A DNA stretch of 64,000 bases from an uncultured Gemmatimonadaceae bacterium (GTDB lineage Bacteria; Gemmatimonadota; Gemmatimonadetes; Gemmatimonadales; Gemmatimonadaceae): the NCBI GenBank assembly GCA_963817955.1, contig CAWFQK010000002.1:224001-288000 (forward strand), in the 5' to 3' direction. This document shows positions 1 to 64,000 of this stretch, one piece after another. Made by a program: the position numbers and the translations under genes. Each line of letters begins with the position of its first letter. The first letter of the stretch is position 1. The notes under the pieces were generated by a model. It did not search any database and was not told the origin of the DNA. It saw only the letters and a list, made by a program, of their open reading frames with translations.

Positions 1-362
1 TCGCCCACCTGTCCAATGAGGTACCTGGTGTGCGAGACGAGCAACACGGACGCCGTCGTGCCCATGCCTTGCTTGTCCGTCTCGGTGATCGTGCGGTCGT
101 GAATGTTCCTGTTCGCCTTGCGCAGCGCATCCTTCACGCGCTCGGCAGCGCCGCGATCACCCAGATCGCGCACGCTGGCCAGCTCCAGCTCGATGATCTG
201 GACTGCCATCTCGCTCGCAACCTCACCGGCGGCGTGCCCGCCCATGCCATCGGCGACGATGAACAACCCGCGATCGATGCCGGCGTTCACGGCATAGTTG
301 TCTTCGTTCCCGGACCGGATCATGCCAACGTCAGTCCGCGCGGCGTGAAGCAGACGCACCAT
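1..362 (-). CDS. PP2C/Stp1-family Ser/Thr protein phosphatase (5' part; runs off window edge)
   Basis: Manual translation from ATG at 362: MVRLLHAARTDVGMIRSGNEDNY...LFIVADGMGGHAAGEVAS...GMGTT; abuts the FHA gene stop at 363. Confidence 0.9.
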   Translation of the reverse strand, partial: MVRLLHAARTDVGMIRSGNEDNYAVNAGIDRGLFIVADGMGGHAAGEVASEMAVQIIELELASVRDLGDRGAAERVKDALRKANRNIHDRTITETDKQGMGTTASVLLVSHTRYLIGQVG

Positions 363-1640
363 TTAGCGATTCAGCAAGAAGAAGCCGGCCGTCGCTGCGA
401 CGACCAGCACTACGACAATCCACACCCACGCGGGGAAGCCAGCTTTGGCGGACAACTGAACCGGCGACGTGCTCGCGACAATAGGCGCCGGCATCGCCAG
501 GGTCTCGCGCAATTTCGAGCCATCCACGCTCGTGATGACGCGCGTCCCCATGGTAGTATCGGCACCGGCGCCATGCGGACGGAAGGCCATCGTCACGCCG
601 CCAAAGCGTACATTTTGAGTGCCATCAAGCCGTCGCTCGGCAGTGATGCGCTGCCCGGCAACATAGGTACCGTTCGTTGAGCCGACGTCCACCAGATACC
701 ATCCGTCATCGCGACGTTGGAGCTTGGCGTGCGTGTCCGAAACACTATCGTCGCTGATTGCGACGTCATTATGCGCGCCTCGACCGATGTGCGCGAGCGG
801 CACGCAGATCTCGAAGATCTTGGCTTTGAACGGACCGTCGCTCGTGATCTCGAGCGTCGCAAACACCGGTCGCTCTTCGCCCACCGACGCGGTCGGCACG
901 ACCGTGGCGGCCGGAACCACCGGCGCCGCTGCAGACGCGGGAGCCGGAGCAGGCTTCGTCGCGGCAGCGGGCTTGGCCACCGTAGCCACCGGAATGTCGG
1001 CGTAGAAACGGAGTTCCTCGGTACCGATCCGAATCACATCGGCGCGCGACAGCATTTGCGTCTTGTCGATGCGCATGCCGTTGACGAACACGCCATTGGC
1101 ACTGAGGTCGCGAATCTCATAACCGCCTGCGACTGGAGCGACTTGAGCATGATTGCGCGACACCTCGTTCTGCGCCACGACCACGCCGCAGCTCGCGTCA
1201 CGACCGATCGAGATTCCGTCGGCCGGTACACTGTATTCCTTGCCGTCGAAGAGTGACACGAGACGCCCACCAGTGGCCGCGGTGGCGCGCGCCGGTCCGG
1301 AGCGTTTTTGCTCCATGGCCGCCACCGTGGTCGCCGATACGAATTGCGTGGCGCCAGCCTTCGAATCCTCGGAGTACAGCAGCTCGCAGCCGCCGATTTC
1401 CACCTTGTCGCCGTGCATCAGCGGCGTCGGTTCGACGAGCGGAATGCCGTTCACCCGCACCGCGCCGGCATCGCCAGTGCGGCGGATGACCGCCCGTGTA
1501 TCATCTGTCACGTCCACGATCGCCTGGACCCCGAGCGCTGCATCGGCATCGACCCGGACATCGACGGCAGCGCCTGCACCCAGCCGATTCGGGCCGGGAC
1601 GCAAGGAATACCGCTGATCGTTGACCTGGATGACCGGCAT
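363..1640 (-). CDS. Multi-FHA-domain protein with C-terminal membrane anchor
   Basis: FHA motifs IGRD...VSRNHA...DLSANGVFVNG and IGRG...VSDTHA...STNGTYVAG, plus a degenerate N-terminal FHA; hydrophobic C-terminus. Confidence 0.85.
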   Translation of the reverse strand: MPVIQVNDQRYSLRPGPNRLGAGAAVDVRVDADAALGVQAIVDVTDDTRAVIRRTGDAGAVRVNGIPLVEPTPLMHGDKVEIGGCELLYSEDSKAGATQFVSATTVAAMEQKRSGPARATAATGGRLVSLFDGKEYSVPADGISIGRDASCGVVVAQNEVSRNHAQVAPVAGGYEIRDLSANGVFVNGMRIDKTQMLSRADVIRIGTEELRFYADIPVATVAKPAAATKPAPAPASAAAPVVPAATVVPTASVGEERPVFATLEITSDGPFKAKIFEICVPLAHIGRGAHNDVAISDDSVSDTHAKLQRRDDGWYLVDVGSTNGTYVAGQRITAERRLDGTQNVRFGGVTMAFRPHGAGADTTMGTRVITSVDGSKLRETLAMPAPIVASTSPVQLSAKAGFPAWVWIVVVLVVAATAGFFLLNR

Positions 1641-1765
1641 GTGAGTGCGCTAGCGCGACGGTCCGAATCGGGATACGGCAGCGCAGGCGAGCCTCGCGAC
1701 GCCGGCGTCGGGGAACGGAGTGACTCCGGCAGAAACTATCCCATCGCCCCTCTGGCTCGCAAGCG

Positions 1766-3604
1766 TCATGCGCCCGCCTGGAGCGCGTCGCGCAGCGCGC
1801 CTGCCTGTAGACGATACAAGCGGTCGTAGAGGCCCCGTTTCGCGAGCAACTGCCTGTGCGTGCCGCGCTCGCGGACTTGGCCATGGTGCAGCACCAGGAT
1901 CTCGTCAGAATCGACGATGGTGCTCAATCGATGTGCAACCGCGATCGTCGTGCGTCCCTGCATCAACACGCCAAGCGCTCGCTGAATGTCCGCCTCGATC
2001 TCGCTGTCCACGGCGCTCGTTGCCTCATCGAGCACGAGCAACGCGGGATCGGCGGCGATGGCGCGCGCGAACGACAGCAATTGTCGCTCGCCAACGCTGA
2101 TCGATGCGCCACGCTCGCCCAGCTCCTGCGCGTATCCGTGCGGCAGACGCCGAATGACGCGATCGGCACCGACGCGCGCCGCCGCTATCGCCACGTCTTC
2201 TTCGGAAATCGGATTCGACAATCGGATGTTGGTCAGGACGTCGCCTGCGAATAGAAAGATGTCTTGCTGAACGTAGCCGATGAGCGCGCGCAGATCGGAG
2301 AGCGACAGATCGCGCACGTCGATGCCATCCACCAGGATGCGGCCGCGCTGTGGATCATAGAAACGGAGAAGCAGGTTGATGATCGTCGTCTTCCCTGCCC
2401 CCGTGTGACCGACGAGCGCGAGCGTCCGGCCAGGCTCGACTATAAAGCTCACGCCCTTCAATACCCACTCCGGCGACACGGACTGGCCTGGATCGCGGGC
2501 GACGTGGCCGAGATCGTACGCGAACCACACATCCTGGAACTCTACCGTCACGCCAGGCCGGTGGAGCGGTCGAACGGTTGAGTGGTCGAGTGAACCCACT
2601 CCTCCTCCTTCCGCAACCGTCGTGTCCAACAGTGTAAAGACACGTTCGCTCGCTGCCATCGCCTGCTGTAACGTGTTGAACTTGTCCGACAGATCCTGGA
2701 GCGGTTGAAAGAATCGGCGCACGAGTTGGAGGAACGCAGCGACCGTGCCCACGGTGAGCGACCCCGCTTGCACGCGGTGCGCGCCGGAGACGATGAGGCT
2801 CGCCAGGGCGATCGACGTCAACACCTCGATGGTCGGGAAATAGAGCGCGTAGTACGTGATCGCATCGAGATTCGCCTGGAGATGGCCGCGATTCAGCTCC
2901 TCGAATCGCTGCCCCTCGGTGGCTTCGCGTCCGAAGAGCTGGACCACGCGCATTCCCGAAATGCGCTCCTGCAGAAAGGAGTTGATGCGCGCAATGCGGG
3001 AGCGGATGTCGCGATACGAGTCGCGCACCTTCGCGCGGAAGACATGCGACGCCCAGCAGACAAACGGAATCACGGCGAACGACGCCAGGGCAAGACGCCA
3101 ATCGGTGGCGAGCATCATCGCGCTGATCGCCAGCAGGGTGAACAGGTCACCGAGTCCCGCCACGACGCCCGCGGTGAACAGCTCGTTCAGCGACTCGACA
3201 TCCGACGTCACGCGCGTCACCAGCCGCCCCACCGGATTGCGGTCGAAGAACACTACCGGCAATCGCTGCACATGCGTGAAGATGTCACGCCGCAGGTCGC
3301 GCATCACCCGCTGGCCGAGGAGACTCGTGAATATCGTCTCGCCATACTGACAGGCAAATGCAATGACGAGCGATGAGCCGAACAGCAGCGCCCACCGAAC
3401 GGCAAGGCCGGTATCGTGCGCTGGCAACGCAATGTCGATGACGCGCTGCGTCATCAGCGGCCCGACGAGCTGCAGCAATCCATCGAGCATCAAACAAGCG
3501 AGCGCCGCGGCCACCAGCCAGCCGTACGGCTTCACATATACGGACAGGCGGCGAACGAGACGGGAATCGTACGCTTTGCCGACGACATCTTCTTCGAGGT
3601 GCAC
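1766..3604 (-). CDS. ABC exporter, fused permease/ATPase (MsbA/MdlB-like)
   Basis: TM domain, Walker A GHTGAGKT, signature ISVGERQ, LVLDEATS, AHRLST. Confidence 0.93.
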   Translation of the reverse strand: MHLEEDVVGKAYDSRLVRRLSVYVKPYGWLVAAALACLMLDGLLQLVGPLMTQRVIDIALPAHDTGLAVRWALLFGSSLVIAFACQYGETIFTSLLGQRVMRDLRRDIFTHVQRLPVVFFDRNPVGRLVTRVTSDVESLNELFTAGVVAGLGDLFTLLAISAMMLATDWRLALASFAVIPFVCWASHVFRAKVRDSYRDIRSRIARINSFLQERISGMRVVQLFGREATEGQRFEELNRGHLQANLDAITYYALYFPTIEVLTSIALASLIVSGAHRVQAGSLTVGTVAAFLQLVRRFFQPLQDLSDKFNTLQQAMAASERVFTLLDTTVAEGGGVGSLDHSTVRPLHRPGVTVEFQDVWFAYDLGHVARDPGQSVSPEWVLKGVSFIVEPGRTLALVGHTGAGKTTIINLLLRFYDPQRGRILVDGIDVRDLSLSDLRALIGYVQQDIFLFAGDVLTNIRLSNPISEEDVAIAAARVGADRVIRRLPHGYAQELGERGASISVGERQLLSFARAIAADPALLVLDEATSAVDSEIEADIQRALGVLMQGRTTIAVAHRLSTIVDSDEILVLHHGQVRERGTHRQLLAKRGLYDRLYRLQAGALRDALQAGA

Positions 3605-3740
3605 GCTGGGACTGGTAACTGGTTACTGGTCACTCGCTGTTCGTCGTTCCTTGGCCGGTGCCACTTCAAAACTAGTTCAGCTCACGATGAGCAGGATCGG
3701 CCGGACCATGAGTGGCGGATTCGGCGGTTTCTGCCGTGCT

Positions 3741-3756
3741 TGGTATGCGCGTTGCG
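3741..3756 (+). promoter_or_regulatory. Putative sigma-54 -24/-12 promoter
   Basis: TGGTATGCGCGTTGCG (GG-N10-GC), 41 nt upstream of the GlsB-family ATG. Confidence 0.5.
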
Positions 3757-3797
3757 TGGTGCGAGTCTGACCGACCCTTTATTTTCGGAGGCTTACT

Positions 3798-4064
3798 ATG
3801 GGTATCATCGCGTGGATCGTGCTCGGCCTCATCGCGGGCGCAATCGCCAAGGCGCTCATGCCGGGACGCGATCCGGGCGGGATCGTCGTCACGATTCTCA
3901 TCGGCATCGTCGGCGCCTTTCTCGGCGGGTTCCTCGGCAACCTCATCACAGGAACCGGACTGAATGGGTTCTCCCTCTGGAGCATCCTGCTCGCCATTGT
4001 CGGCGCGCTCATTCTGCTCTGGATCTATCGCGCGACGACGCGGACGCGCACGACGAATCTCTAA
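3798..4064 (+). CDS. GlsB/YeaQ/YmgE (transglycosylase-associated) stress membrane protein
   Basis: MGIIAWIVLGLIAGAIAKALMPGRDPGG; RBS GGAGG. Confidence 0.9.
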   Translation: MGIIAWIVLGLIAGAIAKALMPGRDPGGIVVTILIGIVGAFLGGFLGNLITGTGLNGFSLWSILLAIVGALILLWIYRATTRTRTTNL

Positions 4065-4084
4065 GGAGATGTTTGAGTGACCCG

Positions 4085-4123
4085 CCGCGCGCGGCAGGCC
4101 GACCGTGGGCCTGCCGCGCGCGG
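4085..4123 (+). terminator. Perfect 16-bp hairpin between the glsB paralogues
   Basis: CCGCGCGCGGCAGGCC-N7-GGCCTGCCGCGCGCGG followed by a weak T tract. Confidence 0.5.
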
Positions 4124-4199
4124 TGCGTTTCAGCACCATCCTGCACATGATGCTGCCTTGGCTCTTCCATCGCCGGGCCGTCCAGGCGAACCTTTCCGT

Positions 4200-4463
4200 A
4201 TGCCACTCTGGCTCTATTGGATTCTGCTCGGGCTCGTTGCCGGCTCACTGGCCAAGTTCCTCATGCCGGGTCGCGACCCCACTGGATGCATTTTCACTGT
4301 GCTCCTGGGAATCGTCGGCGCAATGCTTGGCGGCCTGATCGGCGCGCAGCTCGGATGGGGAAAGGTGACACAGGGTGAGTTCGATTTCCGCTCGATCGGA
4401 ATCGCCACCTTTGGGGCGCTCATCCTGCTGACCGTCGGTCGTATAATGCGGCGCCGGCGCTGA
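4200..4463 (+). CDS. Second GlsB/YeaQ/YmgE-family protein
   Basis: [27 protein letters not shown]. Confidence 0.85.
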
Positions 4464-4534
4464 GCGGGAGATCGGCGACCACAGAATGCGCTTCGCCATC
4501 TGTTCGGTCCCGAACTCCGGCTAAATTTCGTTGG

Positions 4535-7420
4535 ATGAAGGACTTCATCATCGTCCGCGGGGCTCGGCAGAATAATCTGAAGGGGTTCGATGTCCAGATC
4601 CCCCGCCGCGCACTCACGGTGGTCACCGGACCGTCCGGCTCCGGAAAGTCCTCGCTCGCCTTCGACACCATCTATGCCGAAGGGCAGCGGCGATACGTCG
4701 AATCGCTATCCGCCTATGCGCGGCAGTTCCTCGAGCGCATGGAGAAGCCCGCCGTCGACTCGATCGAGGGGCTGTCTCCCGCCGTGGCGATCGAGCAGAA
4801 GAACTACACCAAGACCTCACGGTCTACCGTCGGCACGTCCACCGAGATCTACGACTACTTCCGCCTGCTCTGGGCACGCATTGGGCGAACGTTCTGCCCG
4901 CTCTGCGGCCGGGAGATGAAGCCCGACACAGTGCAGTCGGTGTCTGACATCATTCTCGGATTGTCGGAGGGCACGAAGTTCTTCGTCACATTCCCGTTGC
5001 ACCTGTCGCAAGAGGTGACGCACGATGTGGTGGTCGAAAACCTGCGCGCTCAAGGATTCGTGCGCGTCAGCGTCGACGGCGTCATCAAGCACCTCGACGA
5101 CCTGCTCAACGAAGCGATCGACGTCACGTTTGCCAACGAACTGCTCGTTGTCGTGGATCGGCTGGCGGTTGGCGACGAAGCGCGCTCGCGCATGGCCGAC
5201 GCCGTGGGCACCGCCTTCCGCGAGGGAGACGGTGATTGCGTCATCGTGTTCACCGCGCCGATCGTGGTCGCGCCGATTGCCAACCGCCCGTCTTCCGTCG
5301 CGCGTTTCACCGAGCGGTATGAATGCGCCACCGACGGCACGCGGGCGCCATCGCCCTCGCCGCAGCTCTTCTCGTTCAACAGTCCCCGCGGCGCTTGCAA
5401 GCGTTGTAACGGCTTTGGGGCGACACTCGAGTACGACGAGGCGCTCGTCGTTCCCTACCCCACGCGGTCGTTGCGCGACGGCGCGATCGCGCCGTGGACC
5501 ATGCCACGCTACGAAAACAAACGCCGAGCCCTCGCCGAATTCGCGAGAAAGGAAGGCGTCTCCATGGATGCGCCATGGGAAACGCTGCCCGTCGCGGCGC
5601 GCGACAAGCTGCTCCGTGGAAAAGCAAAGGGGTTCAAGGGCATCCTGCCGTTCCTCGTGGACCTCGAGGACAAGAAATACAAACAGTACATCCGCGTGTT
5701 CCTGCGGCAGTATCAAACGGCACAGGAGTGCCCCGACTGCAAAGGCACCAAGCTGCAGCCGGAGGCATTACAGGTGCGCGTCGCGGACCGCACCATCGCC
5801 CAAGTCAGCGAGCTGCCCGTGGATCGGTTGCTCGCCTGGTTGGAGACGGTGACCCTCACGTCGTTCGAGCAGCAGGTGGCATCACACATTCTCCACGAAG
5901 CACGCGACCGCGTGCAGTTTCTCTGCGACGTGGGCCTCAACTATCTCACCATGCAACGCGCCACCCGTACGCTGTCGGGAGGCGAAGCGCAGCGCATCGG
6001 CTTGGCGAACTCGCTCGGTTCGCGGCTCGTCGACACGCTGTACGTGCTCGACGAACCGTCTATCGGCCTGCACTCGCGCGACATGGCACGCCTGCTCAGC
6101 CTCCTTCACCGTCTGCGCGACGCAGGCAACACGGTGCTCGTCGTCGAGCACGACGCCGACGCCATTCGCGCCGCCGACTACATGGTGGAGTTGGGACCGG
6201 CGAGCGGCGAGCAGGGCGGATACCTGGTGTTTGACGGTCCGACCTCCCGCATCGCCGAGAGCCCCCTCACCGGCGCGTATCTGACGGGCGAAAAGGAGAT
6301 CCCCATTCCGGCGGCACGGCGGCGGCTCGGACCTCGGTGGATCACGCTCACCGGCGCACGCGAGCACAACCTCAAGGGCGTGGACATCAAGATTCCGCTC
6401 GGCGCCGTCACGGTCGTGACCGGTGTGTCAGGCTCTGGCAAGAGTACTCTCATACACGACGTCCTGGCTCGCGCTGTCGAGACGCGCCTGCACGGCGAGC
6501 ACAGTGCCAAGCAGTACCTCGGCGAACGGGTGGGCGCGTACGACACGCTCACCGGTATCGAGGCGATCGACGACATCGTCATGATCGACCAGAGTCCGAT
6601 CGGCAAATCGCCGCGGTCCAACCCGGTGACGTACGTCAAAGCGTTCGACGAGATTCGCCGGATCTTCGCCGACGCGCCATTGTCCCGCGAGCGCCGATAT
6701 ACCGCCGGCACGTTCAGCTTCAACGTTGCCGGAGGACGCTGCGAGACGTGCGAAGGCGCGGGATACCTTCAGGTCGAGATGGTGTTCATGGCCGACGTGT
6801 TCGTGCCCTGCGACGACTGCGGCGGCAAACGCTTCAAGCCCGCCGTGCTCGACGTGCGCGTTCACGGCAGAAACGTGCATGAGGTACTCGAGCTCACCAT
6901 TGACGAGGCGATTCGCTTCTTTCCGCGCGAGGAGAAACTCGGTCAGGCGTTGTGGCAGCTCCAGCAAGTCGGGCTCGGCTACCTCAGGCTTGGCCAGCCG
7001 GCCACGACGCTCTCGGGGGGCGAGGCGCAACGCCTCAAGGTGGCGCGGGAACTGGCCCTCACGAGCAAGAAGACAGGCAAGAAACTCTACATCATGGATG
7101 AGCCGACTACGGGTCTCCATCTCGACGACATTCGCAAACTCGCGCACGTGTTCGATCGACTGGTAGACGCCGGACATACGCTCGTGCTGATCGAGCACAA
7201 CATGGACGTCATCAAGCTCGCCGATTGGGTGATCGACCTTGGTCCGGACGCGGGTGATCGCGGAGGCGAAGTCGTTGCAGCCGGACGGCCCGAAGAAGTC
7301 GCCCGCGTGACCGGTTCGCACACCGGACAGTGGCTGCGAACCGTGCTCCCGGGGTTCGAGGAATTCGATGCTCACCATCCGCGCCGAGCCTCCGCGCGGC
7401 GAGTGCCACAAGCGGTTTAA
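4535..7420 (+). CDS. uvrA: Excinuclease ABC subunit A (UvrA family)
   Basis: [36 protein letters not shown], two LSGGEAQR motifs, Zn fingers. Confidence 0.95.
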
Positions 7421-7460
7421 GTCGCTGGTGGGGCTGAGGTTGTGCGACTCTGCGTCCCCG

Positions 7461-7488
7461 TTGACTTCGACGCCTCCTTCGCTACCTT
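7461..7488 (+). promoter_or_regulatory. sigma-70-like promoter of tRNA-Asn
   Basis: TTGACT-N16-TACCTT, 10 nt before the tRNA. Confidence 0.55.
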
Positions 7489-7498
7489 ATCAGTCTGA

Positions 7499-7571
7499 TC
7501 CCAGGTAGCTCAGTCGGTAGAGCAGCGCACTGTTAATGCGCGGGTCGGGGGTTCGAGTCCCTCCCTGGGAG
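7499..7571 (+). tRNA. tRNA-Asn(GTT); CCA not encoded
   Basis: Acceptor TCCCAGG/CCTGGGA, D arm AGCTCAGTCGGTAGAGC, anticodon arm GCGCA-CTGTTAA-TGCGC, T loop TTCGAGT. Confidence 0.97.
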
Positions 7572-7585
7572 CTTGAGGAAACACG

Positions 7586-7619
7586 AAACGCCATCGCCAC
7601 GCGCGGTGGCGTTTTTTTT
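7586..7619 (+). terminator. Intrinsic terminator after tRNA-Asn
   Basis: ACGCCATCGC...GCGGTGGCGT stem followed by a run of T. Confidence 0.75.
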
Positions 7620-7694
7620 ACCGCGATGTTGGCACGTTCACTGCCCAGTAATGACATTCCCTCTTCATCCAGTGAACTCGCTCCACGGATTCAA

Positions 7695-8795
7695 ATGATG
7701 TGCTGTCGTTCTTCGATGATGTTGTTCGCCGCCGCCGGGCTCGCCGCCTGTAGCGCTCAAGCAAGCACGAAAGGCTCCGCGGCCGGCGACTCGTCGCGTA
7801 CCGCAAGCGGCACCGTCGGCAAGGCGGCATCACTAGCGACGTCCCGCTCCGCCGCCATACCGGCCACGATCACCGCGGGCGATACCGCCCATCCGCGGCT
7901 CAACCCCGGCCGCAACGCGCACGACAGCGTGTCGTACCTTTCGGCCATTCGATCCGGGGGACGGATGCTGGCGAAATGGCCCGCTGCGCCCACGCCACTC
8001 CCTGGCTCGCTCCTGCCGGCCAAACGCATCGTCGCGTTTTACGGGAATCCGCTCTCGAAGAAGATGGGCGTGCTCGGCGAATACCCAGTCGATCAGATGC
8101 TGGCCAAGCTCGACGAAACCACCGCTCTATGGCGGAAAGCTGATCCGTCGACGCCGGTGCAGCCGGCGTTGCACCTGATTGCGGTCGTCGCCCAGGGGGC
8201 TCCGGGACGCGACGGCATGTATCGGTTACGCATGGACACGGCGTTGATCGAGAAAGTCTACGGTTGGGCGCAGCAGAAGAACGCGCTGCTCTTCCTCGAC
8301 GTACAGGTGGGCCACAGCACCATGCAGCAGGAGTTGCCACGCCTCATGCCATTCCTCGCGCGGCCGAACGTACACCTGGCGATGGATGCCGAGTTCTCCA
8401 TGCATTACGATCGCGAAGGAATGCCCCCCGGAAAAAAGGTGGGACAGTTCGACGCAGCGGATGTGAATTGGGTGTCGCAGCAGCTCCAGCAGCTCGTGAG
8501 TGCAAAGCATCTGCCGCCAAAGGTTCTGGTCGTGCACCGTTGGACACGGAAGATGATCTCCAACGCGTCGCGGATCACGCTCGATCCGCGCGTACAGATC
8601 GTGATGGACATGGACGGATGGGGTCCGCCCTGGCTCAAGTTTGACTCATATCGGGACTACGAAGTCGCCGAGCCGGTGGAATTCACCGGGTTCAAGCTGT
8701 TCTTCCACAACGACGTGAAGAAAGGCGACGCGTTGCTCACACCAACCGAGGTGTTGCGTCTGCTGCCGAGGCCGATGTACATCCAGTATCAGTAA
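7695..8795 (+). CDS. Conserved hypothetical lipoprotein
   Basis: Lipobox LAAC; conserved-looking core VAFYG...LFLDVQVG...MDMDGWG...GFKLF; start uncertain. Confidence 0.7.
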   Translation: MMCCRSSMMLFAAAGLAACSAQASTKGSAAGDSSRTASGTVGKAASLATSRSAAIPATITAGDTAHPRLNPGRNAHDSVSYLSAIRSGGRMLAKWPAAPTPLPGSLLPAKRIVAFYGNPLSKKMGVLGEYPVDQMLAKLDETTALWRKADPSTPVQPALHLIAVVAQGAPGRDGMYRLRMDTALIEKVYGWAQQKNALLFLDVQVGHSTMQQELPRLMPFLARPNVHLAMDAEFSMHYDREGMPPGKKVGQFDAADVNWVSQQLQQLVSAKHLPPKVLVVHRWTRKMISNASRITLDPRVQIVMDMDGWGPPWLKFDSYRDYEVAEPVEFTGFKLFFHNDVKKGDALLTPTEVLRLLPRPMYIQYQ

Positions 8796-9466
8796 GTCGC
8801 GCTGACGACTATCCGGATCAGGCGATCGAGTTTCGGAAATTCGCGGTCGACGTACAGATTGCCGCCGCTGACGAGCGGCCCCTGCTTGCCCGCGCGCACG
8901 CCGCCACCCGACGTCTCGCCGTAGCCCGAGTACAGCCGATCGACCACATCCATGCCGTCGATCACGCGGCCGATCGGCGCGAAACCCTGTGCGTCGAGAC
9001 GCGTATTGTCCACGACGCTGATGAACAGCTGCGTCGTCCGGGCATTCGGTCCGGTCATCGCGAACGCAATCGTGCCGCGCACATTGCGCTCCCGCACCGT
9101 GTCATCCGGGAACGCGCGATCGTACCATCGCTTGGCGACAACTGGGTCGCCGGCAATGCCGAACTGCGCAATGAAGCCCGGCACCACGCGCGTGAAGCGC
9201 GAGTCGTCGAAGTATCCAGCGCGCGACAGATTGTAGAAGCGGTCAGCACCCAGCGGCGCCCACGCGCGCTCGATACGAAGGACAAAGGTGCCCTGAGTGG
9301 TTTCGACGCGCGCGGTGAACGCGTCGGGCGCTTGAGCACGCCAGAACGAAGCGGCTGGATCGAGCAGCACCGCATGGCGCTCGTCGGAGCCGAGCGATCC
9401 CAGACCGCCATGAAAACAGGCGGTCGCGCCAAGCAAGAGTGCGAGAACGAAAGAGATGCGTCGCAT
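8789..9466 (-). CDS. Cyclophilin-type peptidyl-prolyl isomerase (lipoprotein)
   Basis: [37 protein letters not shown]; lipobox ATAC. Confidence 0.88.
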
Positions 9467-9611
9467 GGTGACGAAAGGTGTGAGCGCGCCGCAACGGCCG
9501 CTACCCGTCCGGCGCCCCGCTGGTTCGCATGGAGCGAAGGCTCGACCACACGCGGTGACGCGGATCGTAGCGGTGCACGTATATTCCAGCGCACCATCAC
9601 CCTCTCTCGAC

Positions 9612-10136
9612 ATGGCGAACGACACGTCAGCGGCGAACGGCCAAACCCCATGGGTGAGCGTCATCATGGGGAGCAGATCTGACCTCAAGTACATGCAGGC
9701 GGCGATCGATACGCTTGCCGAGCTTGGGGTGCCGCACGAAGCAAAGATCGTGTCGGCGCATCGCACGCCCGACCGGATGTTCGAGTTCGCCTCGACGGCG
9801 GAAGTGCGCGGCATCGAAGTGATCATTGCGGCGGCAGGTGGCGCGGCGCACCTGCCCGGCATGGTCGCCGCCAAAACCACGGTGCCCGTACTCGGCGTCC
9901 CGGTGCCGGCGACGACGCTCAACGGACTCGACTCGCTCCTCTCGATCGTTCAGATGCCGAAGGGCGTTCCGGTGGGAACGCTGGCGATCGGCGAGCCGGG
10001 TGCGGTCAACGCCGCGCTCCTCGCCACGTCCATCGTGTCCATCACACGCCCCGATGTTCGCGAGCGCCTTCGTGCCTGGCGTCAGCAACGGACAGACGAC
10101 GTCCTCGCCAACTGCGATCTCTCGCCGCGGAGTTGA
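9612..10136 (+). CDS. purE: N5-CAIR mutase
   Basis: [36 protein letters not shown]. Confidence 0.96.
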
Positions 10137-11272
10137 TGCCGAGCATTGGACCGGGATCGACGATCGGCATACTGGGCGGTGGTCAGCTAGGACGCATGAC
10201 GGCGATGGCCGCGCGCACGCTCGGCTATCACGTGCACGTGCTCGACCCCGATGCCGAGTGCGCGGCCAGCGCCGTCGTCGATCGCGTGGTTGCCGCGAAG
10301 TTTGATGACGCCGATGCAGCTGCGGATCTCGCGCGCCATTGCGACGTCGTCACACTGGAAATAGAGCAGATCGGCGTCAATGCACTGCACGCAGCGTTGC
10401 GTCACGCTCCAGTGCGGCCCGGTCCGGCGATCATCGCTGCCGTACAGGATCGGGCGGAGCAGAGGCGCTGGTTGTCGAGCAACGGCTTCCCAGTGGGTCC
10501 ATATCGCGAGGTACACGACGCCGACGAGATCGCAGCGGCCGCGCACGAGCTCGGGCCGCTGTTCGTGAAGGCCTGCCGTGGCGGCTACGATGGCCGCAGC
10601 CAGGTGCGTGTACACGCAGCGAGCGAGGCAGCCGATGCCTGGCGCGGCGTCGGACGGCACTCCATTGCTGAACAGGCGCTCGAGCTCATGGCAGAGTTGT
10701 CGGTGATGGTCGCGCGGCGGCCGAGCGGCGAGATTCGCGTCTACCCGCCGGCACTCAACTTCCACGAGCGACAGATTCTCGCCTGGTCGGTGATCCCCGC
10801 ACCGCTACCGGACGAGGTGACGCGTCGGGCCGAAGCCATCGCGCGAGGCATCGCCGAAGCGTTCCAGCTCGAGGGCCTACTGGCCGTGGAGCTCTTTCTC
10901 CTCCGCGACGGCACGCTGCTCGTCAACGAGCTCGCGCCGCGTCCGCACAATTCGTTTCACCAGACGGAAGTGGCGTGCGCCACGAGCCAGTTCGAACAGA
11001 TCGTTCGCGCGGTGTGCGACCTCCCGCTGGGCGATCCGCGTGTGCTTCGCCCGGGCGCAATTTACAATCTGTTCGGCGAACTGTGGGAGCGCGGTACGCC
11101 GGCGTTCGAGGCGGCATTGGCCCAGCCGGGCGTGCGCGTCCATCTCTACGGCAAGCACGGCGCGCGTGCCGGCCGGAAGATGGGGCACCTCTCCGCGACC
11201 GGAGACACACCTGAGGACGCCCTACGCCGCGTCCGGCAAGCCGCGGTTTCGATCGGCGCGGCGGCAACGTAA
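10136..11272 (+). CDS. purK: N5-CAIR synthetase
   Basis: GILGGGQLGRM, GYDGR, NELAPRPHNS, HLYGK, RKMGH; TGATG coupling to purE. Confidence 0.95.
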   Translation: MPSIGPGSTIGILGGGQLGRMTAMAARTLGYHVHVLDPDAECAASAVVDRVVAAKFDDADAAADLARHCDVVTLEIEQIGVNALHAALRHAPVRPGPAIIAAVQDRAEQRRWLSSNGFPVGPYREVHDADEIAAAAHELGPLFVKACRGGYDGRSQVRVHAASEAADAWRGVGRHSIAEQALELMAELSVMVARRPSGEIRVYPPALNFHERQILAWSVIPAPLPDEVTRRAEAIARGIAEAFQLEGLLAVELFLLRDGTLLVNELAPRPHNSFHQTEVACATSQFEQIVRAVCDLPLGDPRVLRPGAIYNLFGELWERGTPAFEAALAQPGVRVHLYGKHGARAGRKMGHLSATGDTPEDALRRVRQAAVSIGAAAT

Positions 11273-11302
11273 GATTCTCCTTTCGCTCGGGGATTCTACA
11301 TC

Positions 11303-11863
11303 ATGCGTACGAAACGCGCCTTGCTCGCAATCGCCGTCGTAATTGCCGCGTGCTCCCCGGCCACGAAGCCGCTTCCTAACCGGGCCCCAGCCCCCGTGAA
11401 TGCCGCTGCGGGGCTTGCCCCAGCCGCCACTGCAACGCTGCACGACCTCGTGGGGCTGCGCGTTGGCACCGTGACATTTCTCGAAAGCCATGCGGGGATC
11501 ATCGTCTATGGCGATGTGAGCGGGCTCGGCCTTGGCGCACATGCCGTTCACATTCACGAAGTCGGAAAGTGTGAACCGCCATTCACGACCGCAGGCGGCC
11601 ACTTCAATCCAACGGGCCGCCATCACGGCTACCGTAATCCGGAAGGCCCGCATCTTGGCGATCTTCCGAACATCGACACACCCGCCGCGGGACGCCGCCA
11701 TTTCGAGTTTCTGCTGCCTGGCGTAACGCTCAAGGGCGAGAACGCGTTGCTCGACAAAGACGGCGCCTCGATCGTGTTTCACTCGACGCGCGACGACTAT
11801 CTCACCGATCCGGCGGGCAATTCCGGGTCGCGGATCGCCTGCGGCGTCATCATCGCCAAGTAG
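11303..11863 (+). CDS. sodC: Cu/Zn superoxide dismutase family lipoprotein
   Basis: HAVHIHE, GGHFNP, HLGDLPNI, GNSGSRIACG. Confidence 0.9.
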   Translation: MRTKRALLAIAVVIAACSPATKPLPNRAPAPVNAAAGLAPAATATLHDLVGLRVGTVTFLESHAGIIVYGDVSGLGLGAHAVHIHEVGKCEPPFTTAGGHFNPTGRHHGYRNPEGPHLGDLPNIDTPAAGRRHFEFLLPGVTLKGENALLDKDGASIVFHSTRDDYLTDPAGNSGSRIACGVIIAK

Positions 11864-11869
11864 CCGCCA

Positions 11870-12976
11870 ATGCAGATCGCCGACTTCGCGCTCGAGCGGT
11901 ACTTCGCACGGTGGGAGTTCGCGGTCCGGCACGTCTTGTGTGCGTCGGACATCGAGCCGCTCGCCCAGGCTGAGTTGCTGGCGATGGCGGACGACGACGC
12001 GCGGCACCGGTGGGAGTCGCTGCGACTCGGCTACACGGAGTCGCTCGGACTGCCCGCGCTCCGTGACGAGATCGCTGAGCTCTATCCAGGTCTGGAACGG
12101 CAAGACGTGATCACCTTTTCCGGCGCGGAAGAGGGCGTATTCCTTGGGATGCACGCCATGCTCGGTCCAGGCGACCACGCCGTGGTCGTTTGGCCTTCGT
12201 ATCAATCGTTGTACGAGGTGGCACGCTCGATCGGCGCCGAGGTGACCTTCGTGCCGTTGCGGCCGGGGGACTGGTCGTTCAATGTCGACGCGGTGGCGGC
12301 GGCGATGCGGCCGAGCACTCGCGTCATCGTCATCAACTTTCCGCACAGTCCCACCGGCGCACAGATCGACGCCGTTCAAATGGCGCGCCTGTTGGACATC
12401 GCGGAGCTGCACGGCGTGCACGTCCTCTCCGACGAGGTCTATCGCTTCCTCGAACACGACGGCAAAGCGCTTGCGCCGGCCGCGTCGAGCTCGTGGCGCG
12501 GCATAAGCCTCGGTGTGATGTCAAAAGCCTTTGGCCTCGCCGGGCTCCGCATCGGGTGGATCGCGACAAGAGACGCCGAGGTCCGTTCGAAGCTCGCCGC
12601 GTTCAAAGATTACACGACCATCTGCAATGCCGCGCCGAGCGAGATTCTCGCGCTCATCGCGCTGCGCGCGCGCCACCAGTTGATCGCGCGGGCACAGACC
12701 ATTCTCTCAGCCAATCTCCGGGAGCTCGACGCATTCTTTACGCGCAACGAGGAGCGGTTTTCCTGGGTGCGTCCCATCGCGGGCAGCGTCTGTTTTCCCA
12801 CCCTCCGAGCGGGAGACGTCAATGCGTTCGCCGAGTCGCTCGTCGAGCGCGAGGGCGTACTGATCCTGCCGGGCTCGCAGTTCGGATACCCTGGGAACCA
12901 CTTCCGTGTCGGCTACGGCCGTCGCGATATGACGGAAGGGCTCGCCAGACTGGAAGCGTTCGCCGGAGGTGCTTGA
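11870..12976 (+). CDS. Class I/II PLP-dependent aminotransferase-fold enzyme
   Basis: NFPHSPTG, DEVY, MSKAFGLAGLRIGW. Confidence 0.88.
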   Translation: MQIADFALERYFARWEFAVRHVLCASDIEPLAQAELLAMADDDARHRWESLRLGYTESLGLPALRDEIAELYPGLERQDVITFSGAEEGVFLGMHAMLGPGDHAVVVWPSYQSLYEVARSIGAEVTFVPLRPGDWSFNVDAVAAAMRPSTRVIVINFPHSPTGAQIDAVQMARLLDIAELHGVHVLSDEVYRFLEHDGKALAPAASSSWRGISLGVMSKAFGLAGLRIGWIATRDAEVRSKLAAFKDYTTICNAAPSEILALIALRARHQLIARAQTILSANLRELDAFFTRNEERFSWVRPIAGSVCFPTLRAGDVNAFAESLVEREGVLILPGSQFGYPGNHFRVGYGRRDMTEGLARLEAFAGGA

Positions 12977-13743
12977 TGTCCGGCACTGCACTTGCCGAGC
13001 ATAGGGGTGTGCTCACAGATCAGCTGGCCTCGGACGACCACGCGCAATTGCGCGGAATAGTGCTCGGCGCGCTCGGCGGGGCATTGTTTGCGGCCGGCGG
13101 CCCCGGTGGCCGCCGCTCCGGCCTGCTCATGCGCATGGCCGGCGTCATATGCATGGCTGCGGCCGCGACACCAGTCGTGGCCGAACAGGTCCGGCGCGCC
13201 GGCGAGCGGCGCCGACGGGTGGCGGTCCGGTCCTCGTTCGACATCGAGCGGCCGGTGGTCGACGTCTTCGCCTTCTTCAAGGACTTCGAGAATTTTCCAC
13301 GCGTCATTGGCGCGTTGCGTAGCGTGATCGATTATCAAGATGGCCGTTCGCGCTGGGAGATGTACTCTACTGCCGGTAGCGTTGTGGCGTGGGACGCCGT
13401 CGTCACGAAGTACGTGCCCAATAGCGTCATCGCCTGGGAAAGCGTGCCGGGGAGCACGGTGGAGAGCGCCGGCTTGGTGCGATTCACGCCCCGAGGGCCT
13501 CTGGCGACGCGCGTCGACCTCGTCCTCACCCATCATCCGGCGCACACCGGACTGAACGATGCCATGCGCGCGCTCGTCAGCGCGCCCGCCGCCACGCGCC
13601 TGCAGGACGCCCTGGACCGCACGCCCTTCTACGTGGAGTCGCTGCCGCACGAAGCGCCTGACGAGAGTCCGCTGGAACCACCTGACGCACACGTCTACGA
13701 CTCGCCGGCGCCGGTCTTGTCGTTGGTCCGGCGACCCCACTGA
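12976..13743 (+). CDS. SRPBCC (polyketide cyclase/dehydrase-like) protein
   Basis: IERPVVDVFAFFKDFENFPR, IAWES, GLVRF; TGATG coupling. Confidence 0.8.
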   Translation: MSGTALAEHRGVLTDQLASDDHAQLRGIVLGALGGALFAAGGPGGRRSGLLMRMAGVICMAAAATPVVAEQVRRAGERRRRVAVRSSFDIERPVVDVFAFFKDFENFPRVIGALRSVIDYQDGRSRWEMYSTAGSVVAWDAVVTKYVPNSVIAWESVPGSTVESAGLVRFTPRGPLATRVDLVLTHHPAHTGLNDAMRALVSAPAATRLQDALDRTPFYVESLPHEAPDESPLEPPDAHVYDSPAPVLSLVRRPH

Positions 13744-14522
13744 TGGCGGTCCCCGATCGGCGTCACGCTTTGGTCCTCACGCGACGCGGTGTGAATTTCG
13801 AGTAACCTGAACGGCGGCCGATCCGGATAGCGGACGCGCAGTAGGGCGTGTGCAACGTTGAATACGGGAATGCCCGTCTGCGTCTTTCCCTCAGGAGTGC
13901 CCTTGTGCGCATGGCCGTGGAAGACGGCCGTCACCTCGAAGCGCGACAGCGGCTCTTCCAGACGGCTGGATCCGAGAAACGGGAAGATCTCTGGTGGCTC
14001 ACCCTCTACGGTCGCGCGGATGGGGGAGTAGTGCATCACGGCGATTCGATGATCCGAGGCGAGGCGTGCCAGAGCGGACTCGAGTTTCAGCGCCTCCTGC
14101 ACCGCCTCGTGCACGAAATCCTTGATCGTTTTCTCGCCCCACGGGCCGAGCGCGCCGCGACCGAATCCGCCACAGAATCCGCGCACACCCGCAAAGCCGA
14201 CGCCGCGGTATTCCCACGTATCGCCGTCGAGCATGTGTACGCCGACGTCGGTGAGCGTCTTTGCGATTTCCCGTTCTTCCCCGGTTTCGAAGTCGTGGTT
14301 CCCCAGGACGCCAACCACGGGGATCTTCACCTGCGCCAGGTCCTTGGCGAGAATGCGCGCTTCTTCCGCCAATCCATAGTCCGTCAGATCGCCACAGAGC
14401 ACGAGCACATCCGCCGATTCAGCAATCTGCATGAACAGCGGCTGCAGGCTGCCCTGGGAGTTCTTGGAGTAGTGGATGTCGCCGACCGCAGCCAGGCGAA
14501 CGACGTCACCAGTGATGGCCAT
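13695..14522 (-). CDS. Calcineurin-like metallophosphoesterase
   Basis: GDIH, GDLTD, GNHD, HGHAH. Confidence 0.9.
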   Translation of the reverse strand: MAITGDVVRLAAVGDIHYSKNSQGSLQPLFMQIAESADVLVLCGDLTDYGLAEEARILAKDLAQVKIPVVGVLGNHDFETGEEREIAKTLTDVGVHMLDGDTWEYRGVGFAGVRGFCGGFGRGALGPWGEKTIKDFVHEAVQEALKLESALARLASDHRIAVMHYSPIRATVEGEPPEIFPFLGSSRLEEPLSRFEVTAVFHGHAHKGTPEGKTQTGIPVFNVAHALLRVRYPDRPPFRLLEIHTASREDQSVTPIGDRHQWGRRTNDKTGAGES

Positions 14523-14644
14523 TGCGGGTGCTCCGGATTGTGCAGGAACCCTTCATGGGAGGATTCGGGCCACGACCAGAAGTCCGGCTCGCTGGATCCC
14601 TCAACAGTCCGCCTAGCCTCCGATTTGCACTTGTAGCGGCAACC

Positions 14645-15451
14645 ATGGCGTACAAATCCACGTTTGATCACCCGGGACGTGACACGAATGCCTTCTACCG
14701 GCGGACACTGCATGTCCTGAGCGACGCGCGCGTGCCGTTCATGGTCGGCGGATCACATGCCCTACTCAACTACACCGGCATCGTGCGGGAAACGAAGGAC
14801 TTCGATCTCTTCATACAATCCGCGGATCTGGACGCGGCGCTCCAGGCGTTGCGCACCGCGGAGTATCACACGGAGATCACGTTCCCGCATTGGCTCGCCA
14901 AGGCACGGCACGGCACCGATGTCGTCGATCTCGTGTTCGCCTCGGGCAACGGCGTCTGCCGCGTGGACGACGAGTGGTTCGCCAACGCCCTGGAGGCCGA
15001 CGTGCTCGGCATGCCGGTGAAGATCGTCCCGGTTGAAGAACTGTTATGGCAGAAGTCGTACGTCATGGAGCGGGAACGCTACGACGGCGCCGACGTCGCC
15101 CACATTCTGCGCAGTTGTGCCGAGACGCTGGATTGGGACCGCGTGCTCCGGCGATTCGATTCACACTGGCAACTGCTGCTGTCGTACCTCGTGTTGTTCG
15201 GTTTCATCTATCCGTCGGAGCGCCACCGCATCCCGACCCGCATCATGATGGAATTGCAGACCCGCTTGCAGCAGACCGTCAGCGACTCGCCGAGCAGCGA
15301 CAAGGTATGCCGTGGCACCCTCACGTCACGTGGTCAGTACGTGCTCGACATCGGACGCTACGGCTACGAAGACGCCCGCCTCGCCCCCCGCGGCAACATG
15401 ACCGCGGAAGATGCGGTGTACTGGACGTGGGCGATCGATCACATCGAGTAA
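14645..15451 (+). CDS. Nucleotidyltransferase-fold hypothetical protein
   Basis: FMVGGSHA...RETKDFDLF, ERYDGAD. Confidence 0.75.
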   Translation: MAYKSTFDHPGRDTNAFYRRTLHVLSDARVPFMVGGSHALLNYTGIVRETKDFDLFIQSADLDAALQALRTAEYHTEITFPHWLAKARHGTDVVDLVFASGNGVCRVDDEWFANALEADVLGMPVKIVPVEELLWQKSYVMERERYDGADVAHILRSCAETLDWDRVLRRFDSHWQLLLSYLVLFGFIYPSERHRIPTRIMMELQTRLQQTVSDSPSSDKVCRGTLTSRGQYVLDIGRYGYEDARLAPRGNMTAEDAVYWTWAIDHIE

Positions 15452-15582
15452 CGGCGACACGGCCGGGGCTGTCGAACCGGTACGGCGCCTCGCACCGACC
15501 GGCGGGCCGACCGCTACGGAGCAGCCAGCGACATCCAGCCAGAATTGAGCCCGGAGTCAAACGCGCCTTCCAATCGCTCCTA

Positions 15583-16314
15583 TCAGCTCGCCACCTGCGC
15601 CGTCACCCCGCCGAACCGTCGCTCCCGCATCTCGAATTCGCTCAACGCCGAGAGAAATTCCTGCTCGGTGAACTCCGGCCACATACGGGCAGTGAAATAG
15701 AACTCGGCGTACGCGCATTCCCAGAGCAGGAAATCGCTCAGCCGCTGCTCGCCGCCCGTGCGAATGAGCAGATCGACGTCGCGAATCGGGAACGGATCGT
15801 GGTTCACCTGCGCGAGGAGGCGAGCGAATCGCTCGCGCGTATGCACTTCTCCGCTGGCCAGCGTCGCGGCCTGCATGATCGATTCGCGCGCCGAGTAATC
15901 GATGGCCACCCGCAAGTGCAGGTTGCGTCCGTGCGCCGTCAGCGCCTCTGCTTCCTGGATCGCGACGACCAGCGCCGTGGGAAGGCGGTCGCGGCGCCCG
16001 ATGATCGTGAGACGCACCCCATTCTCGAGACAGCGCTTCGCCTCCACGCGGAGCGAACGTCGCAGCAGACGCATCAGCGCGCCGACCTCCCGCGTCGGGC
16101 GCCTCCAGTTGTCCGACGAGAACGCGTAGATGGTCAACGTGGCGACATCCGTCCGCGTCGCGGCTTCGACGATCTTGCGCGCCGTGCGCACGCCGGCACT
16201 GTGACCCGCCGTGCGCGGCATACCGCGCGCGCCGGCCCAGCGACCGTTGCCATCCATGATGATCCCGACATGAATGCCGCTATCCGGCGACGGGACCGCG
16301 AGTGATCGCTGCAT
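15583..16314 (-). CDS. uppS: Undecaprenyl diphosphate synthase-family cis-prenyltransferase
   Basis: HVGIIMDGNGRWA, YAFSSDNWRRP, DLLIRTGGEQRLSDFLLWE. Confidence 0.93.
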   Translation of the reverse strand: MQRSLAVPSPDSGIHVGIIMDGNGRWAGARGMPRTAGHSAGVRTARKIVEAATRTDVATLTIYAFSSDNWRRPTREVGALMRLLRRSLRVEAKRCLENGVRLTIIGRRDRLPTALVVAIQEAEALTAHGRNLHLRVAIDYSARESIMQAATLASGEVHTRERFARLLAQVNHDPFPIRDVDLLIRTGGEQRLSDFLLWECAYAEFYFTARMWPEFTEQEFLSALSEFEMRERRFGGVTAQVAS

Positions 16315-16344
16315 GAGAGAGAGAGCCGAAGAAGTGGCGCGGCG

Positions 16345-16734
16345 TCAACGCTCGCGCGTCGCCCGAATGAGAGCTTCCATGTGATTGAGATACCGGTCGA
16401 GGGCTCGGCGGCCAAACGACGTGATCGTATACTCCGTCTTCGGCATGCGCCCCTCGAACGTCTTGGTGCACGCAATGTACTCGGCTTCCTCGAGCTTCCG
16501 GGCGTGGACGCTGAGATTGCCGTCCGTCGTCTGCATGAGCTTTTTCAGATCGTTGAAGCTGAGCGATTCGTTGACCGCGAGCGCGCTCAGGATGCCGAGT
16601 CGGAGTCGCTCGTGAATCAACCGGTCGAGCGCCAATGGGCCCTCGGACGGAGCCCGGCCGCGAACGGTCCGCAAGGCTCCCCCCACTTCCTTGTCGTGCG
16701 CGTCCGGCCGCCGCTTGCGTTGGGGTTTAGCCAC
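16345..16734 (-). CDS. Winged-helix (MarR-like/HTH_34) transcriptional regulator
   Basis: LIHERLRLGILS, TDGNLSVHARKLEEAEYI. Confidence 0.85.
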   Translation of the reverse strand: MAKPQRKRRPDAHDKEVGGALRTVRGRAPSEGPLALDRLIHERLRLGILSALAVNESLSFNDLKKLMQTTDGNLSVHARKLEEAEYIACTKTFEGRMPKTEYTITSFGRRALDRYLNHMEALIRATRER

Positions 16735-17341
16735 CGTGCCTCCGTGCGATCCAGAGCCCGAATACCACGTGCAAGCCGCCGAACGCCGCGACCATCAATC
16801 CTGTGGTCCACGCCGGCGGCGCCAGGAGTGCCACGGTGCCCAACAGCATGAAGACCGCGCCCATGACGGGAACGCTGCGCACGGAATACGTGCCGGCGCT
16901 CACGACGGCCGCCCCGTACAGCAGCATCCAGATGCCCGGCAAAAACGCGTACAGTTCGTGCTGGACGAGCACCGCGGTCAGCACCGCTCCCACGATCATC
17001 GCTGGCGAGAAGCTCAATACGAGCTTTCTCATTGGTCCCGACAGCAGCGGCATGTTCGCCGCGTGGGACTTGAGCGTCATCGACGCGACCGAGAGGCCCG
17101 CCGCGATGCCGGCTTCCGCCAGCCAGGTGGCCACCCACGCCCAGGGCAACGTCTGCCGTGAACTCACGAACGCCGCGCCAACCGCCGTCATCCCGATCGC
17201 CACCTGTCCCCACCCGGACACAGCGGTGAACGTGGCGGCGCGCTCCATCATGCCGCGGATGAAGCGCAGATTGTCCATCGCGCGCGCCTGCATTTCCGGC
17301 GGATCGGAGCGGCGGGGCCGCAGCGGAGTGACGGGAGCCAT
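16727..17341 (-). CDS. Conserved multi-TM membrane protein
   Basis: AMDNLRFIR N-terminus, about 6 TM segments, FGGLHVVFG; overlaps the regulator start. Confidence 0.75.
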   Translation of the reverse strand: MAPVTPLRPRRSDPPEMQARAMDNLRFIRGMMERAATFTAVSGWGQVAIGMTAVGAAFVSSRQTLPWAWVATWLAEAGIAAGLSVASMTLKSHAANMPLLSGPMRKLVLSFSPAMIVGAVLTAVLVQHELYAFLPGIWMLLYGAAVVSAGTYSVRSVPVMGAVFMLLGTVALLAPPAWTTGLMVAAFGGLHVVFGLWIARRHGG

Positions 17342-17399
17342 GATTGGCGTAGGTTAACCGCCCACGCCAATCAGAGTCAAGTACTTTGCATTACAAAGT
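17341..17399 (-). promoter_or_regulatory. Promoter and operator of the membrane protein-regulator-uppS operon
   Basis: Minus strand TTGACT-N18-TAACCT; palindrome ACTTTG-N5-CAAAGT (17383-17399); 10-bp inverted repeat 17341-17373. Confidence 0.6.
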
Positions 17400-17403
17400 T
17401 TTC

Positions 17404-17616
17404 TTACGGCTGCTGAGGCGGATCGCTGGCCGGGAAGCTCTCGTCCGACTGCTCGTCTATCCGCGCATCGTCGCTCATGCCGCCCGAGCGCTCCTGCTTC
17501 CCGCCCTTGCTCTTGAGCTTCTTCTCCCGGCTCCGCCCGTCGCTCGGCTGTGTATCACTCATGTCACCTGCGTCACTACGGTCCAGGTGATCTTGGTCAG
17601 GTCGCTTGTCCCTCAT
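17404..17616 (-). CDS. Small hydrophilic protein with ESFPASDPP motif
   Basis: C-terminal IDEQSDESFPASDPP. Confidence 0.6.
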   Translation of the reverse strand: MRDKRPDQDHLDRSDAGDMSDTQPSDGRSREKKLKSKGGKQERSGGMSDDARIDEQSDESFPASDPPQQP

Positions 17617-17703
17617 AACTACGCCTCGAGTCTGGTGTCGATCTCCTGAACCCTCACGAATTATGCCGGGTTCCGGCTCAGCCGCGGCGCGTTCAGGCGA
17701 TCG

Positions 17704-18849
17704 CTACCGCTCGCTCACTTTGTACTTCGCCAGAATCGCCTTCACCTTGTCCAACGGAATCGCGTCCACCGTGTGGCCATTGGCCCGGGTCGTCGTCGCC
17801 TGGAACATCGAGTTGTAGATCGCCTCTTCGGTGGCTTCCACCGCGGCCTCGAACAACCCCGACATCTGTTCGTTCGCCAGCTCTTCCGTCGTCAGACGCG
17901 TCGCCGTAACCGCCCGGCGAACCCGCTCGCTCGTCGAGAACGCAATCACGTAGTCACCGGATCCGTTCGACGCCGACGATCCAGTTCGCGCCAGGCCCAT
18001 GATCGCGCGGGCCGCCAACCGTCCGAGATTGCGATCCGACAGCGGCGCGTCGGTGGCAATGACCATCACGCACGATCCGTCCCCGCGCTCGCCCGGCGAC
18101 TCCGCTTCTCGCTTGAACGCATACTGCCCGAGCTCCCTCCCCACCGGCGCACCGAGCACCTGCAGGATTCCGCCGAAGTTCGTCTGCGTCAGCACACCAA
18201 TCGTGTAGCCGCCGAGCGACGGCGGCAGCACGCGCGATGACGTCCCGATTCCTCCCTTCCACCCAAACGCGACCGTCCCGGTGCCCGCGCCCACACTGCC
18301 TTCGGCCACCGGACCACTCGCAGCCGACGTCAGGGCCGCACGCACCTGCTCCGCGGTGATCGGACGGGAGCGAATGTCGTTGAGCGTTCCATCATTGGTC
18401 TCGGCGACGACCGGATTCAGCGAACGGACATTCTCCATCCCCGGCTGCTCGAGCATCCAGGCGACCATGGCGTCAGCCGCCTTCCATACGCAGAGCGTGC
18501 ACGTCAGAAGAATCGGCGTTTCCAGTTCGCCGAGTTCGCGCAGCTGCGTCACCCCCGTCATCTTGCCGAACCCGTTTCCGACGTGAAGCGCCGCGGGGAC
18601 GCGTTCGCGGAACATGTTTCCGGCGTGCGGGAGAATGGCGGTGACCCCGGTACGCACCGAGTCACCCTGAATGACGGTGGTCTGGCCGACCTTCACTCCG
18701 GCCACGTCGGTGATGGCGTTGTACCGTCCGGGAGTGAACACCCCAGGCTTGACACCCAGGTCTCGTGCGCGCGCACGCTGCGCGGAAAGCATCGTTGAAG
18801 CAGCCGTCATGGCGAGCAGCGCGGTGCTGAAGGGCCGGAGCAATTGCAT
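17704..18849 (-). CDS. P1/S58 (DmpA-like) aminopeptidase, secreted
   Basis: NAITDVAGVKVG, GSVGAGTG, KGGIGTSS, GSC cleavage site, NGSGD. Confidence 0.88.
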   Translation of the reverse strand: MQLLRPFSTALLAMTAASTMLSAQRARARDLGVKPGVFTPGRYNAITDVAGVKVGQTTVIQGDSVRTGVTAILPHAGNMFRERVPAALHVGNGFGKMTGVTQLRELGELETPILLTCTLCVWKAADAMVAWMLEQPGMENVRSLNPVVAETNDGTLNDIRSRPITAEQVRAALTSAASGPVAEGSVGAGTGTVAFGWKGGIGTSSRVLPPSLGGYTIGVLTQTNFGGILQVLGAPVGRELGQYAFKREAESPGERGDGSCVMVIATDAPLSDRNLGRLAARAIMGLARTGSSASNGSGDYVIAFSTSERVRRAVTATRLTTEELANEQMSGLFEAAVEATEEAIYNSMFQATTTRANGHTVDAIPLDKVKAILAKYKVSER

Positions 18850-19005
18850 TCTCGTGGGGGTTCCGTGACGTATCAGCGTACGCGCAAACCCTCTGGTCGG
18901 CAACGGCAGCCGCTCCCCCCCCACCCCTACCCCCACCCCCACAACGCCGCTGCAGCCCCGAGTGGCACAGTTGGCCGACACGGCGGCGCGCCTCTATCTT
19001 CAAAC

Positions 19006-20079
19006 GTGCCTCTCCTTCCGCTTTACGGCCACTCAGCGCTGCGCGACCGTCTGCGCGAAGCCGTCGCGCATCAGACGTTGCCGGCCAGTCTTCTGCTACA
19101 GGGCCCGCGTGGCGTCGGCAAACAGCAGATCGCCCTCTGGATCGCGCGCCTTCTGGTGTGCGAGCAGCCAGACGCCGCCCCGTGCGGCAGCTGCAAGTCG
19201 TGCCACATGGCCGCCGAGCTCCACCATCCCGACTTGCACTGGATCTTTCCTCGTCCACGGCTCAAGGATTCGGACCCGGACCCGGACGACGTAAAGCAGG
19301 ACCTCGCCGACGCAATCGCCGAACGCATGGAAAACGGAGGCGTGTACGAAGCGCCGGGCGGTGACGAAGCCATATTCGTCGCCACCGTCCGAGCGGTGGT
19401 GCGCACGGCTGTGATGTCGCCGGCGATGGGTAGGCGCAAGGTGTTCGTGATTGGCGACGCCGAGCGTATGGTGGCCCAAGAAGGCTCGGATCAGGCGGCC
19501 AACGCCTTCCTCAAACTCCTCGAGGAGCCGCCGGCGAACACGAATATCTTGTTGACGTCCAGCGAGCCGGGCGCACTGCTTCCCACCATTCGGTCCCGAG
19601 TCGTTTCGGTCCGCGTCCCCCCACTCGCCGCCAGTGATGTCCGGGCGTTTCTGGGCAATGAAACGGTGCGTTCGCAGCTGGACTTCTCCGGCAACCGGGA
19701 TCTCGACGAGTTGGTACTGCTCGCTGGTGGCGCGCCGGGTCGGCTCGTGGGACGCAACACTTGGCAGGCCGCTCTTGACCAGGCCAAACGACTGCTCGAC
19801 GCGGCAGCTGCGCCAGACCGCGGAACGCGAATGCGTGCGGCGCTCTCGCAGGGCGCGACTGGCGCCCGCGGCAAATTCAGCGACACCCTCGATGCACTCA
19901 CCGTCCTTCTCCACGAGCGATCACGATCCGCGGCCCAAAACGGGAAAGACTCCGAGGCCGCTGGCGCAGCGAAGGCCATCGATGCCGTCGAGACCGCCAA
20001 GGAGCGCGCAGGCGGTAACGTCAATCCCCAGCTGGTCACGGCCTCGCTCCTCAACCAAATCGCCCCTCTCATGCGATGA
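19006..20079 (+). CDS. holB: DNA polymerase III delta-prime subunit
   Basis: [38 protein letters not shown]. Confidence 0.88.
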
Positions 20080-20600
20080 GTGAAAAACTGACGCATGTAG
20101 GGGATTCCGGTGAGGCACATATGGTGGATGTATCCCACAAAAACGCCACCGATCGTTGCGCACGCGCCACAGGTGTCATCCGGATGTCGCACGCAACCCT
20201 CACTGCCATCATTGGAGCTCAGCTCAAAAAGGGAGACGTGCTCGGTGTCGCGCGGATTGCCGCCGTCATGGCCGCCAAGCGCACGGCGGACTTGATCCCT
20301 CTGTGTCATCCACTGCCATTGACCGACATCCAGGTGGCGCTGACCACCGACGAGACGCTCCCGGGCGTACGGGCTGAGGCGACGGTGAGAACCACCGGGA
20401 GAACTGGCGTTGAAATGGAGGCGCTGACGGCGGTTTCGGTCGCGCTACTCACGGTTTATGACATGGCAAAAGCGGTGGATCGGTCGATGGAAATCTCCGA
20501 TATATCGCTGGCGGAAAAGTCCGGAGGGGCGCGCGGCGATTACGCAAGAGTTGATGGCACAGGGCCTGCCCCTTATCCTGAGTCCGGCAGTACGAAGTAG
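20076..20600 (+). CDS. moaC: Cyclic pyranopterin monophosphate synthase
   Basis: [35 protein letters not shown]. Confidence 0.95.
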
Positions 20601-20632
20601 TACTGCGTTAACCTGTTGCCAAAGAGAGACTT

Positions 20633-21334
20633 ATGCGCAACCTACGTGGGACGTACGTCCACCGGGGTGATGCGGCCAGGCGACGGAGACGCATCAGACA
20701 GATGCTCTTCGTAGGAGCCTCGGTGGTCGTGACGATGATCGTCCTGGCCATCCGCAAGTCCACTCCGGCGAACGCCGAGCCTGCGGTGACCGAGAGCCAC
20801 TCGTTCTTTTCGAGGGGCGATTCCCGGGCGCTGCTCCAAGAGCTCGAAACGACCAAGGGCGAACTGAGTCTCGTCCGCGCTCAGTTCGAGCGGGCTGACA
20901 AGATCATGGAGTATTCGAATCGGTTCGGTATCACGGCTGGCTTGTCCGGCATCGTGTTCGACGCTTCGCTCCGTGAAGGGATCGATCCCGAGTTGGCCTA
21001 CCGCCTGGTTCGGCTGGAAAGCGAATTCAACACGCATGCGGTGAGCAAGGTCGGTGCGATCGGGCTGACGCAGCTCATGCCCGGTACGGCGCGCCGGTGG
21101 GAGAAGGGCGTGACGCGCGATGACCTGTTCAACCCCAAGACGAACCTGAGAGTCGGCTTCCGCTACCTTCGGAACCTGCTCGATCAGTACAAGGGCGACG
21201 TTCGGCTCGCATTGCTGGCGTACAATAGAGGGGAGGACGCGGTGTGGCGGGACGTACACGCCGGTGTGAATCCGGGAAACGGATACGATCTCTCCGTTCT
21301 CCAGGGATACAAGGGCAAGGGGCTGATACAGTAG
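20633..21334 (+). CDS. SLT-domain lytic transglycosylase
   Basis: LESEF, GAIGLTQLMP, LAYNRG; N-terminal TM. Confidence 0.85.
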   Translation: MRNLRGTYVHRGDAARRRRRIRQMLFVGASVVVTMIVLAIRKSTPANAEPAVTESHSFFSRGDSRALLQELETTKGELSLVRAQFERADKIMEYSNRFGITAGLSGIVFDASLREGIDPELAYRLVRLESEFNTHAVSKVGAIGLTQLMPGTARRWEKGVTRDDLFNPKTNLRVGFRYLRNLLDQYKGDVRLALLAYNRGEDAVWRDVHAGVNPGNGYDLSVLQGYKGKGLIQ

Positions 21335-21352
21335 ATCAGCCCAGCCAGTACA

Positions 21353-22927
21353 TCAACGAGCGCCGTGCTTCTTCGCGGCGCCCGTTTTCTTTGTCCGGGC
21401 AGTCGTTGTGGCAATGGTCTTACTTGACCGCTTTCCCACCACCAACGACTGGCCGGAGAAGATCAGCGCGCGGCGCAGCCCATTCGCCTTCATCAGCGAA
21501 GCCGTCGTCGTATGGTACTTCTTTGCAATGCCGCTCAGCGTCTCTCCGGACTTCACGATGTGCGTCGTGGCGGCATGCGAGCTCGAGTAACGCTCGATGG
21601 ACGGATCGGGGACGGACGCAGCCGCGGTCGCAACAGCGAGTGTGGGCACCACCACTGACTGACCGGCGGCGAGATTGCCGCTCTTCAACACGCGTAGTTT
21701 GGGGTTGTACCGCGCGAGCTGTCGTGCGGTAATGCCGTCGTGTCGCCCTATCGTGGCGAGGCTCTGCCCCTTCTGGGACTCCACGGTGTGGAGTCCCACT
21801 CGCTCGCTCTTCGGCAGGTCGGCGAACGCCAGCGGAAAGCTGTCCGCCATCCCTTCAGGAATGCGGATGAAGAACGAGTCCTTTGGCGGCGTGACCCCGC
21901 GCAGCACGTGCGGATTCAGTTCCTGGATCTCCGATACCTTGGCACGCGCCGCATGTGCCACGGCAGCCAGAGGTGTTGACGGGCCGACTCGCACCGAGTC
22001 GTAGCGAAATGGCGATTCCGGACGCACGGTCATGCCGTACCGGCCAGGCTCCTTGGCGATGAGCGCGACGGCGATCAGTTGCGGTACGTACTCCCGAGTC
22101 TCATTTCGCAAATAGTCCTTCTCGGCGAGTGCGAAAAACAGATCGTCCCCCGTGGTGCCTTCCAGGTCATCGGCATAGCGCGACAGTCCGCGCGCCACAC
22201 GCCCGGGTCCGCCATTGTACGCCGCCGCCGCCAGATACAGCGACCCGAATTGCTCCCGCAGACCCTTGATGAAGCGAACGGCGGCAACGGTGGAACGCAT
22301 CGGATCTCGCCGTTCGTCAACCCACCAGTCGACGCGCATGCCCATGTCGCGCGCGGTCGACGTCATGAACTGCCACATGCCGACGGCGGCCGCACGCGAG
22401 TACGCGTTCGGGTCAAATCCGCTCTCGATGAGAGCCAGATAGTACATGTCCTCCGGTAGGCCACCTTCGCGCATCTTGGTCCGGATCATCGGCTCGAACC
22501 GTGTTCCACGCTCGAGTTGTTCGGTAATCCGCTCCTTCGCCACGCCGCTGAACACGTGGACGTAGTGCTCCACCCGGTCGGTGGACTCGTACGATCGGAC
22601 CTCGATGTCCCACGACGGCGTGTCGACCGCCGAATCCGCGATCGCCGGAGCATTCACTCCCTTGTCTTCGCCAAAGACCTCGACCGCGCGCCGCGTGATG
22701 TCGGTGGAGGTCACGTGGACGGAGTCGGCCATTGGCGCCACCGCGACAGCCGCTGGATCCGGAGCCCGAGCAGACAAGGGGACAACCGGAGTCCCTTCCT
22801 GCACTACGGTGGCTGGAGCTGACGAAACGGCTGGGACCAGAACGGGTTGTGGAACCCCGGGCTGCTGCCGGACGCAGGCCGCAGCAAATACGATGGCCGC
22901 AACAGCCGGCAATGTGCGCTTCGTCAC
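21353..22927 (-). CDS. MltD-like lytic transglycosylase with LysM domains (lipoprotein)
   Basis: IESGF, GMWQFM, AAYNGG, ETREYVP, LysM HIVKSGETLSGIA. Confidence 0.88.
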   Translation of the reverse strand: MTKRTLPAVAAIVFAAACVRQQPGVPQPVLVPAVSSAPATVVQEGTPVVPLSARAPDPAAVAVAPMADSVHVTSTDITRRAVEVFGEDKGVNAPAIADSAVDTPSWDIEVRSYESTDRVEHYVHVFSGVAKERITEQLERGTRFEPMIRTKMREGGLPEDMYYLALIESGFDPNAYSRAAAVGMWQFMTSTARDMGMRVDWWVDERRDPMRSTVAAVRFIKGLREQFGSLYLAAAAYNGGPGRVARGLSRYADDLEGTTGDDLFFALAEKDYLRNETREYVPQLIAVALIAKEPGRYGMTVRPESPFRYDSVRVGPSTPLAAVAHAARAKVSEIQELNPHVLRGVTPPKDSFFIRIPEGMADSFPLAFADLPKSERVGLHTVESQKGQSLATIGRHDGITARQLARYNPKLRVLKSGNLAAGQSVVVPTLAVATAAASVPDPSIERYSSSHAATTHIVKSGETLSGIAKKYHTTTASLMKANGLRRALIFSGQSLVVGKRSSKTIATTTARTKKTGAAKKHGAR

Positions 22928-23040
22928 TACGCTCCCTCCCTGAAAACGACAATCGCCGCCCTGCGAGGGCGGCGATCAACAAGCCCGACGATGAGCGACG
23001 CGACATCAACTCCCGCCTCGCATCATCTGTCGCCTATCAC

Positions 23041-23502
23041 CTATCGCATCGCAACGTAATTACCCAGCACGCGATTTGTCGCGTTCAGCACAGCCATCGC
23101 CGCGCCCCGACGCGTGTCGGTCTCCGCCAGATAGCATCCCACCAGCCGGGTCAACTGCGCGTCCTCGCGCAGAGTAACCGACACAATGAGCAGGTTCGCG
23201 TCGAACGCGCGGACATGTTTCACAGCAAGGAGCTCGAAATGCATGGCACCCCTGGCGAAGTTCTCGAGTGCACGGAGCGCCGCTTCGGCCGCCACGCGGA
23301 AGTCGCCCAACGGGCTGGACTGCCCGGATGCGGAACCGGTGTACACACTTGCATCCCACTCCAGCGAGACCGCCGCCGAGCACTGCCCGGCGGGGCTTCG
23401 CGTGAAGCTGAAGTCCGCGAACTTGAGACGTTCACGCCGCGCAGTCAACGGGAGGACGGCGGTGGCGCTGGATGCAACTGGTTCTTGCAGGGAAAGCGAC
23501 AT
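23041..23502 (-). CDS. Hypothetical protein
   Basis: 153-aa ORF, RBS-like GAGG, ends AVLNATNRVL. Confidence 0.65.
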   Translation of the reverse strand: MSLSLQEPVASSATAVLPLTARRERLKFADFSFTRSPAGQCSAAVSLEWDASVYTGSASGQSSPLGDFRVAAEAALRALENFARGAMHFELLAVKHVRAFDANLLIVSVTLREDAQLTRLVGCYLAETDTRRGAAMAVLNATNRVLGNYVAMR

Positions 23503-23760
23503 GGTGAGCCTCTAAGAAAGGCGAAACCAGGAGCCGCATCGCCCCGCTGCTAAACGAGTGAATTATGCCGAACGCAACAAGGATCTGCTTGTAACGCGCG
23601 TCACGGGATCTAATATTCGCCCGAATGAGACTCCCCATGATCGCTTTCGGGGTTGCGGTCGCCCTGTCCAATGCCGCATTGCCCAGGTTAATGGGGCAAT
23701 CGTCGGTGTTGCATTTCGGGATCTGGAAACTCGCGATATGCTCTATCTGACGGAGCGGTC

Positions 23761-24213
23761 ATGATCATTGCTATAGGTACCGACCACGCCGGCTTCACGC
23801 TCAAGAGCACGATCGTGGAATCGGTGCGCAACGCCGGCCACGAGGTGCTCGACTGCGGCGCGTTCGAGCTGACACCGGATGACGACTACCCCGATTTCGC
23901 CTTTGCCGTGGCCCATGCGCTACTCGAAGCGCGCGCCCACCGCGGCATTCTCATTTGCGGCAGCGGGGTGGGCGCGTCGGTCGCCGCGAACAAGTTCACC
24001 GGCATCCGGTCGGGGCTCTGCCACGACACGTTCTCGGCCCACCAGGGTGTGGAGGACGACGCGATGAACGTGCTCACCATCGGTGCGCGCGTGATCGGAC
24101 CGTCGCTCGCCACCGAGCTTGTCGGTGCGTTTCTGCGCGCCGAGTTCTCCGGCGCCACGCGGCATTTACGGCGACTGGAGAAGGTCAGCGGATTCGAGAA
24201 GCGGCGCTCGTAA
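23761..24213 (+). CDS. rpiB: Ribose 5-phosphate isomerase B family
   Basis: GTDHAG, DYPD, CGSGVG, ANK, RHLRR. Confidence 0.92.
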   Translation: MIIAIGTDHAGFTLKSTIVESVRNAGHEVLDCGAFELTPDDDYPDFAFAVAHALLEARAHRGILICGSGVGASVAANKFTGIRSGLCHDTFSAHQGVEDDAMNVLTIGARVIGPSLATELVGAFLRAEFSGATRHLRRLEKVSGFEKRRS

Positions 24214-24264
24214 ACAACAGCGAGCCAAGTAGCCGTGCGGCCAGTTTCCGCCGAGATTGCAGGC

Positions 24265-24690
24265 ATGACCACTTCGGACTCTATCCCGTTCCTCGCGCAG
24301 CTTCAAAAGCTGGACGATCGCGGTCTCGCCGACACGCTCGGAATCGACGTGCTCGAGCTCACGCCGTCGCGCGTTGTCGCGACCATGCCCGTGAATGATC
24401 GCACGCGGCAGCCGGTGGGGATTCTCCACGGCGGCGCGTCGGTGGCGCTGGCCGAAACTGTCGCCTCACTCGGCGCGGCAGCGAACCTCGATCGCGGCAA
24501 ATTCGTGGCGATCGGACTGGAGATCAACGCCAACCATCTCCGCGCAAAATCAGACGGGATCGTCACGGCCACCGCAACACCAATCTTCGTCGGTCGCACC
24601 ACGCACGTCTGGGATGTGCGGATCAATGATGAGGAAGGCCGCCCAGTATGCGTCTCGCGCTGCACGGTGGTGGTACGGCCGAAGCGTTAA
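24265..24690 (+). CDS. Hotdog-fold (PaaI/MenI-like) thioesterase
   Basis: QPVGILHGGASVALAET, EINANH. Confidence 0.88.
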   Translation: MTTSDSIPFLAQLQKLDDRGLADTLGIDVLELTPSRVVATMPVNDRTRQPVGILHGGASVALAETVASLGAAANLDRGKFVAIGLEINANHLRAKSDGIVTATATPIFVGRTTHVWDVRINDEEGRPVCVSRCTVVVRPKR

Positions 24691-24709
24691 ATGTCCCGTG
24701 TCCCCCCTG

Positions 24710-25033
24710 TCACGTGTCCCCGCTCCGGCACCACTCGGCTACGCGCGTTCGAACCTGGGCCCATCGTGGTTGGCCGGATACGATCGAGCGCGTGTCGAGT
24801 CCACGCAAGCGCACCACGTCCTCGACGAGCCGATAGAATAGCGCGGTAATTTCGTCTTGCGCCAACCCGCGTTGGCGCAGCTCGGCGGCAGCGACGAGCA
24901 CGGCACGACGTAGCGTCGGCATCGCGCGCGTGGGGCTGAGCACAGCCTGTGCGACCGCCCGGTCGAGCCGTGTCTTGAGCCGCGCGGTGAACGGCGCGGC
25001 AATCTCCACCACTCCGTACGGTCGGGCAGTCAT
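24710..25033 (-). CDS. Hypothetical protein
   Basis: Co-oriented small ORF filling the gap; no family recognised. Confidence 0.5.
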   Translation of the reverse strand: MTARPYGVVEIAAPFTARLKTRLDRAVAQAVLSPTRAMPTLRRAVLVAAAELRQRGLAQDEITALFYRLVEDVVRLRGLDTRSIVSGQPRWAQVRTRVAEWCRSGDT

Positions 25034-25052
25034 CGCGGGTCGGGCGCGCGAC

Positions 25053-25376
25053 TCAGCGCCGCAGCATGGCCGCGGCTTCCCACCGCACCGCAGGCGAATC
25101 GCGGTGCCGCTGGACAAACGCGGCGGCTTCGTAGTTTCGCGCGGCCAGGACTTGCCCGCGCAGCCGATGCGCGTTGCGCGTCAGGCGCGGCAGCACGATT
25201 GCCGATGCTTCCGACAGGCGAAGCTGCTCGGATAGCGTGAGTCGCAGGGTTCCAATCCGTGCCGCGTCCGCGCGTTCAACGGGCACACCGGCGGCATGAA
25301 TGGCGGCACCGAACACCGCCGGCGATTCTCGGTGGAGTTCGTTGAGCAAACGACCAACGGTCGTGATTTGCGCCAT
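25053..25376 (-). CDS. Hypothetical protein
   Basis: MAQITTVGRLL...; preceded by a sigma-54-like motif. Confidence 0.5.
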   Translation of the reverse strand: MAQITTVGRLLNELHRESPAVFGAAIHAAGVPVERADAARIGTLRLTLSEQLRLSEASAIVLPRLTRNAHRLRGQVLAARNYEAAAFVQRHRDSPAVRWEAAAMLRR

Positions 25377-25441
25377 GAGTCTGCGTCCGGGTGTCGGCGT
25401 GAGGGCGCTGCAACCAGCGCTCACGAACGAACCTAGGCGGT

Positions 25442-25457
25442 TGCAAGACACGTTCCG
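25442..25457 (-). promoter_or_regulatory. Putative sigma-54 promoter
   Basis: CGGAACGTGTCTTGCA (GG-N10-GC). Confidence 0.4.
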
Positions 25458-25490
25458 ACTGCGTTCACTGCAACTCAGCCGTGACGCGAC

Positions 25491-26093
25491 TCAGAGCGGA
25501 GACGGACCCCGCCAGTTGAGCACACCGAATTTCGGTGCCCTCTCGTTCAGCTCGAGCGTAGTCACCGATGCTGGCGACACGTCAAAGCGCAGCAGATCGT
25601 CGAGCCCAACATTGAGTCCCCAGCAGACGATCGATCGAAGAACGTCACCGTGAGAACACACCACCACGCGCCCACTCGGGTGCGCGCTCTGAATGACGCG
25701 GAGCGCAGCGACTGCCCGATCCTGGACTTCCCCAATGATCTCGCCGCCTGGTATTCGCGTCGCGCTCCGCCGGGTGCGAAACTGCGTCCACCTAGGATCC
25801 TGCTCCAATTCGACGAACGTCTTCCCTGTCCACTCGCCGAAATCGAGCTCGATCAGCGCCGGCACTTGGCACACGTCGAGGCCGAGACTGGCGGCGAGCG
25901 GTGCCACAGTCTCCAGCGTTCGCTCCAGAGGACTCGAATAGATCGCGTCTGGCGCCAGCGGCGCGAGCCATTCGGCAAGCCGCTTGGCTTGTCGCACGCC
26001 TTCCGTATTGAGACGAACCCCGGGCGAACGACCGGCGAGGTACCGACCAATCGGATCACACGCGCCGTGGCGCATCAACAAGAAGGTGGTCAT
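25491..26093 (-). CDS. Histidine phosphatase family protein
   Basis: RHG, SSPLER, EWTG, SHG. Confidence 0.9.
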   Translation of the reverse strand: MTTFLLMRHGACDPIGRYLAGRSPGVRLNTEGVRQAKRLAEWLAPLAPDAIYSSPLERTLETVAPLAASLGLDVCQVPALIELDFGEWTGKTFVELEQDPRWTQFRTRRSATRIPGGEIIGEVQDRAVAALRVIQSAHPSGRVVVCSHGDVLRSIVCWGLNVGLDDLLRFDVSPASVTTLELNERAPKFGVLNWRGPSPL

Positions 26094-26111
26094 GGACTGA
26101 AACTAGCGCGC

Positions 26112-26444
26112 TCAGCGGGCGCTCAGCGTCTTCCGCCTGGCAGCCGACTCTTGCTCCAGACGGCCGCACATGATGTCGCACAGCCGGAATACGTCCTTTC
26201 CAGCCAGCGTGTAATACACGAAGAGTCCCTCTTTGCGGCGATCGACGAACCCCGCTGAAAAGAGGAACTGGAGGTGCTTGGACGCATTGGCCTGCCCAAG
26301 ACCGGTCGAATCGACCACGTCGGTGACCGTCATCTCGCCATCGCGCAGCGCGCTGAGAATCTGGAGCCGCGCCGGCTCAGAGAGCGCCTTGAATCGCTCG
26401 GCGACCAACCCCAGCACATCGGGCGTCAACTTGGCGTGCGTCAC
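26112..26444 (-). CDS. ArsR/SmtB-family repressor with C-terminal CxxxC
   Basis: FKALSEPARLQIL, QANASKHL, RKEG..VYY, LCDIMCG. Confidence 0.88.
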   Translation of the reverse strand: MTHAKLTPDVLGLVAERFKALSEPARLQILSALRDGEMTVTDVVDSTGLGQANASKHLQFLFSAGFVDRRKEGLFVYYTLAGKDVFRLCDIMCGRLEQESAARRKTLSAR

Positions 26445-26508
26445 GTTCGCGTCTCCCAGGAGAGTACTGTATGCCAATATAGTCGGACTACATGCCTTCA
26501 TACGGCAA

Positions 26509-26536
26509 CCGTGTCCCGTGTCCCGTGTCTGGTGTC
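26509..26536 (-). repeat. Heptamer tandem repeat (GACACGG)n after the osmC stop
   Basis: ccgtgtc x3 + tggtgtc on the + strand. Confidence 0.8.
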
Positions 26537-26538
26537 CC

Positions 26539-26979
26539 TTAGACGCCAGCCCCCGTCCCCACCGGCGCCTCGATCAGCACCGCGACCTCCGCTCCGCGCG
26601 ACAAGGTGTTGTGAGCCGGGCAACTGCGGGCGACGCTCTCGAGCATGCTCACATAGTGCTCGGGTACGCCCAGCGGTAGAATGACGCGCGCGACGAATTT
26701 CCCGATCCGGTGCGGATTGGCCGCGCCTACCGTTTCGACCTCTACGCGCAAGCCCGCGTGCGACAGTCCACGCGCCACGCAGAACTGCTGCACGTAGAGC
26801 GCGATACATGTGCCGAGCGATGCGCCGAGCAGTTCGATCGGTGACGGACCGGCGTCGCCGCCGCCGGCGCGTACTGGCTGATCGACGATGAGTTGGTGCG
26901 ACCCCACCTGGGCGGCGAACCGCACCCCCTCCTGATGCGTCACAACGATTGGAGCGCGAACACGTGGTGTAGTCATCAT
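26539..26979 (-). CDS. OsmC-family protein
   Basis: DQP...GG.DAGPSPIELL..LGTC, CPAHNTL. Confidence 0.85.
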   Translation of the reverse strand: MMTTPRVRAPIVVTHQEGVRFAAQVGSHQLIVDQPVRAGGGDAGPSPIELLGASLGTCIALYVQQFCVARGLSHAGLRVEVETVGAANPHRIGKFVARVILPLGVPEHYVSMLESVARSCPAHNTLSRGAEVAVLIEAPVGTGAGV

Positions 26980-27110
26980 GCCCTCCGGGCAACGAATGAG
27001 CGTGGCACGAAGGAATCTATATGACTATACAGTTGAATACTAGCCGGAACTTCCCTTACGCCGCACCGGCGAACCCTGGGCCGGCGCGGCGCCGGAACAT
27101 GCAGCGCGCC

Positions 27111-28184
27111 TTACCGCGGCGCTGGTTTCTGCGGTTGCGCGATGTACTCCGCTGGGATGGCACCGGTCAACGTGCCGAGCCAGGTGTGAATGTCCCGCAC
27201 TTGCGTGCTCGTTAACTCGCGTCCCAGTTGATGGCGCGCCATGAGCAGGATGGCCGAATCGAGCGACGCGATCGACCCATCGTGCAGGTACGGTCCGGTC
27301 TTCTCGACGTTTCTCAACAACGCCACCTTGAACACGTAGAGATCCGCCGGCTGCCCCGTCACGCGGATGCGGCCACTGTCGGTGAGCGCCGGCCATGGCT
27401 TCACGAGTCCAAGCTTCTGGAACGTCTGTCCGCCAACGTAGGGGCCGGCGTGACAGGCCGTACAGCCCGTGCGAACGAACATCGTGAGCCCGCGCACCTC
27501 CTCTGGACTCAACGCCCCCTCTTTGCCACCGACGTAGGCATCCCAACGCGACGGCGTCACCAGTCCGCGCTCGAACGCGCCGATCGCGCGGCCGACATTA
27601 TCGTACGTGACCGGCTGCGCGTCGTTGGGGAACGCACGTCTGAAGGCAGCCTGGTACGTCGCCGACCCCCGCATGTGTGCGAGTACGGCTGCCGAATCCG
27701 GCATCGCCATCTCGGCCGGGTTGAGAATCGGGCCCTTCGCCTGCTCCTCGACCGTGGCGGCGCGGCCATCCCAGAATTGCGCGACCTGTCCCGCGGCATT
27801 GTACACCGTCGGCGCGTTGCGATTGCCGGCATGGCCGAGATCGCCAAAGCTCACCTTCCGACCGTCGGCCCCGTACCCGTTCAGCGGATGGCACGTGTTG
27901 CAGGAGACGTCGTGCCCATCCGACAACACCGTCTCGTGGTACAGCGTTCGTCCGAGCTCTATCTGCGCTGGTGTCGGCGCCGCGCCCGGTGCCGCCATGG
28001 TAGCCGGCAGTTTCGCGAACATCGCCAATTCGGGCGCGGTCAACGGCCGCGCGATGTCGGCGGCGCTCACTTCACCACTCGCGGTACCCTGTTGCGCCGC
28101 GCTCTGCCGTTCGCCCTGGTTCGCCCTTCCACACGCCGCGAACAACGCGGCCACGCCAAGCACCATGATCGCTGGATCTCTCAT
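27111..28184 (-). CDS. Di-haem cytochrome c peroxidase (CcpA/MauG family) lipoprotein
   Basis: CNTCH and CTACH, RNAPTVYNA, QFWDGRA, PYLHDG. Confidence 0.9.
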   Translation of the reverse strand: MRDPAIMVLGVAALFAACGRANQGERQSAAQQGTASGEVSAADIARPLTAPELAMFAKLPATMAAPGAAPTPAQIELGRTLYHETVLSDGHDVSCNTCHPLNGYGADGRKVSFGDLGHAGNRNAPTVYNAAGQVAQFWDGRAATVEEQAKGPILNPAEMAMPDSAAVLAHMRGSATYQAAFRRAFPNDAQPVTYDNVGRAIGAFERGLVTPSRWDAYVGGKEGALSPEEVRGLTMFVRTGCTACHAGPYVGGQTFQKLGLVKPWPALTDSGRIRVTGQPADLYVFKVALLRNVEKTGPYLHDGSIASLDSAILLMARHQLGRELTSTQVRDIHTWLGTLTGAIPAEYIAQPQKPAPR

Positions 28185-28292
28185 TCGGCTCCTCCTCGTT
28201 GAGCCCAAACGATCACGCTCCGGCGAGCCGGTGCCTATCCGGCTTCCGCCCCCGCTGCGTGGGTGGAAGCCGGATGTCCCGTGTCCCGCGTC

Positions 28293-28712
28293 TCAGGTCG
28301 CGCCCTGATCGAGCGCCTGGAGCACCCGCACCATCCGCGCGCGTACGTCCTCGGCAATTGGCCGGATCGACTCGTTACCGGCCAACTGCAGAGCTTCCAC
28401 TGGATCCATCACCGCCACAATGCTGCGCGCCGGATCGTCATCCGCGTACACCACGACATTGCACGGAAGCAGCAACCCAATGTCGAGCTCGGCGCTCAAC
28501 GCGCGATGGGCGAGCGGCGGATTGCATGCGCCCAGAATGACGTATGGACGGAAATCGACACCGAGCTTCTTCTTCATCGTTGCCGCCATGTCGATCTCGC
28601 AGAGCACGCCGAATCCCTCGGCGGCAAGCGCCTCCTTCGTGCGAGCCGTCGCCGCCGCGTACGCCAGTGGAATGTTCGTGCTGAGGCCGTAGCGCGTCGT
28701 CTGTGAAATCAT
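28293..28712 (-). CDS. DUF302 family protein
   Basis: GFGVL, YVILGACNPPLA, LLLPCNVVV. Confidence 0.88.
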   Translation of the reverse strand: MISQTTRYGLSTNIPLAYAAATARTKEALAAEGFGVLCEIDMAATMKKKLGVDFRPYVILGACNPPLAHRALSAELDIGLLLPCNVVVYADDDPARSIVAVMDPVEALQLAGNESIRPIAEDVRARMVRVLQALDQGAT

Positions 28713-28790
28713 TTCAGTCTCCCGTTGCGCGTGGCGGTCAATCTACCATCTCGACTGGAACTGTCCGCCAGGGGTCTCACCACGCCACAC

Positions 28791-28991
28791 TCAGCGGCGC
28801 CGACACCCGAACGCGCCGAATCGTCCGAGCACGCGCTCGAGCGGGCACATATCCGTAAAACTGTATTGCAGCAGATTCGCCCCGACGAACGCCGTGAACA
28901 GCAGCCACGCCGGGTGGACCCACCAACCCAGCGCCAGCGACGCAAGGATGAACACGCCGGCGAAACGGCGAATGATGCGGTCATCGCACAT
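28791..28991 (-). CDS. DUF2892/YgaP-like membrane protein
   Basis: FVGANLLQYSFTDMCP. Confidence 0.82.
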   Translation of the reverse strand: MCDDRIIRRFAGVFILASLALGWWVHPAWLLFTAFVGANLLQYSFTDMCPLERVLGRFGAFGCRRR

Positions 28992-29007
28992 TGGGATATC
29001 CTCGAGG

Positions 29008-29298
29008 TTAGAAGAACGTGTCTGTCGGGAGTACGGCAACGTGCAGCCGCTCGCCGGCGGGTAACCGTGCACTTTCGTCGCGGAGCGTGGTCACTAACTC
29101 GGCGGACTGCGCTTCCGGGGTCACGCTGATCCACAGCGTCGACTCGCCGGGCCAGGCGCGCGACCCATCACGTCGTCCGCTGCTGCCCACGCCGTGCGTA
29201 TTGCGGAATTCCGTGTAGCCACCGGCGTGATGCCGATCAAGCAGTGACGAAATCCGATGCGGCTGCGAGCCGCTGTACACCACCATCAGCATCTTCAT
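29008..29298 (-). CDS. P-II-like (PG0541-type) transporter-associated protein
   Basis: MKMLMVVY, GYTEF...GVGSSG...WPG. Confidence 0.7.
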   Translation of the reverse strand: MKMLMVVYSGSQPHRISSLLDRHHAGGYTEFRNTHGVGSSGRRDGSRAWPGESTLWISVTPEAQSAELVTTLRDESARLPAGERLHVAVLPTDTFF

Positions 29299-32200
29299 CG
29301 ATCAGTGCCTCGCGTGGAGCCACCGGCTCGCGCCGGCGCAGCTCCCAGTAGAGAATTGGAACAACGATCATCGTCAGCAGCGTGGCCACTACCGCGCCAC
29401 TCATCAGCGCTACGGCGAGGCCCTGGAAGATCGGATCGAGCACCATCACCAGGCCGCCCACGACCACGGCGGCCGCCGTGAGCGCAATGGGACGAAAGCG
29501 AACGGCGCCAGCCTCCAGCACCGCTTCCCGCAACGGCCGGCCGCGCGCCTCGGCAAGCTGGATGAAGTCCACCAGCAGAATCGAGTTCCGCACGATGATG
29601 CCGGCGAGCGCGATCATGCCAATCATCGACGTGGCAGTGAAGAACGCACCGCTGATCGCGTGCCCGGGCAAAATGCCGATCAGGGTGAGCGGAATGGGTG
29701 CCATGATCACCAGCGGTACCTTGAACGACTGGAACCAGCCCACCACCAGCACGTAGATGAGCACCAGCACGATGGCGAACGCGAGCCCAAGATCGCGGAA
29801 TACCTCGATCGTCACTTGCCACTCGCCATCCCACTTGATCGCCGTCTCATCGAGCCGACTTGGTGCCACCGCGTTGTAGCGCGCGATCTGCGCGCCGTTC
29901 ACGCGAATGCTGTCGAGGCGCTTGTTCATTGTGAGAATCGCATACACCGGCGACTCGATCTGACCGGCCACGTCGCCGGTCACATAGATCGCTGGTCGCA
30001 GATCCTTGCGGATGCGACTGCTCTCGATGGTGCCGGACACCACGGTGACGAAGCGGGCCAACGGCTGCGGTCCCGTTGCCGTCGCGATCGGGAGCGCCAG
30101 GAGGGCATCGACCGACGAGCGTTGCGCCAGCGGCAAGCGCGGCACGATGGCTGTGCCCTCTCGGGCCGTTGGCGAGCTGGCAATACCAGACGCGGCGCCG
30201 GACAGCGCGAGATAGAGCGTCTGCGTAATCTGTTCCACGCTCGCCCCCGCCTCCGCCGCACGCACACGATCGACGCGGAACGTGCGCTGCTGCTGTGGCG
30301 CCTCGACCGTCCAGTCCACGTCCACCACGCCAGGCGTCGTTTCGAACACGCGCTTCACGTCGCGCGCCGCCTCGAGCCTCACCGAGTCGTTCGCCGCGTA
30401 GACCTCGGCGACGAGCGTCGACAACACGGGCGGGCCAGGAGGAATCTCTGCCACCTTCGCCGACGCGTCGTAGCGGCGAGCGATCGAATCGATGCCGGGG
30501 CGCACGGCAACGGCAATGGCGTGGCTCTGCCGCGAGCGGTCGCCCTTCGGGAGCAGGTTCACCTGCACGTCGGCGACATTCGGACCGGCGCGCATGAAAT
30601 AGTGCCGCACGAGTCCGTTGAAATTGAACGGCGCCGCGGTGCCTGCGTAGACTTCCGTGCTCAGGACCTCAGGCACGTTGTGCAGATACCGTGCGATCTC
30701 CTGTCCAAGCGCGTTCGTCGTCTCGAGCGTCGTGCCCTCGGGAAGATCGAGCACCACTTGGAATTCACTCTTGTTGTCGAATGGCAGCATCTTCACTTTC
30801 ACCGCCTTCAAGAACACGAGTCCCATCGACAGGGCGAGCAACCCGACAATGCTTCCGTAGAAGGTCCGCCGCAGTGCGGGGCGGTCCATCAGCGGCGTCA
30901 TGATCCGCGCATAGAATCGCGCGAATCCCGACCGCTCTTCTTCCTCGTGCGCACGGTCGTGCGCCTTGGCCGGCGTGTGCACGTGCCCCTTGAGGAGCCG
31001 ATAGGCGAGATAGGGCGTCACGATGAACGCCACGGCGAGTGACGCGAGCATCGCGAACGACGCGCCAATCGGGATCGGCCGCATGTACGGCCCCATCATC
31101 CCCGATACGAATGCCATCGGCAAGATTGCCGCGATCACCGTGAACGTCGCGAGGATCGTTGGATTCCCCACTTCGTCCACCGCCTCCACCGCCGCCACTT
31201 CGGGCGTGCGGTCGCCCATCTTCAGGTGACGATAGATGTTCTCGACCACCACGATCGCGTCATCCACCAGAATGCCAATCGAGAAGATGAGCGCGAACAG
31301 CGTGATGCGGTTGAGCGTGTATCCAAGGGCGTAATAGGCGAACAGCGTCAGCGCCAACGTCACGGGTACAGCCACGAGCACGACCGCGGCTTCGCGCCAT
31401 CCGAGAAAGATCCAGATGAGCAGCGTGACCGACAGCGTGGCGATCAGGAGATGGAGAATCAGCTCGCGCGCCTTCTCCCCTGCCGTCGCACCATAGTCAC
31501 GCGTGACCGTGAGCTTGACGTCCGGCGGCAGGAGCCGCGCTTCGGCGGCGTGGACGCGTTCGAGCACGACCTCGGTGACGCGTGTGGCATTCGCGCCCTT
31601 GCGTTTGGCCACGGCAATGGTGACGGCCGGCTCCGATGCGCCCGACCGGTCCTCGTGCGACACGTACGTCGTCGGCTCGCCGAAATCCTCGCTCACGTCG
31701 GCAACGTTGCGAACATAGACCGGGGCGCCCGCTCGTACGCCCACGACCACGCTGCCCACGTCGGCCGACGTCGTGAGCGGCGCACCCACTGCAACACGAA
31801 AGACCTGGTTGGCGTCCGCGAAATCGCCTGCCTGGAGCCGCGCGTTGGCGCTCTTGAGCGCCATCGCCACTTCGCCCGGCGTGACGCCGCTCGCCGCCAG
31901 CCGCGATGCATCCAGCGTCACTCGGATTTGCTTCGGCTGTCCGCCGGTCACAAACGTCTCGGACACATCGGGCACGGTGCGGATCTCATCCTCGAGATGC
32001 ACCGCAATCTGACGCAAGGTGTTTGCATCGTATCGCGTGCCGTGCAGCGTGAGCGCGAGCACCGGCACGTCGTCAATGGAATGCGGCTTGACGACGGGTG
32101 GCAGCGCGCCCGCCGGCGCCTGGTCCATTGCTCCGGCGAGCTTCGCCTGCACCTTGGTGACGCTCCGCTCCTGGTCTTCACCAACCTTGAATCGAACGGT

Positions 32201-32482
32201 CACCATGGCGTACCCGTCGCCCGACATCACGTACACGTGATCGACGCCGGGAATCTCGAGCATGCGCTGCTCGATCGGACGCGCCAGCAGATTCTCCGTC
32301 TCCTTTGGCGACGCGCCCGGCATTGCCGCGATGACGTCGATCATCGGCACCGAGATTTGCGGCTCCTCCTCGCGCGGCGTCGCGAGAATGCCGAGTACCC
32401 CAACCGCCAACGCCGCAATGGTGATGAGCGGCGTGAGCTTGGAGCGCAGGAATGCCTGCGCGATGCGGCCGGCAATGCCCAT
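29237..32482 (-). CDS. RND efflux permease (AcrB/CusA family)
   Basis: PREEEPQI, GILVDDAIVVVENI, GIIVRNSILLVDF, RFRPIALT. Confidence 0.93.
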   Translation of the reverse strand: MGIAGRIAQAFLRSKLTPLITIAALAVGVLGILATPREEEPQISVPMIDVIAAMPGASPKETENLLARPIEQRMLEIPGVDHVYVMSGDGYAMVTVRFKVGEDQERSVTKVQAKLAGAMDQAPAGALPPVVKPHSIDDVPVLALTLHGTRYDANTLRQIAVHLEDEIRTVPDVSETFVTGGQPKQIRVTLDASRLAASGVTPGEVAMALKSANARLQAGDFADANQVFRVAVGAPLTTSADVGSVVVGVRAGAPVYVRNVADVSEDFGEPTTYVSHEDRSGASEPAVTIAVAKRKGANATRVTEVVLERVHAAEARLLPPDVKLTVTRDYGATAGEKARELILHLLIATLSVTLLIWIFLGWREAAVVLVAVPVTLALTLFAYYALGYTLNRITLFALIFSIGILVDDAIVVVENIYRHLKMGDRTPEVAAVEAVDEVGNPTILATFTVIAAILPMAFVSGMMGPYMRPIPIGASFAMLASLAVAFIVTPYLAYRLLKGHVHTPAKAHDRAHEEEERSGFARFYARIMTPLMDRPALRRTFYGSIVGLLALSMGLVFLKAVKVKMLPFDNKSEFQVVLDLPEGTTLETTNALGQEIARYLHNVPEVLSTEVYAGTAAPFNFNGLVRHYFMRAGPNVADVQVNLLPKGDRSRQSHAIAVAVRPGIDSIARRYDASAKVAEIPPGPPVLSTLVAEVYAANDSVRLEAARDVKRVFETTPGVVDVDWTVEAPQQQRTFRVDRVRAAEAGASVEQITQTLYLALSGAASGIASSPTAREGTAIVPRLPLAQRSSVDALLALPIATATGPQPLARFVTVVSGTIESSRIRKDLRPAIYVTGDVAGQIESPVYAILTMNKRLDSIRVNGAQIARYNAVAPSRLDETAIKWDGEWQVTIEVFRDLGLAFAIVLVLIYVLVVGWFQSFKVPLVIMAPIPLTLIGILPGHAISGAFFTATSMIGMIALAGIIVRNSILLVDFIQLAEARGRPLREAVLEAGAVRFRPIALTAAAVVVGGLVMVLDPIFQGLAVALMSGAVVATLLTMIVVPILYWELRRREPVAPREALIDEDADGGVQRLAAASDFVTA

Positions 32483-32484
32483 CG

Positions 32485-33531
32485 TCAGTTCCTCGCGGCA
32501 ATAGTCGCTGCAGCAGCCACGGGCACGATCACCTGATCGCCCGCGCGCAGCCCGGAGTTCACCTGCACCACGTCGCCGGTCTGCACGCCCAGTCGTATCC
32601 AGCGGGTCTCGTCACCCGCCGCCGTCCGCACCGTGACACCAGTGAGATCGCCCTCGCGCGTGACCGCTCGCGCCGGCACGATGATCGCCGATCGTTGGCC
32701 AAGGGGCAGTGCAAGCGTCGCCGTACTGCCGGGAAGCATGGATCCGCCGGGGTTTGTCACGATCGCGTTGATGGTGTAGAGATTTCCCGCCGCGGCCGGC
32801 ACGACTCCTTCAATCGCGGCATGGACCGCCTGCCCTTCAATCGTTGCTCCAATGGTCTGGCCACGGCGCAGTCCGCGCGCCACGTTCGGTGTTGCACTCG
32901 CCACGATCCTGAGCTGCGATGCATCGAGCACAGTGATGAGCGGCGCACCGGGCGCCGCAAACGCGCCGGGATCGACGAACCGCTTGATCACCGTGCCGGC
33001 AAACGGAGCGCGCACCGTCGCGTAGGTCGTCGCAGCCTCCACCTCGGCCGCCGCGGCGTGCGCCGAACGCACGGCGGCATCGGCGCGAGCCACCGCCGTT
33101 TCGACCCCATCGAGCTGCGCTCGTGTTGCGGCGCTGTCGACATAGAGAGCCCGAATGCGCCGGGCCTGGGTCGTCGCGTCGCGCTGCATCGCCTCGGCCT
33201 CGGCGATCGATGCCGCCACCTGCGATTGCTTGGCGACCAGATCGCGTGCGTCGATCTGCACCAGCGGCTGGCCGGCGCCCACGGCATCGCCTTCCTTCAC
33301 CACGACCGTGGTCACGGTGCCCATCAGCTTCGTACTGAGCGTCGCCTGGCGAATGGGCTGGGCCACACCGGCGGCCTCGAACGTCGCCTGCATGATCGTG
33401 TCCTTCACCACGTACACGGTGCCCGGCGCGCGGCTCGCCGCCACCGGCGGTGCCTTGGCAGCGGGGGAGCCACAGGCAGCCGCGGCGAGGAGCAGCGCAC
33501 CGCCGGCGAAGCCATCAAGTCGAATGGTCAT
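32485..33531 (-). CDS. RND periplasmic adaptor (membrane fusion protein)
   Basis: Lipobox AAAC, VKEGDAV..GQPL, VRAPFAG, SGLRAGDQVI. Confidence 0.9.
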   Translation of the reverse strand: MTIRLDGFAGGALLLAAAACGSPAAKAPPVAASRAPGTVYVVKDTIMQATFEAAGVAQPIRQATLSTKLMGTVTTVVVKEGDAVGAGQPLVQIDARDLVAKQSQVAASIAEAEAMQRDATTQARRIRALYVDSAATRAQLDGVETAVARADAAVRSAHAAAAEVEAATTYATVRAPFAGTVIKRFVDPGAFAAPGAPLITVLDASQLRIVASATPNVARGLRRGQTIGATIEGQAVHAAIEGVVPAAAGNLYTINAIVTNPGGSMLPGSTATLALPLGQRSAIIVPARAVTREGDLTGVTVRTAAGDETRWIRLGVQTGDVVQVNSGLRAGDQVIVPVAAAATIAARN

Positions 33532-33559
33532 GAGAGATTCCTGGTGATGTCGGTGCGGG

Positions 33560-34957
33560 TCACCGCGATGGGGACGCGGCCACTGCGGGGGTCGAATCGT
33601 CGAGCGCGGCGAGCGACGCCGGGTCGCCGCCGATGGCGCGGCGACGTTCCGCCGCGGCCGTAATCGCCACATAGCGCGCTTGCGACAGCGCGAGCGCACT
33701 CTGTGTCTCGGTGGCTTGCGCGTCGAGCAGTTCCACGACACTCGCCAATCCACCGTCGTACTTGCGCGCCACAATGCGGTGCGCTTCGGCGCTTTGGGTC
33801 GCGCCACGTTCCGCGATCGTGAGCCGCGTGAGTGCCACCGCCAGCGCCGTGCGCGTCTGCTCCACGTCCACACGCGCTTGGGCCATGGCCCCGTCGGCCT
33901 GCGCCTGCGCGGCTGCGGCGCGGCCGCTCGTTGTCTGCATGTCAGCGAGGTCGCCGGCTCCGGCGAACAGACTCCAGGACGCCATCACTCCCGCCGTCCA
34001 GTTCTTATCGCCACCATAGAGACGCGCCGCCGAATTCCAGTCGTACCGCGCGAAGGAGTTGATCCGCGGCAGATACGCTGCGCGCGCGCGGAGGGCGTCG
34101 GCCCGCGCCGCATCGCTCCCAGTGGTCGCGGCGCGGACGTCGGCACGCGGTTGGATAGGGATGACCGCGGTGTCGGCCGATACGACGGCGCGGATGCGGT
34201 CGTCCGATGGCAGCGCATTGGGCGACGTGATGGCGGTCGGAGATTGCGTCCCGTCCCCGCCGAGCACGACCGCGAGCTGACGGCGCGCCGACGTTGCTGC
34301 GCCTTCCGCCTCGGCGAGCTGGGCGTCGATGTCGCCGGCACGAACCGACGCGAGCAGCGCATCGGAGTTGGTGACCAGCCCCTGGCGCACCATGGACTGG
34401 GCCTGATTCACGTGAGCGTGAGCCGCGCGTGCAGCAGCCTGAAGCGTTGCCACACGTTCCGAGGCGAGCACCGCGCCATAATACGCGCGCACCACATCCA
34501 CCCGCGTCGTGAGTCGCGTCCACTCCTCGGCGGCGCGTGTGGCACCAGCGGCGAGAGTCGCGGCGCGACGGCCGGTCCAGGCGTCGGCATTGAAGATTGG
34601 CTGCTCGAGCACGATGCCGCCCTGGTAGTTCCCGACCGCGTCAGGGTGGTTGAGACGGTCCGGTGCAAAGTCCGCCGGGGTGACGATCCGCTGCCGCAGA
34701 TCAATGCCGAACGCGCCGATGGGGTCCGTCGTGCGAATGTAGCCGGCCTCGAAGCGGACGGTCGGCAGAATGCCCTTCAACGGCGCGAGCGTCTGGCCGG
34801 CCTGGGCGTCGGCGTTTCCGGCGGCGGCGCGATTGGCATAGGCGGCGTGGTCGGCCTGGCCGAACGCCTGCCGCAGCGTGAGCTGGGCGGCGGCGTGGCG
34901 CGGCGCGACCGTGATGACAAAGGCGGTGAGGGCGAGCGCAATCGGGAATCGAGGCAT
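33560..34957 (-). CDS. TolC-family outer-membrane factor
   Basis: Signal peptide, QPIFN, VVRAYY, KYDGGLASVVELLDAQ. Confidence 0.88.
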   Translation of the reverse strand: MPRFPIALALTAFVITVAPRHAAAQLTLRQAFGQADHAAYANRAAAGNADAQAGQTLAPLKGILPTVRFEAGYIRTTDPIGAFGIDLRQRIVTPADFAPDRLNHPDAVGNYQGGIVLEQPIFNADAWTGRRAATLAAGATRAAEEWTRLTTRVDVVRAYYGAVLASERVATLQAAARAAHAHVNQAQSMVRQGLVTNSDALLASVRAGDIDAQLAEAEGAATSARRQLAVVLGGDGTQSPTAITSPNALPSDDRIRAVVSADTAVIPIQPRADVRAATTGSDAARADALRARAAYLPRINSFARYDWNSAARLYGGDKNWTAGVMASWSLFAGAGDLADMQTTSGRAAAAQAQADGAMAQARVDVEQTRTALAVALTRLTIAERGATQSAEAHRIVARKYDGGLASVVELLDAQATETQSALALSQARYVAITAAAERRRAIGGDPASLAALDDSTPAVAASPSR

Positions 34958-34993
34958 TGCGAGCGGTCCGGGAAGACAGGATGACCTAGTATC

Positions 34994-35021
34994 TGACTAT
35001 ACAATTATGCAGTAATATAGC
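34994..35021. promoter_or_regulatory. Putative operator/promoter of the RND cluster
   Basis: AT-rich TGACTATACAATT...TATAG; 12/13 match to TGACTATACAGTT at 27022-27034. Confidence 0.55.
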
Positions 35022-35108
35022 TGGCTGTCAATGGCCTGGCCGTCTGACAATGGCCGGCGTTGCGGTTGCGACAGGGCACTGGCGCGAGGTCTGCGGGTAT
35101 CTCCTGAG

Positions 35109-36536
35109 ATGACGATCGACACTCCGCGGGACGCTGGCGGCCAGCAGTCGGAACAAGCGGTCCCAACGACGCGAGCCATGTGGCTCCCGCTCATCGCGGT
35201 GATCGTCGTGCTCGGCCTGCTGGCCGCGGCACCGGTCCTCGTGAGCCTGCACGCGCGCCGGCTTCGCACGGTGATCAGCGACGTCATCGACCCGGCACGT
35301 CTCCGCGCCACCGATCTGTCGGCCTCGCTCTCGAAGGAGATGTTCGCCGTCGGCATGCAGTCGGGGACCGGTCGCGCATCGGAGGATGCTTTCTATCAGA
35401 AGTCATTACAGGTCGAGCACGGCGATGCATTCGCGCTCGACTCGCTGTTGCGCTTCGCGAACGCCGGCGCGGTCGAACAATTCGCTCAATACCGCGAAGC
35501 CGCCACGCGATGGCACGATGATGTGGACGCCATGAGGCAAGGGCCGGCGGGCGCGGCCGACCGCGACACGGCCCGCACGGACGGGGTGGCCGCGCTCGCG
35601 GCCACCAGCCGTCTGAGTGACGGCTTGGAGCAGGTCGGCGTTGCGGCCCGCGACCAGGTGCGGAGCGCCGAACAACTGGACGTGCTCTTGCCTGCCGCTG
35701 TCGTTCCGCTCGCGTTGCTCGCGTGCGTGCTACTCGTGCGGGCCGGCCGCCGGACAGTCGACATCGCCGTTCGTGCAGAGCGAAACCGTCACGCACTCGC
35801 CCAGGCGATGGAGCAGAAGAGCGCCTTCATGCGTGGCATTTCCCATGACCTGCAAAATCCGTTGAGCGCCGCGCTCGGGTACATCGAGCTCAGCCTCGAC
35901 GGATACACAAAGCCCGAGGAGCAGCGCGACACGTTGGCCCGCGTCCGGCGCCTGGTGAGCACTGCCAGCGAAACCGTGGGCTCCCTCCTCTCGCTCGCCC
36001 AGAGCGAGGCCGGCGAAATCCGGCTTGATGCGCGGAGTATCGAGCTCTGTGCTTTGGTCCGCGCGGCGATCGAGGACCATGCACCCGTCGTCCGTACCAG
36101 GCACCAGAGCATCGCGTTCACCGGGCCGTCCGAATGCAGGGCCACAGGCGATGCCGGGCGCGTGCGGCACATCGTCGACAACCTGCTCTCCAACGCGAGC
36201 AAGTATACCCAGCCCGGCGGCCACATCCGCGCATCGGTGGCACGCCGTCGGCGGGGCGGACGCACCTGGTCAGTCGTGATCGTTGAAGATTCCGGGCCGG
36301 GCATTCCGCCCGACTGGCGCGAGCGCGTATTCGAAGAATTCGCACGCGTGCCCGGAACCAGCGACATCGCTCCCGGAAACGGAATCGGCCTCGCCGTGAG
36401 CCGCCGCGTCGCGCGGTTGATGGGAGGCGACATCACGCTCGGAGCAGCGGACGAGCCATCCAATGCTGACTCACCACTCGGCGGGGCCGTGTTCATACTC
36501 TGGCTCGTGGCTGGGGAGACCGGGTCGGCGGCCTAA
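35109..36536 (+). CDS. Membrane sensor histidine kinase (orphan)
   Basis: 2 TM, SHDLQNPL, NLLSNASKY, DSGPGI, GNGIGL. Confidence 0.9.
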   Translation: MTIDTPRDAGGQQSEQAVPTTRAMWLPLIAVIVVLGLLAAAPVLVSLHARRLRTVISDVIDPARLRATDLSASLSKEMFAVGMQSGTGRASEDAFYQKSLQVEHGDAFALDSLLRFANAGAVEQFAQYREAATRWHDDVDAMRQGPAGAADRDTARTDGVAALAATSRLSDGLEQVGVAARDQVRSAEQLDVLLPAAVVPLALLACVLLVRAGRRTVDIAVRAERNRHALAQAMEQKSAFMRGISHDLQNPLSAALGYIELSLDGYTKPEEQRDTLARVRRLVSTASETVGSLLSLAQSEAGEIRLDARSIELCALVRAAIEDHAPVVRTRHQSIAFTGPSECRATGDAGRVRHIVDNLLSNASKYTQPGGHIRASVARRRRGGRTWSVVIVEDSGPGIPPDWRERVFEEFARVPGTSDIAPGNGIGLAVSRRVARLMGGDITLGAADEPSNADSPLGGAVFILWLVAGETGSAA

Positions 36537-36537
36537 T

Positions 36538-36719
36538 GACACGGGACACGAGACACGAGACACGAGACACGAGACACGAGAAACTCACAACTCACAACTC
36601 ACAACTGGAAACTCGAACCTCGCCGACCGGCGCTATTTGCCTCCAAGCCAGGGACCCCGGCGCCCGTAACCTGACTGACAACTCACCACTGACCACTGAT
36701 CACCGATCACCGATCACCC
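36538..36719 (+). repeat. Compound heptamer tandem repeats
   Basis: GACACGR x6, then ACAACTC/GAAACTC-like x6; 36671-36719 ACCACTG/ATCACCG-like x7. Confidence 0.9.
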
Positions 36720-36779
36720 GTCGTCCCGATCGCTTGCCCCGGCCAACGCTCCCTCGATCGGGACGCGCCGCCGCCACGC

Positions 36780-37253
36780 CTACTCAGGCGCTGCGACCGT
36801 CACCGAGACCGGATCGCTGGCCAGTACGCGTTGCTCACCCCAGACCTGCGCGACCAAACGGTATCGCCCCAACGCCACCGGTAGCGCCCCGTGCGCACCA
36901 TCGGTCCTGTCAGCGGACCAGCGGTCGTGGATGACCACGCTGTCGCCCGGCGCGAGGTCTAGATCGGCGTAGAGGTTCATGCCGCATACGCGATCGGGAA
37001 GCGGTATCACACCTCCCGATTCGTCGAGAATGACGTACGCCCGAGCGCAGCCATAACTGAGGGGATTTGTCGTCTGAGCGAAGCCAGGCCCGCGATTCGT
37101 GACCCGGACAGTTATCCCAACATCATTGGATGGACTCACGACCGCGCGATCGACTGACAGGACCACGTCGAGGTGGTTCTGCGCCTCCGTGGTGAGCCGG
37201 CAGGCACCCAGTGCAACACATAGGATGGGAAGAAACTGCGCTACTCGGGCCAT
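36780..37253 (-). CDS. Hypothetical lipoprotein (Ig-like)
   Basis: Lipobox LGAC; beta-rich; RBS GGAG. Confidence 0.6.
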   Translation of the reverse strand: MARVAQFLPILCVALGACRLTTEAQNHLDVVLSVDRAVVSPSNDVGITVRVTNRGPGFAQTTNPLSYGCARAYVILDESGGVIPLPDRVCGMNLYADLDLAPGDSVVIHDRWSADRTDGAHGALPVALGRYRLVAQVWGEQRVLASDPVSVTVAAPE

Positions 37254-37343
37254 GGGACTCCGCCGTGGTTGATAGATGTCAAACTCCTTGATTGCAGAGT
37301 ACGTCACCGAAAGCTACCGCAAGCCTCGGCGGGTGGCGCCCCG

Positions 37344-37814
37344 TCAGTCGCCGTCGTGTGCATATGTTCCAATGAGCTCCGCGTGATCCAACACGTGATC
37401 CTTCATCGCTCGTTCGAGCTCCGCCTTGGTGGGCTCACCGAGATCCCCCAGCGCGGTATCGAGCGCGTACAGCTTGAAGAAGTACCGATGCCGGCCGATG
37501 GGCGGACAGGGTCCGGTGTAGCCGCGACCGCGCGCATCGTTCACTCCCTCCCGGAACTTCGGGTGATCCGCGCCACCGTCCTCGAGACTGGTCGCCGTTC
37601 CAGGAATGTCGTACGCCACCCAATGCACAAACGTCCGCTTCGGTGCCTTGGGATCGGGCGCATCGGGATCATCAACTATGAGGGCGATAGTTCTGGTTCC
37701 CGCAGGCACGCCTGTCCAGGTCAGAGGCGGCGCCGTACCCGCGCCTTTGCAGGTGTGGGCTTTCGGAATTTCACCGTTCGGCGAAAACGCTGGTGAGCTG
37801 AGCTTGAGGGCCAT
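37344..37814 (-). CDS. YbhB/YbcL (PEBP/Raf kinase inhibitor-like) protein
   Basis: MALKLSSPAF, DDPDAP, FVHW, GPCPPIGRHRYFFKLYALD; own AGGAG RBS. Confidence 0.88.
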   Translation of the reverse strand: MALKLSSPAFSPNGEIPKAHTCKGAGTAPPLTWTGVPAGTRTIALIVDDPDAPDPKAPKRTFVHWVAYDIPGTATSLEDGGADHPKFREGVNDARGRGYTGPCPPIGRHRYFFKLYALDTALGDLGEPTKAELERAMKDHVLDHAELIGTYAHDGD

Positions 37815-38879
37815 GGCAGGTTCTCCTGGTTGATGGGTGCCGCGGGTGCGGCCAATCGCGATGTCAGCGGCGAGATATCCATTCTGTCGTGCCTTCGAAC
37901 TTATCGATCCTGGCTCACGGCCACGCACGAGCGCGACGATGACCGGATAAACGATATCCAGGCGCCGGACCCGCTGTCGCGGATCGATGACGTCGTGCGG
38001 CAATCCCAGGGCCAACGGCAGCTCGTATATCTGTACGACCGCGCCGTGTCTCGCCCATCGGCCACCCATTGCCAGCACCGGGCGCGCCGAAATGGTGCGA
38101 TCGTGCGCATTCAGCAGAATGGCGATGTGCCTGCACGCGGACGGCATTTCCGCGGACGCTCTCCGCACCGCCAGACCGAGCCGCAGGATCTCCCCCACCG
38201 CATGGGTGCTCCATCCGAGCTCACGGTCCGGCTCCGACGGATTCGGAGCACTATGATCTGTGAAGTTCGGAAGGCGAACCGCGAGATTCAGAACCGGACG
38301 GTCGAGCAGCGCAGGAACGCGCGCCAATGCCATCAGGGGCGCAATGATCACGACCCGCCCGGCATCGGGCCGGAATTGCGCGATCCACGCCGCCATGGTG
38401 CCACCCAAGCTCAACCCAGCGACCACAACGGTGTCGCCAAGCGCGTCCGCGATGTCCATCGCTGAATCGGCGCCCGCCCGAAGCTCCTCGGCGGTCATCC
38501 GCGCGAGCGGACCCGCTCCGTCATTGCGCTCGGCGTGATGCGGTAGCCGCGGGATGTACACGTTGGCGCCGTCGCGATACAGCATGCGGCCAAGTGAATC
38601 GAACTGGAGCGGCGAATTCGTGTAGCCGTGTAAGAGCAACACGGCAATCGGCGTTCGCTGTCCATGCGCGAGCAGCACCGATCGTCCCGATGGAACGACC
38701 GTTCGCGCCTCGCCGTCACGCCGTCGCATGATCGCCGACACGGCCGACTGGTAATCGAACGTGGTGCGCGGGTGCGGCCCGAGATCACGCGTTTGGACCG
38801 GCACGCCGGCCAGGAGTCCCAGTGCAATCGCGATCAGCGCCACGATCGAGCTTGCCAACCTGCGCCGGCGCGTCACCAT
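37344..38879 (-). CDS. Alpha/beta hydrolase (esterase), open in frame into the YbhB domain
   Basis: LLHGYTN, GLSLGG nucleophile elbow, PHD; no stop before the YbhB ATG. Confidence 0.7.
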   Translation of the reverse strand: MVTRRRRLASSIVALIAIALGLLAGVPVQTRDLGPHPRTTFDYQSAVSAIMRRRDGEARTVVPSGRSVLLAHGQRTPIAVLLLHGYTNSPLQFDSLGRMLYRDGANVYIPRLPHHAERNDGAGPLARMTAEELRAGADSAMDIADALGDTVVVAGLSLGGTMAAWIAQFRPDAGRVVIIAPLMALARVPALLDRPVLNLAVRLPNFTDHSAPNPSEPDRELGWSTHAVGEILRLGLAVRRASAEMPSACRHIAILLNAHDRTISARPVLAMGGRWARHGAVVQIYELPLALGLPHDVIDPRQRVRRLDIVYPVIVALVRGREPGSISSKARQNGYLAADIAIGRTRGTHQPGEPAMALKLSSPAFSPNGEIPKAHTCKGAGTAPPLTWTGVPAGTRTIALIVDDPDAPDPKAPKRTFVHWVAYDIPGTATSLEDGGADHPKFREGVNDARGRGYTGPCPPIGRHRYFFKLYALDTALGDLGEPTKAELERAMKDHVLDHAELIGTYAHDGD

Positions 38880-39015
38880 ACCTCCGCGGCAGTAGGATCC
38901 CATCCGACAACCGATAGCCGATAACCAACCGATGCCCAATTGCGGCAAGCGATTCGCATGCCGACTCGTGAGTAAGGATGATTGAAAGTCCACTCTGCTG
39001 TAGCGTGCTCGACAC

Positions 39016-39390
39016 ATGGTCTATCATTGGCTCGCGGGCTGCGTCGTCGTGCTCCATTCAATGTTTGTGGCGTTCGTCGTTCTCGGCGGGTTTCTGGCAG
39101 CCCGATGGCGACGGATAATGTGGCTCCACATCCCATGTGCCGTCTGGGGGGCACTGATCGAGTATGCCGGATGGGTCTGCCCGCTCACGCCGCTCGAGAA
39201 CGCGCTCCGCGCCCGGGCAGGCGAGGCTGGCTACGCTGGCGGATTCGTCGAGCACTACCTGCTGCGAGCGCTGTATCCAGCCGGGCTCACGGCGACAATA
39301 CAATGGACGCTGGGCACGTTGGTCATCGGCATCAACATCGCCGCCTATTCATTCGTTTTCGCGCGCGGCGCACACCGTTTGCAGCATTGA
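39016..39390 (+). CDS. DUF2784 membrane protein
   Basis: WLHIP, CPLTPLEN, GFVEHY...YP. Confidence 0.85.
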   Translation: MVYHWLAGCVVVLHSMFVAFVVLGGFLAARWRRIMWLHIPCAVWGALIEYAGWVCPLTPLENALRARAGEAGYAGGFVEHYLLRALYPAGLTATIQWTLGTLVIGINIAAYSFVFARGAHRLQH

Positions 39391-39434
39391 GCGCCAGAGC
39401 CTCTATCTGGAGCTCTATCTATAGGAGAGTAGCT

Positions 39435-40079
39435 ATGGCGAACCGCAAGCCTGGCCGTGAGAGCGCTCGCAACGCTCAGAGCAGTCCCGACGTCGATCGC
39501 GATCTGGCCCGTGGCCCTGCATCGGGGCGCTCAGAGTTTCGTGATCAACGCGAATACGGTGATTACGAAATAGATGATATTCGGTCGCCGGGTGGCGTTC
39601 CACACCGGAGAGCAACCCCAGAAGGATTTGGATTTGCCGCACCGCCCAATTACAGCCTCGGTGCATGGGCCGACGTGCAACGTGGCGGCCACTTTTTCGG
39701 CCGCGGTCCCAAGGGATATCGACGCTCCGATGAACGAATCAAGGAAGAGATCAGCGATCGACTGATGGCCCATCCCGACATCGATGCCTCAGACGTCGAG
39801 GTGCAGGTCGCGAATGGCATTGTGACGCTGACGGGAACCGTCGAGGACCGCCACGAAAAGCGACTCACCGAATACGTCGCCGAGGACGCGCTCGGCGTGG
39901 ACGACGTGAACAATCAGCTCAAAGTGCGTCACGGATTCTGGGCCACGCTCGCCGGCGAAAGAGCATCCGAAACTGAGCTTGCCCGACGGCCAGAGCGGGA
40001 AATGGGAGTGGCATCCAAACAAGGTGGTCGAGCGAACGCCGCTCGCTCCTCCGCCCGCCGCGATACAGAAGCCCGCTGA
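39435..40079 (+). CDS. BON-domain protein
   Basis: GRGPKGYRRSDERIKEEI, IDASDVEV, VTLTGTV, GVDDVNNQL. Confidence 0.88.
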   Translation: MANRKPGRESARNAQSSPDVDRDLARGPASGRSEFRDQREYGDYEIDDIRSPGGVPHRRATPEGFGFAAPPNYSLGAWADVQRGGHFFGRGPKGYRRSDERIKEEISDRLMAHPDIDASDVEVQVANGIVTLTGTVEDRHEKRLTEYVAEDALGVDDVNNQLKVRHGFWATLAGERASETELARRPEREMGVASKQGGRANAARSSARRDTEAR

Positions 40080-40094
40080 GCAGCGGGGGTTGAC

Positions 40095-42596
40095 TCACTC
40101 AGTCCGTAACGCCACCTGCGGATCGACGCGCGACGCTCGCCGCGCGGGTATCCAACTGGCCGCGATGACGACGGTGAGCAGCGTCAGCGTCACGAACGCG
40201 AACACCACCGGGTCGTTTGGCGACTCGTTGAACAGGAGCGGCTTCACCCACCGCGCCGCAGACAGCGCGGCGATCGCGCCAACGGCCAGGCCGATGGCGC
40301 CGATCGTCACGCCGTCGCGCACCACGAGCGTAATCACGTCCCGGGCCTGTGCCCCGAGCGCGACACGCACACCCATCTCGTGCGTCCGCTGCGCCACGTT
40401 GTAGGCAATCACGCTGTACAATCCCACGGCGGCGAGCACCAGCGCGAGCAGGCCGAACGCAACGAACATCGTGGCGCCCAGCTCCCACGACTTGGTCACG
40501 GACCCGACAATCTCTCGGAACGGCGTCGTGGTCACGTACGACGCACCGGGCATTTCTCGCTGGAGGCGGCGGCGTACGGCATCAACCGAATGGCTGGCGT
40601 CGCCGACCACGCGGAGCGCCAATCCTCCCCTGGCCGTGAACTGCGTCGCCGGCAGGTAGTACATATACACGCCCGAGTCGCTGCTGATGCTCTGCTGCCG
40701 GATGTCCTCGGCGACGCCCACCACCGTCGTGCACGGCACTGTGTCCGCGTTGACGCGCATGCATTGCCCGATCGCGTCGCGTCCCGGCCAGAGCGTCTTT
40801 GCCATACCCTGGCTCACGACGGCAACCTTGGGTGCGAGCGGAGAGTCGCCATCGACGAACCCGCGCCCGCGTACGATGCGCGTGCCGAACGTTGCGAAGT
40901 AGTCCGGGCTCACCGAGTTGAGATTGAATTGGCCAAGCCGGCTCGTTGTGTCGATCCCCTGCACGAACAGTCCTACGCTCCACGAGCTCCAGAACGGCAC
41001 CGCGGCATTCAGGCTTGCATGCGTGACGCCGGGAATCGTCTTCGCGGCATCGAGTAGGCGTTGGTCGAGCTGCGCCTTGCGCGCGCTGTCGAGCGTCACG
41101 CCGCGCATGTTGAGGTTGACGAGCATCACCTGGTCCACGTCGTATCCGAGACGGAGCGACCGAACGTGATCCAGGCTGCGCACGAACAGGCCGGCGCCCA
41201 CGAGGAGCACCACGGACAACGCCGCCTGTAACACGAGCAACACGGCGCGGAGCCGCGACCGCGCGTTCGTCCCTTCGCGCGCGCCCGATTTGAGATCGTC
41301 CACCAGGCTCTCGTTGGCGCGCGACGTCTGCAACATGGGCGCGACGCCGCTCAGGAGACCGACGACCACCGCCGCGATGCCGGCGAAGAGCACCGTGCGC
41401 GGATCCCGGAAGACCATCGTCGGCGCCGACGTGGTGAGAAGCACCGCGCGCAGCGCCGCGCCACCCCACTGCGCCACGAGCAATCCGGCAACGCCGCCAA
41501 TGCACGCAAGCAGTACGCTTTCCGTGAGCAACTGGAAGAAGAGCCGCCCGCGACTCACGCCGAGCGCTATGCGAACCGCCACTTCGCGCCGCCGACGTAA
41601 CGCACGGGCGAGCAGCAGATTCGCCACATTCGCGCAGGCAATGAGCAGGACCACGAGCGACACGCCGCCCACCCATGTCGCCACCTTCGCGAGGCTCGAT
41701 TCATTCGGTCCGCGCTCGGAGAGAATCGATGCGGCAATGGCGTGCGGCTTGGCGAGCGCGATCGGTGTGTTGCCTTTGTGTTCCTCGAGCTGAAGCAGAT
41801 AGCTCTGCCGCGCCGCGTTTGTGAGGTCGGCGTTTGCGCGATCTAGCGTCACGCCAGGCTTGCGTCGCACCACCATCGACATCCAACTCCAACTGTACGT
41901 CTTCGGCCAGGTGAGGCCGTTCTTCAGCCAAAGGAATCCCTGCGCCTGCGTTCCGGCGAAGTTGGTGATCGGAATGAACGCGACTGGCGGTTGGTCGGGC
42001 CACAGGCCGACGAATCCGGCCGGTGCGACACCGATTACGGTGAAGATCGTTGGGCCGATTTGTACCTTGCTGCCCAGAGCATCCTTCCGCTCGCCGAAGT
42101 GTGTGCTCCAGAACGCGTGACTCAGCACCACAACGGGCTGACCCTCCGGCGGCAAGTCTTCCCCGGCCGCAAAGTAGCGGCCGAGCGCAGGGGGCGCGTC
42201 AAAGAACGAAAAGAAACTCGCGCTCACCGCGCCGATCGACATCTCGCGAGCCGACTCGCCAACGCCCACCGCGAGATCCCGCCGCGTGTAGGCAGCCGTG
42301 CCGCTGAACGACGTCGTGAACTTCGACAAGTCTACGTAGCGCGCGTACGGATACCCCCCCGCCGCGCGCTCCTTTCCGCGAAAAGACGAGTAGTAATAGA
42401 CGCGGTGCGCCGTTTGCGGATCGCGCAACATCGGCGGCGGCCGAAAGAGCATCCGGTCCACGATGCCGAACATCGCGGCGTTTGCCCCTATTCCAAGCGC
42501 GAGGGTAAGGACGACGGCAATGGTGAACCCCGGCTTCGCGCGAAGTCCGCGCAGGGTGTAGCGCACGTCCTGACGAAACGCCTCGAGCATGGTCAT
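40095..42596 (-). CDS. ADOP-type duplicated MacB/FtsX ABC permease
   Basis: TLALGIGANAAMF, LIACANVANLLLAR, RTHEMGVRVALGA, PARRASRVDP. Confidence 0.9.
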   Translation of the reverse strand: MTMLEAFRQDVRYTLRGLRAKPGFTIAVVLTLALGIGANAAMFGIVDRMLFRPPPMLRDPQTAHRVYYYSSFRGKERAAGGYPYARYVDLSKFTTSFSGTAAYTRRDLAVGVGESAREMSIGAVSASFFSFFDAPPALGRYFAAGEDLPPEGQPVVVLSHAFWSTHFGERKDALGSKVQIGPTIFTVIGVAPAGFVGLWPDQPPVAFIPITNFAGTQAQGFLWLKNGLTWPKTYSWSWMSMVVRRKPGVTLDRANADLTNAARQSYLLQLEEHKGNTPIALAKPHAIAASILSERGPNESSLAKVATWVGGVSLVVLLIACANVANLLLARALRRRREVAVRIALGVSRGRLFFQLLTESVLLACIGGVAGLLVAQWGGAALRAVLLTTSAPTMVFRDPRTVLFAGIAAVVVGLLSGVAPMLQTSRANESLVDDLKSGAREGTNARSRLRAVLLVLQAALSVVLLVGAGLFVRSLDHVRSLRLGYDVDQVMLVNLNMRGVTLDSARKAQLDQRLLDAAKTIPGVTHASLNAAVPFWSSWSVGLFVQGIDTTSRLGQFNLNSVSPDYFATFGTRIVRGRGFVDGDSPLAPKVAVVSQGMAKTLWPGRDAIGQCMRVNADTVPCTTVVGVAEDIRQQSISSDSGVYMYYLPATQFTARGGLALRVVGDASHSVDAVRRRLQREMPGASYVTTTPFREIVGSVTKSWELGATMFVAFGLLALVLAAVGLYSVIAYNVAQRTHEMGVRVALGAQARDVITLVVRDGVTIGAIGLAVGAIAALSAARWVKPLLFNESPNDPVVFAFVTLTLLTVVIAASWIPARRASRVDPQVALRTE

Positions 42597-42636
42597 CCGC
42601 GTCCTGTAGAAGTTGTCCGAGGTTGGACACCACGAG

Positions 42637-43056
42637 TCACCCGACAGTTGTGTCGAGAATCGCCGGATCCGACTCCCCGGATACATCCGCATCCCGCTCA
42701 ACCTGTGGCGCCGCGACTTCCCCCCCGAGCCGATTGCTGCGCTGTCGGCGAGTCGAAACACGCTGTGGCAGGCGCTCGTCCTCAAGGATGAGCCCGACGA
42801 TGTCGGTTTCAGTCGCCGCCAGACGACCGACGCGGTCTCCGAGTCCCAGCACCCAAAGCACCGTTGCATAGACTCCAAGACTGACCCCCGGATCGCCCCG
42901 CTCGACGCGCAGCAGCGTCGGACGACTGTTCTGCGCCCGCTCGGCGACCATCGTCGTCGTGAGACGCCGACGTCGACGGGCGTGCTGAATGTCCACGCCG
43001 AGGCTAGCCAGGGCGCTGCGGACAGCAATGGGGAGAAGTGGCGTCTTCCTTGGCAC
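42637..43056 (-). CDS. XRE/HipB-like HTH antitoxin-type protein (orphan)
   Basis: LGVDIQHARRRR...AERA...RVERGDPGVSLGVYATVLWVLGL...ERLPQRV. Confidence 0.75.
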   Translation of the reverse strand: MPRKTPLLPIAVRSALASLGVDIQHARRRRRLTTTMVAERAQNSRPTLLRVERGDPGVSLGVYATVLWVLGLGDRVGRLAATETDIVGLILEDERLPQRVSTRRQRSNRLGGEVAAPQVERDADVSGESDPAILDTTVG

Positions 43057-43069
43057 GCACTAAAGCGAC

Positions 43070-43106
43070 ATATCTTTTACGCTACCTGGAATAGCGCAAA
43101 ATATAT
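43070..43106. promoter_or_regulatory. Imperfect inverted repeat upstream of the HTH gene (putative autoregulatory operator)
   Basis: ATATCTTTTACGCTA-N7-TAGCGCAAAATATAT, 13/15 complementary. Confidence 0.5.
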
Positions 43107-43155
43107 CTTCCCGTGGCGCTGCGAACAGCGTTTGATGCAACCGCCCATGCGGTTG

Positions 43156-43344
43156 CTACCGGCTCAGGCCGATCTGCTGCATGAACGACACGAGCGTGAC
43201 CACGACGTTGTGCCGGTGTCGCGCCCCGAACACCTTCATGACCTGCGCGTTCCACGCATCGTCGAGCGTTTGCGTCAACTCCATGTTGTGAGCCTCGCGA
43301 GACGACGTGCTCGCGGTGGTCTCACGTGCATCTGTTACGCTCAT
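43156..43344 (-). pseudogene. Internally deleted ester cyclase (SnoaL-like) remnant
   Basis: N-terminus NMELTQTLDDAWNAQ..H..VVV joined directly to a C-terminus LVSFMQQIGLS. Confidence 0.65.
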
Positions 43345-43374
43345 GCTTGGTATAGCGCGTTGTTTGAGGCGCTG

Positions 43375-44316
43375 TCACACACCTGGGCGCTCGAGCGCTG
43401 CGCGATCCCAACGCCCCAGCGTCGCCGCCGTGTCATACGTGCTGTTGAAGAAAGCGAGCAGCGCGCGGTCGGACTCGTCCGCCGTGCGCACCGCATCATG
43501 CGGTAAGATCCACTCGCGGAGAACCGGGTGATACGCACCAGCGGCGGGAAGAATGGGTGCGGCGGCGCAGCCGGCCGGCTCGGGATACGCATACGCGTAA
43601 AACGCGGGCTCATCCACTACGCCGCCCCCAGGCCACCAACCTGCGCTGATGCACTCGTGCGAATACGCCTCGCGCGTCACGTAATCCGGGCAGTTTGGCA
43701 CGCCCCCTGGATGCGGCGGTGCGCGCCGGCCTGAGAACCGCGTGCACGACAGATCGAAGCTCCCCCACCAGAAGTGTACTGGGCTGCACTTGCCCAGGAA
43801 GCCGCTTCTGAACACGTGCAACAGACGGTTGGCTTGTATCAGCACCCGCCAGAACTCCCGTGCGGCGCCCGCGTCGTACGCACCGTGGATCTCATCCTGA
43901 TCGAAGGGAATGACGTCCGGCAATTCCACGGGACGCGCGTGAATGCTCACGGGCACGCCGAGCGCGTGCAGCGCCCCCATCGTCTCATGATAGAAGTCCG
44001 CCACCGAGCGCGGTGCCAGTGCCACGTCGCGTCTCCCGCCCGCGCTGGTCTCGATGCAGAGTGTCTCATTCAGGAAATCGAACCGCACCTCAACAGCCTG
44101 ACCATTGTACGGCATTGCCGACGTGGTCAGTCCACGGGCGTCAACGTAGAGCGTGACCTGCCACCAGTGATTCACCATCGGCGCCAGCGCGAGCCGTATC
44201 TTGCCGACGATCTGCGTCCACAGATGCAGCGTATCCTTCGTCTCGCGCCAGGATGCGAGTGGCAGTACCGGCCATGCTCCGCCCGACGCCGGAATCACCG
44301 ACGCGGGCAGACTCAC
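43375..44316 (-). CDS. DUF5996 family protein
   Basis: TLHLWTQIVGK, NHWWQV, SPVHFWWGSFDL, REAYSHE, FYAYAYPEP. Confidence 0.85.
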   Translation of the reverse strand: MSLPASVIPASGGAWPVLPLASWRETKDTLHLWTQIVGKIRLALAPMVNHWWQVTLYVDARGLTTSAMPYNGQAVEVRFDFLNETLCIETSAGGRRDVALAPRSVADFYHETMGALHALGVPVSIHARPVELPDVIPFDQDEIHGAYDAGAAREFWRVLIQANRLLHVFRSGFLGKCSPVHFWWGSFDLSCTRFSGRRAPPHPGGVPNCPDYVTREAYSHECISAGWWPGGGVVDEPAFYAYAYPEPAGCAAAPILPAAGAYHPVLREWILPHDAVRTADESDRALLAFFNSTYDTAATLGRWDRAALERPGV

Positions 44317-44609
44317 CGTGACTGCCGCGCCGGCACGGGGGCAGGCTCGATGACGAGATCGTCGACGTAGCACCATCCCCAGTCCTCGCCTGGCTCGAAG
44401 CTCCGAATGACTGGGTGGGACGTGGCGTGGAAGTGCTTCGTCGCATGCTTGCCGGGGGAATTGTCACAGCAGCCGACATGGCCGCACGTGAGGCAGAGCC
44501 GGAGGTGGACCCACCGACCACCCGTTTTCAAGCATTCTTCGCAGCCTTGCGGCGTGCGGGGCGTGACGTCGTGGACTTGATCCAGGTGCGTGCACTGGGT
44601 GGCGCCCAT
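44313..44609 (-). CDS. UBP-type zinc finger protein
   Basis: CEEC, WVHLRLCLTCGHVGCCDNS, HATKH, SFEPGEDWGWCYVD. Confidence 0.9.
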   Translation of the reverse strand: MGATQCTHLDQVHDVTPRTPQGCEECLKTGGRWVHLRLCLTCGHVGCCDNSPGKHATKHFHATSHPVIRSFEPGEDWGWCYVDDLVIEPAPVPARQSR

Positions 44610-44611
44610 GG

Positions 44612-45178
44612 CTATTCGCCGTCCTTCACGAACTGTACTTCGCCCTCGATTCGCACCTTGTTCGCGACGAGCACACCGCCCGTCTCGATCGCCTGGTTCC
44701 ACTTGAGTCCCCACTCGCGCCGATCGATCTCCCCGCGGAAGCTGAACCCCGCGCGCGTCTTGCCCCAGGGGTCCTTCCCACGACCCTGGTATTCGCAGTC
44801 GAGCACGACCTCCATCGGCGTGTCTCGAATCGTCAGCATGCCAACGAGACGGAAGCGGTCGCCTTCCTCGTGCGGCGCATCGCCGTCGATGCGCGTACTG
44901 CGGAACGTGATCGTAGAGTGGTTGTCCGCGTCGAAGAAATCGGCACTGCGCAGGTGCGCGTCGCGATCGGCGACCCCGGTGTCAATGCTCGCCACTTGAA
45001 GCGTCACGTCGACGCCAACCTCATCCGGGTGCTCACGGTCGCCGCGAAGCGTTGCCTGAACGTCCTTGAAGCGGCCTCGCACAGTGGTCATCATCATGTG
45101 CTTCACCGTGAACTCAACGCTCGAGTGCGCCGGATCGAGCTGCCAGGTAGTCGTCGCCGTGTGCGAGCTGGAAGCCAT
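44612..45178 (-). CDS. YceI-family protein
   Basis: WQLDPAHSSVEF, SIDTG..RDAHLRSADFFD, DPWG; RBS GAGGAGG. Confidence 0.92.
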   Translation of the reverse strand: MASSSHTATTTWQLDPAHSSVEFTVKHMMMTTVRGRFKDVQATLRGDREHPDEVGVDVTLQVASIDTGVADRDAHLRSADFFDADNHSTITFRSTRIDGDAPHEEGDRFRLVGMLTIRDTPMEVVLDCEYQGRGKDPWGKTRAGFSFRGEIDRREWGLKWNQAIETGGVLVANKVRIEGEVQFVKDGE

Positions 45179-45228
45179 ATATCCCTCCTCACTGGTGTGA
45201 TGCCGCTGCCGTAGAACACCTCGGACCG

Positions 45229-45244
45229 CGCGAGGATCGTACCA
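45229..45244 (-). promoter_or_regulatory. Putative sigma-54 promoter of the yceI operon
   Basis: TGGTACGATCCTCGCG (GG-N10-GC). Confidence 0.35.
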
Positions 45245-45394
45245 CGCGACGTCGGACACCTCGACTCACGTCAGTAGGCACCGCGCATCGAGCTCAGCGC
45301 TGCGGGTCGCTTGCTGTGTGGCTTACCGACGAGGTCGGAGCACTGTGCCCGTTGTGCGCTTCTTGGGGCATGGAATCGTCGTCGACGACATCGA

Positions 45395-45994
45395 TCATTC
45401 CTCCGGACTGCGGGCCCTCAAAGCACGCTCCATCAAGTCGGACACGTCCAATCTCCCCGCCCATTCGCATAGATAGGCGCCGTCGAGTCGAGTTGATTGG
45501 GCGTTCACGATCCCGACCACATCACGCCACTGTCGTTCCGATGCGTGTCCACCACGCCGATACCACTCCAGCTTCCGCAGTATCGTATCCTCCGCGGTGT
45601 CGACGAACAGGGTGACCGCCTCGGAACCGCTCGAGAACACGACGGGCACCCGTCGCTTCAGGCGCTCGCGATCGAATGCATCAACGCCAGCGACAAAGAT
45701 GTCGGCCTTCACGGCGGTAGGCACGTGGATGACGTTGAATGCGCCGCCCGCGCCGACTGCTTCGGCAACCGCGTCGCGAGAGACATACCACTCGGCACCG
45801 ATCGCATCGACGAAGGCATCCACGTCGCCCTGGTGAAGATCGGCGACCATGTCGATATCGTTCGTCGAACGTGGTTCGCCGTGAACCGAGCTGGCAAACG
45901 AACCGCCGATGACGTACGAGACGCCGATTCGAGTCAAACAATCGGCGATGTGACTCGCTACTGCGATCGGCTCCGGGAGCGAATCAGGCGCCAT
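45395..45994 (-). CDS. Nucleotidyltransferase-fold protein (AbiEii/MenT-like motifs)
   Basis: YVIGGSFASSVHGEPRSTNDIDMV, EDTILRKL, RQWRDV. Confidence 0.75.
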   Translation of the reverse strand: MAPDSLPEPIAVASHIADCLTRIGVSYVIGGSFASSVHGEPRSTNDIDMVADLHQGDVDAFVDAIGAEWYVSRDAVAEAVGAGGAFNVIHVPTAVKADIFVAGVDAFDRERLKRRVPVVFSSGSEAVTLFVDTAEDTILRKLEWYRRGGHASERQWRDVVGIVNAQSTRLDGAYLCEWAGRLDVSDLMERALRARSPEE

Positions 45995-46241
45995 CCCGAG
46001 CGCCATAAACGCGATCAACTAGCTCATCACCCAACCGCAACCGGGCGAGCCGCAGGAGAAGCTCCTCTCGCGATTCGTCCGGATAGCGCGACGCCAGGCC
46101 GGCAAGCGCGAGTCGGCTTACCGCCAGCGTCAACTCGCTCATTCGCGTCAGCTTCTCAGCCGCCGTCATCGACGCATAAAGCTGTTGCTGCACTCTCCGC
46201 GCGTCGGCGGATGTATCGTCAAGCCGTGGTGGTCGGACCAT
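45984..46241 (-). CDS. Small helical protein, putative partner/antitoxin of the nucleotidyltransferase
   Basis: DTSADARRVQ..MTAAEKL..ALAGLASRYP; overlaps the next gene by 11 nt. Confidence 0.65.
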   Translation of the reverse strand: MVRPPRLDDTSADARRVQQQLYASMTAAEKLTRMSELTLAVSRLALAGLASRYPDESREELLLRLARLRLGDELVDRVYGARDGA

Positions 46242-46290
46242 AGAAGTGAATATACGGGTCCGTCCGAGATCGCAGCCAATCCCTGCGCTG

Positions 46291-47652
46291 CTACACCAGT
46301 GGCCCGGCGGCACGGTCGACACCGGCGAGCGCCTTGCGAATTGTGGTACGTCGCGGCCGCGGCACGCCCGCCGCCTCGGCGAACTCGGGCCAGCGCTCGA
46401 CAGCGGCGCTTACCTCCTCCATGATCCCGCGCACGCGCGCGGCAGGAACGGCCCCAACTTCCTGTGCCAGCTCTTGCATACCAGCACGCGTCGGCCGCGC
46501 ACCGTTTCCATTGATGGAGGTCGTGTGCTCACCGTTCATGCCTGCGGAGAACGTGAGATCGTACGCTGGCGAGAGGCACCACTCGCCCACGGCGTTCATC
46601 GTGTACGCGAAGTTCCGCACGTGGTCGTCCCGATTGTGCGCGAGCACATTGAACACCATGCGCCGCACCGCCTCCGCGGCTTCCGCCACACTCTGGGTTA
46701 GCTGTAGGGTCGCGGAGAGGAAGTCCCTATAGTCGCAGGATGGCGTCCTATAGTCGGAGTGGATCAGACCGCCGAGTGTGTGAACATGAACACGCTGCGC
46801 GAAGCCCGGGCCCACGCGATCGAAGCGCCGGATACCGAAGAACCGGCGGCCATCCGGCACCTCGAAGAGAAACGTCGGCGGCATCACGATCCCTGCTGCA
46901 CGAGCCATCGCCGCATACGCTGATTCCACTGCGCCGGCATCAGGTCCATCCGGCTGCGCAGGGAACTTGATGATCCACGGCTCGTAGCCCTCGGGGGTCT
47001 CGAGCGCCCGACCCGCGAGCTCCGGATAGCCACCCGCTACCACCTTGGGCGAACCCCCGCCGGCGTCGTCGGCAAACGCGACAGCAGCCAGCACCTTTGG
47101 ACGCGCCCCACCTGGCGAGCCACCGCCAGCAAGGAGTGCGGGTAACACCTGTTCAGCGACACCCTGATACAGCCGCGCGGCATGGTCGGCCACTTCAGCG
47201 AGTTCGGGTCGCCAGCGCCACTGATCGTTTGGTTCCTCAGCGCGTTCGGCGACGGGAGCAGAACGCGCGGCATCTGCATCCGGATCGAGCTCAATCACGG
47301 GATCGAATGCGAGGGCCCCAATTCCCGATAACCCTACCGCCGCGAGTCGGTCGAGCGGCGTGATCTCGTGTTGGGCGATGCCAAGCCTGCCAAATGCGCG
47401 ATCCTGCAGGAGTCGTCCCCATCCGTCAGGCATCGCATCGAAGAAAATGCCGTGCAGCTGCTCGAAGTCGCGGTCCGGATGCTCCTGAATGCCAGCACGG
47501 CGCTCGAGCGCGAAGGGCGACACCGGCAGCCAGTCCGCCAGGAACTCGGGAGCGAACTCGAAGAAGATGCGTGGGCCATCCGCCGCGAGCGTGCCGAGGG
47601 GTCGAGGGACCGCAGGGTCAAAGACGAGATTGACGCGGAGCCTCCGCATCAC
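46291..47652 (-). CDS. hipA: HipA-family Ser/Thr kinase toxin
   Basis: PDGWGR, SPGGARPK, WIIKFP, RFDR, NRDDHVRNF, LSPAYD. Confidence 0.92.
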   Translation of the reverse strand: MMRRLRVNLVFDPAVPRPLGTLAADGPRIFFEFAPEFLADWLPVSPFALERRAGIQEHPDRDFEQLHGIFFDAMPDGWGRLLQDRAFGRLGIAQHEITPLDRLAAVGLSGIGALAFDPVIELDPDADAARSAPVAERAEEPNDQWRWRPELAEVADHAARLYQGVAEQVLPALLAGGGSPGGARPKVLAAVAFADDAGGGSPKVVAGGYPELAGRALETPEGYEPWIIKFPAQPDGPDAGAVESAYAAMARAAGIVMPPTFLFEVPDGRRFFGIRRFDRVGPGFAQRVHVHTLGGLIHSDYRTPSCDYRDFLSATLQLTQSVAEAAEAVRRMVFNVLAHNRDDHVRNFAYTMNAVGEWCLSPAYDLTFSAGMNGEHTTSINGNGARPTRAGMQELAQEVGAVPAARVRGIMEEVSAAVERWPEFAEAAGVPRPRRTTIRKALAGVDRAAGPLV

Positions 47653-48032
47653 CGTTTCTGGTCTCGCGGCGCGCCTGTCGCAGTCGACGCAGACTCAATT
47701 TCTTGGGCGCGCGCGCGCTGCCGAGGTGCGCGCACACGCGTGGCGGTGGCCCGCGCATCCTCCAGCGCGTCCAAGCTCAGCGCCGCGACCGCCGGCTCGG
47801 CGAACAGAGTCTCCCATTCGGCGAGCGTGCCAAGCGCGAAGGCAATCCGCAGCAGGCTCTCGATGGTGCCCTGACCAGTCTGCTCAAACCGCTTGACAGT
47901 ATCCCTCGAAACCCCGGCCTTTGCCGCGAGAGCCTCGCGACTGAGCCCGCCTGCGATTCGCCGCTGGCGTACGCGCTTGGACATCGACACAGCCACAGAC
48001 AATGGCGTCCGCGAGACGGTGGATATTTTCAC
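47649..48032 (-). CDS. hipB: HipB-like XRE antitoxin
   Basis: RRIAGGLSREALAAKAGVSRDTVKRFEQTG; GTGA coupling to hipA; RBS GAGG. Confidence 0.85.
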   Translation of the reverse strand: MKISTVSRTPLSVAVSMSKRVRQRRIAGGLSREALAAKAGVSRDTVKRFEQTGQGTIESLLRIAFALGTLAEWETLFAEPAVAALSLDALEDARATATRVRAPRQRARAQEIESASTATGAPRDQKR

Positions 48033-48174
48033 CTTTACCTCACTGAGTGAGATGTAACGGCGTAATTTACCGCCTTTAGCGATTATGCGTACCCCAGGCT
48101 GGCCGGCGCGAATAGCCTTCTTCAAGAGTACGGTGACGTGGGATCCACCGCAGTACGGGATCTCATGACCTACA

Positions 48175-50891
48175 TCACGCCTCGGTTCGTAGCGCGACTG
48201 CCGGATCCACACGCGTCGCACGCCAGGCGGGCACCGCCGCGGCAATGCAGGCGACCACAATGAGTACGACGCTGGAGCCGATGATGATCGTCGGGTCGCG
48301 CGGTGAGACGTCGTACAACAGCGGCGTGACCAGGCGGCCGAGTACCAGCGCGAGCACGATGCCGACGCCAATGCCCGTGACCGTAAGCGCGATGCCCGAG
48401 CGGATCACCACCCGTGCCACGTCCGTCGCGCGCGCGCCAAGCGCCATGCGCACGCCAATTTCGTGCGTCCGCCGCGCGGTGCTGTACGTCAAGGCGCTGT
48501 ACACGCCAATGGCCGCCACGAGCAGCGCGAGTCCGGCGAGTGCACTGAAGAGCCAGGCGCCGAGTCGCCACGCGTGGAATCGCGGCGAGAGCATTTCCGA
48601 CATGATGATGATCTGCGGTTTTTGGTCACCACTCCGTCCGCCAGCGATCACCCGGATGGCAGCAGCGACGTCGCCGGTACGGCCAGGCGCAGCACGGACG
48701 GCGATCCACGAGGACCCGAACATGGCGACCGGCGGCGCGCCGACCGGCAGGTAGTACGCCGGCTTGGCTTGCTCGGTTACGGACATGTTCCGGCCGTTCT
48801 CGACGACGCCGACGATCGTATAGCACGGAGTAGTCTTTTTCGTGAATCGTAGGCATTGGCCAATTGCATCGACGCCGGGCCAGAAGATCCGCGCCATCTC
48901 CTCGTTGATCATCACCTCGAAAGGCGCGCGGTCGCCGATGGGTTCCGCGAACACCCGTCCGCGAAGCAGGCGCATGCCCGCGGTCGAGAAGAACGAGGCC
49001 GAAACCGGTGTGACGATCGGGAAAGGCTGGTTTCCATACCGCAGCGAGTCGCCGCTCGTGCGGAACAGGGTCCCGAGGAAGCTGAAGCCCCGCATCGGCG
49101 GATTGCTGACGATGGCCGTGCGCTGCACGTCGGGCAGGCGCCCGAGGCGCGCTTCCAGCTCTCGCGCGTTCGCCATCTCAACGGTGGGTTCGACGCTTGA
49201 AGGCGCGGCGGCCCTCACGAACACGAGCTGGTCGACGTCATAGCCGATTCGCTGCGAGGCGACGTTTTGCAGCGATCGGACAAACAGGCCGGCGCCGATG
49301 ACGAGAACGGCCGCGAGCCCCGACTGCGCAACAACGAGCAGCGAGCGCAGGCGCGACCGCCGTCCCCCACCCTCGCGCGCGCCCGATTTGAGCGCGGCAT
49401 TCAGGTCCGTGCGCGTGGACTGGAGCGCGGGAGCGACGGCGGTTACACACGCCGTCAGCAGCGCGGCAGCGGAGGTGAAGAGGATGATGCGGGCGCCGTG
49501 AACGTCTGGCTGCCAGTGCGCCTCCGGGAGCAGCAGCGCTCGAAGCAGGCCGCTCGCCCACGTTGCCGCCAGGAACGCGCCCGCCGCCGCGAGCGCCGCG
49601 AGCAGAGCGCCGCGAGCAGAGCGCACTCGGCGAACAGCATGCGCGCGAGTCGCGAGCGCGAGATGCCCATGGCGAGGCGCACCGCGATCTCACGCCGCCG
49701 CTCCATGGCTCTCGCGAGCAGGAGGTTCGCGACGTTCGCGCATGCGATCACGAGCACCATCAGCGCGACGACGGCAATGCGGGCGGCGAGAGAGAGTTCC
49801 TGGTCTTGCTTCGCCGGTCCACGCGACTCGATCAGTGAGCCCGGCGCGATGCTGGCGAGCGAATCCGACCGGCGGGCTTCGCGCGCATCGCGGCGGGCTC
49901 CGGTCGTGGCATGCGCCGCAACCTGACGGCTGCTGGTCTCGCGCGCCGGGCGCGCCACTACGCGCAGAAAATACGTGTTGCGCTCCTCGTACCAGGGCGG
50001 TCCCGTCTGCACCGAACTGCGAGCAGAGAACCCTGCGAAGGTGGCCAGCGGTCGCCAGAAGTCCACTTCGTCCAGGTCCACGCCTGTGAAGCCCCTCTCG
50101 GCTACACCGATGATCGTGTTCTGGACGTTGCCCACCCGGAGCTTGCGGCCGATCACGGCGCTGTCGCCGCGGAATCGCCTCTGCCAGTAGTCGTAGCTCA
50201 GCACGAGGGCATATACGGGTTGCGCGAGGCGCTCCTCATCGGGCGCGAACAACCGGCCGAGGGCGGGATGCACGCCGAGCAAGGGGAAATAGCCGGCGTC
50301 CACGAAGGACGAGAACACCTCACCGCCAGAGTCATCGTCGACATTGGTTTTCAAAGGCGGGGCGTAAGCCGTAACGGCGGCAAGCGGGCCGATGGCGTCG
50401 CGAATGGCCCCGTACTTCGGGTAGTTGTACACCGGAATGGCTGGCATGCCGGCGTCGGGATGTTGCGGAATCTCATACAGTCGCAACACACCGTCCGGCT
50501 GCACCACGCCGTCTGGCATCCGGAAGAACACCCGGTCCAGCACCGAAAAGATCGTGGCGTTGGCGCCGAGTCCCGCCGCGAGCGTGAGCACGATGGCGAT
50601 CGTCACGCCTGGCGTTCGGGCGAGCGAGCGCACCCCATACCGCACGTCAGTCAGAAGGTCCTCGATCCAGGCGAGGCGCCGCACGTCACGGTGCCCCTCC
50701 CGCACCTGCTGCACGCCGCCGAAGTGCGCCAGCGCGAGCCGGCGCGCTTCGGCCGCAGGAATCCCGGCGCGCATCTTCTGCTCGGTTTCCATGTCGATGT
50801 GAAACCGGATCTCCTCGTCGAGTGCGGCGTCCGCCATGCGAGGCCTGAGGAGCGCGCTGGCCCTCGCGACTAGCCCACCAAAGGCGCTCAT
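48175..50891 (-). pseudogene. ADOP-type ABC permease frameshifted by a 14-bp tandem duplication
   Basis: 5' half (LDEEIRFH, IACANVANLLLAR) and 3' half in different frames; GAGCGCCGCGAGCA duplicated at 49591-49618. Confidence 0.85.
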
Positions 50892-50892
50892 G

Positions 50893-51090
50893 TCACGCTC
50901 CGCTCGTCGCGAGGATGGATTCGACCGCCTCCACGTAGTGCCGCCAGCTTGCCGTCTCAGCCCCCACGGCTTTGCGGCCCGACGCGGTGAGGCGGTAGTA
51001 CCTGGCGCGCCGATTGTTCTCGCTGGTCCGCCACTCGCTCGCCACCCAGCCCTTCTGCTCCAGCCGCTGGAGCGCCGGATAGAGCGAAGC
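50893..51090 (-). pseudogene. 3' half of a PadR-family regulator (5' end missing)
   Basis: Manual translation [40 protein letters not shown]; not in the ORF track; directly upstream of the ADOP gene. Confidence 0.85.
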
Positions 51091-51600
51091 CTAGGACGCG
51101 GGCAGCGCCGGAAGCGAAGACTGCACTCCGAACGCGTTCCCAAGTCGCGGGTTTTCGCGTGCTTGCTTCAATCCCGTCGTTGCCTCGATGTTCACATCGT
51201 TCATCAGAGCTTGGACATTCAAAGGCGGTAAGTACAATGCACCGTAAAATCCACGACCGCTCAATGCACTGATCGTCTCCCGCGCATAGGGCATGAGAAT
51301 AGACGGCGCGTGGACTTGAACAAATCGCAGAACATCCACGGCCGGACCTTCTCCAACACGCGTGAACACTCCGACGGTCATCACGCGAATTGACTCTGGA
51401 CGCTCGCGCGTCGGCTCGATACCGACTGTGATCGAGACAAGAAATTGTCGATCGTCCATGATCTGCCAATCCCAACCGAAGGTCGCGTGCGCATCGCTGT
51501 TACCACTCAGGAGTTGCTCGCTGTTGCGATGCCCGGTGAAACTCTGCTCCTGCGCAAACACCCTGTCGAGGGTGTAGCCCGACGTAGGCAGTGTGCTCAT
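51091..51600 (-). CDS. SecB-like chaperone of a TAC system
   Basis: beta-rich N-terminus, VGVF, APSILMPYARETISALSGRGFYGALYLPPLNV; ATGA coupling to the antitoxin. Confidence 0.85.
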   Translation of the reverse strand: MSTLPTSGYTLDRVFAQEQSFTGHRNSEQLLSGNSDAHATFGWDWQIMDDRQFLVSITVGIEPTRERPESIRVMTVGVFTRVGEGPAVDVLRFVQVHAPSILMPYARETISALSGRGFYGALYLPPLNVQALMNDVNIEATTGLKQARENPRLGNAFGVQSSLPALPAS

Positions 51601-52205
51601 CCGATTGACTCTCTAAAAGTTCTGCTCTCCGACGAAAGGCGCGTCTCCACCTGCTGCATCGTCGAGGCACGCGCCAGATACGGCTGGATCGGTATGACAT
51701 TCGAACTCGCAACCGGCACGCTATACCCGCGCGGATCGCCCAATGGCACCGTATCCGTCGCTGCCTCGCCGGAATAGGCTGGTGGTAGTTCGACGTTATT
51801 GAGACTCGCCAGATACCGCACGGCACCGGGCACTGCGGCTAACACACGGAGTAACGTCCCAGTTGCGGCGTTCGGAATTACCTGGCCCGACTCCCAACGA
51901 ACATCCGTCTTGGGACCGGTGTTCAGGAGTCTTTCAAACTCCGTTTGAGGAAGACCTAGCCGGATCCGCAAATTTCGAATTTCGAACGGCAGTGGCGGCT
52001 CGCCGTTCTGCCGTGCCACCTCTGACGCTTTCCGATCAGTACCTTCCATTTGCCCAGCGAAATAGTACGTCTCGCCGCACTCGCCGCATCGCACAAACTC
52101 ATCCTCGACAATGACACGCCGACGACCGTACGCGATCTCGCGTGGTTCCCGAACGATTGCGGCTTCGCCAGTGCAGATGGAGCAGATCAAATTTTCACTT
52201 GTCAC
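51597..52205 (-). CDS. mqsA: MqsA-like antitoxin (Zn ribbon + HTH) with C-terminal extension
   Basis: CSIC...CGECGETY, EIRNLRIRLGLPQTEF...RWESG, about 65-70 aa tail. Confidence 0.85.
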   Translation of the reverse strand: MTSENLICSICTGEAAIVREPREIAYGRRRVIVEDEFVRCGECGETYYFAGQMEGTDRKASEVARQNGEPPLPFEIRNLRIRLGLPQTEFERLLNTGPKTDVRWESGQVIPNAATGTLLRVLAAVPGAVRYLASLNNVELPPAYSGEAATDTVPLGDPRGYSVPVASSNVIPIQPYLARASTMQQVETRLSSESRTFRESIG

Positions 52206-52208
52206 GGC

Positions 52209-52547
52209 TTACTTCCGCTTGAATTGAATGACGACGGCGACTGCGCCGTTCGTGAGCTGGAGCTTGATATAGATGCGCGCTCCGAGGTATCCGATGCGAT
52301 AAACGTCCTGCCACAGCCCCTTCGCAGCTGCGACCGGATTGTCAGCCGGCATCGTTTTATGGAAATGAGTCGCAACGTCCAGCTGAGCGATGCAGTCCCT
52401 TATTTGTGGTTCTGAGAACCCGAGGGTCGAGCGCGCCTCATCGGCTGCAAGTCGAGTAATGACGTATTGCCTCGGGTCACCCGACGCGACCTTCGCCTGG
52501 ATAGTCCGCAAATCATACTTCGGCGCCTGTTTGGGTGAGCTAGCCAT
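52209..52547 (-). CDS. mqsR: MqsR-like ribonuclease toxin
   Basis: PKYDL..IQ, ITRLA, FHKTM, WQDVY, IYIKLQ, VVIQFKRK. Confidence 0.85.
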   Translation of the reverse strand: MASSPKQAPKYDLRTIQAKVASGDPRQYVITRLAADEARSTLGFSEPQIRDCIAQLDVATHFHKTMPADNPVAAAKGLWQDVYRIGYLGARIYIKLQLTNGAVAVVIQFKRK

Positions 52548-52864
52548 TGCCAGTCAATGGTAGCATCGTGCTACCTATAAGGCAAGCGACATGCCAGAGT
52601 ATCGGAAGGCAGTCGGGCTGGCTTGAGACACGGCGGTTCTTGCGCTCGCCCGAATCCGCTTCGACGCAGGTGGTGTGCAAGGGCGTATTGCCTGCTGTCG
52701 CCGTGCAGCAGCCACCGCTCTTTCACGGCGCGATAGGTTAAGTTTTCAGTTCGTGTTCGACATCGTCGCGCATGGATTCGCACACGGACGCGAGTTCGAG
52801 ACAATACCGTTGCACTGCCCTGCTGCCGCGCAACACATTGTCCTCGCAAAAGTTGCATCGTTCC

Positions 52865-52937
<73 letters not shown>

Positions 52938-53190
52938 TTTGATGTCAGTCGAATTGAGCAAGTCAGAATGGCGGCCGGATCCCTCGTCAAAAGGTCATCG
53001 AGCGCGACGCCATTTGTGGCCGCCGGCACCTTGTCGCCCCGGCGCGCGTTAGGGAAGCCCCACCGCCGGCGTTCGAGATGCCCGGTTGTCGGCGACCACT
53101 ACGACCGCTCCGTGCCAAATTCACGCCGGTGACCTTGCGACGCGGTAGTCCAGTTGCGAGACTCTGGTCCTGACCCGATCCGGACTCAAT

Positions 53191-54777
53191 ATGCGTCTCA
53201 GCCTCGTTGTCGCCTCGCTCGCCGTTCCGTTCGCCGTCGGAGCCCAGGCTTCCCAGCAGTCCAAACCGACACCGGCGCCCGAGGGGTTCGGCGACGCGTT
53301 CAAGGCTCGGCCCTACGGGAAGGGCTCGATCAAGGTCGGGCCGGAAAAGGGAACCGTCGTCGTCGTGGGCGGCGGATCGATGGGCCCGGAGGTCTACAAG
53401 GCGTTCATCGACGCCGCCGGAGGCCCTGACGCGTTGATCCTCGACGTTCCGAACGCCGGCGGCCAGGATTCGGTGTCTCCCAACGTCGGTGCGCCCTGGC
53501 GTAGCAACGGCGCGAAGAACGTCGTCGTCCTGTTCACCAAGGATCGCAAGATCGCCGACAGCGATTCGTTCACCGCGATCATCAAGAAGGCGGGCGGCGT
53601 GTGGTTCGAGGGCGGGCGGCAGTTCCACATCGTCCAGGACTACGGCGGCACCAAGACCGAAAAAGAGATCATGGCACTGGTCGAGCGCGGCGGCGTGGTC
53701 GGCGGTTCGTCAGCCGGCGCGTCGATCCTCGGCGACTTCATGGTCCGCGGCGCCCCGTCGAACGACAACATGACCATGGATTATCCCGGATATGAGCGTG
53801 CGTTCGGATACCTCAGGAACGTAGGCATTGACCAGCACGTCGTCGCCCGCTCGCGTCTGCCCGACCTCGCCGACTCGATCGTGCCGCGATACAAGGACTT
53901 GCTCGCTATCTCCGAGGACGAGGGCACGGCTTGGGTGATCAAGGGCGACACCGCGAGGATCATCGGACGCAACAAGGCGTTCGCCTACAACGCGAAGGAT
54001 TCGAATGATCCCGGTCTTCCGTTCATCACGCTGCACCCGGGCGACAGGTTCAACCTGAACACCCGCAAGGTGATCAGTCGCGCCATCACGCGGTCGCCGG
54101 TGAAGGAGGACTTCATCAAGTCGATGTTCGCGAAGTACGACGACCCCGCTGCGGGCGGCGCGACTGTTCTCGTCGCCCAGAACGGCGAGGTCTTCATCGA
54201 TCACGCCTTTGGTGTCGCGCAGCAGCCGCGATACATGCCAAAGACCACGCTGCCGCAATTCGACCTCGGCGACATGTCCGCTGTGTTCTCCGAGCTCTGC
54301 GCTTCGATGCCGCCGCAGCGCGGCCGTGGCCCGGCGCAGGCGCCCGATTCCACCGCGGCCGGCGCCGCGACCGCCGGCGCGGGGCGAGGGCGAGGGCGCG
54401 GCGGGCCACCGCCGTCCCTGCTCCAGCAGTGCGTGACGCGGATCTCGGCGGGCATTGGCGCGCACCAGACGTCCGCGCTGGATTCGACCCACGTCCAGTC
54501 GAGCGTCGACGAGATGTATCGACTCGCGCTCATGATGAACCTTCAAAACGCTCAGGCCGACCATTGGTCGGCGGTCTCCTCGACCGCCTGGGTGACCAGC
54601 AGCCACGGCGGCGTCACTCGCCACGCGTCGTACGCCACGGCCGATGGCAAGCGCGGCGCGTTCGTGCTCGTACCCGAGAAGCAGATCTCGATCGTCATTC
54701 TCACCAACGACGCTGGTGCTGACGCCAAGGGCATGGCCGAGAAGATCCTCGACCAGGTGCTGGCGAGCCAGAAATAA
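53191..54777 (+). CDS. Secreted cyanophycinase-like (S51) peptidase fused to a degenerate beta-lactamase-like domain
   Basis: VVGGG, FEGGRQ, GGSSAGA, IDQH; C-terminal VLVAQNGEV...PEKQISIVILTN. Confidence 0.8.
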   Translation: MRLSLVVASLAVPFAVGAQASQQSKPTPAPEGFGDAFKARPYGKGSIKVGPEKGTVVVVGGGSMGPEVYKAFIDAAGGPDALILDVPNAGGQDSVSPNVGAPWRSNGAKNVVVLFTKDRKIADSDSFTAIIKKAGGVWFEGGRQFHIVQDYGGTKTEKEIMALVERGGVVGGSSAGASILGDFMVRGAPSNDNMTMDYPGYERAFGYLRNVGIDQHVVARSRLPDLADSIVPRYKDLLAISEDEGTAWVIKGDTARIIGRNKAFAYNAKDSNDPGLPFITLHPGDRFNLNTRKVISRAITRSPVKEDFIKSMFAKYDDPAAGGATVLVAQNGEVFIDHAFGVAQQPRYMPKTTLPQFDLGDMSAVFSELCASMPPQRGRGPAQAPDSTAAGAATAGAGRGRGRGGPPPSLLQQCVTRISAGIGAHQTSALDSTHVQSSVDEMYRLALMMNLQNAQADHWSAVSSTAWVTSSHGGVTRHASYATADGKRGAFVLVPEKQISIVILTNDAGADAKGMAEKILDQVLASQK

Positions 54778-54917
54778 CGGGTCGGCCTTTATAGTTTTCT
54801 ATTGCTTTGGCGACGTGCACGAAATAGAGATCGGTGCGTACCAGCAACGCCCAGGGTGGCGCCCAATTTCCGACTACCCTTGAGCGCCTCCAATCGGTTG
54901 GCCGGCGGCTTGGTCAG

Positions 54918-55109
54918 ATGACCGAGATCGGCCACCGAGTCTGGCGCTCGGACGACTCATTCGGAACGGCGCTGCACCTCGTTCAACTCGGCGCCACCCC
55001 ACTGGGGGCAAAGCCGCTCAAGGGATTCGGAGGAGCAGGCGTCCGGCGTTTTCGCGTCGCTTCAGAACACCATGCGACCCTGCAAAACAGGGAGGATGGC
55101 CGTGGCTAA
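54918..55109 (+). pseudogene. Internally deleted RelE/ParE (Gp49/DUF891-like) toxin
   Basis: FGTALHLVQLG...AKPLKGFGGAGV followed directly by a C-terminal-like RRFRVASEHHA. Confidence 0.7.
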
Positions 55110-55479
55110 CCGAATGACGAAGAGGAAGAGCGACCCCACGAGCCGTGGCGAGCAACCCGTCACGCCGAGCAGCGGCAACGTATTCGCCGACCTCGACCTT
55201 CCTGACGCCGACGAGTTGTTGGCAAAGGCCGACCTCGTCCACGCAATCCAACAGCTCGTACACGACAGTAAGTTGTCACAACGTGCGGCCGCGACAGTGC
55301 TCGACGTCGCCCAACCAGACTTGTCCAAGCTATTTCGCGGACGACTGGACGGCTTTTCAATCGAGCGACTCGTTCGAATGCTCAACGCTCTCGATCAAGA
55401 CGTGCGAATTGTGGTGCAACCCAAGCCGCGGTCTCGACGTCGAGGAACCGTGCGGACGCTCTTGCGAAAATCGGCATAA
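55102..55479 (+). CDS. XRE (HTH_37/HigA-like) antitoxin
   Basis: SSGNVFADLDLPDA, LSQRAAATVLDVAQPDLSKL, FSIERL; RBS GGAGG. Confidence 0.88.
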   Translation: MANRMTKRKSDPTSRGEQPVTPSSGNVFADLDLPDADELLAKADLVHAIQQLVHDSKLSQRAAATVLDVAQPDLSKLFRGRLDGFSIERLVRMLNALDQDVRIVVQPKPRSRRRGTVRTLLRKSA

Positions 55480-55499
55480 TCCGAGCCTGCGTCACGCCT

Positions 55500-57971
55500 C
55501 TAACTCGCCCGCATCGCCTCCACCGGAACGATCCGCGTAGCCCCCCGCACCGGCAGCAGCGTCGCCAATAACGCAATTATCACCAGCACAACCGCAGTCC
55601 CACCGAGCACCAACGGATCACTGGGGCTCACCTCGAACAGCTGCGACCGCAACACGCGCGTCGTGGCCAGCGCGAGGGCGACTCCGACTGCCGCGCCCGC
55701 GCCGGACACGACTAACGACTCGCCGATCACCAGCCGCGCAATCGCCCCCGGCTGCGCGCCGAGCGCCATGCGGATGCCGATCTCGCGCCGGCGATGGGTC
55801 ACGAGATACGAGATCACACCGTACGTGCCCACGGCGCTCAACGACAGCGCCAGCGCGGCGGAGATGAGGAGCAGGAGCATGGCGAACGAAGTCTGCGCCA
55901 TCGAGGCGGCAACGATCGCCTCCATCGACTGCACGTCGGCGATTGCTGCTCGCGGTTCGAGCTCGCCGAGAACGCGCCGCACCCGCGACACGACTGCCCC
56001 TTGGCTGAGCGTGGGCGCGCGGACGATCAGGTACATCGCGCGAGACGCCGGCCAGTACTTGGTCCCCGCCGGCGCAACGATGGACACGAACGCCTCTTCA
56101 CTCGGCGGCTTCTCGAGGCCGTTTGCGCGCAGATCGCTCGTAATGCCCGTCACCGCGAACGAAGGGTTCCGTGCATTGAACGGCTTGAGGCCGCGGCCCA
56201 CGGCGCCAGTCGTCGGCCAGAATCGTTTGGCAAAAGCGGCGGTGACCACGGCCGGCGATTCGCCGGCGTCGATCGCGGCCCAGGTCGGCCGTGTTCCGCG
56301 CACGCGCATGCCTAGCGCCTCCAGGTAACCGGGCGTCACGCGCTGCCAGGGCATGCAGGCCGACGCGTGATCAAGATCGTCGGCCCCGTCGGCCACGATG
56401 CTGGAGCACCCCTGGTCGCCCGTGAGCGGCAGGCTCTCACCCGCGCCAGCATGCGCTACCCCGGGGATGGTCCCGACGCGCGTCGTGAGCTCGCGCCACA
56501 ACGCGACCACCTGATCGTCCGTCACCTGTCGCGAATACGGCAGCATGACGAGCATCGATTGCGCGCCGGTAGGCTCGAAACCGGGGTCCACGTGCCGGAG
56601 CCGCGAGAAGCTCTTGGCCAGCAGGAGGCCGGCCGAGAGCAGCACCACGCCTAGCGCCACTTGGGCCAGCACCAGGCCACGGCGAGCGAGCTGCCGCGAC
56701 CGCGTGGCGGTGAGTCCGCGACTGCCCTCGCGGAGCGCGCTCACGTCAACCGTGCGCGCCGCCAGCGGCAGCAGCCCGAAGACGACGCCGAGCGCCAGCG
56801 ACACGACGAGACAGAACGCCGCGCTTCGCCAGTCGAGGGTCACCTCCGCCAGCCGCGGCAGCGACTGCGGCGCGATCCGCAGCAGAAAATGCAACAGCAT
56901 CCAGGCGAGCCCGATCGCCGCGGCGCCCGCAGCCAGAGCGAGTAGCAAGCTCTCGCTCACGTAATGCATGGCGAGCTGGCCGCGGCTGGCGCCGAGCGCG
57001 GCGCGTACGGCCGCCTCCTGCTGTCGCGCCTCGATGCGCACCAGGTAGAGATTGGAGACGTTCGCCGCCGCCACGAGAAGTACCACAGCCACACCGCCGA
57101 ACAGGAGCCAGAGGACGCGCGCGATCGAGTCGCCGAGCACGTAGTCGCGCAGGGCGCTCACGTGCATGGCAAAGCCGCTGCGGTCGAGGAAGGCCTTGGG
57201 GTAGACATTGGGGTATTGCGCGATCATCAACGCCTGCACGCGGTCGATGTCGGCGGCAGCGGCGGCAATCGAAACGCCGGGCTTCAGGAGGCCGACGGCG
57301 TGGTGCGTGTGGTTGTTCTGCGGCGGCGCGTTGGGATCGAGGTAGTTGCGCGTCCAGACGTCGGCGCTCGCATCGAGGATGGCTGCGCCGGGGGCGAGCA
57401 CACCGATGATCTCGAGCGAGTTGTCGCCATAGGGAATACGCGCGCCCAGCGCCCGGTCGTCGCCGCCGAATCGGCGTTGCCAGTATTCATATGAGATGAG
57501 CGCCACGCGCGGGTCGCCGTCAGGATTGCGCTCGTCGGCCACGGTAAAGTACCGGCCACGCGCGAGGCGGATGCCGAGCATGCTGAACGTGTTCGCGCTG
57601 ACGTCGAGCTCCGACACGCGCTCGGCGGGGTGCGCGCCGTCGCCGGGAACGAGCAGGATGTCCCGGTCGTAGAGGAGCAGATCCCGGAGCACCCGGCTAT
57701 TCTGGCGGAAGAAGAAGTACTGGCCCTTGGAGAGTGAATATTCCTCGCCCTGCTTGACCTTGGGCCACAGGGTGCCGAGGTGGACGAGGCGGTCGGCGGT
57801 CGGGTACGGGAGCGGCCGCAGCACCACGCGATCGAGCAGCGTGAAGATGGTGGTCGCGGCGCCGAGCCCCAGCGCGAGCGTGAGAATGGCGATGAACGAG
57901 AACGACGGGGCGCGGCGCAGCGCGCGCGATGCCCGGGACATTTCACGCCGCACCAGATCCAGTAAATCCAC
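55500..57971 (-). CDS. ADOP-type duplicated ABC permease
   Basis: TLALGLGAATTIF, AAANVSNL, RRREIGIRMALGA. Confidence 0.9.
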   Translation of the reverse strand: MDLLDLVRREMSRASRALRRAPSFSFIAILTLALGLGAATTIFTLLDRVVLRPLPYPTADRLVHLGTLWPKVKQGEEYSLSKGQYFFFRQNSRVLRDLLLYDRDILLVPGDGAHPAERVSELDVSANTFSMLGIRLARGRYFTVADERNPDGDPRVALISYEYWQRRFGGDDRALGARIPYGDNSLEIIGVLAPGAAILDASADVWTRNYLDPNAPPQNNHTHHAVGLLKPGVSIAAAAADIDRVQALMIAQYPNVYPKAFLDRSGFAMHVSALRDYVLGDSIARVLWLLFGGVAVVLLVAAANVSNLYLVRIEARQQEAAVRAALGASRGQLAMHYVSESLLLALAAGAAAIGLAWMLLHFLLRIAPQSLPRLAEVTLDWRSAAFCLVVSLALGVVFGLLPLAARTVDVSALREGSRGLTATRSRQLARRGLVLAQVALGVVLLSAGLLLAKSFSRLRHVDPGFEPTGAQSMLVMLPYSRQVTDDQVVALWRELTTRVGTIPGVAHAGAGESLPLTGDQGCSSIVADGADDLDHASACMPWQRVTPGYLEALGMRVRGTRPTWAAIDAGESPAVVTAAFAKRFWPTTGAVGRGLKPFNARNPSFAVTGITSDLRANGLEKPPSEEAFVSIVAPAGTKYWPASRAMYLIVRAPTLSQGAVVSRVRRVLGELEPRAAIADVQSMEAIVAASMAQTSFAMLLLLISAALALSLSAVGTYGVISYLVTHRRREIGIRMALGAQPGAIARLVIGESLVVSGAGAAVGVALALATTRVLRSQLFEVSPSDPLVLGGTAVVLVIIALLATLLPVRGATRIVPVEAMRAS

Positions 57972-58110
57972 GGATGCCTCTAGCGTTCAGGGTCGACTCC
58001 ACCTTGGACACGTGCGGCTCAACAATGGTTCGACTTTCAGCGATTCGGCAAGTATGATATATCGGCTTTCGGTCATCAGCGTCAGTTGCTCGGACCACAC
58101 GCATCGCATC

Positions 58111-58572
58111 ATGCCGCTCTTCGATCCATCTCTCTCAACGCGACGCTGGCTCAAGGTCGGCCTTACCGTTGGTGGCGCACTCGCGGGCGCGGCGTTCGGG
58201 CTCGTGCTGACGCGGTTGGGCAAGATTGTCGCGCAAGCACCACCGGCGACGGTCGGCAACTACATCTGGAACGCCACCGTGTTTGGCGTGCTCGCCGGCG
58301 TGATCAGTCCAATCGTCTCTTGGTCGACGCTTCGCCGGGTGCCGTTGTGGCGCACGGTTGTAGAGCCTCTAGCGTACGCCGTTGCCGGTGGCTGTGCGGC
58401 AGTCGTCCTCGGTGTGACCGCGCTAATACTCGTACTCCCACCCGCTGGGCTTGTCCTTGGCTTCGTCCGGCTTCAGCGACGATATCCGCAACGGGACGTG
58501 CTCCCTGCCCTCAACGCTGGCACGATCGGGACAGACTTGGATGCATCTCGACCATCCGGCAACGAACGCTAA
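58111..58572 (+). CDS. Hypothetical membrane protein
   Basis: Several hydrophobic segments. Confidence 0.55.
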   Translation: MPLFDPSLSTRRWLKVGLTVGGALAGAAFGLVLTRLGKIVAQAPPATVGNYIWNATVFGVLAGVISPIVSWSTLRRVPLWRTVVEPLAYAVAGGCAAVVLGVTALILVLPPAGLVLGFVRLQRRYPQRDVLPALNAGTIGTDLDASRPSGNER

Positions 58573-58582
58573 GGACAGTCCA

Positions 58583-59008
58583 TTGCGTCTTCATCCGGTA
58601 GCGCGGCGCCTCCTTCTGCTCTGCAGCACCGCGCTCCTCATCATGCTGGCCTGGGGAGCATTTTCGGGCGCGCTGGGCCAATTCCCGCGCTCCCACACGG
58701 TCGGCCAGCGAGTTGAGACTACGGTGCAACTCGTCTGCGGATTTCTGAGCTTGGCTACCGTGGTCACGTGCTTCTGGTGGCGCCAATGGGATGGTCCGGT
58801 TCGTTGGGCCTGGGCCATCTCGCTCGCGACAGCGGTCGCCCTCTCCTCGCTTGTCTGGGGACCCCCGATGCCGCTTACCGGTCTACTCTTCGCTGTGGGA
58901 ACGCTGCTCGCGGCACTAGCCATCATCTGGGCGTTGCGCACAACGCTCGCACCTATGCCCGTGCGCCATTCGATCGCTCCAGAGCCATTGAACGGGCGGC
59001 CTGGCTAG
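58583..59008 (+). CDS. Hypothetical membrane protein
   Basis: 4 hydrophobic segments; TTG start after AAGGA (start uncertain). Confidence 0.55.
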   Translation: MRLHPVARRLLLLCSTALLIMLAWGAFSGALGQFPRSHTVGQRVETTVQLVCGFLSLATVVTCFWWRQWDGPVRWAWAISLATAVALSSLVWGPPMPLTGLLFAVGTLLAALAIIWALRTTLAPMPVRHSIAPEPLNGRPG

Positions 59009-59031
59009 AGATGGACTGGTGAGATGATCAC

Positions 59032-61473
59032 ATGAATGCCATCGCGCATGATATCCGCCTGGCGCTCCGCGGTTTCCGCCGCACGCCGAGCTTTGTCGTC
59101 ACGGCCGTGGTCATCCTCGCGCTTGGCATTGGCCTGTCGGTGGCATTGTTCACCGTGTTTCAAACGGTGCTCGTGCGGCAATTGCCCGTGCGTGATCAGG
59201 ATCGTGTCGTCGTCATGTGGACGTACGCCGGAGACCCAACCGCGGATGTCACGGAGGGCACAAAGGATCTGGCTATCGTGCAGCGGGAATCTCGCACGAT
59301 GCGCGCAATTGCCGCCGTCGCGCACTGGCCGGCTACGGCCTCCCCATTCGCGTACGGGCAGCAATCGGTGGAGCTCAACCGCGGAATGGTGACGGGCAAC
59401 TTCTTCGATGTCCTCGGAGTGCGGCCCGCGCTTGGGCGACTCTTCCGTCCGACCGACGACGAACCCGCCGGCGCTTCGCCCGCCGATTCGCGCATTGCCC
59501 GCGGTCTTGTCCTCAGCTATCGCGCCTGGCGCGAGAAGTTCGGAGGCGACCCGGCCATTGTCGGCCAGCACCTCGTCGAGCCGCTACTCCACACCGATTA
59601 CACCATCATCGGCGTCGCGCCGCCGGGCTTTGACTACCCGGTCGGCGCCGACTACTGGATTCCGATGTGGCAGGGTTGGCAGTCTACCGTATCCGCCTTC
59701 GCGGTCGCGCGCCTCGCGCCGGGGGCTACTGTCACCGCCGCACGGAACGAATATCTCGCGATAGAACAACGGCTCGAGCCAACGCTCGCCTTGCGTGGCG
59801 CACACGCCGCGACGTTCGCGGAAACCGTGCTCGGAAACGTGCGTCCCGTGCTCACGCTCTTGACGGTGGCCGTGGGACTGCTGCTGCTCATCGCCTGCTT
59901 GAACGTTGGCAACTTGCTCCTTCTCCGCGCCTCATCGCGCGCGCGAGAGATTGCCGTGCGCCGCGCCCTCGGCGCGCGCACCGCAGACATTGTGCGGCAA
60001 CTCTTCGTCGAGTCGCTGATGATTGCGGCAATGGGTGGCGCGCTCGGACTCGGCGTGGCAATCGCCGTGCTCCGCTTGCTCGTCGTAGCCGCGCCCGCTG
60101 GACTCCCGCGCCTCGACGATGTCCAACTCGCCGGGGCGCCAGTGGGCATCGCCGCCGCCGTCGCGTCTCTCGCCGTGCTGCTCTTCGGCGTTGGACCCGC
60201 TGTCTTTGCCGCACGCGCGAACCTCGCCTCGCCTCTCCGGCTCGATTCGCGCGCCGGCACCGAGACGACGCGGCGGCGTCTCGTCCGACAATCCCTCGTC
60301 GCCTCGCAGATCGCGATCGCCATGGTCATGCTCGGCGGCGCAACGCTTCTCGCGAAAAGCCTCGCGCGGCTCGAGACGCAGGACACAGGGTTCGTGAGCA
60401 ACCATCTGTCCGTCTTCTTTTATTCATGGAACGCGAAACGGTATGACTCCGCTTCAGCGATGGTCGGGCTTGGGAGTCGCGTCCTGCACCGCGTCCGCGC
60501 GATCCCGGGAGTCACCGCTGCGACGCCGCTGGTTGCGCCGCCCATGCTGGGTAATGGCGTGTGGCAAGTACGGTTCGAGGTGGAAGGCGAATTGGCGCAC
60601 GGCGCCGCGTCGAAGCCCATAATCCCGACAGAGATGTGCGGGCCGGAGTTCTTCAAGACCTTTGGCGTGCCGCTCCTTCGCGGGCGCGCGTTCGCCGAAC
60701 GGGACGACGGCTCGGCACCACTCGTGGCTATCGTGAGCGAATCAGTTGCGCGGCGACTGTGGCCGAACCAGGACCCGATCGGGAAGCGCATTCGAGTGCC
60801 CGGTGCGTCGCAGGCGAGTGTCGTTGGCGGCGACGGATGGCGGACCATCGTCGGAGTCGCGCACGAGACCCATCTTCGCACGCTGCGGGATGCCTCGCCC
60901 ATGGTATTTCTCCCGTCGCTACAGGGCTATTGGCAGGGCTCGATCGCCATACGGAGCACCGTGCCGCTGCCAGCCTTGCTCCCGGCCTTGCGCGCTGCCG
61001 GGCGCGAAGTCGATCCCGACCTGGCGCTCTGGAGCCCACGAACCATGGATCAGATCCTGGCGGAACCGCTCGCGCGGCCGCGGCTCGGCGCACTGTTGAT
61101 GTCCGTCCTCGGTGGCGCTGCCCTGTTCCTCGCGGCAATTGGACTCTTCGGCGTGATGGCGGCACTCGTCCGCGACCGGACGCGCGAATTCGGAATCCGC
61201 ATCGCGCTTGGTGCGACGCCGGAACGTGTGCGAGCCGACGTACTGAGACGCGCCGGTGTCATCACCGGAGTCGGTGCAGCGGTCGGCCTCGGCCTGGCGC
61301 TCCTCACGTCACGCCTGTTGACCGCGTTGCTCTTCCAGGTGAGTCCGGCCGACCCGCTGTCACTCGGCGCCGCGTGCGTGATCCTCCTCGGCGTCGCCGC
61401 AACAGCGGCGTATCTGCCGGCACGGCGGGCGACCGCGATCGATCCTATGCAGGCGTTGCGCGCGGACTGCTGA
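59032..61473 (+). CDS. ADOP-type duplicated ABC permease
   Basis: LALGIG, LIACLNVGNLLLLR, RTREFGIRIALGA, PARRATAIDP. Confidence 0.9.
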   Translation: MNAIAHDIRLALRGFRRTPSFVVTAVVILALGIGLSVALFTVFQTVLVRQLPVRDQDRVVVMWTYAGDPTADVTEGTKDLAIVQRESRTMRAIAAVAHWPATASPFAYGQQSVELNRGMVTGNFFDVLGVRPALGRLFRPTDDEPAGASPADSRIARGLVLSYRAWREKFGGDPAIVGQHLVEPLLHTDYTIIGVAPPGFDYPVGADYWIPMWQGWQSTVSAFAVARLAPGATVTAARNEYLAIEQRLEPTLALRGAHAATFAETVLGNVRPVLTLLTVAVGLLLLIACLNVGNLLLLRASSRAREIAVRRALGARTADIVRQLFVESLMIAAMGGALGLGVAIAVLRLLVVAAPAGLPRLDDVQLAGAPVGIAAAVASLAVLLFGVGPAVFAARANLASPLRLDSRAGTETTRRRLVRQSLVASQIAIAMVMLGGATLLAKSLARLETQDTGFVSNHLSVFFYSWNAKRYDSASAMVGLGSRVLHRVRAIPGVTAATPLVAPPMLGNGVWQVRFEVEGELAHGAASKPIIPTEMCGPEFFKTFGVPLLRGRAFAERDDGSAPLVAIVSESVARRLWPNQDPIGKRIRVPGASQASVVGGDGWRTIVGVAHETHLRTLRDASPMVFLPSLQGYWQGSIAIRSTVPLPALLPALRAAGREVDPDLALWSPRTMDQILAEPLARPRLGALLMSVLGGAALFLAAIGLFGVMAALVRDRTREFGIRIALGATPERVRADVLRRAGVITGVGAAVGLGLALLTSRLLTALLFQVSPADPLSLGAACVILLGVAATAAYLPARRATAIDPMQALRADC

Positions 61474-61538
61474 CCGAGAGCGCCCGGTCCACCTGTTCAA
61501 GGAACCATCGGCAGCTCTACCGCACGCGTCACGACCGT

Positions 61539-63020
61539 TCATCGCCGCCATGCGGACTTGGTCCAGATCAAGATCACGCCGCACCCGTTTCGTAAGTTGA
61601 CGTATCTCTGTGGGGCCTCGCTCGACCGCTTATAGACCTCGACTGCTGACACCTGGCTTGCCAGCAGAGATCTCACGTCATCTTGAAACGGCGTGTAGAC
61701 GCCGTCCACGTATACGTTGGCCTCACAGAATCCATGATCGGCGAACGAGATGTTCAACGGAACCAGAATGACCAGGGAACCAGGCGGGTGCAGATGATCA
61801 CGAGTCGTGTCTGGCACATCCGCCGGAACGTGGCTGACCATGAGGCTCGGTATAGCCTGCAGAACGAATTCCAATGGCTGCCCCGGAACAGCAGCCATCT
61901 CATCAGGCCCGAGGAGGATTCCAAACCCCATTTTCTTGCGATCGGCGAATTCCGATCGCAGCGTAAATGGCGGCGCTGCGGCGGCGTTCACTTCCATTTT
62001 CGCAAGGACCGTCACTTGCGCAAGCTGTATCGCGATCCGCGTAATGCTGTCAGGTCGCAACACCACAATCTCGCGAACCGCGGCGTAGCCAACTCGTTTG
62101 ATCAGGACGGCCTGTGATCCTACGAGTTCGCGTGAGGTGAGCGTGAACGCACCGGCGCGATCGGTTGTTGCCTGCTCACCGTTATCGAGGGCGACTATCG
62201 CCCCCGAGAGCGGGTTGCCAAGCGTATCTGACACCGTTCCAACCAAGTGACTTGGCGTCGTTGGTCGCACGGCGGCAGCAGCACCGATTCCGGATGGCGC
62301 ACGCTCATTTACGTAGAGGTCGAGCGCCACGAACCGACGCGGTGATACGGGAACAGGCACCGCGCCGCTGCGCGCCTCGCCGACCGACGCAAATGCGGTT
62401 GCATCCGCCTGCGGCGCCGTACACATGAAGTACCTGCCGTCGGAATCCGTACGGCCCACCACTTCCTCAATGTGAGCATTCACGGGGTGCGACGCTGCTC
62501 CGGCCGCATCCAACCACGACAGGTGCACTTCAGCATTTCCCAGGGGAGCAGAGGACGCGACACTCCTCACAATGCCGGTGATCAAATCCGCGCTATCCGC
62601 GCAGAGCCCGTGTTTGAGCGTCGACAGCGATGGCGTGCCAAATCGCACCACGGTCACGTCATCGGCATGGACCCGGAGCACTTCAGCGAAACCACCCAAG
62701 CCGAGCGAATCGAGCGCCACGTCCCTGACCTGCAGCTCATACGTGCCGGGCCGAAGCGAATCGATCTCGAACCGTCCAGCATCGTCGGTAAGCTGCCGCC
62801 CGGCAACAGTGGAAATTCTGACGACGGCACCGCGCAGCCCGCGCCCAGTCAGGCTGTCGTACACGCTTCCCTGCACGCATCCGAAGCCAGTCGTTGCAAC
62901 GCATGGCTGGACCCTGGTGTTCGCCTCCTTGGCTTGCCCCTGACTACGACCCGCAACTGCGCTGCTCGCTAGAACTGCAATGGCAGCGCATCGGGCGATC
63001 TTCTGGGCGCACGGCTGCAT
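61539..63020 (-). CDS. Secreted protein with carboxypeptidase-regulatory-like repeats and a TonB plug-like C-terminus
   Basis: GSVYDS..TDDAGRF, TDSDGRY, TDRAGAF repeats; YVDG...AVEVYK...GCGVILIWTK. Confidence 0.7.
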   Translation of the reverse strand: MQPCAQKIARCAAIAVLASSAVAGRSQGQAKEANTRVQPCVATTGFGCVQGSVYDSLTGRGLRGAVVRISTVAGRQLTDDAGRFEIDSLRPGTYELQVRDVALDSLGLGGFAEVLRVHADDVTVVRFGTPSLSTLKHGLCADSADLITGIVRSVASSAPLGNAEVHLSWLDAAGAASHPVNAHIEEVVGRTDSDGRYFMCTAPQADATAFASVGEARSGAVPVPVSPRRFVALDLYVNERAPSGIGAAAAVRPTTPSHLVGTVSDTLGNPLSGAIVALDNGEQATTDRAGAFTLTSRELVGSQAVLIKRVGYAAVREIVVLRPDSITRIAIQLAQVTVLAKMEVNAAAAPPFTLRSEFADRKKMGFGILLGPDEMAAVPGQPLEFVLQAIPSLMVSHVPADVPDTTRDHLHPPGSLVILVPLNISFADHGFCEANVYVDGVYTPFQDDVRSLLASQVSAVEVYKRSSEAPQRYVNLRNGCGVILIWTKSAWRR

Positions 63021-63099
63021 GGGCCACTCTCATTTTCGATGACGTACATCACAAGAAGCAGCGCGTCGTGCCACTTCAGCGGGTGCTGGGCGGCGTGGG

Positions 63100-64000
63100 C
63101 TACGCCTCCCGGAACATCACCGACGGAGACGTCCGTACTGCACGTCGCGCGGGCAATATACAGGCGGTTACCGCTGTCACGGCTATCACCAGCGCGACGC
63201 CGACATACGTCGTCGGGTCCACCGGCGTGACGCCGTACAAGAAACCGCGAATAGCGCGCGCCACCAGGAGCGCGAGTCCCACACCGATCGCCATGCCGGC
63301 GCCGACGGGCGCCATACCCTGCCGCACGACGAGCAGGACCACGTCGCGCCGCTCTCCGCCCAGCGCGATCCGCAACCCGATCTCGGCACGACGCAATTGC
63401 GTGCCGTACGCCATCACGCCGTAGATCCCCAATGCCGCCAACACCAGCGTCAACGATCCGAGGATGCCGAGGAGGATACCAGCCATGCGCGCCGGAAACA
63501 CCGCCGCCCGCAGATGGTCGTCGGCCGTGCGAACCTGATACACCGGAATGTTTGGGTCAACGCGCGTCACGGCGGCGCGAAGCAGCGGGAGTCCGCGCCG
63601 CGCGTTGCCCCGGGCAGCGATGGCGATGGTCATCTCACCGGCGTACGCGCCGGCGTGCGGCAAGTAGATGAACGGCTGCGGGGCCTCCGTCAGGCTACGA
63701 TACTTGCCGTCGCGCGCGACGCCGACGACCTCGAGCCACTTGGTCTCATCGCCGCGCACGGCGATTCGATTTCCCACGGCACCGCGCGGAAAGAAGTTGC
63801 GCGCGAGCGTTTCGTTCACGATGACTTCGTTCGCGCCGCCGCTCGACGAAAAGTCGCGGCCGGCGCGCAGCGGAATGCCCATCGTCGTGAAGTAATGTGC
63901 GCCCACGATCGAGTAATCGGCCGCGCCGTGCCGCACCGGAGCAGATCCGCCCGCGGCGGCAAAGACCGTTGCCTGGTTCCCAAAGTCGAGCGGAACACGC
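63100..64000 (-). CDS. ADOP-type ABC permease (3' part; start beyond window)
   Basis: Frame open to the edge; EIGLRIALG, PARRA. Confidence 0.85.
   Translation of the reverse strand, partial: RVPLDFGNQATVFAAAGGSAPVRHGAADYSIVGAHYFTTMGIPLRAGRDFSSSGGANEVIVNETLARNFFPRGAVGNRIAVRGDETKWLEVVGVARDGKYRSLTEAPQPFIYLPHAGAYAGEMTIAIAARGNARRGLPLLRAAVTRVDPNIPVYQVRTADDHLRAAVFPARMAGILLGILGSLTLVLAALGIYGVMAYGTQLRRAEIGLRIALGGERRDVVLLVVRQGMAPVGAGMAIGVGLALLVARAIRGFLYGVTPVDPTTYVGVALVIAVTAVTACILPARRAVRTSPSVMFREA

Follow-up and report, generated by a model that had tools for sequence, protein, structure and literature searches.

The window analysed here, a 64-kb stretch of DNA from an uncultured Gemmatimonadaceae bacterium, very probably contains an intact and horizontally acquired toxin–antitoxin–chaperone (TAC) operon of the MqsRA type (MqsRAC), as predicted from the gene sequences and the protein models. 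The operon comprises three co-directional and tightly linked genes on the minus strand, namely an mqsR-like toxin gene (52209..52547, 112 aa, ATG start; Pfam PF15723), an mqsA-like antitoxin gene (51597..52205, 202 aa, GTG start; Pfam PF15731 and NCBIfam TIGR03830) and a SecB-like chaperone gene (51091..51600, 169 aa, ATG start; Pfam PF02556 and Foldseek), which follow each other in this order. Reading of the junctions gives a 3-nt gap between the toxin and antitoxin genes (TAA-gcc-GTG) and an ATGA overlap between the antitoxin and SecB-like genes, and at the sequence level the three genes are translationally coupled. The initial annotation had already described three tightly coupled genes, which the list of open reading frames and the letters at the junctions bear out, and an intact triad of MqsR, MqsA with a tail and a SecB-like protein, with which the HMM searches (Pfam and NCBIfam) and a model with the SecB fold agree. 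All three reading frames are full length when compared with their closest relatives and all three proteins exceed the curated Pfam cut-offs. Sequence errors at the locus are possible because the genome assembly is 94% complete and a neighbouring permease gene reads in two frames, with the frameshift at about 49473–49605. Among the sequencing runs listed as containing this DNA none is an RNA run, and the DNA runs come from one study and contain it at a small share.

The toxin scores 58.8 bits against the Pfam family MqsR_toxin (PF15723; cut-off 26.2). Its residues K64, Q80, Y93, and K110 align to K56, Q68, Y81, and K96 of E. coli MqsR (chain 3hi2_B), which are reported to be required for toxicity or catalysis (PMC2791442; PMC9636575). 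Judged by this alignment the catalytic residues of MqsR are retained in the toxin. We see no Shine–Dalgarno sequence ahead of the toxin ATG.

The antitoxin scores 38.3 bits against Pfam MqsA_antitoxin (PF15731; cut-off 30) and 66.4 against the MqsA family TIGR03830 of NCBIfam (cut-off 61.8), the latter match spanning residues 8–131. The alignment shows C8, C11, C40, and C43 to be invariant in 17 relatives, and these residues are the counterparts of the zinc cysteines C3, C6, C37, and C40 described for E. coli MqsA (PMC2791442). A helix–turn–helix (HTH) DNA-binding domain of the XRE type was assigned to residues 72–132 (51810..51992, minus strand) from matches to HTH_3 and HTH_31, from an alignment to HigA2 and MqsA chains and from the modelled helices at residues 73–135. 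In the antitoxin model residues 1–146 are folded. The 70 residues after L132 (residues 133–202; 51600..51809, minus strand) form a C-terminal tail, a candidate chaperone-addiction (ChAD) element that extends past the MqsA family models and has low pLDDT, with values below 50 at residues 147–167 and 183–202. Sequence and model together thus present the antitoxin as a four-cysteine zinc ribbon followed by an XRE-type HTH domain and a 70-aa disordered tail. This is close to the earlier description of a Zn-ribbon/HTH antitoxin with an extra tail of about 65–70 aa, as about 70 residues lie past the TIGR03830 match and the tail stretch quoted there is among them.

Comparison with relatives revealed in the tail a conserved motif, NVIPIQPYL (residues 169–177; 51675..51701, minus strand), where the sole local rise of pLDDT inside the tail is found. 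Its counterparts are DVIPIGPYL in P0002, the closest relative of the antitoxin (also 202 aa, 57% identical), and KVIPIEPYL in P0084; a looser form is present in P0003, P0006, P0121, P0124, and P0142, and the strict form occurs in only 2 of the best 150 representatives. Conserved aromatic residues of the tail are found at positions 144, 161, and 176. Long-tailed relatives of MqsA are common, 133 of the best 150 representatives having at least 175 aa. No characterised ChAD resembles the tail.

Among the 71 related loci with an antitoxin reading frame, long tails and a SecB-like gene go together. A SecB-like gene is located directly downstream in 16 of the 19 loci whose tail reaches 46 aa and in 1 of the 52 loci whose tail is shorter, where the cut of 46 aa was set after a gap between 39 and 46 aa had been seen and the SecB-like profile was built partly from loci which were later scored with the same profile. 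With the Pfam profile, 7 of the 13 positive downstream reading frames exceed the Pfam cut-off. The exceptions are the loci L047, L081, and L098, which are long-tailed without a downstream SecB-like gene, and L052, which is short-tailed with one. Scanning of metagenome contigs for close relatives returned none in the first scan and four distant loci in the second. This co-occurrence at the level of the relatives' sequences bears on the reading of the tail as a protease degron or partner-binding segment that acts independently of the SecB-like protein and has nothing to do with chaperone addiction. The tail is indeed disordered and shows no sequence relationship to most other tails, as such a segment might; however, long tails are found almost exclusively where a SecB-like gene follows, and published ChAD tails are likewise described as lacking mutual sequence similarity (PMC5105189). 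We therefore consider a role apart from the chaperone quite improbable.

The third protein scores 35.7 bits against Pfam SecB (PF02556; cut-off 26) and its model adopts the SecB fold with a pLDDT of 90. A Foldseek search with this model gave E. coli and H. influenzae SecB (1qyn and 1fx3) as best matches with E about 1e-8, and the M. tuberculosis protein Rv1957 with a ChAD peptide (5mtw) at rank 16. The initial annotation had called this protein SecB-like and had named the absence of a SecB fold as a danger to its proposal; model and Foldseek search contradict this fear. Against the NCBIfam equivalogs for the SecB export chaperone, however, the protein reaches only 17–37 bits where cut-offs of 103–277 apply (best score 36.6 vs a cut-off of 180; TIGR00809, 34.4 vs 102.8). 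By its sequence and model it is a protein with the SecB fold which is not an export-type SecB. Matches to PF02556 are present in 8 of the 81 genomes of the order, the genome studied here (G000) counted, and the operon's chaperone is matched in 2 of the 31 genomes of the genus. The only other SecB match in its own genome is part of a second three-gene module. On this genomic distribution SecB is not a housekeeping protein in the lineage. These results have to be weighed against the simpler reading that an ordinary two-gene MqsRA module merely adjoins a general export-type SecB gene. The match of the third protein to the SecB family and fold would fit, but the ATGA overlap, the low equivalog scores, the sporadic occurrence of SecB in order and genus and the covariation of tail length with the SecB-like gene all speak against it and make it extremely improbable.

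One complex-modelling run with alignment input, in which four SecB-like chains were combined with tail residues 133–202, gave scores of 0.13 and 0.09 against a mark of 0.32, which we count neither for nor against binding of the tail. A supposed kinship of the C-terminus of the SecB-like protein with PadR was dismissed, since the homologue P0153 ends in a C-terminus of this kind too.

Upstream of the toxin gene there is a perfect palindrome, GGTAGCA-cga-TGCTACC (52559..52575), which lies 12 nt before the toxin start. Exact matches to GGTAGCA-N3-TGCTACC number only one in the 64-kb window and only two in the whole genome. The palindrome is likely the MqsA operator, since its core GTAGC-N5-GCTAC is present in 56 of the 74 related loci, whereas 100 shuffles gave 0.4 loci on average; 50 of these 56 loci have the core upstream of the antitoxin start at a distance of no more than 600 nt. 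By sequence reading we further assign a putative –35-like hexamer TTGCCT (52580..52585, minus strand) and, with the help of the anchored consensus, a putative –10-like hexamer TACCAT (52557..52562, minus strand), which follows the –35-like box after 17 nt, precedes the toxin ATG by 9 nt and overlaps the right arm of the palindrome. Because of this short distance to the ATG the leader of the toxin transcript would be very short or absent. When 57 related promoters were anchored on the palindrome, the consensus TTGc..(N)..GTAGCAT.aTGCTAC|CaT emerged, in which a TTGC box at the matching distance is the majority base, so that a conserved –35/–10 frame appears to surround the operator core. Promoter and operator of the operon thus seem intact and fit the family consensus. 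A consensus promoter scan called no promoter at the operon; by our own count the two hexamers match 8 of 12 consensus positions where the scan needs 9. The corresponding terminator scan returned a single terminator-like site, inside the SecB-like gene, which is fewer than expected by chance.

Several features of the region point to horizontal acquisition. The initial impression that the DNA is less GC-rich than its flanks agrees with the computed profile: the GC content is 0.574 for the operon, 0.648 for the window and 0.633–0.647 for the contigs. The 500-nt windows from 51000 to 52999 range from 0.566 to 0.590, with 0.64–0.72 to the left and 0.62–0.68 to the right. At third codon positions the three operon genes have 0.61–0.66 and the long flanking genes 0.79–0.86. 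Right after the stop codon of the SecB-like gene and in the same frame lies a 3′ fragment of a PadR gene with 65 codons (50893..51090, minus strand), whose Pfam PadR match spans only positions 32–73 of the 75 positions of the model. Seven orthologues from the genus are full length and 75–82% identical to the fragment, and their N-terminal 46 residues have no match between 51000 and 53200 of the window. A PadR 5′ remnant upstream of the toxin was considered on account of a weak match of one paralogue (52741..52616, E 0.056) and rejected, as the seven closer orthologues and Pfam gave none. The GC dip, the sporadic occurrence of the chaperone (2 of 31 genus genomes) and the PadR gene truncated at the junction fit a horizontal acquisition, so that this part of the earlier proposal is backed by the distribution and by the junction.

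The module had also been placed next to tRNA-Lys. This adjacency holds: tRNA-Lys(ttt) (52865..52937, plus strand), the genome's only one, is located 317 nt upstream of the toxin start, and an Rfam search of 50800–53300 found nothing besides this tRNA. A classic tRNA-targeted integration, however, lacks support because the module is situated 5′ of the tRNA, no integrase was found near the module and the flanking direct and inverted repeats are short two-copy matches, none of which brackets it. Relatives yielded no uninterrupted site: the left-flank search led to PadR–permease loci without tRNA-Lys, and in all genus genomes matching both the 528-aa gene of the right flank and tRNA-Lys these two are at different places. 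The neighbours among the 14 window reading frames scanned between 43 and 59 kb are other toxin–antitoxin modules, permeases and a peptidase.

The surroundings raise the question whether the operon is a decaying or domesticated remnant, being silent or retaining the antitoxin alone as a regulator, with genes that have by chance stayed intact since a recent insertion. The region is certainly disturbed, with the truncated PadR gene, the permease gene in two frames and a degenerate Gp49-like/HTH_37 pair 2.3 kb away, and the missing Shine–Dalgarno sequence before the toxin would also suit a silent module. The full-length reading frames, the preserved catalytic and zinc residues and the apparently intact promoter and operator with their fit to the family consensus argue against decay, and we judge a remnant to be improbable.

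For the products of what we take to be an intact TAC operon we infer toxicity, neutralisation, chaperone dependence and DNA binding, which could act together as follows. By analogy with the TAC systems of M. tuberculosis and V. cholerae, the freshly synthesised antitoxin would, because of its tail, tend to aggregate and be proteolysed. The SecB-like chaperone would bind the tail, probably around the aromatic and hydrophobic patches Y161 and VIPIQPYL, and the chaperone-bound antitoxin could then fold and bind the toxin via its zinc-ribbon domain. The folded antitoxin would also act as a repressor of the operon at GGTAGCA-N3-TGCTACC, the operator overlapping the –10 box. Titration of the chaperone or degradation of the antitoxin would set the MqsR-like RNase free to cleave mRNA, and translation and growth would stop.

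The same parts could also serve phage defence by abortive infection, with the chaperone as sensor: a phage structural protein would titrate the chaperone off the tail and free the toxin. Precedents are described for E. coli, where C496_10 MqsRAC protects against T2 and CmdTAC against T4 and where HigC recognises both its ChAD and lambda gpV via aromatic patterns (bioRxiv 10.1101/2024.02.24.581848). The PADLOC search gave a weak match of our chaperone to PD-T4-9_C (E 9.1e-5), and the tail has its conserved aromatic residues at 144, 161, and 176. On the other side, neither phage nor integrase nor other defence genes are present among the 14 reading frames scanned between 43 and 59 kb, and toxin and antitoxin have no PADLOC match. 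A defence function is therefore possible but rather unlikely on what the locus offers. The boldest version, in our view a doubtful one, is that of an active abortive-infection system whose chaperone would read an aromatic and hydrophobic pattern (Y161...VIPIQPYL) shared with a phage structural protein, so that the tail would be a decoy of the trigger and define a new specificity class of ChAD and sensor, and the operator a second, undescribed MqsA code used across several phyla.

The reading as a chaperone-addicted MqsRA operon adds to the hosts of such modules a little-known environmental lineage with GC-rich DNA, presumably of soil or sediment, which is without export SecB yet has two separate SecB-linked modules. 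It also provides handles for experiments, namely a short conserved tail motif as candidate chaperone site, the association of tail length with the chaperone gene and an operator unlike that of E. coli MqsA. What is currently understood of TAC systems is unchanged by this operon. It had been ranked first among the candidates for a new system in the window, but V. cholerae RC385 and E. coli C496_10 already have published MqsR–MqsA–SecB modules and long-tailed MqsA relatives are common, so that the operon is of a known kind.

Membership in the two-gene MqsRA systems, which have a tailless antitoxin of about 130–150 aa and lack a third gene, is ruled out by the 202-aa antitoxin and the SecB-like gene. 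With E. coli MqsRA the operon shares the catalytic residues of the toxin, an antitoxin with a four-cysteine zinc ribbon and an HTH domain, and the toxin-first order (PMC2791442; PMC4894380), as well as an operator palindrome at the promoter with half-sites 3 nt apart, which reads AACCT-N3-AGGTT in E. coli (PMC4894380) and GGTAGCA-N3-TGCTACC here. E. coli MqsA, however, is described as a protein of 131 aa which is structured throughout and has neither tail nor chaperone (PMC2791442), whereas the antitoxin studied here is coupled to a SecB-like gene. As in CmdTAC (PD-T4-9) a SecB-like chaperone would govern a toxin–antitoxin pair (PMC11618068), and the weak chaperone-profile match is in line with this; but CmdT is an ADP-ribosyltransferase (PMC11618068) and the toxin here an MqsR-type RNase, and with the weak PD-T4-9_C match of the chaperone as the sole PADLOC match the operon does not belong to CmdTAC/PD-T4-9. 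M. tuberculosis HigBA1–SecB(TA) (Rv1955–Rv1957) likewise comes with a dedicated SecB-like chaperone, the genome having no export SecB, and with an antitoxin bearing a disordered ChAD tail (PMC5105189; PMC6377645). The chaperone fold matches that of Rv1957 with an identity of only 15% in the structural alignment, and toxin and antitoxin belong to the MqsR and MqsA families, unlike HigB and HigA.

Chaperone addiction through a C-terminal ChAD tail has been published as a transferable property for TAC systems of the MqsRA, HigBA, and HicAB types (PMC5105189; PMC6377645). According to its description, E. coli C496_10 MqsRAC is likewise built of these three parts, its toxin being MqsR-like (bioRxiv 10.1101/2024.02.24.581848, citing Sala 2017 and Vassallo 2022); it has a demonstrated anti-phage phenotype against T2, whereas no link to phages is visible at our locus. 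The MqsRA–SecB TAC of V. cholerae RC385 (VCRC385_03678/03679 and chaperone; Bordes et al. 2016) shows specific addiction that a tail swap can transfer (PMC5105189). This system has an MqsR-type toxin, a C-terminally extended antitoxin of the MqsA type (extension at residues 136–176 in RC385) and a SecB-like chaperone (PMC5105189), as does the operon described here, whose tail is longer (70 aa) and, judged without the RC385 sequence, apparently unrelated, and which resides in a GC-rich host with its nearest relatives in the Gemmatimonadota.

The three genes, which all lie on the minus strand and span 52547..51091, encode a toxin of 112 aa (52209..52547), an antitoxin of 202 aa with a GTG start (51597..52205) and a third protein of 169 aa (51091..51600). 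Toxin and antitoxin genes are separated by three nucleotides (TAA-gcc-GTG) and the antitoxin gene overlaps the third gene in an ATGA stop/start, as the initial annotation had described. Pfam assigned the products to MqsR_toxin (58.8 bits, cut-off 26.2), MqsA_antitoxin (38.3 bits, cut-off 30) and SecB (35.7 bits, cut-off 26), and with all three matches above the cut-off the proposed MqsR/MqsA/SecB-like triad proved to be intact. PADLOC gave a single, weak match among the three proteins, between the PD-T4-9_C model and the third (E 9.1e-5).

The structure model of the third protein (pLDDT 90) has the SecB fold, its top Foldseek matches being SecB of E. coli and H. influenzae (E ~1e-8), with Rv1957, the TAC chaperone of M. 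tuberculosis in complex with its ChAD peptide (5mtw), at rank 16. The NCBIfam SecB equivalog models score it at only 17–37 bits against cut-offs of 103–277, and judged by these models the protein is therefore SecB-like, yet no export SecB. In the toxin K64, Q80, Y93 and K110 align with K56, Q68, Y81 and K96 of E. coli MqsR (chain 3hi2_B), residues whose mutation is reported to lower toxicity (PMC2791442), K56A and Y81A being described as catalytically dead (PMC9636575).

The antitoxin matches TIGR03830, the NCBIfam model of the MqsA family, with residues 8–131 (66.4, cut-off 61.8). Since this model ends at residue 131 of a 202 aa protein, the extra tail noticed earlier is real. Cysteines C8, C11, C40 and C43 do not vary among 17 aligned relatives and are the counterparts of the E. 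coli MqsA zinc ligands C3, C6, C37 and C40 as reported in PMC2791442. An AlphaFold model, for which the input alignment held nine sequences, shows residues 1–146 folded into a beta-ribbon and helices, whereas pLDDT is below 50 at residues 147–167 and 183–202 with a small rise at about 168–182; E. coli MqsA, in contrast, is reported to be structured throughout (PMC2791442). The tail is conserved from end to end only in one relative, P0002, which is 57% identical to the antitoxin, is also 202 aa long and shares the tail-region aromatics at positions 144, 161 and 176. The tail motif NVIPIQPYL (residues 169–177) occurs in its strict form in two of the best 150 of 1172 representatives and in a looser form in about six sequences of the alignment of relatives. 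The tails of the relatives vary widely in sequence, and known ChAD regions are described as likewise diverse (PMC5105189).

The 1172 representatives (E <=0.001) come from an exhaustive HMMER search that used the antitoxin as query. A length of at least 175 aa is found in 133 of the best 150 of these 1172; long tails are thus common among MqsA relatives, and this speaks against the earlier suggestion of a new system. One genome of each species was scanned, which gave 74 related loci, chiefly from Gemmatimonadota and Longimicrobiales MAGs and some from Actinomycetota, Acidobacteriota and others. An antitoxin ORF could be called in 71 loci, the other three being at contig ends or without an in-frame ORF, and the tail was counted in every locus from the residue aligned with L132. 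Pfam detected SecB at E <=0.01 in 13 of 50 downstream ORFs, seven of them above the cut-off. A local SecB-like profile built from these 13 ORFs and the two SecB-like genes of the own genome was run on all six-frame ORFs and matched 17 loci, of which 13 match by construction and two of the four gained are weak. A SecB-like gene overlaps or abuts the antitoxin stop in 16 of the 19 loci whose tail measures 46 aa or more, and in 1 of the 52 whose tail is shorter; the cut was chosen post hoc, where the tail lengths leave a gap from 39 to 46 aa. Three long-tailed loci, L081, L098 and L047 (whose ORF crosses masked bases), lack a SecB-like gene, and one short-tailed locus, L052, has one.

Upstream of the toxin gene, 12 nt from the ATG, there is a perfect palindrome, GGTAGCA-cga-TGCTACC (52559..52575). 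The window has no second exact copy, and since the number of copies with up to three mismatches equals the chance expectation, the palindrome taken alone is weak evidence. Its recurrence among relatives is better evidence: 56 of the 74 loci contain the core GTAGC-N5-GCTAC, where 100 shuffles gave 0.4 loci on average. In 50 of the 56 it falls no more than 600 nt before the antitoxin start, mostly at 300–380 nt, just ahead of a toxin-sized gene; the own genome has only two exact matches, that of the operon and one other. The consensus of 57 sequences anchored on the palindrome reads TTGc-(N)-TG-GTAGCAT.aTGCTAC-CaT. The window fits it with a -35-like TTGCCT (52585..52580, minus strand), a 17-nt spacer and a -10-like TACCAT (52562..52557, minus strand), so that the candidate operator overlaps the -10 box. 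The antitoxin would repress its own operon through the palindrome, and the transcript would begin only a few bases ahead of the toxin ATG, which would account for the absence of a visible Shine–Dalgarno sequence there. In the 56 loci, which come from several phyla (L027–L097), GGTAGCA-N3-TGCTACC stands ahead of MqsR/MqsA-like pairs, with or without a chaperone gene, and looks like a family-wide candidate operator. It is unlike the E. coli MqsA site, reported as AACCT-N3-AGGTT (PMC4894380): the geometry is shared, the half-sites differ. A full-text literature search for MqsA and GGTAGCA returned matches that, by title or the start of the abstract, treat other subjects.

The operon has a GC content of 0.574 (window 0.648, contigs 0.633–0.647), the dip extending over ~51000–53000, and its genes have a GC3 of 0.61–0.66 as against 0.79–0.86 in long neighbouring genes. 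The chaperone is found in 2 of the 31 genomes of the genus, the own genome and one 22%-identical match, and PF02556 in 8 of the 81 genomes of the order, own genome counted. Directly after the SecB-like stop codon follows, in frame, a 65-codon 3′ fragment of a PadR gene (50893..51090), which aligns only to positions 32–73 of the 75 of the Pfam model. The seven orthologues compared from the same genus are full length, with 75–82% identity to the fragment; nothing within 51000–53200 corresponds to the 46 conserved residues of their N-terminus. The PadR gene is thus left without its first ~46 codons and its promoter, which argues that the arrival of the module was accompanied by the loss of this 5′ part. 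The lower GC, the rarity of the chaperone in the genus and the truncated PadR gene support the proposed horizontal acquisition.

By eye the SecB-like end cttcgct-tccggcgct (51094..51113) resembles the start of the PadR fragment, cttcgct-cta-tccggcgct (51065..51089); this could be junction microhomology or chance. Downstream of the fragment a MacB_PCD/FtsX-type permease (48175..50891) is split over two reading frames, its N-terminal half ending near 49605 and its C-terminal half starting near 49473, and could be a decayed, frameshifted pseudogene or reflect an assembly error or indel. Searches around the module gave neither an integrase or transposase nor a flanking repeat. The module sits 5′ of the neighbouring tRNA-Lys(ttt) already noted (52865..52937, plus strand), the sole one of the genome. 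The arrangement around this tRNA appears to be specific to the own genome, because a 528-aa Peptidase_S51-like gene and tRNA-Lys (window 52840..54300) do not lie together in any of the searched genus genomes in which both were matched (L012–L022).

Further toxin–antitoxin genes are present nearby. A HipBA module (46291..48371), ~3.5 kb from the TAC, consists of a HipA kinase toxin gene (HipA_C and Couple_hipA) with an HTH (HipB-like) ORF ahead. The region 54834..55479 holds an HTH_37 antitoxin-like gene (55072..55479) and, overlapping it, a 91-aa ORF that is possibly a decayed HigB-type toxin, its similarity to Gp49/HigB being no more than faint (E 0.11). Elsewhere in the genome, locus L002 (G000:C4:1375686-1378943) holds a second three-gene module (ORFs 360..806, about 865..1284 and 1294..1797) encoding a 148-aa protein, an XRE-type HTH protein extended at its C-terminus and, third, a SecB-like protein (PF02556, 35.4 bits), with a HicB-like/HicA pair just downstream. 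The 148-aa protein has no Pfam match and no PDB sequence match, its single NCBIfam match is noise (13.7 bits, cut-off 491), and none of its 22 homologues carries a functional name or Pfam domain. This module could be a TAC whose toxin belongs to a family not yet described.

Published TACs combine MqsRA, HigBA or HicAB units with SecB-like chaperones (PMC5105189), and the structural basis of ChAD binding is reported as established for M. tuberculosis (PMC6377645). MqsRA-type TACs are among those published: V. cholerae RC385 MqsRA is reported to depend on its own chaperone, a dependence transferred by the tail (residues 136–176; PMC5105189), and E. coli C496_10 MqsRAC to guard against phage T2 (bioRxiv 10.1101/2024.02.24.581848). 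The claim of a new system does not hold against these. The window operon has every sequence-level feature of the MqsRA-type TAC class and is a new member of a kind already described.
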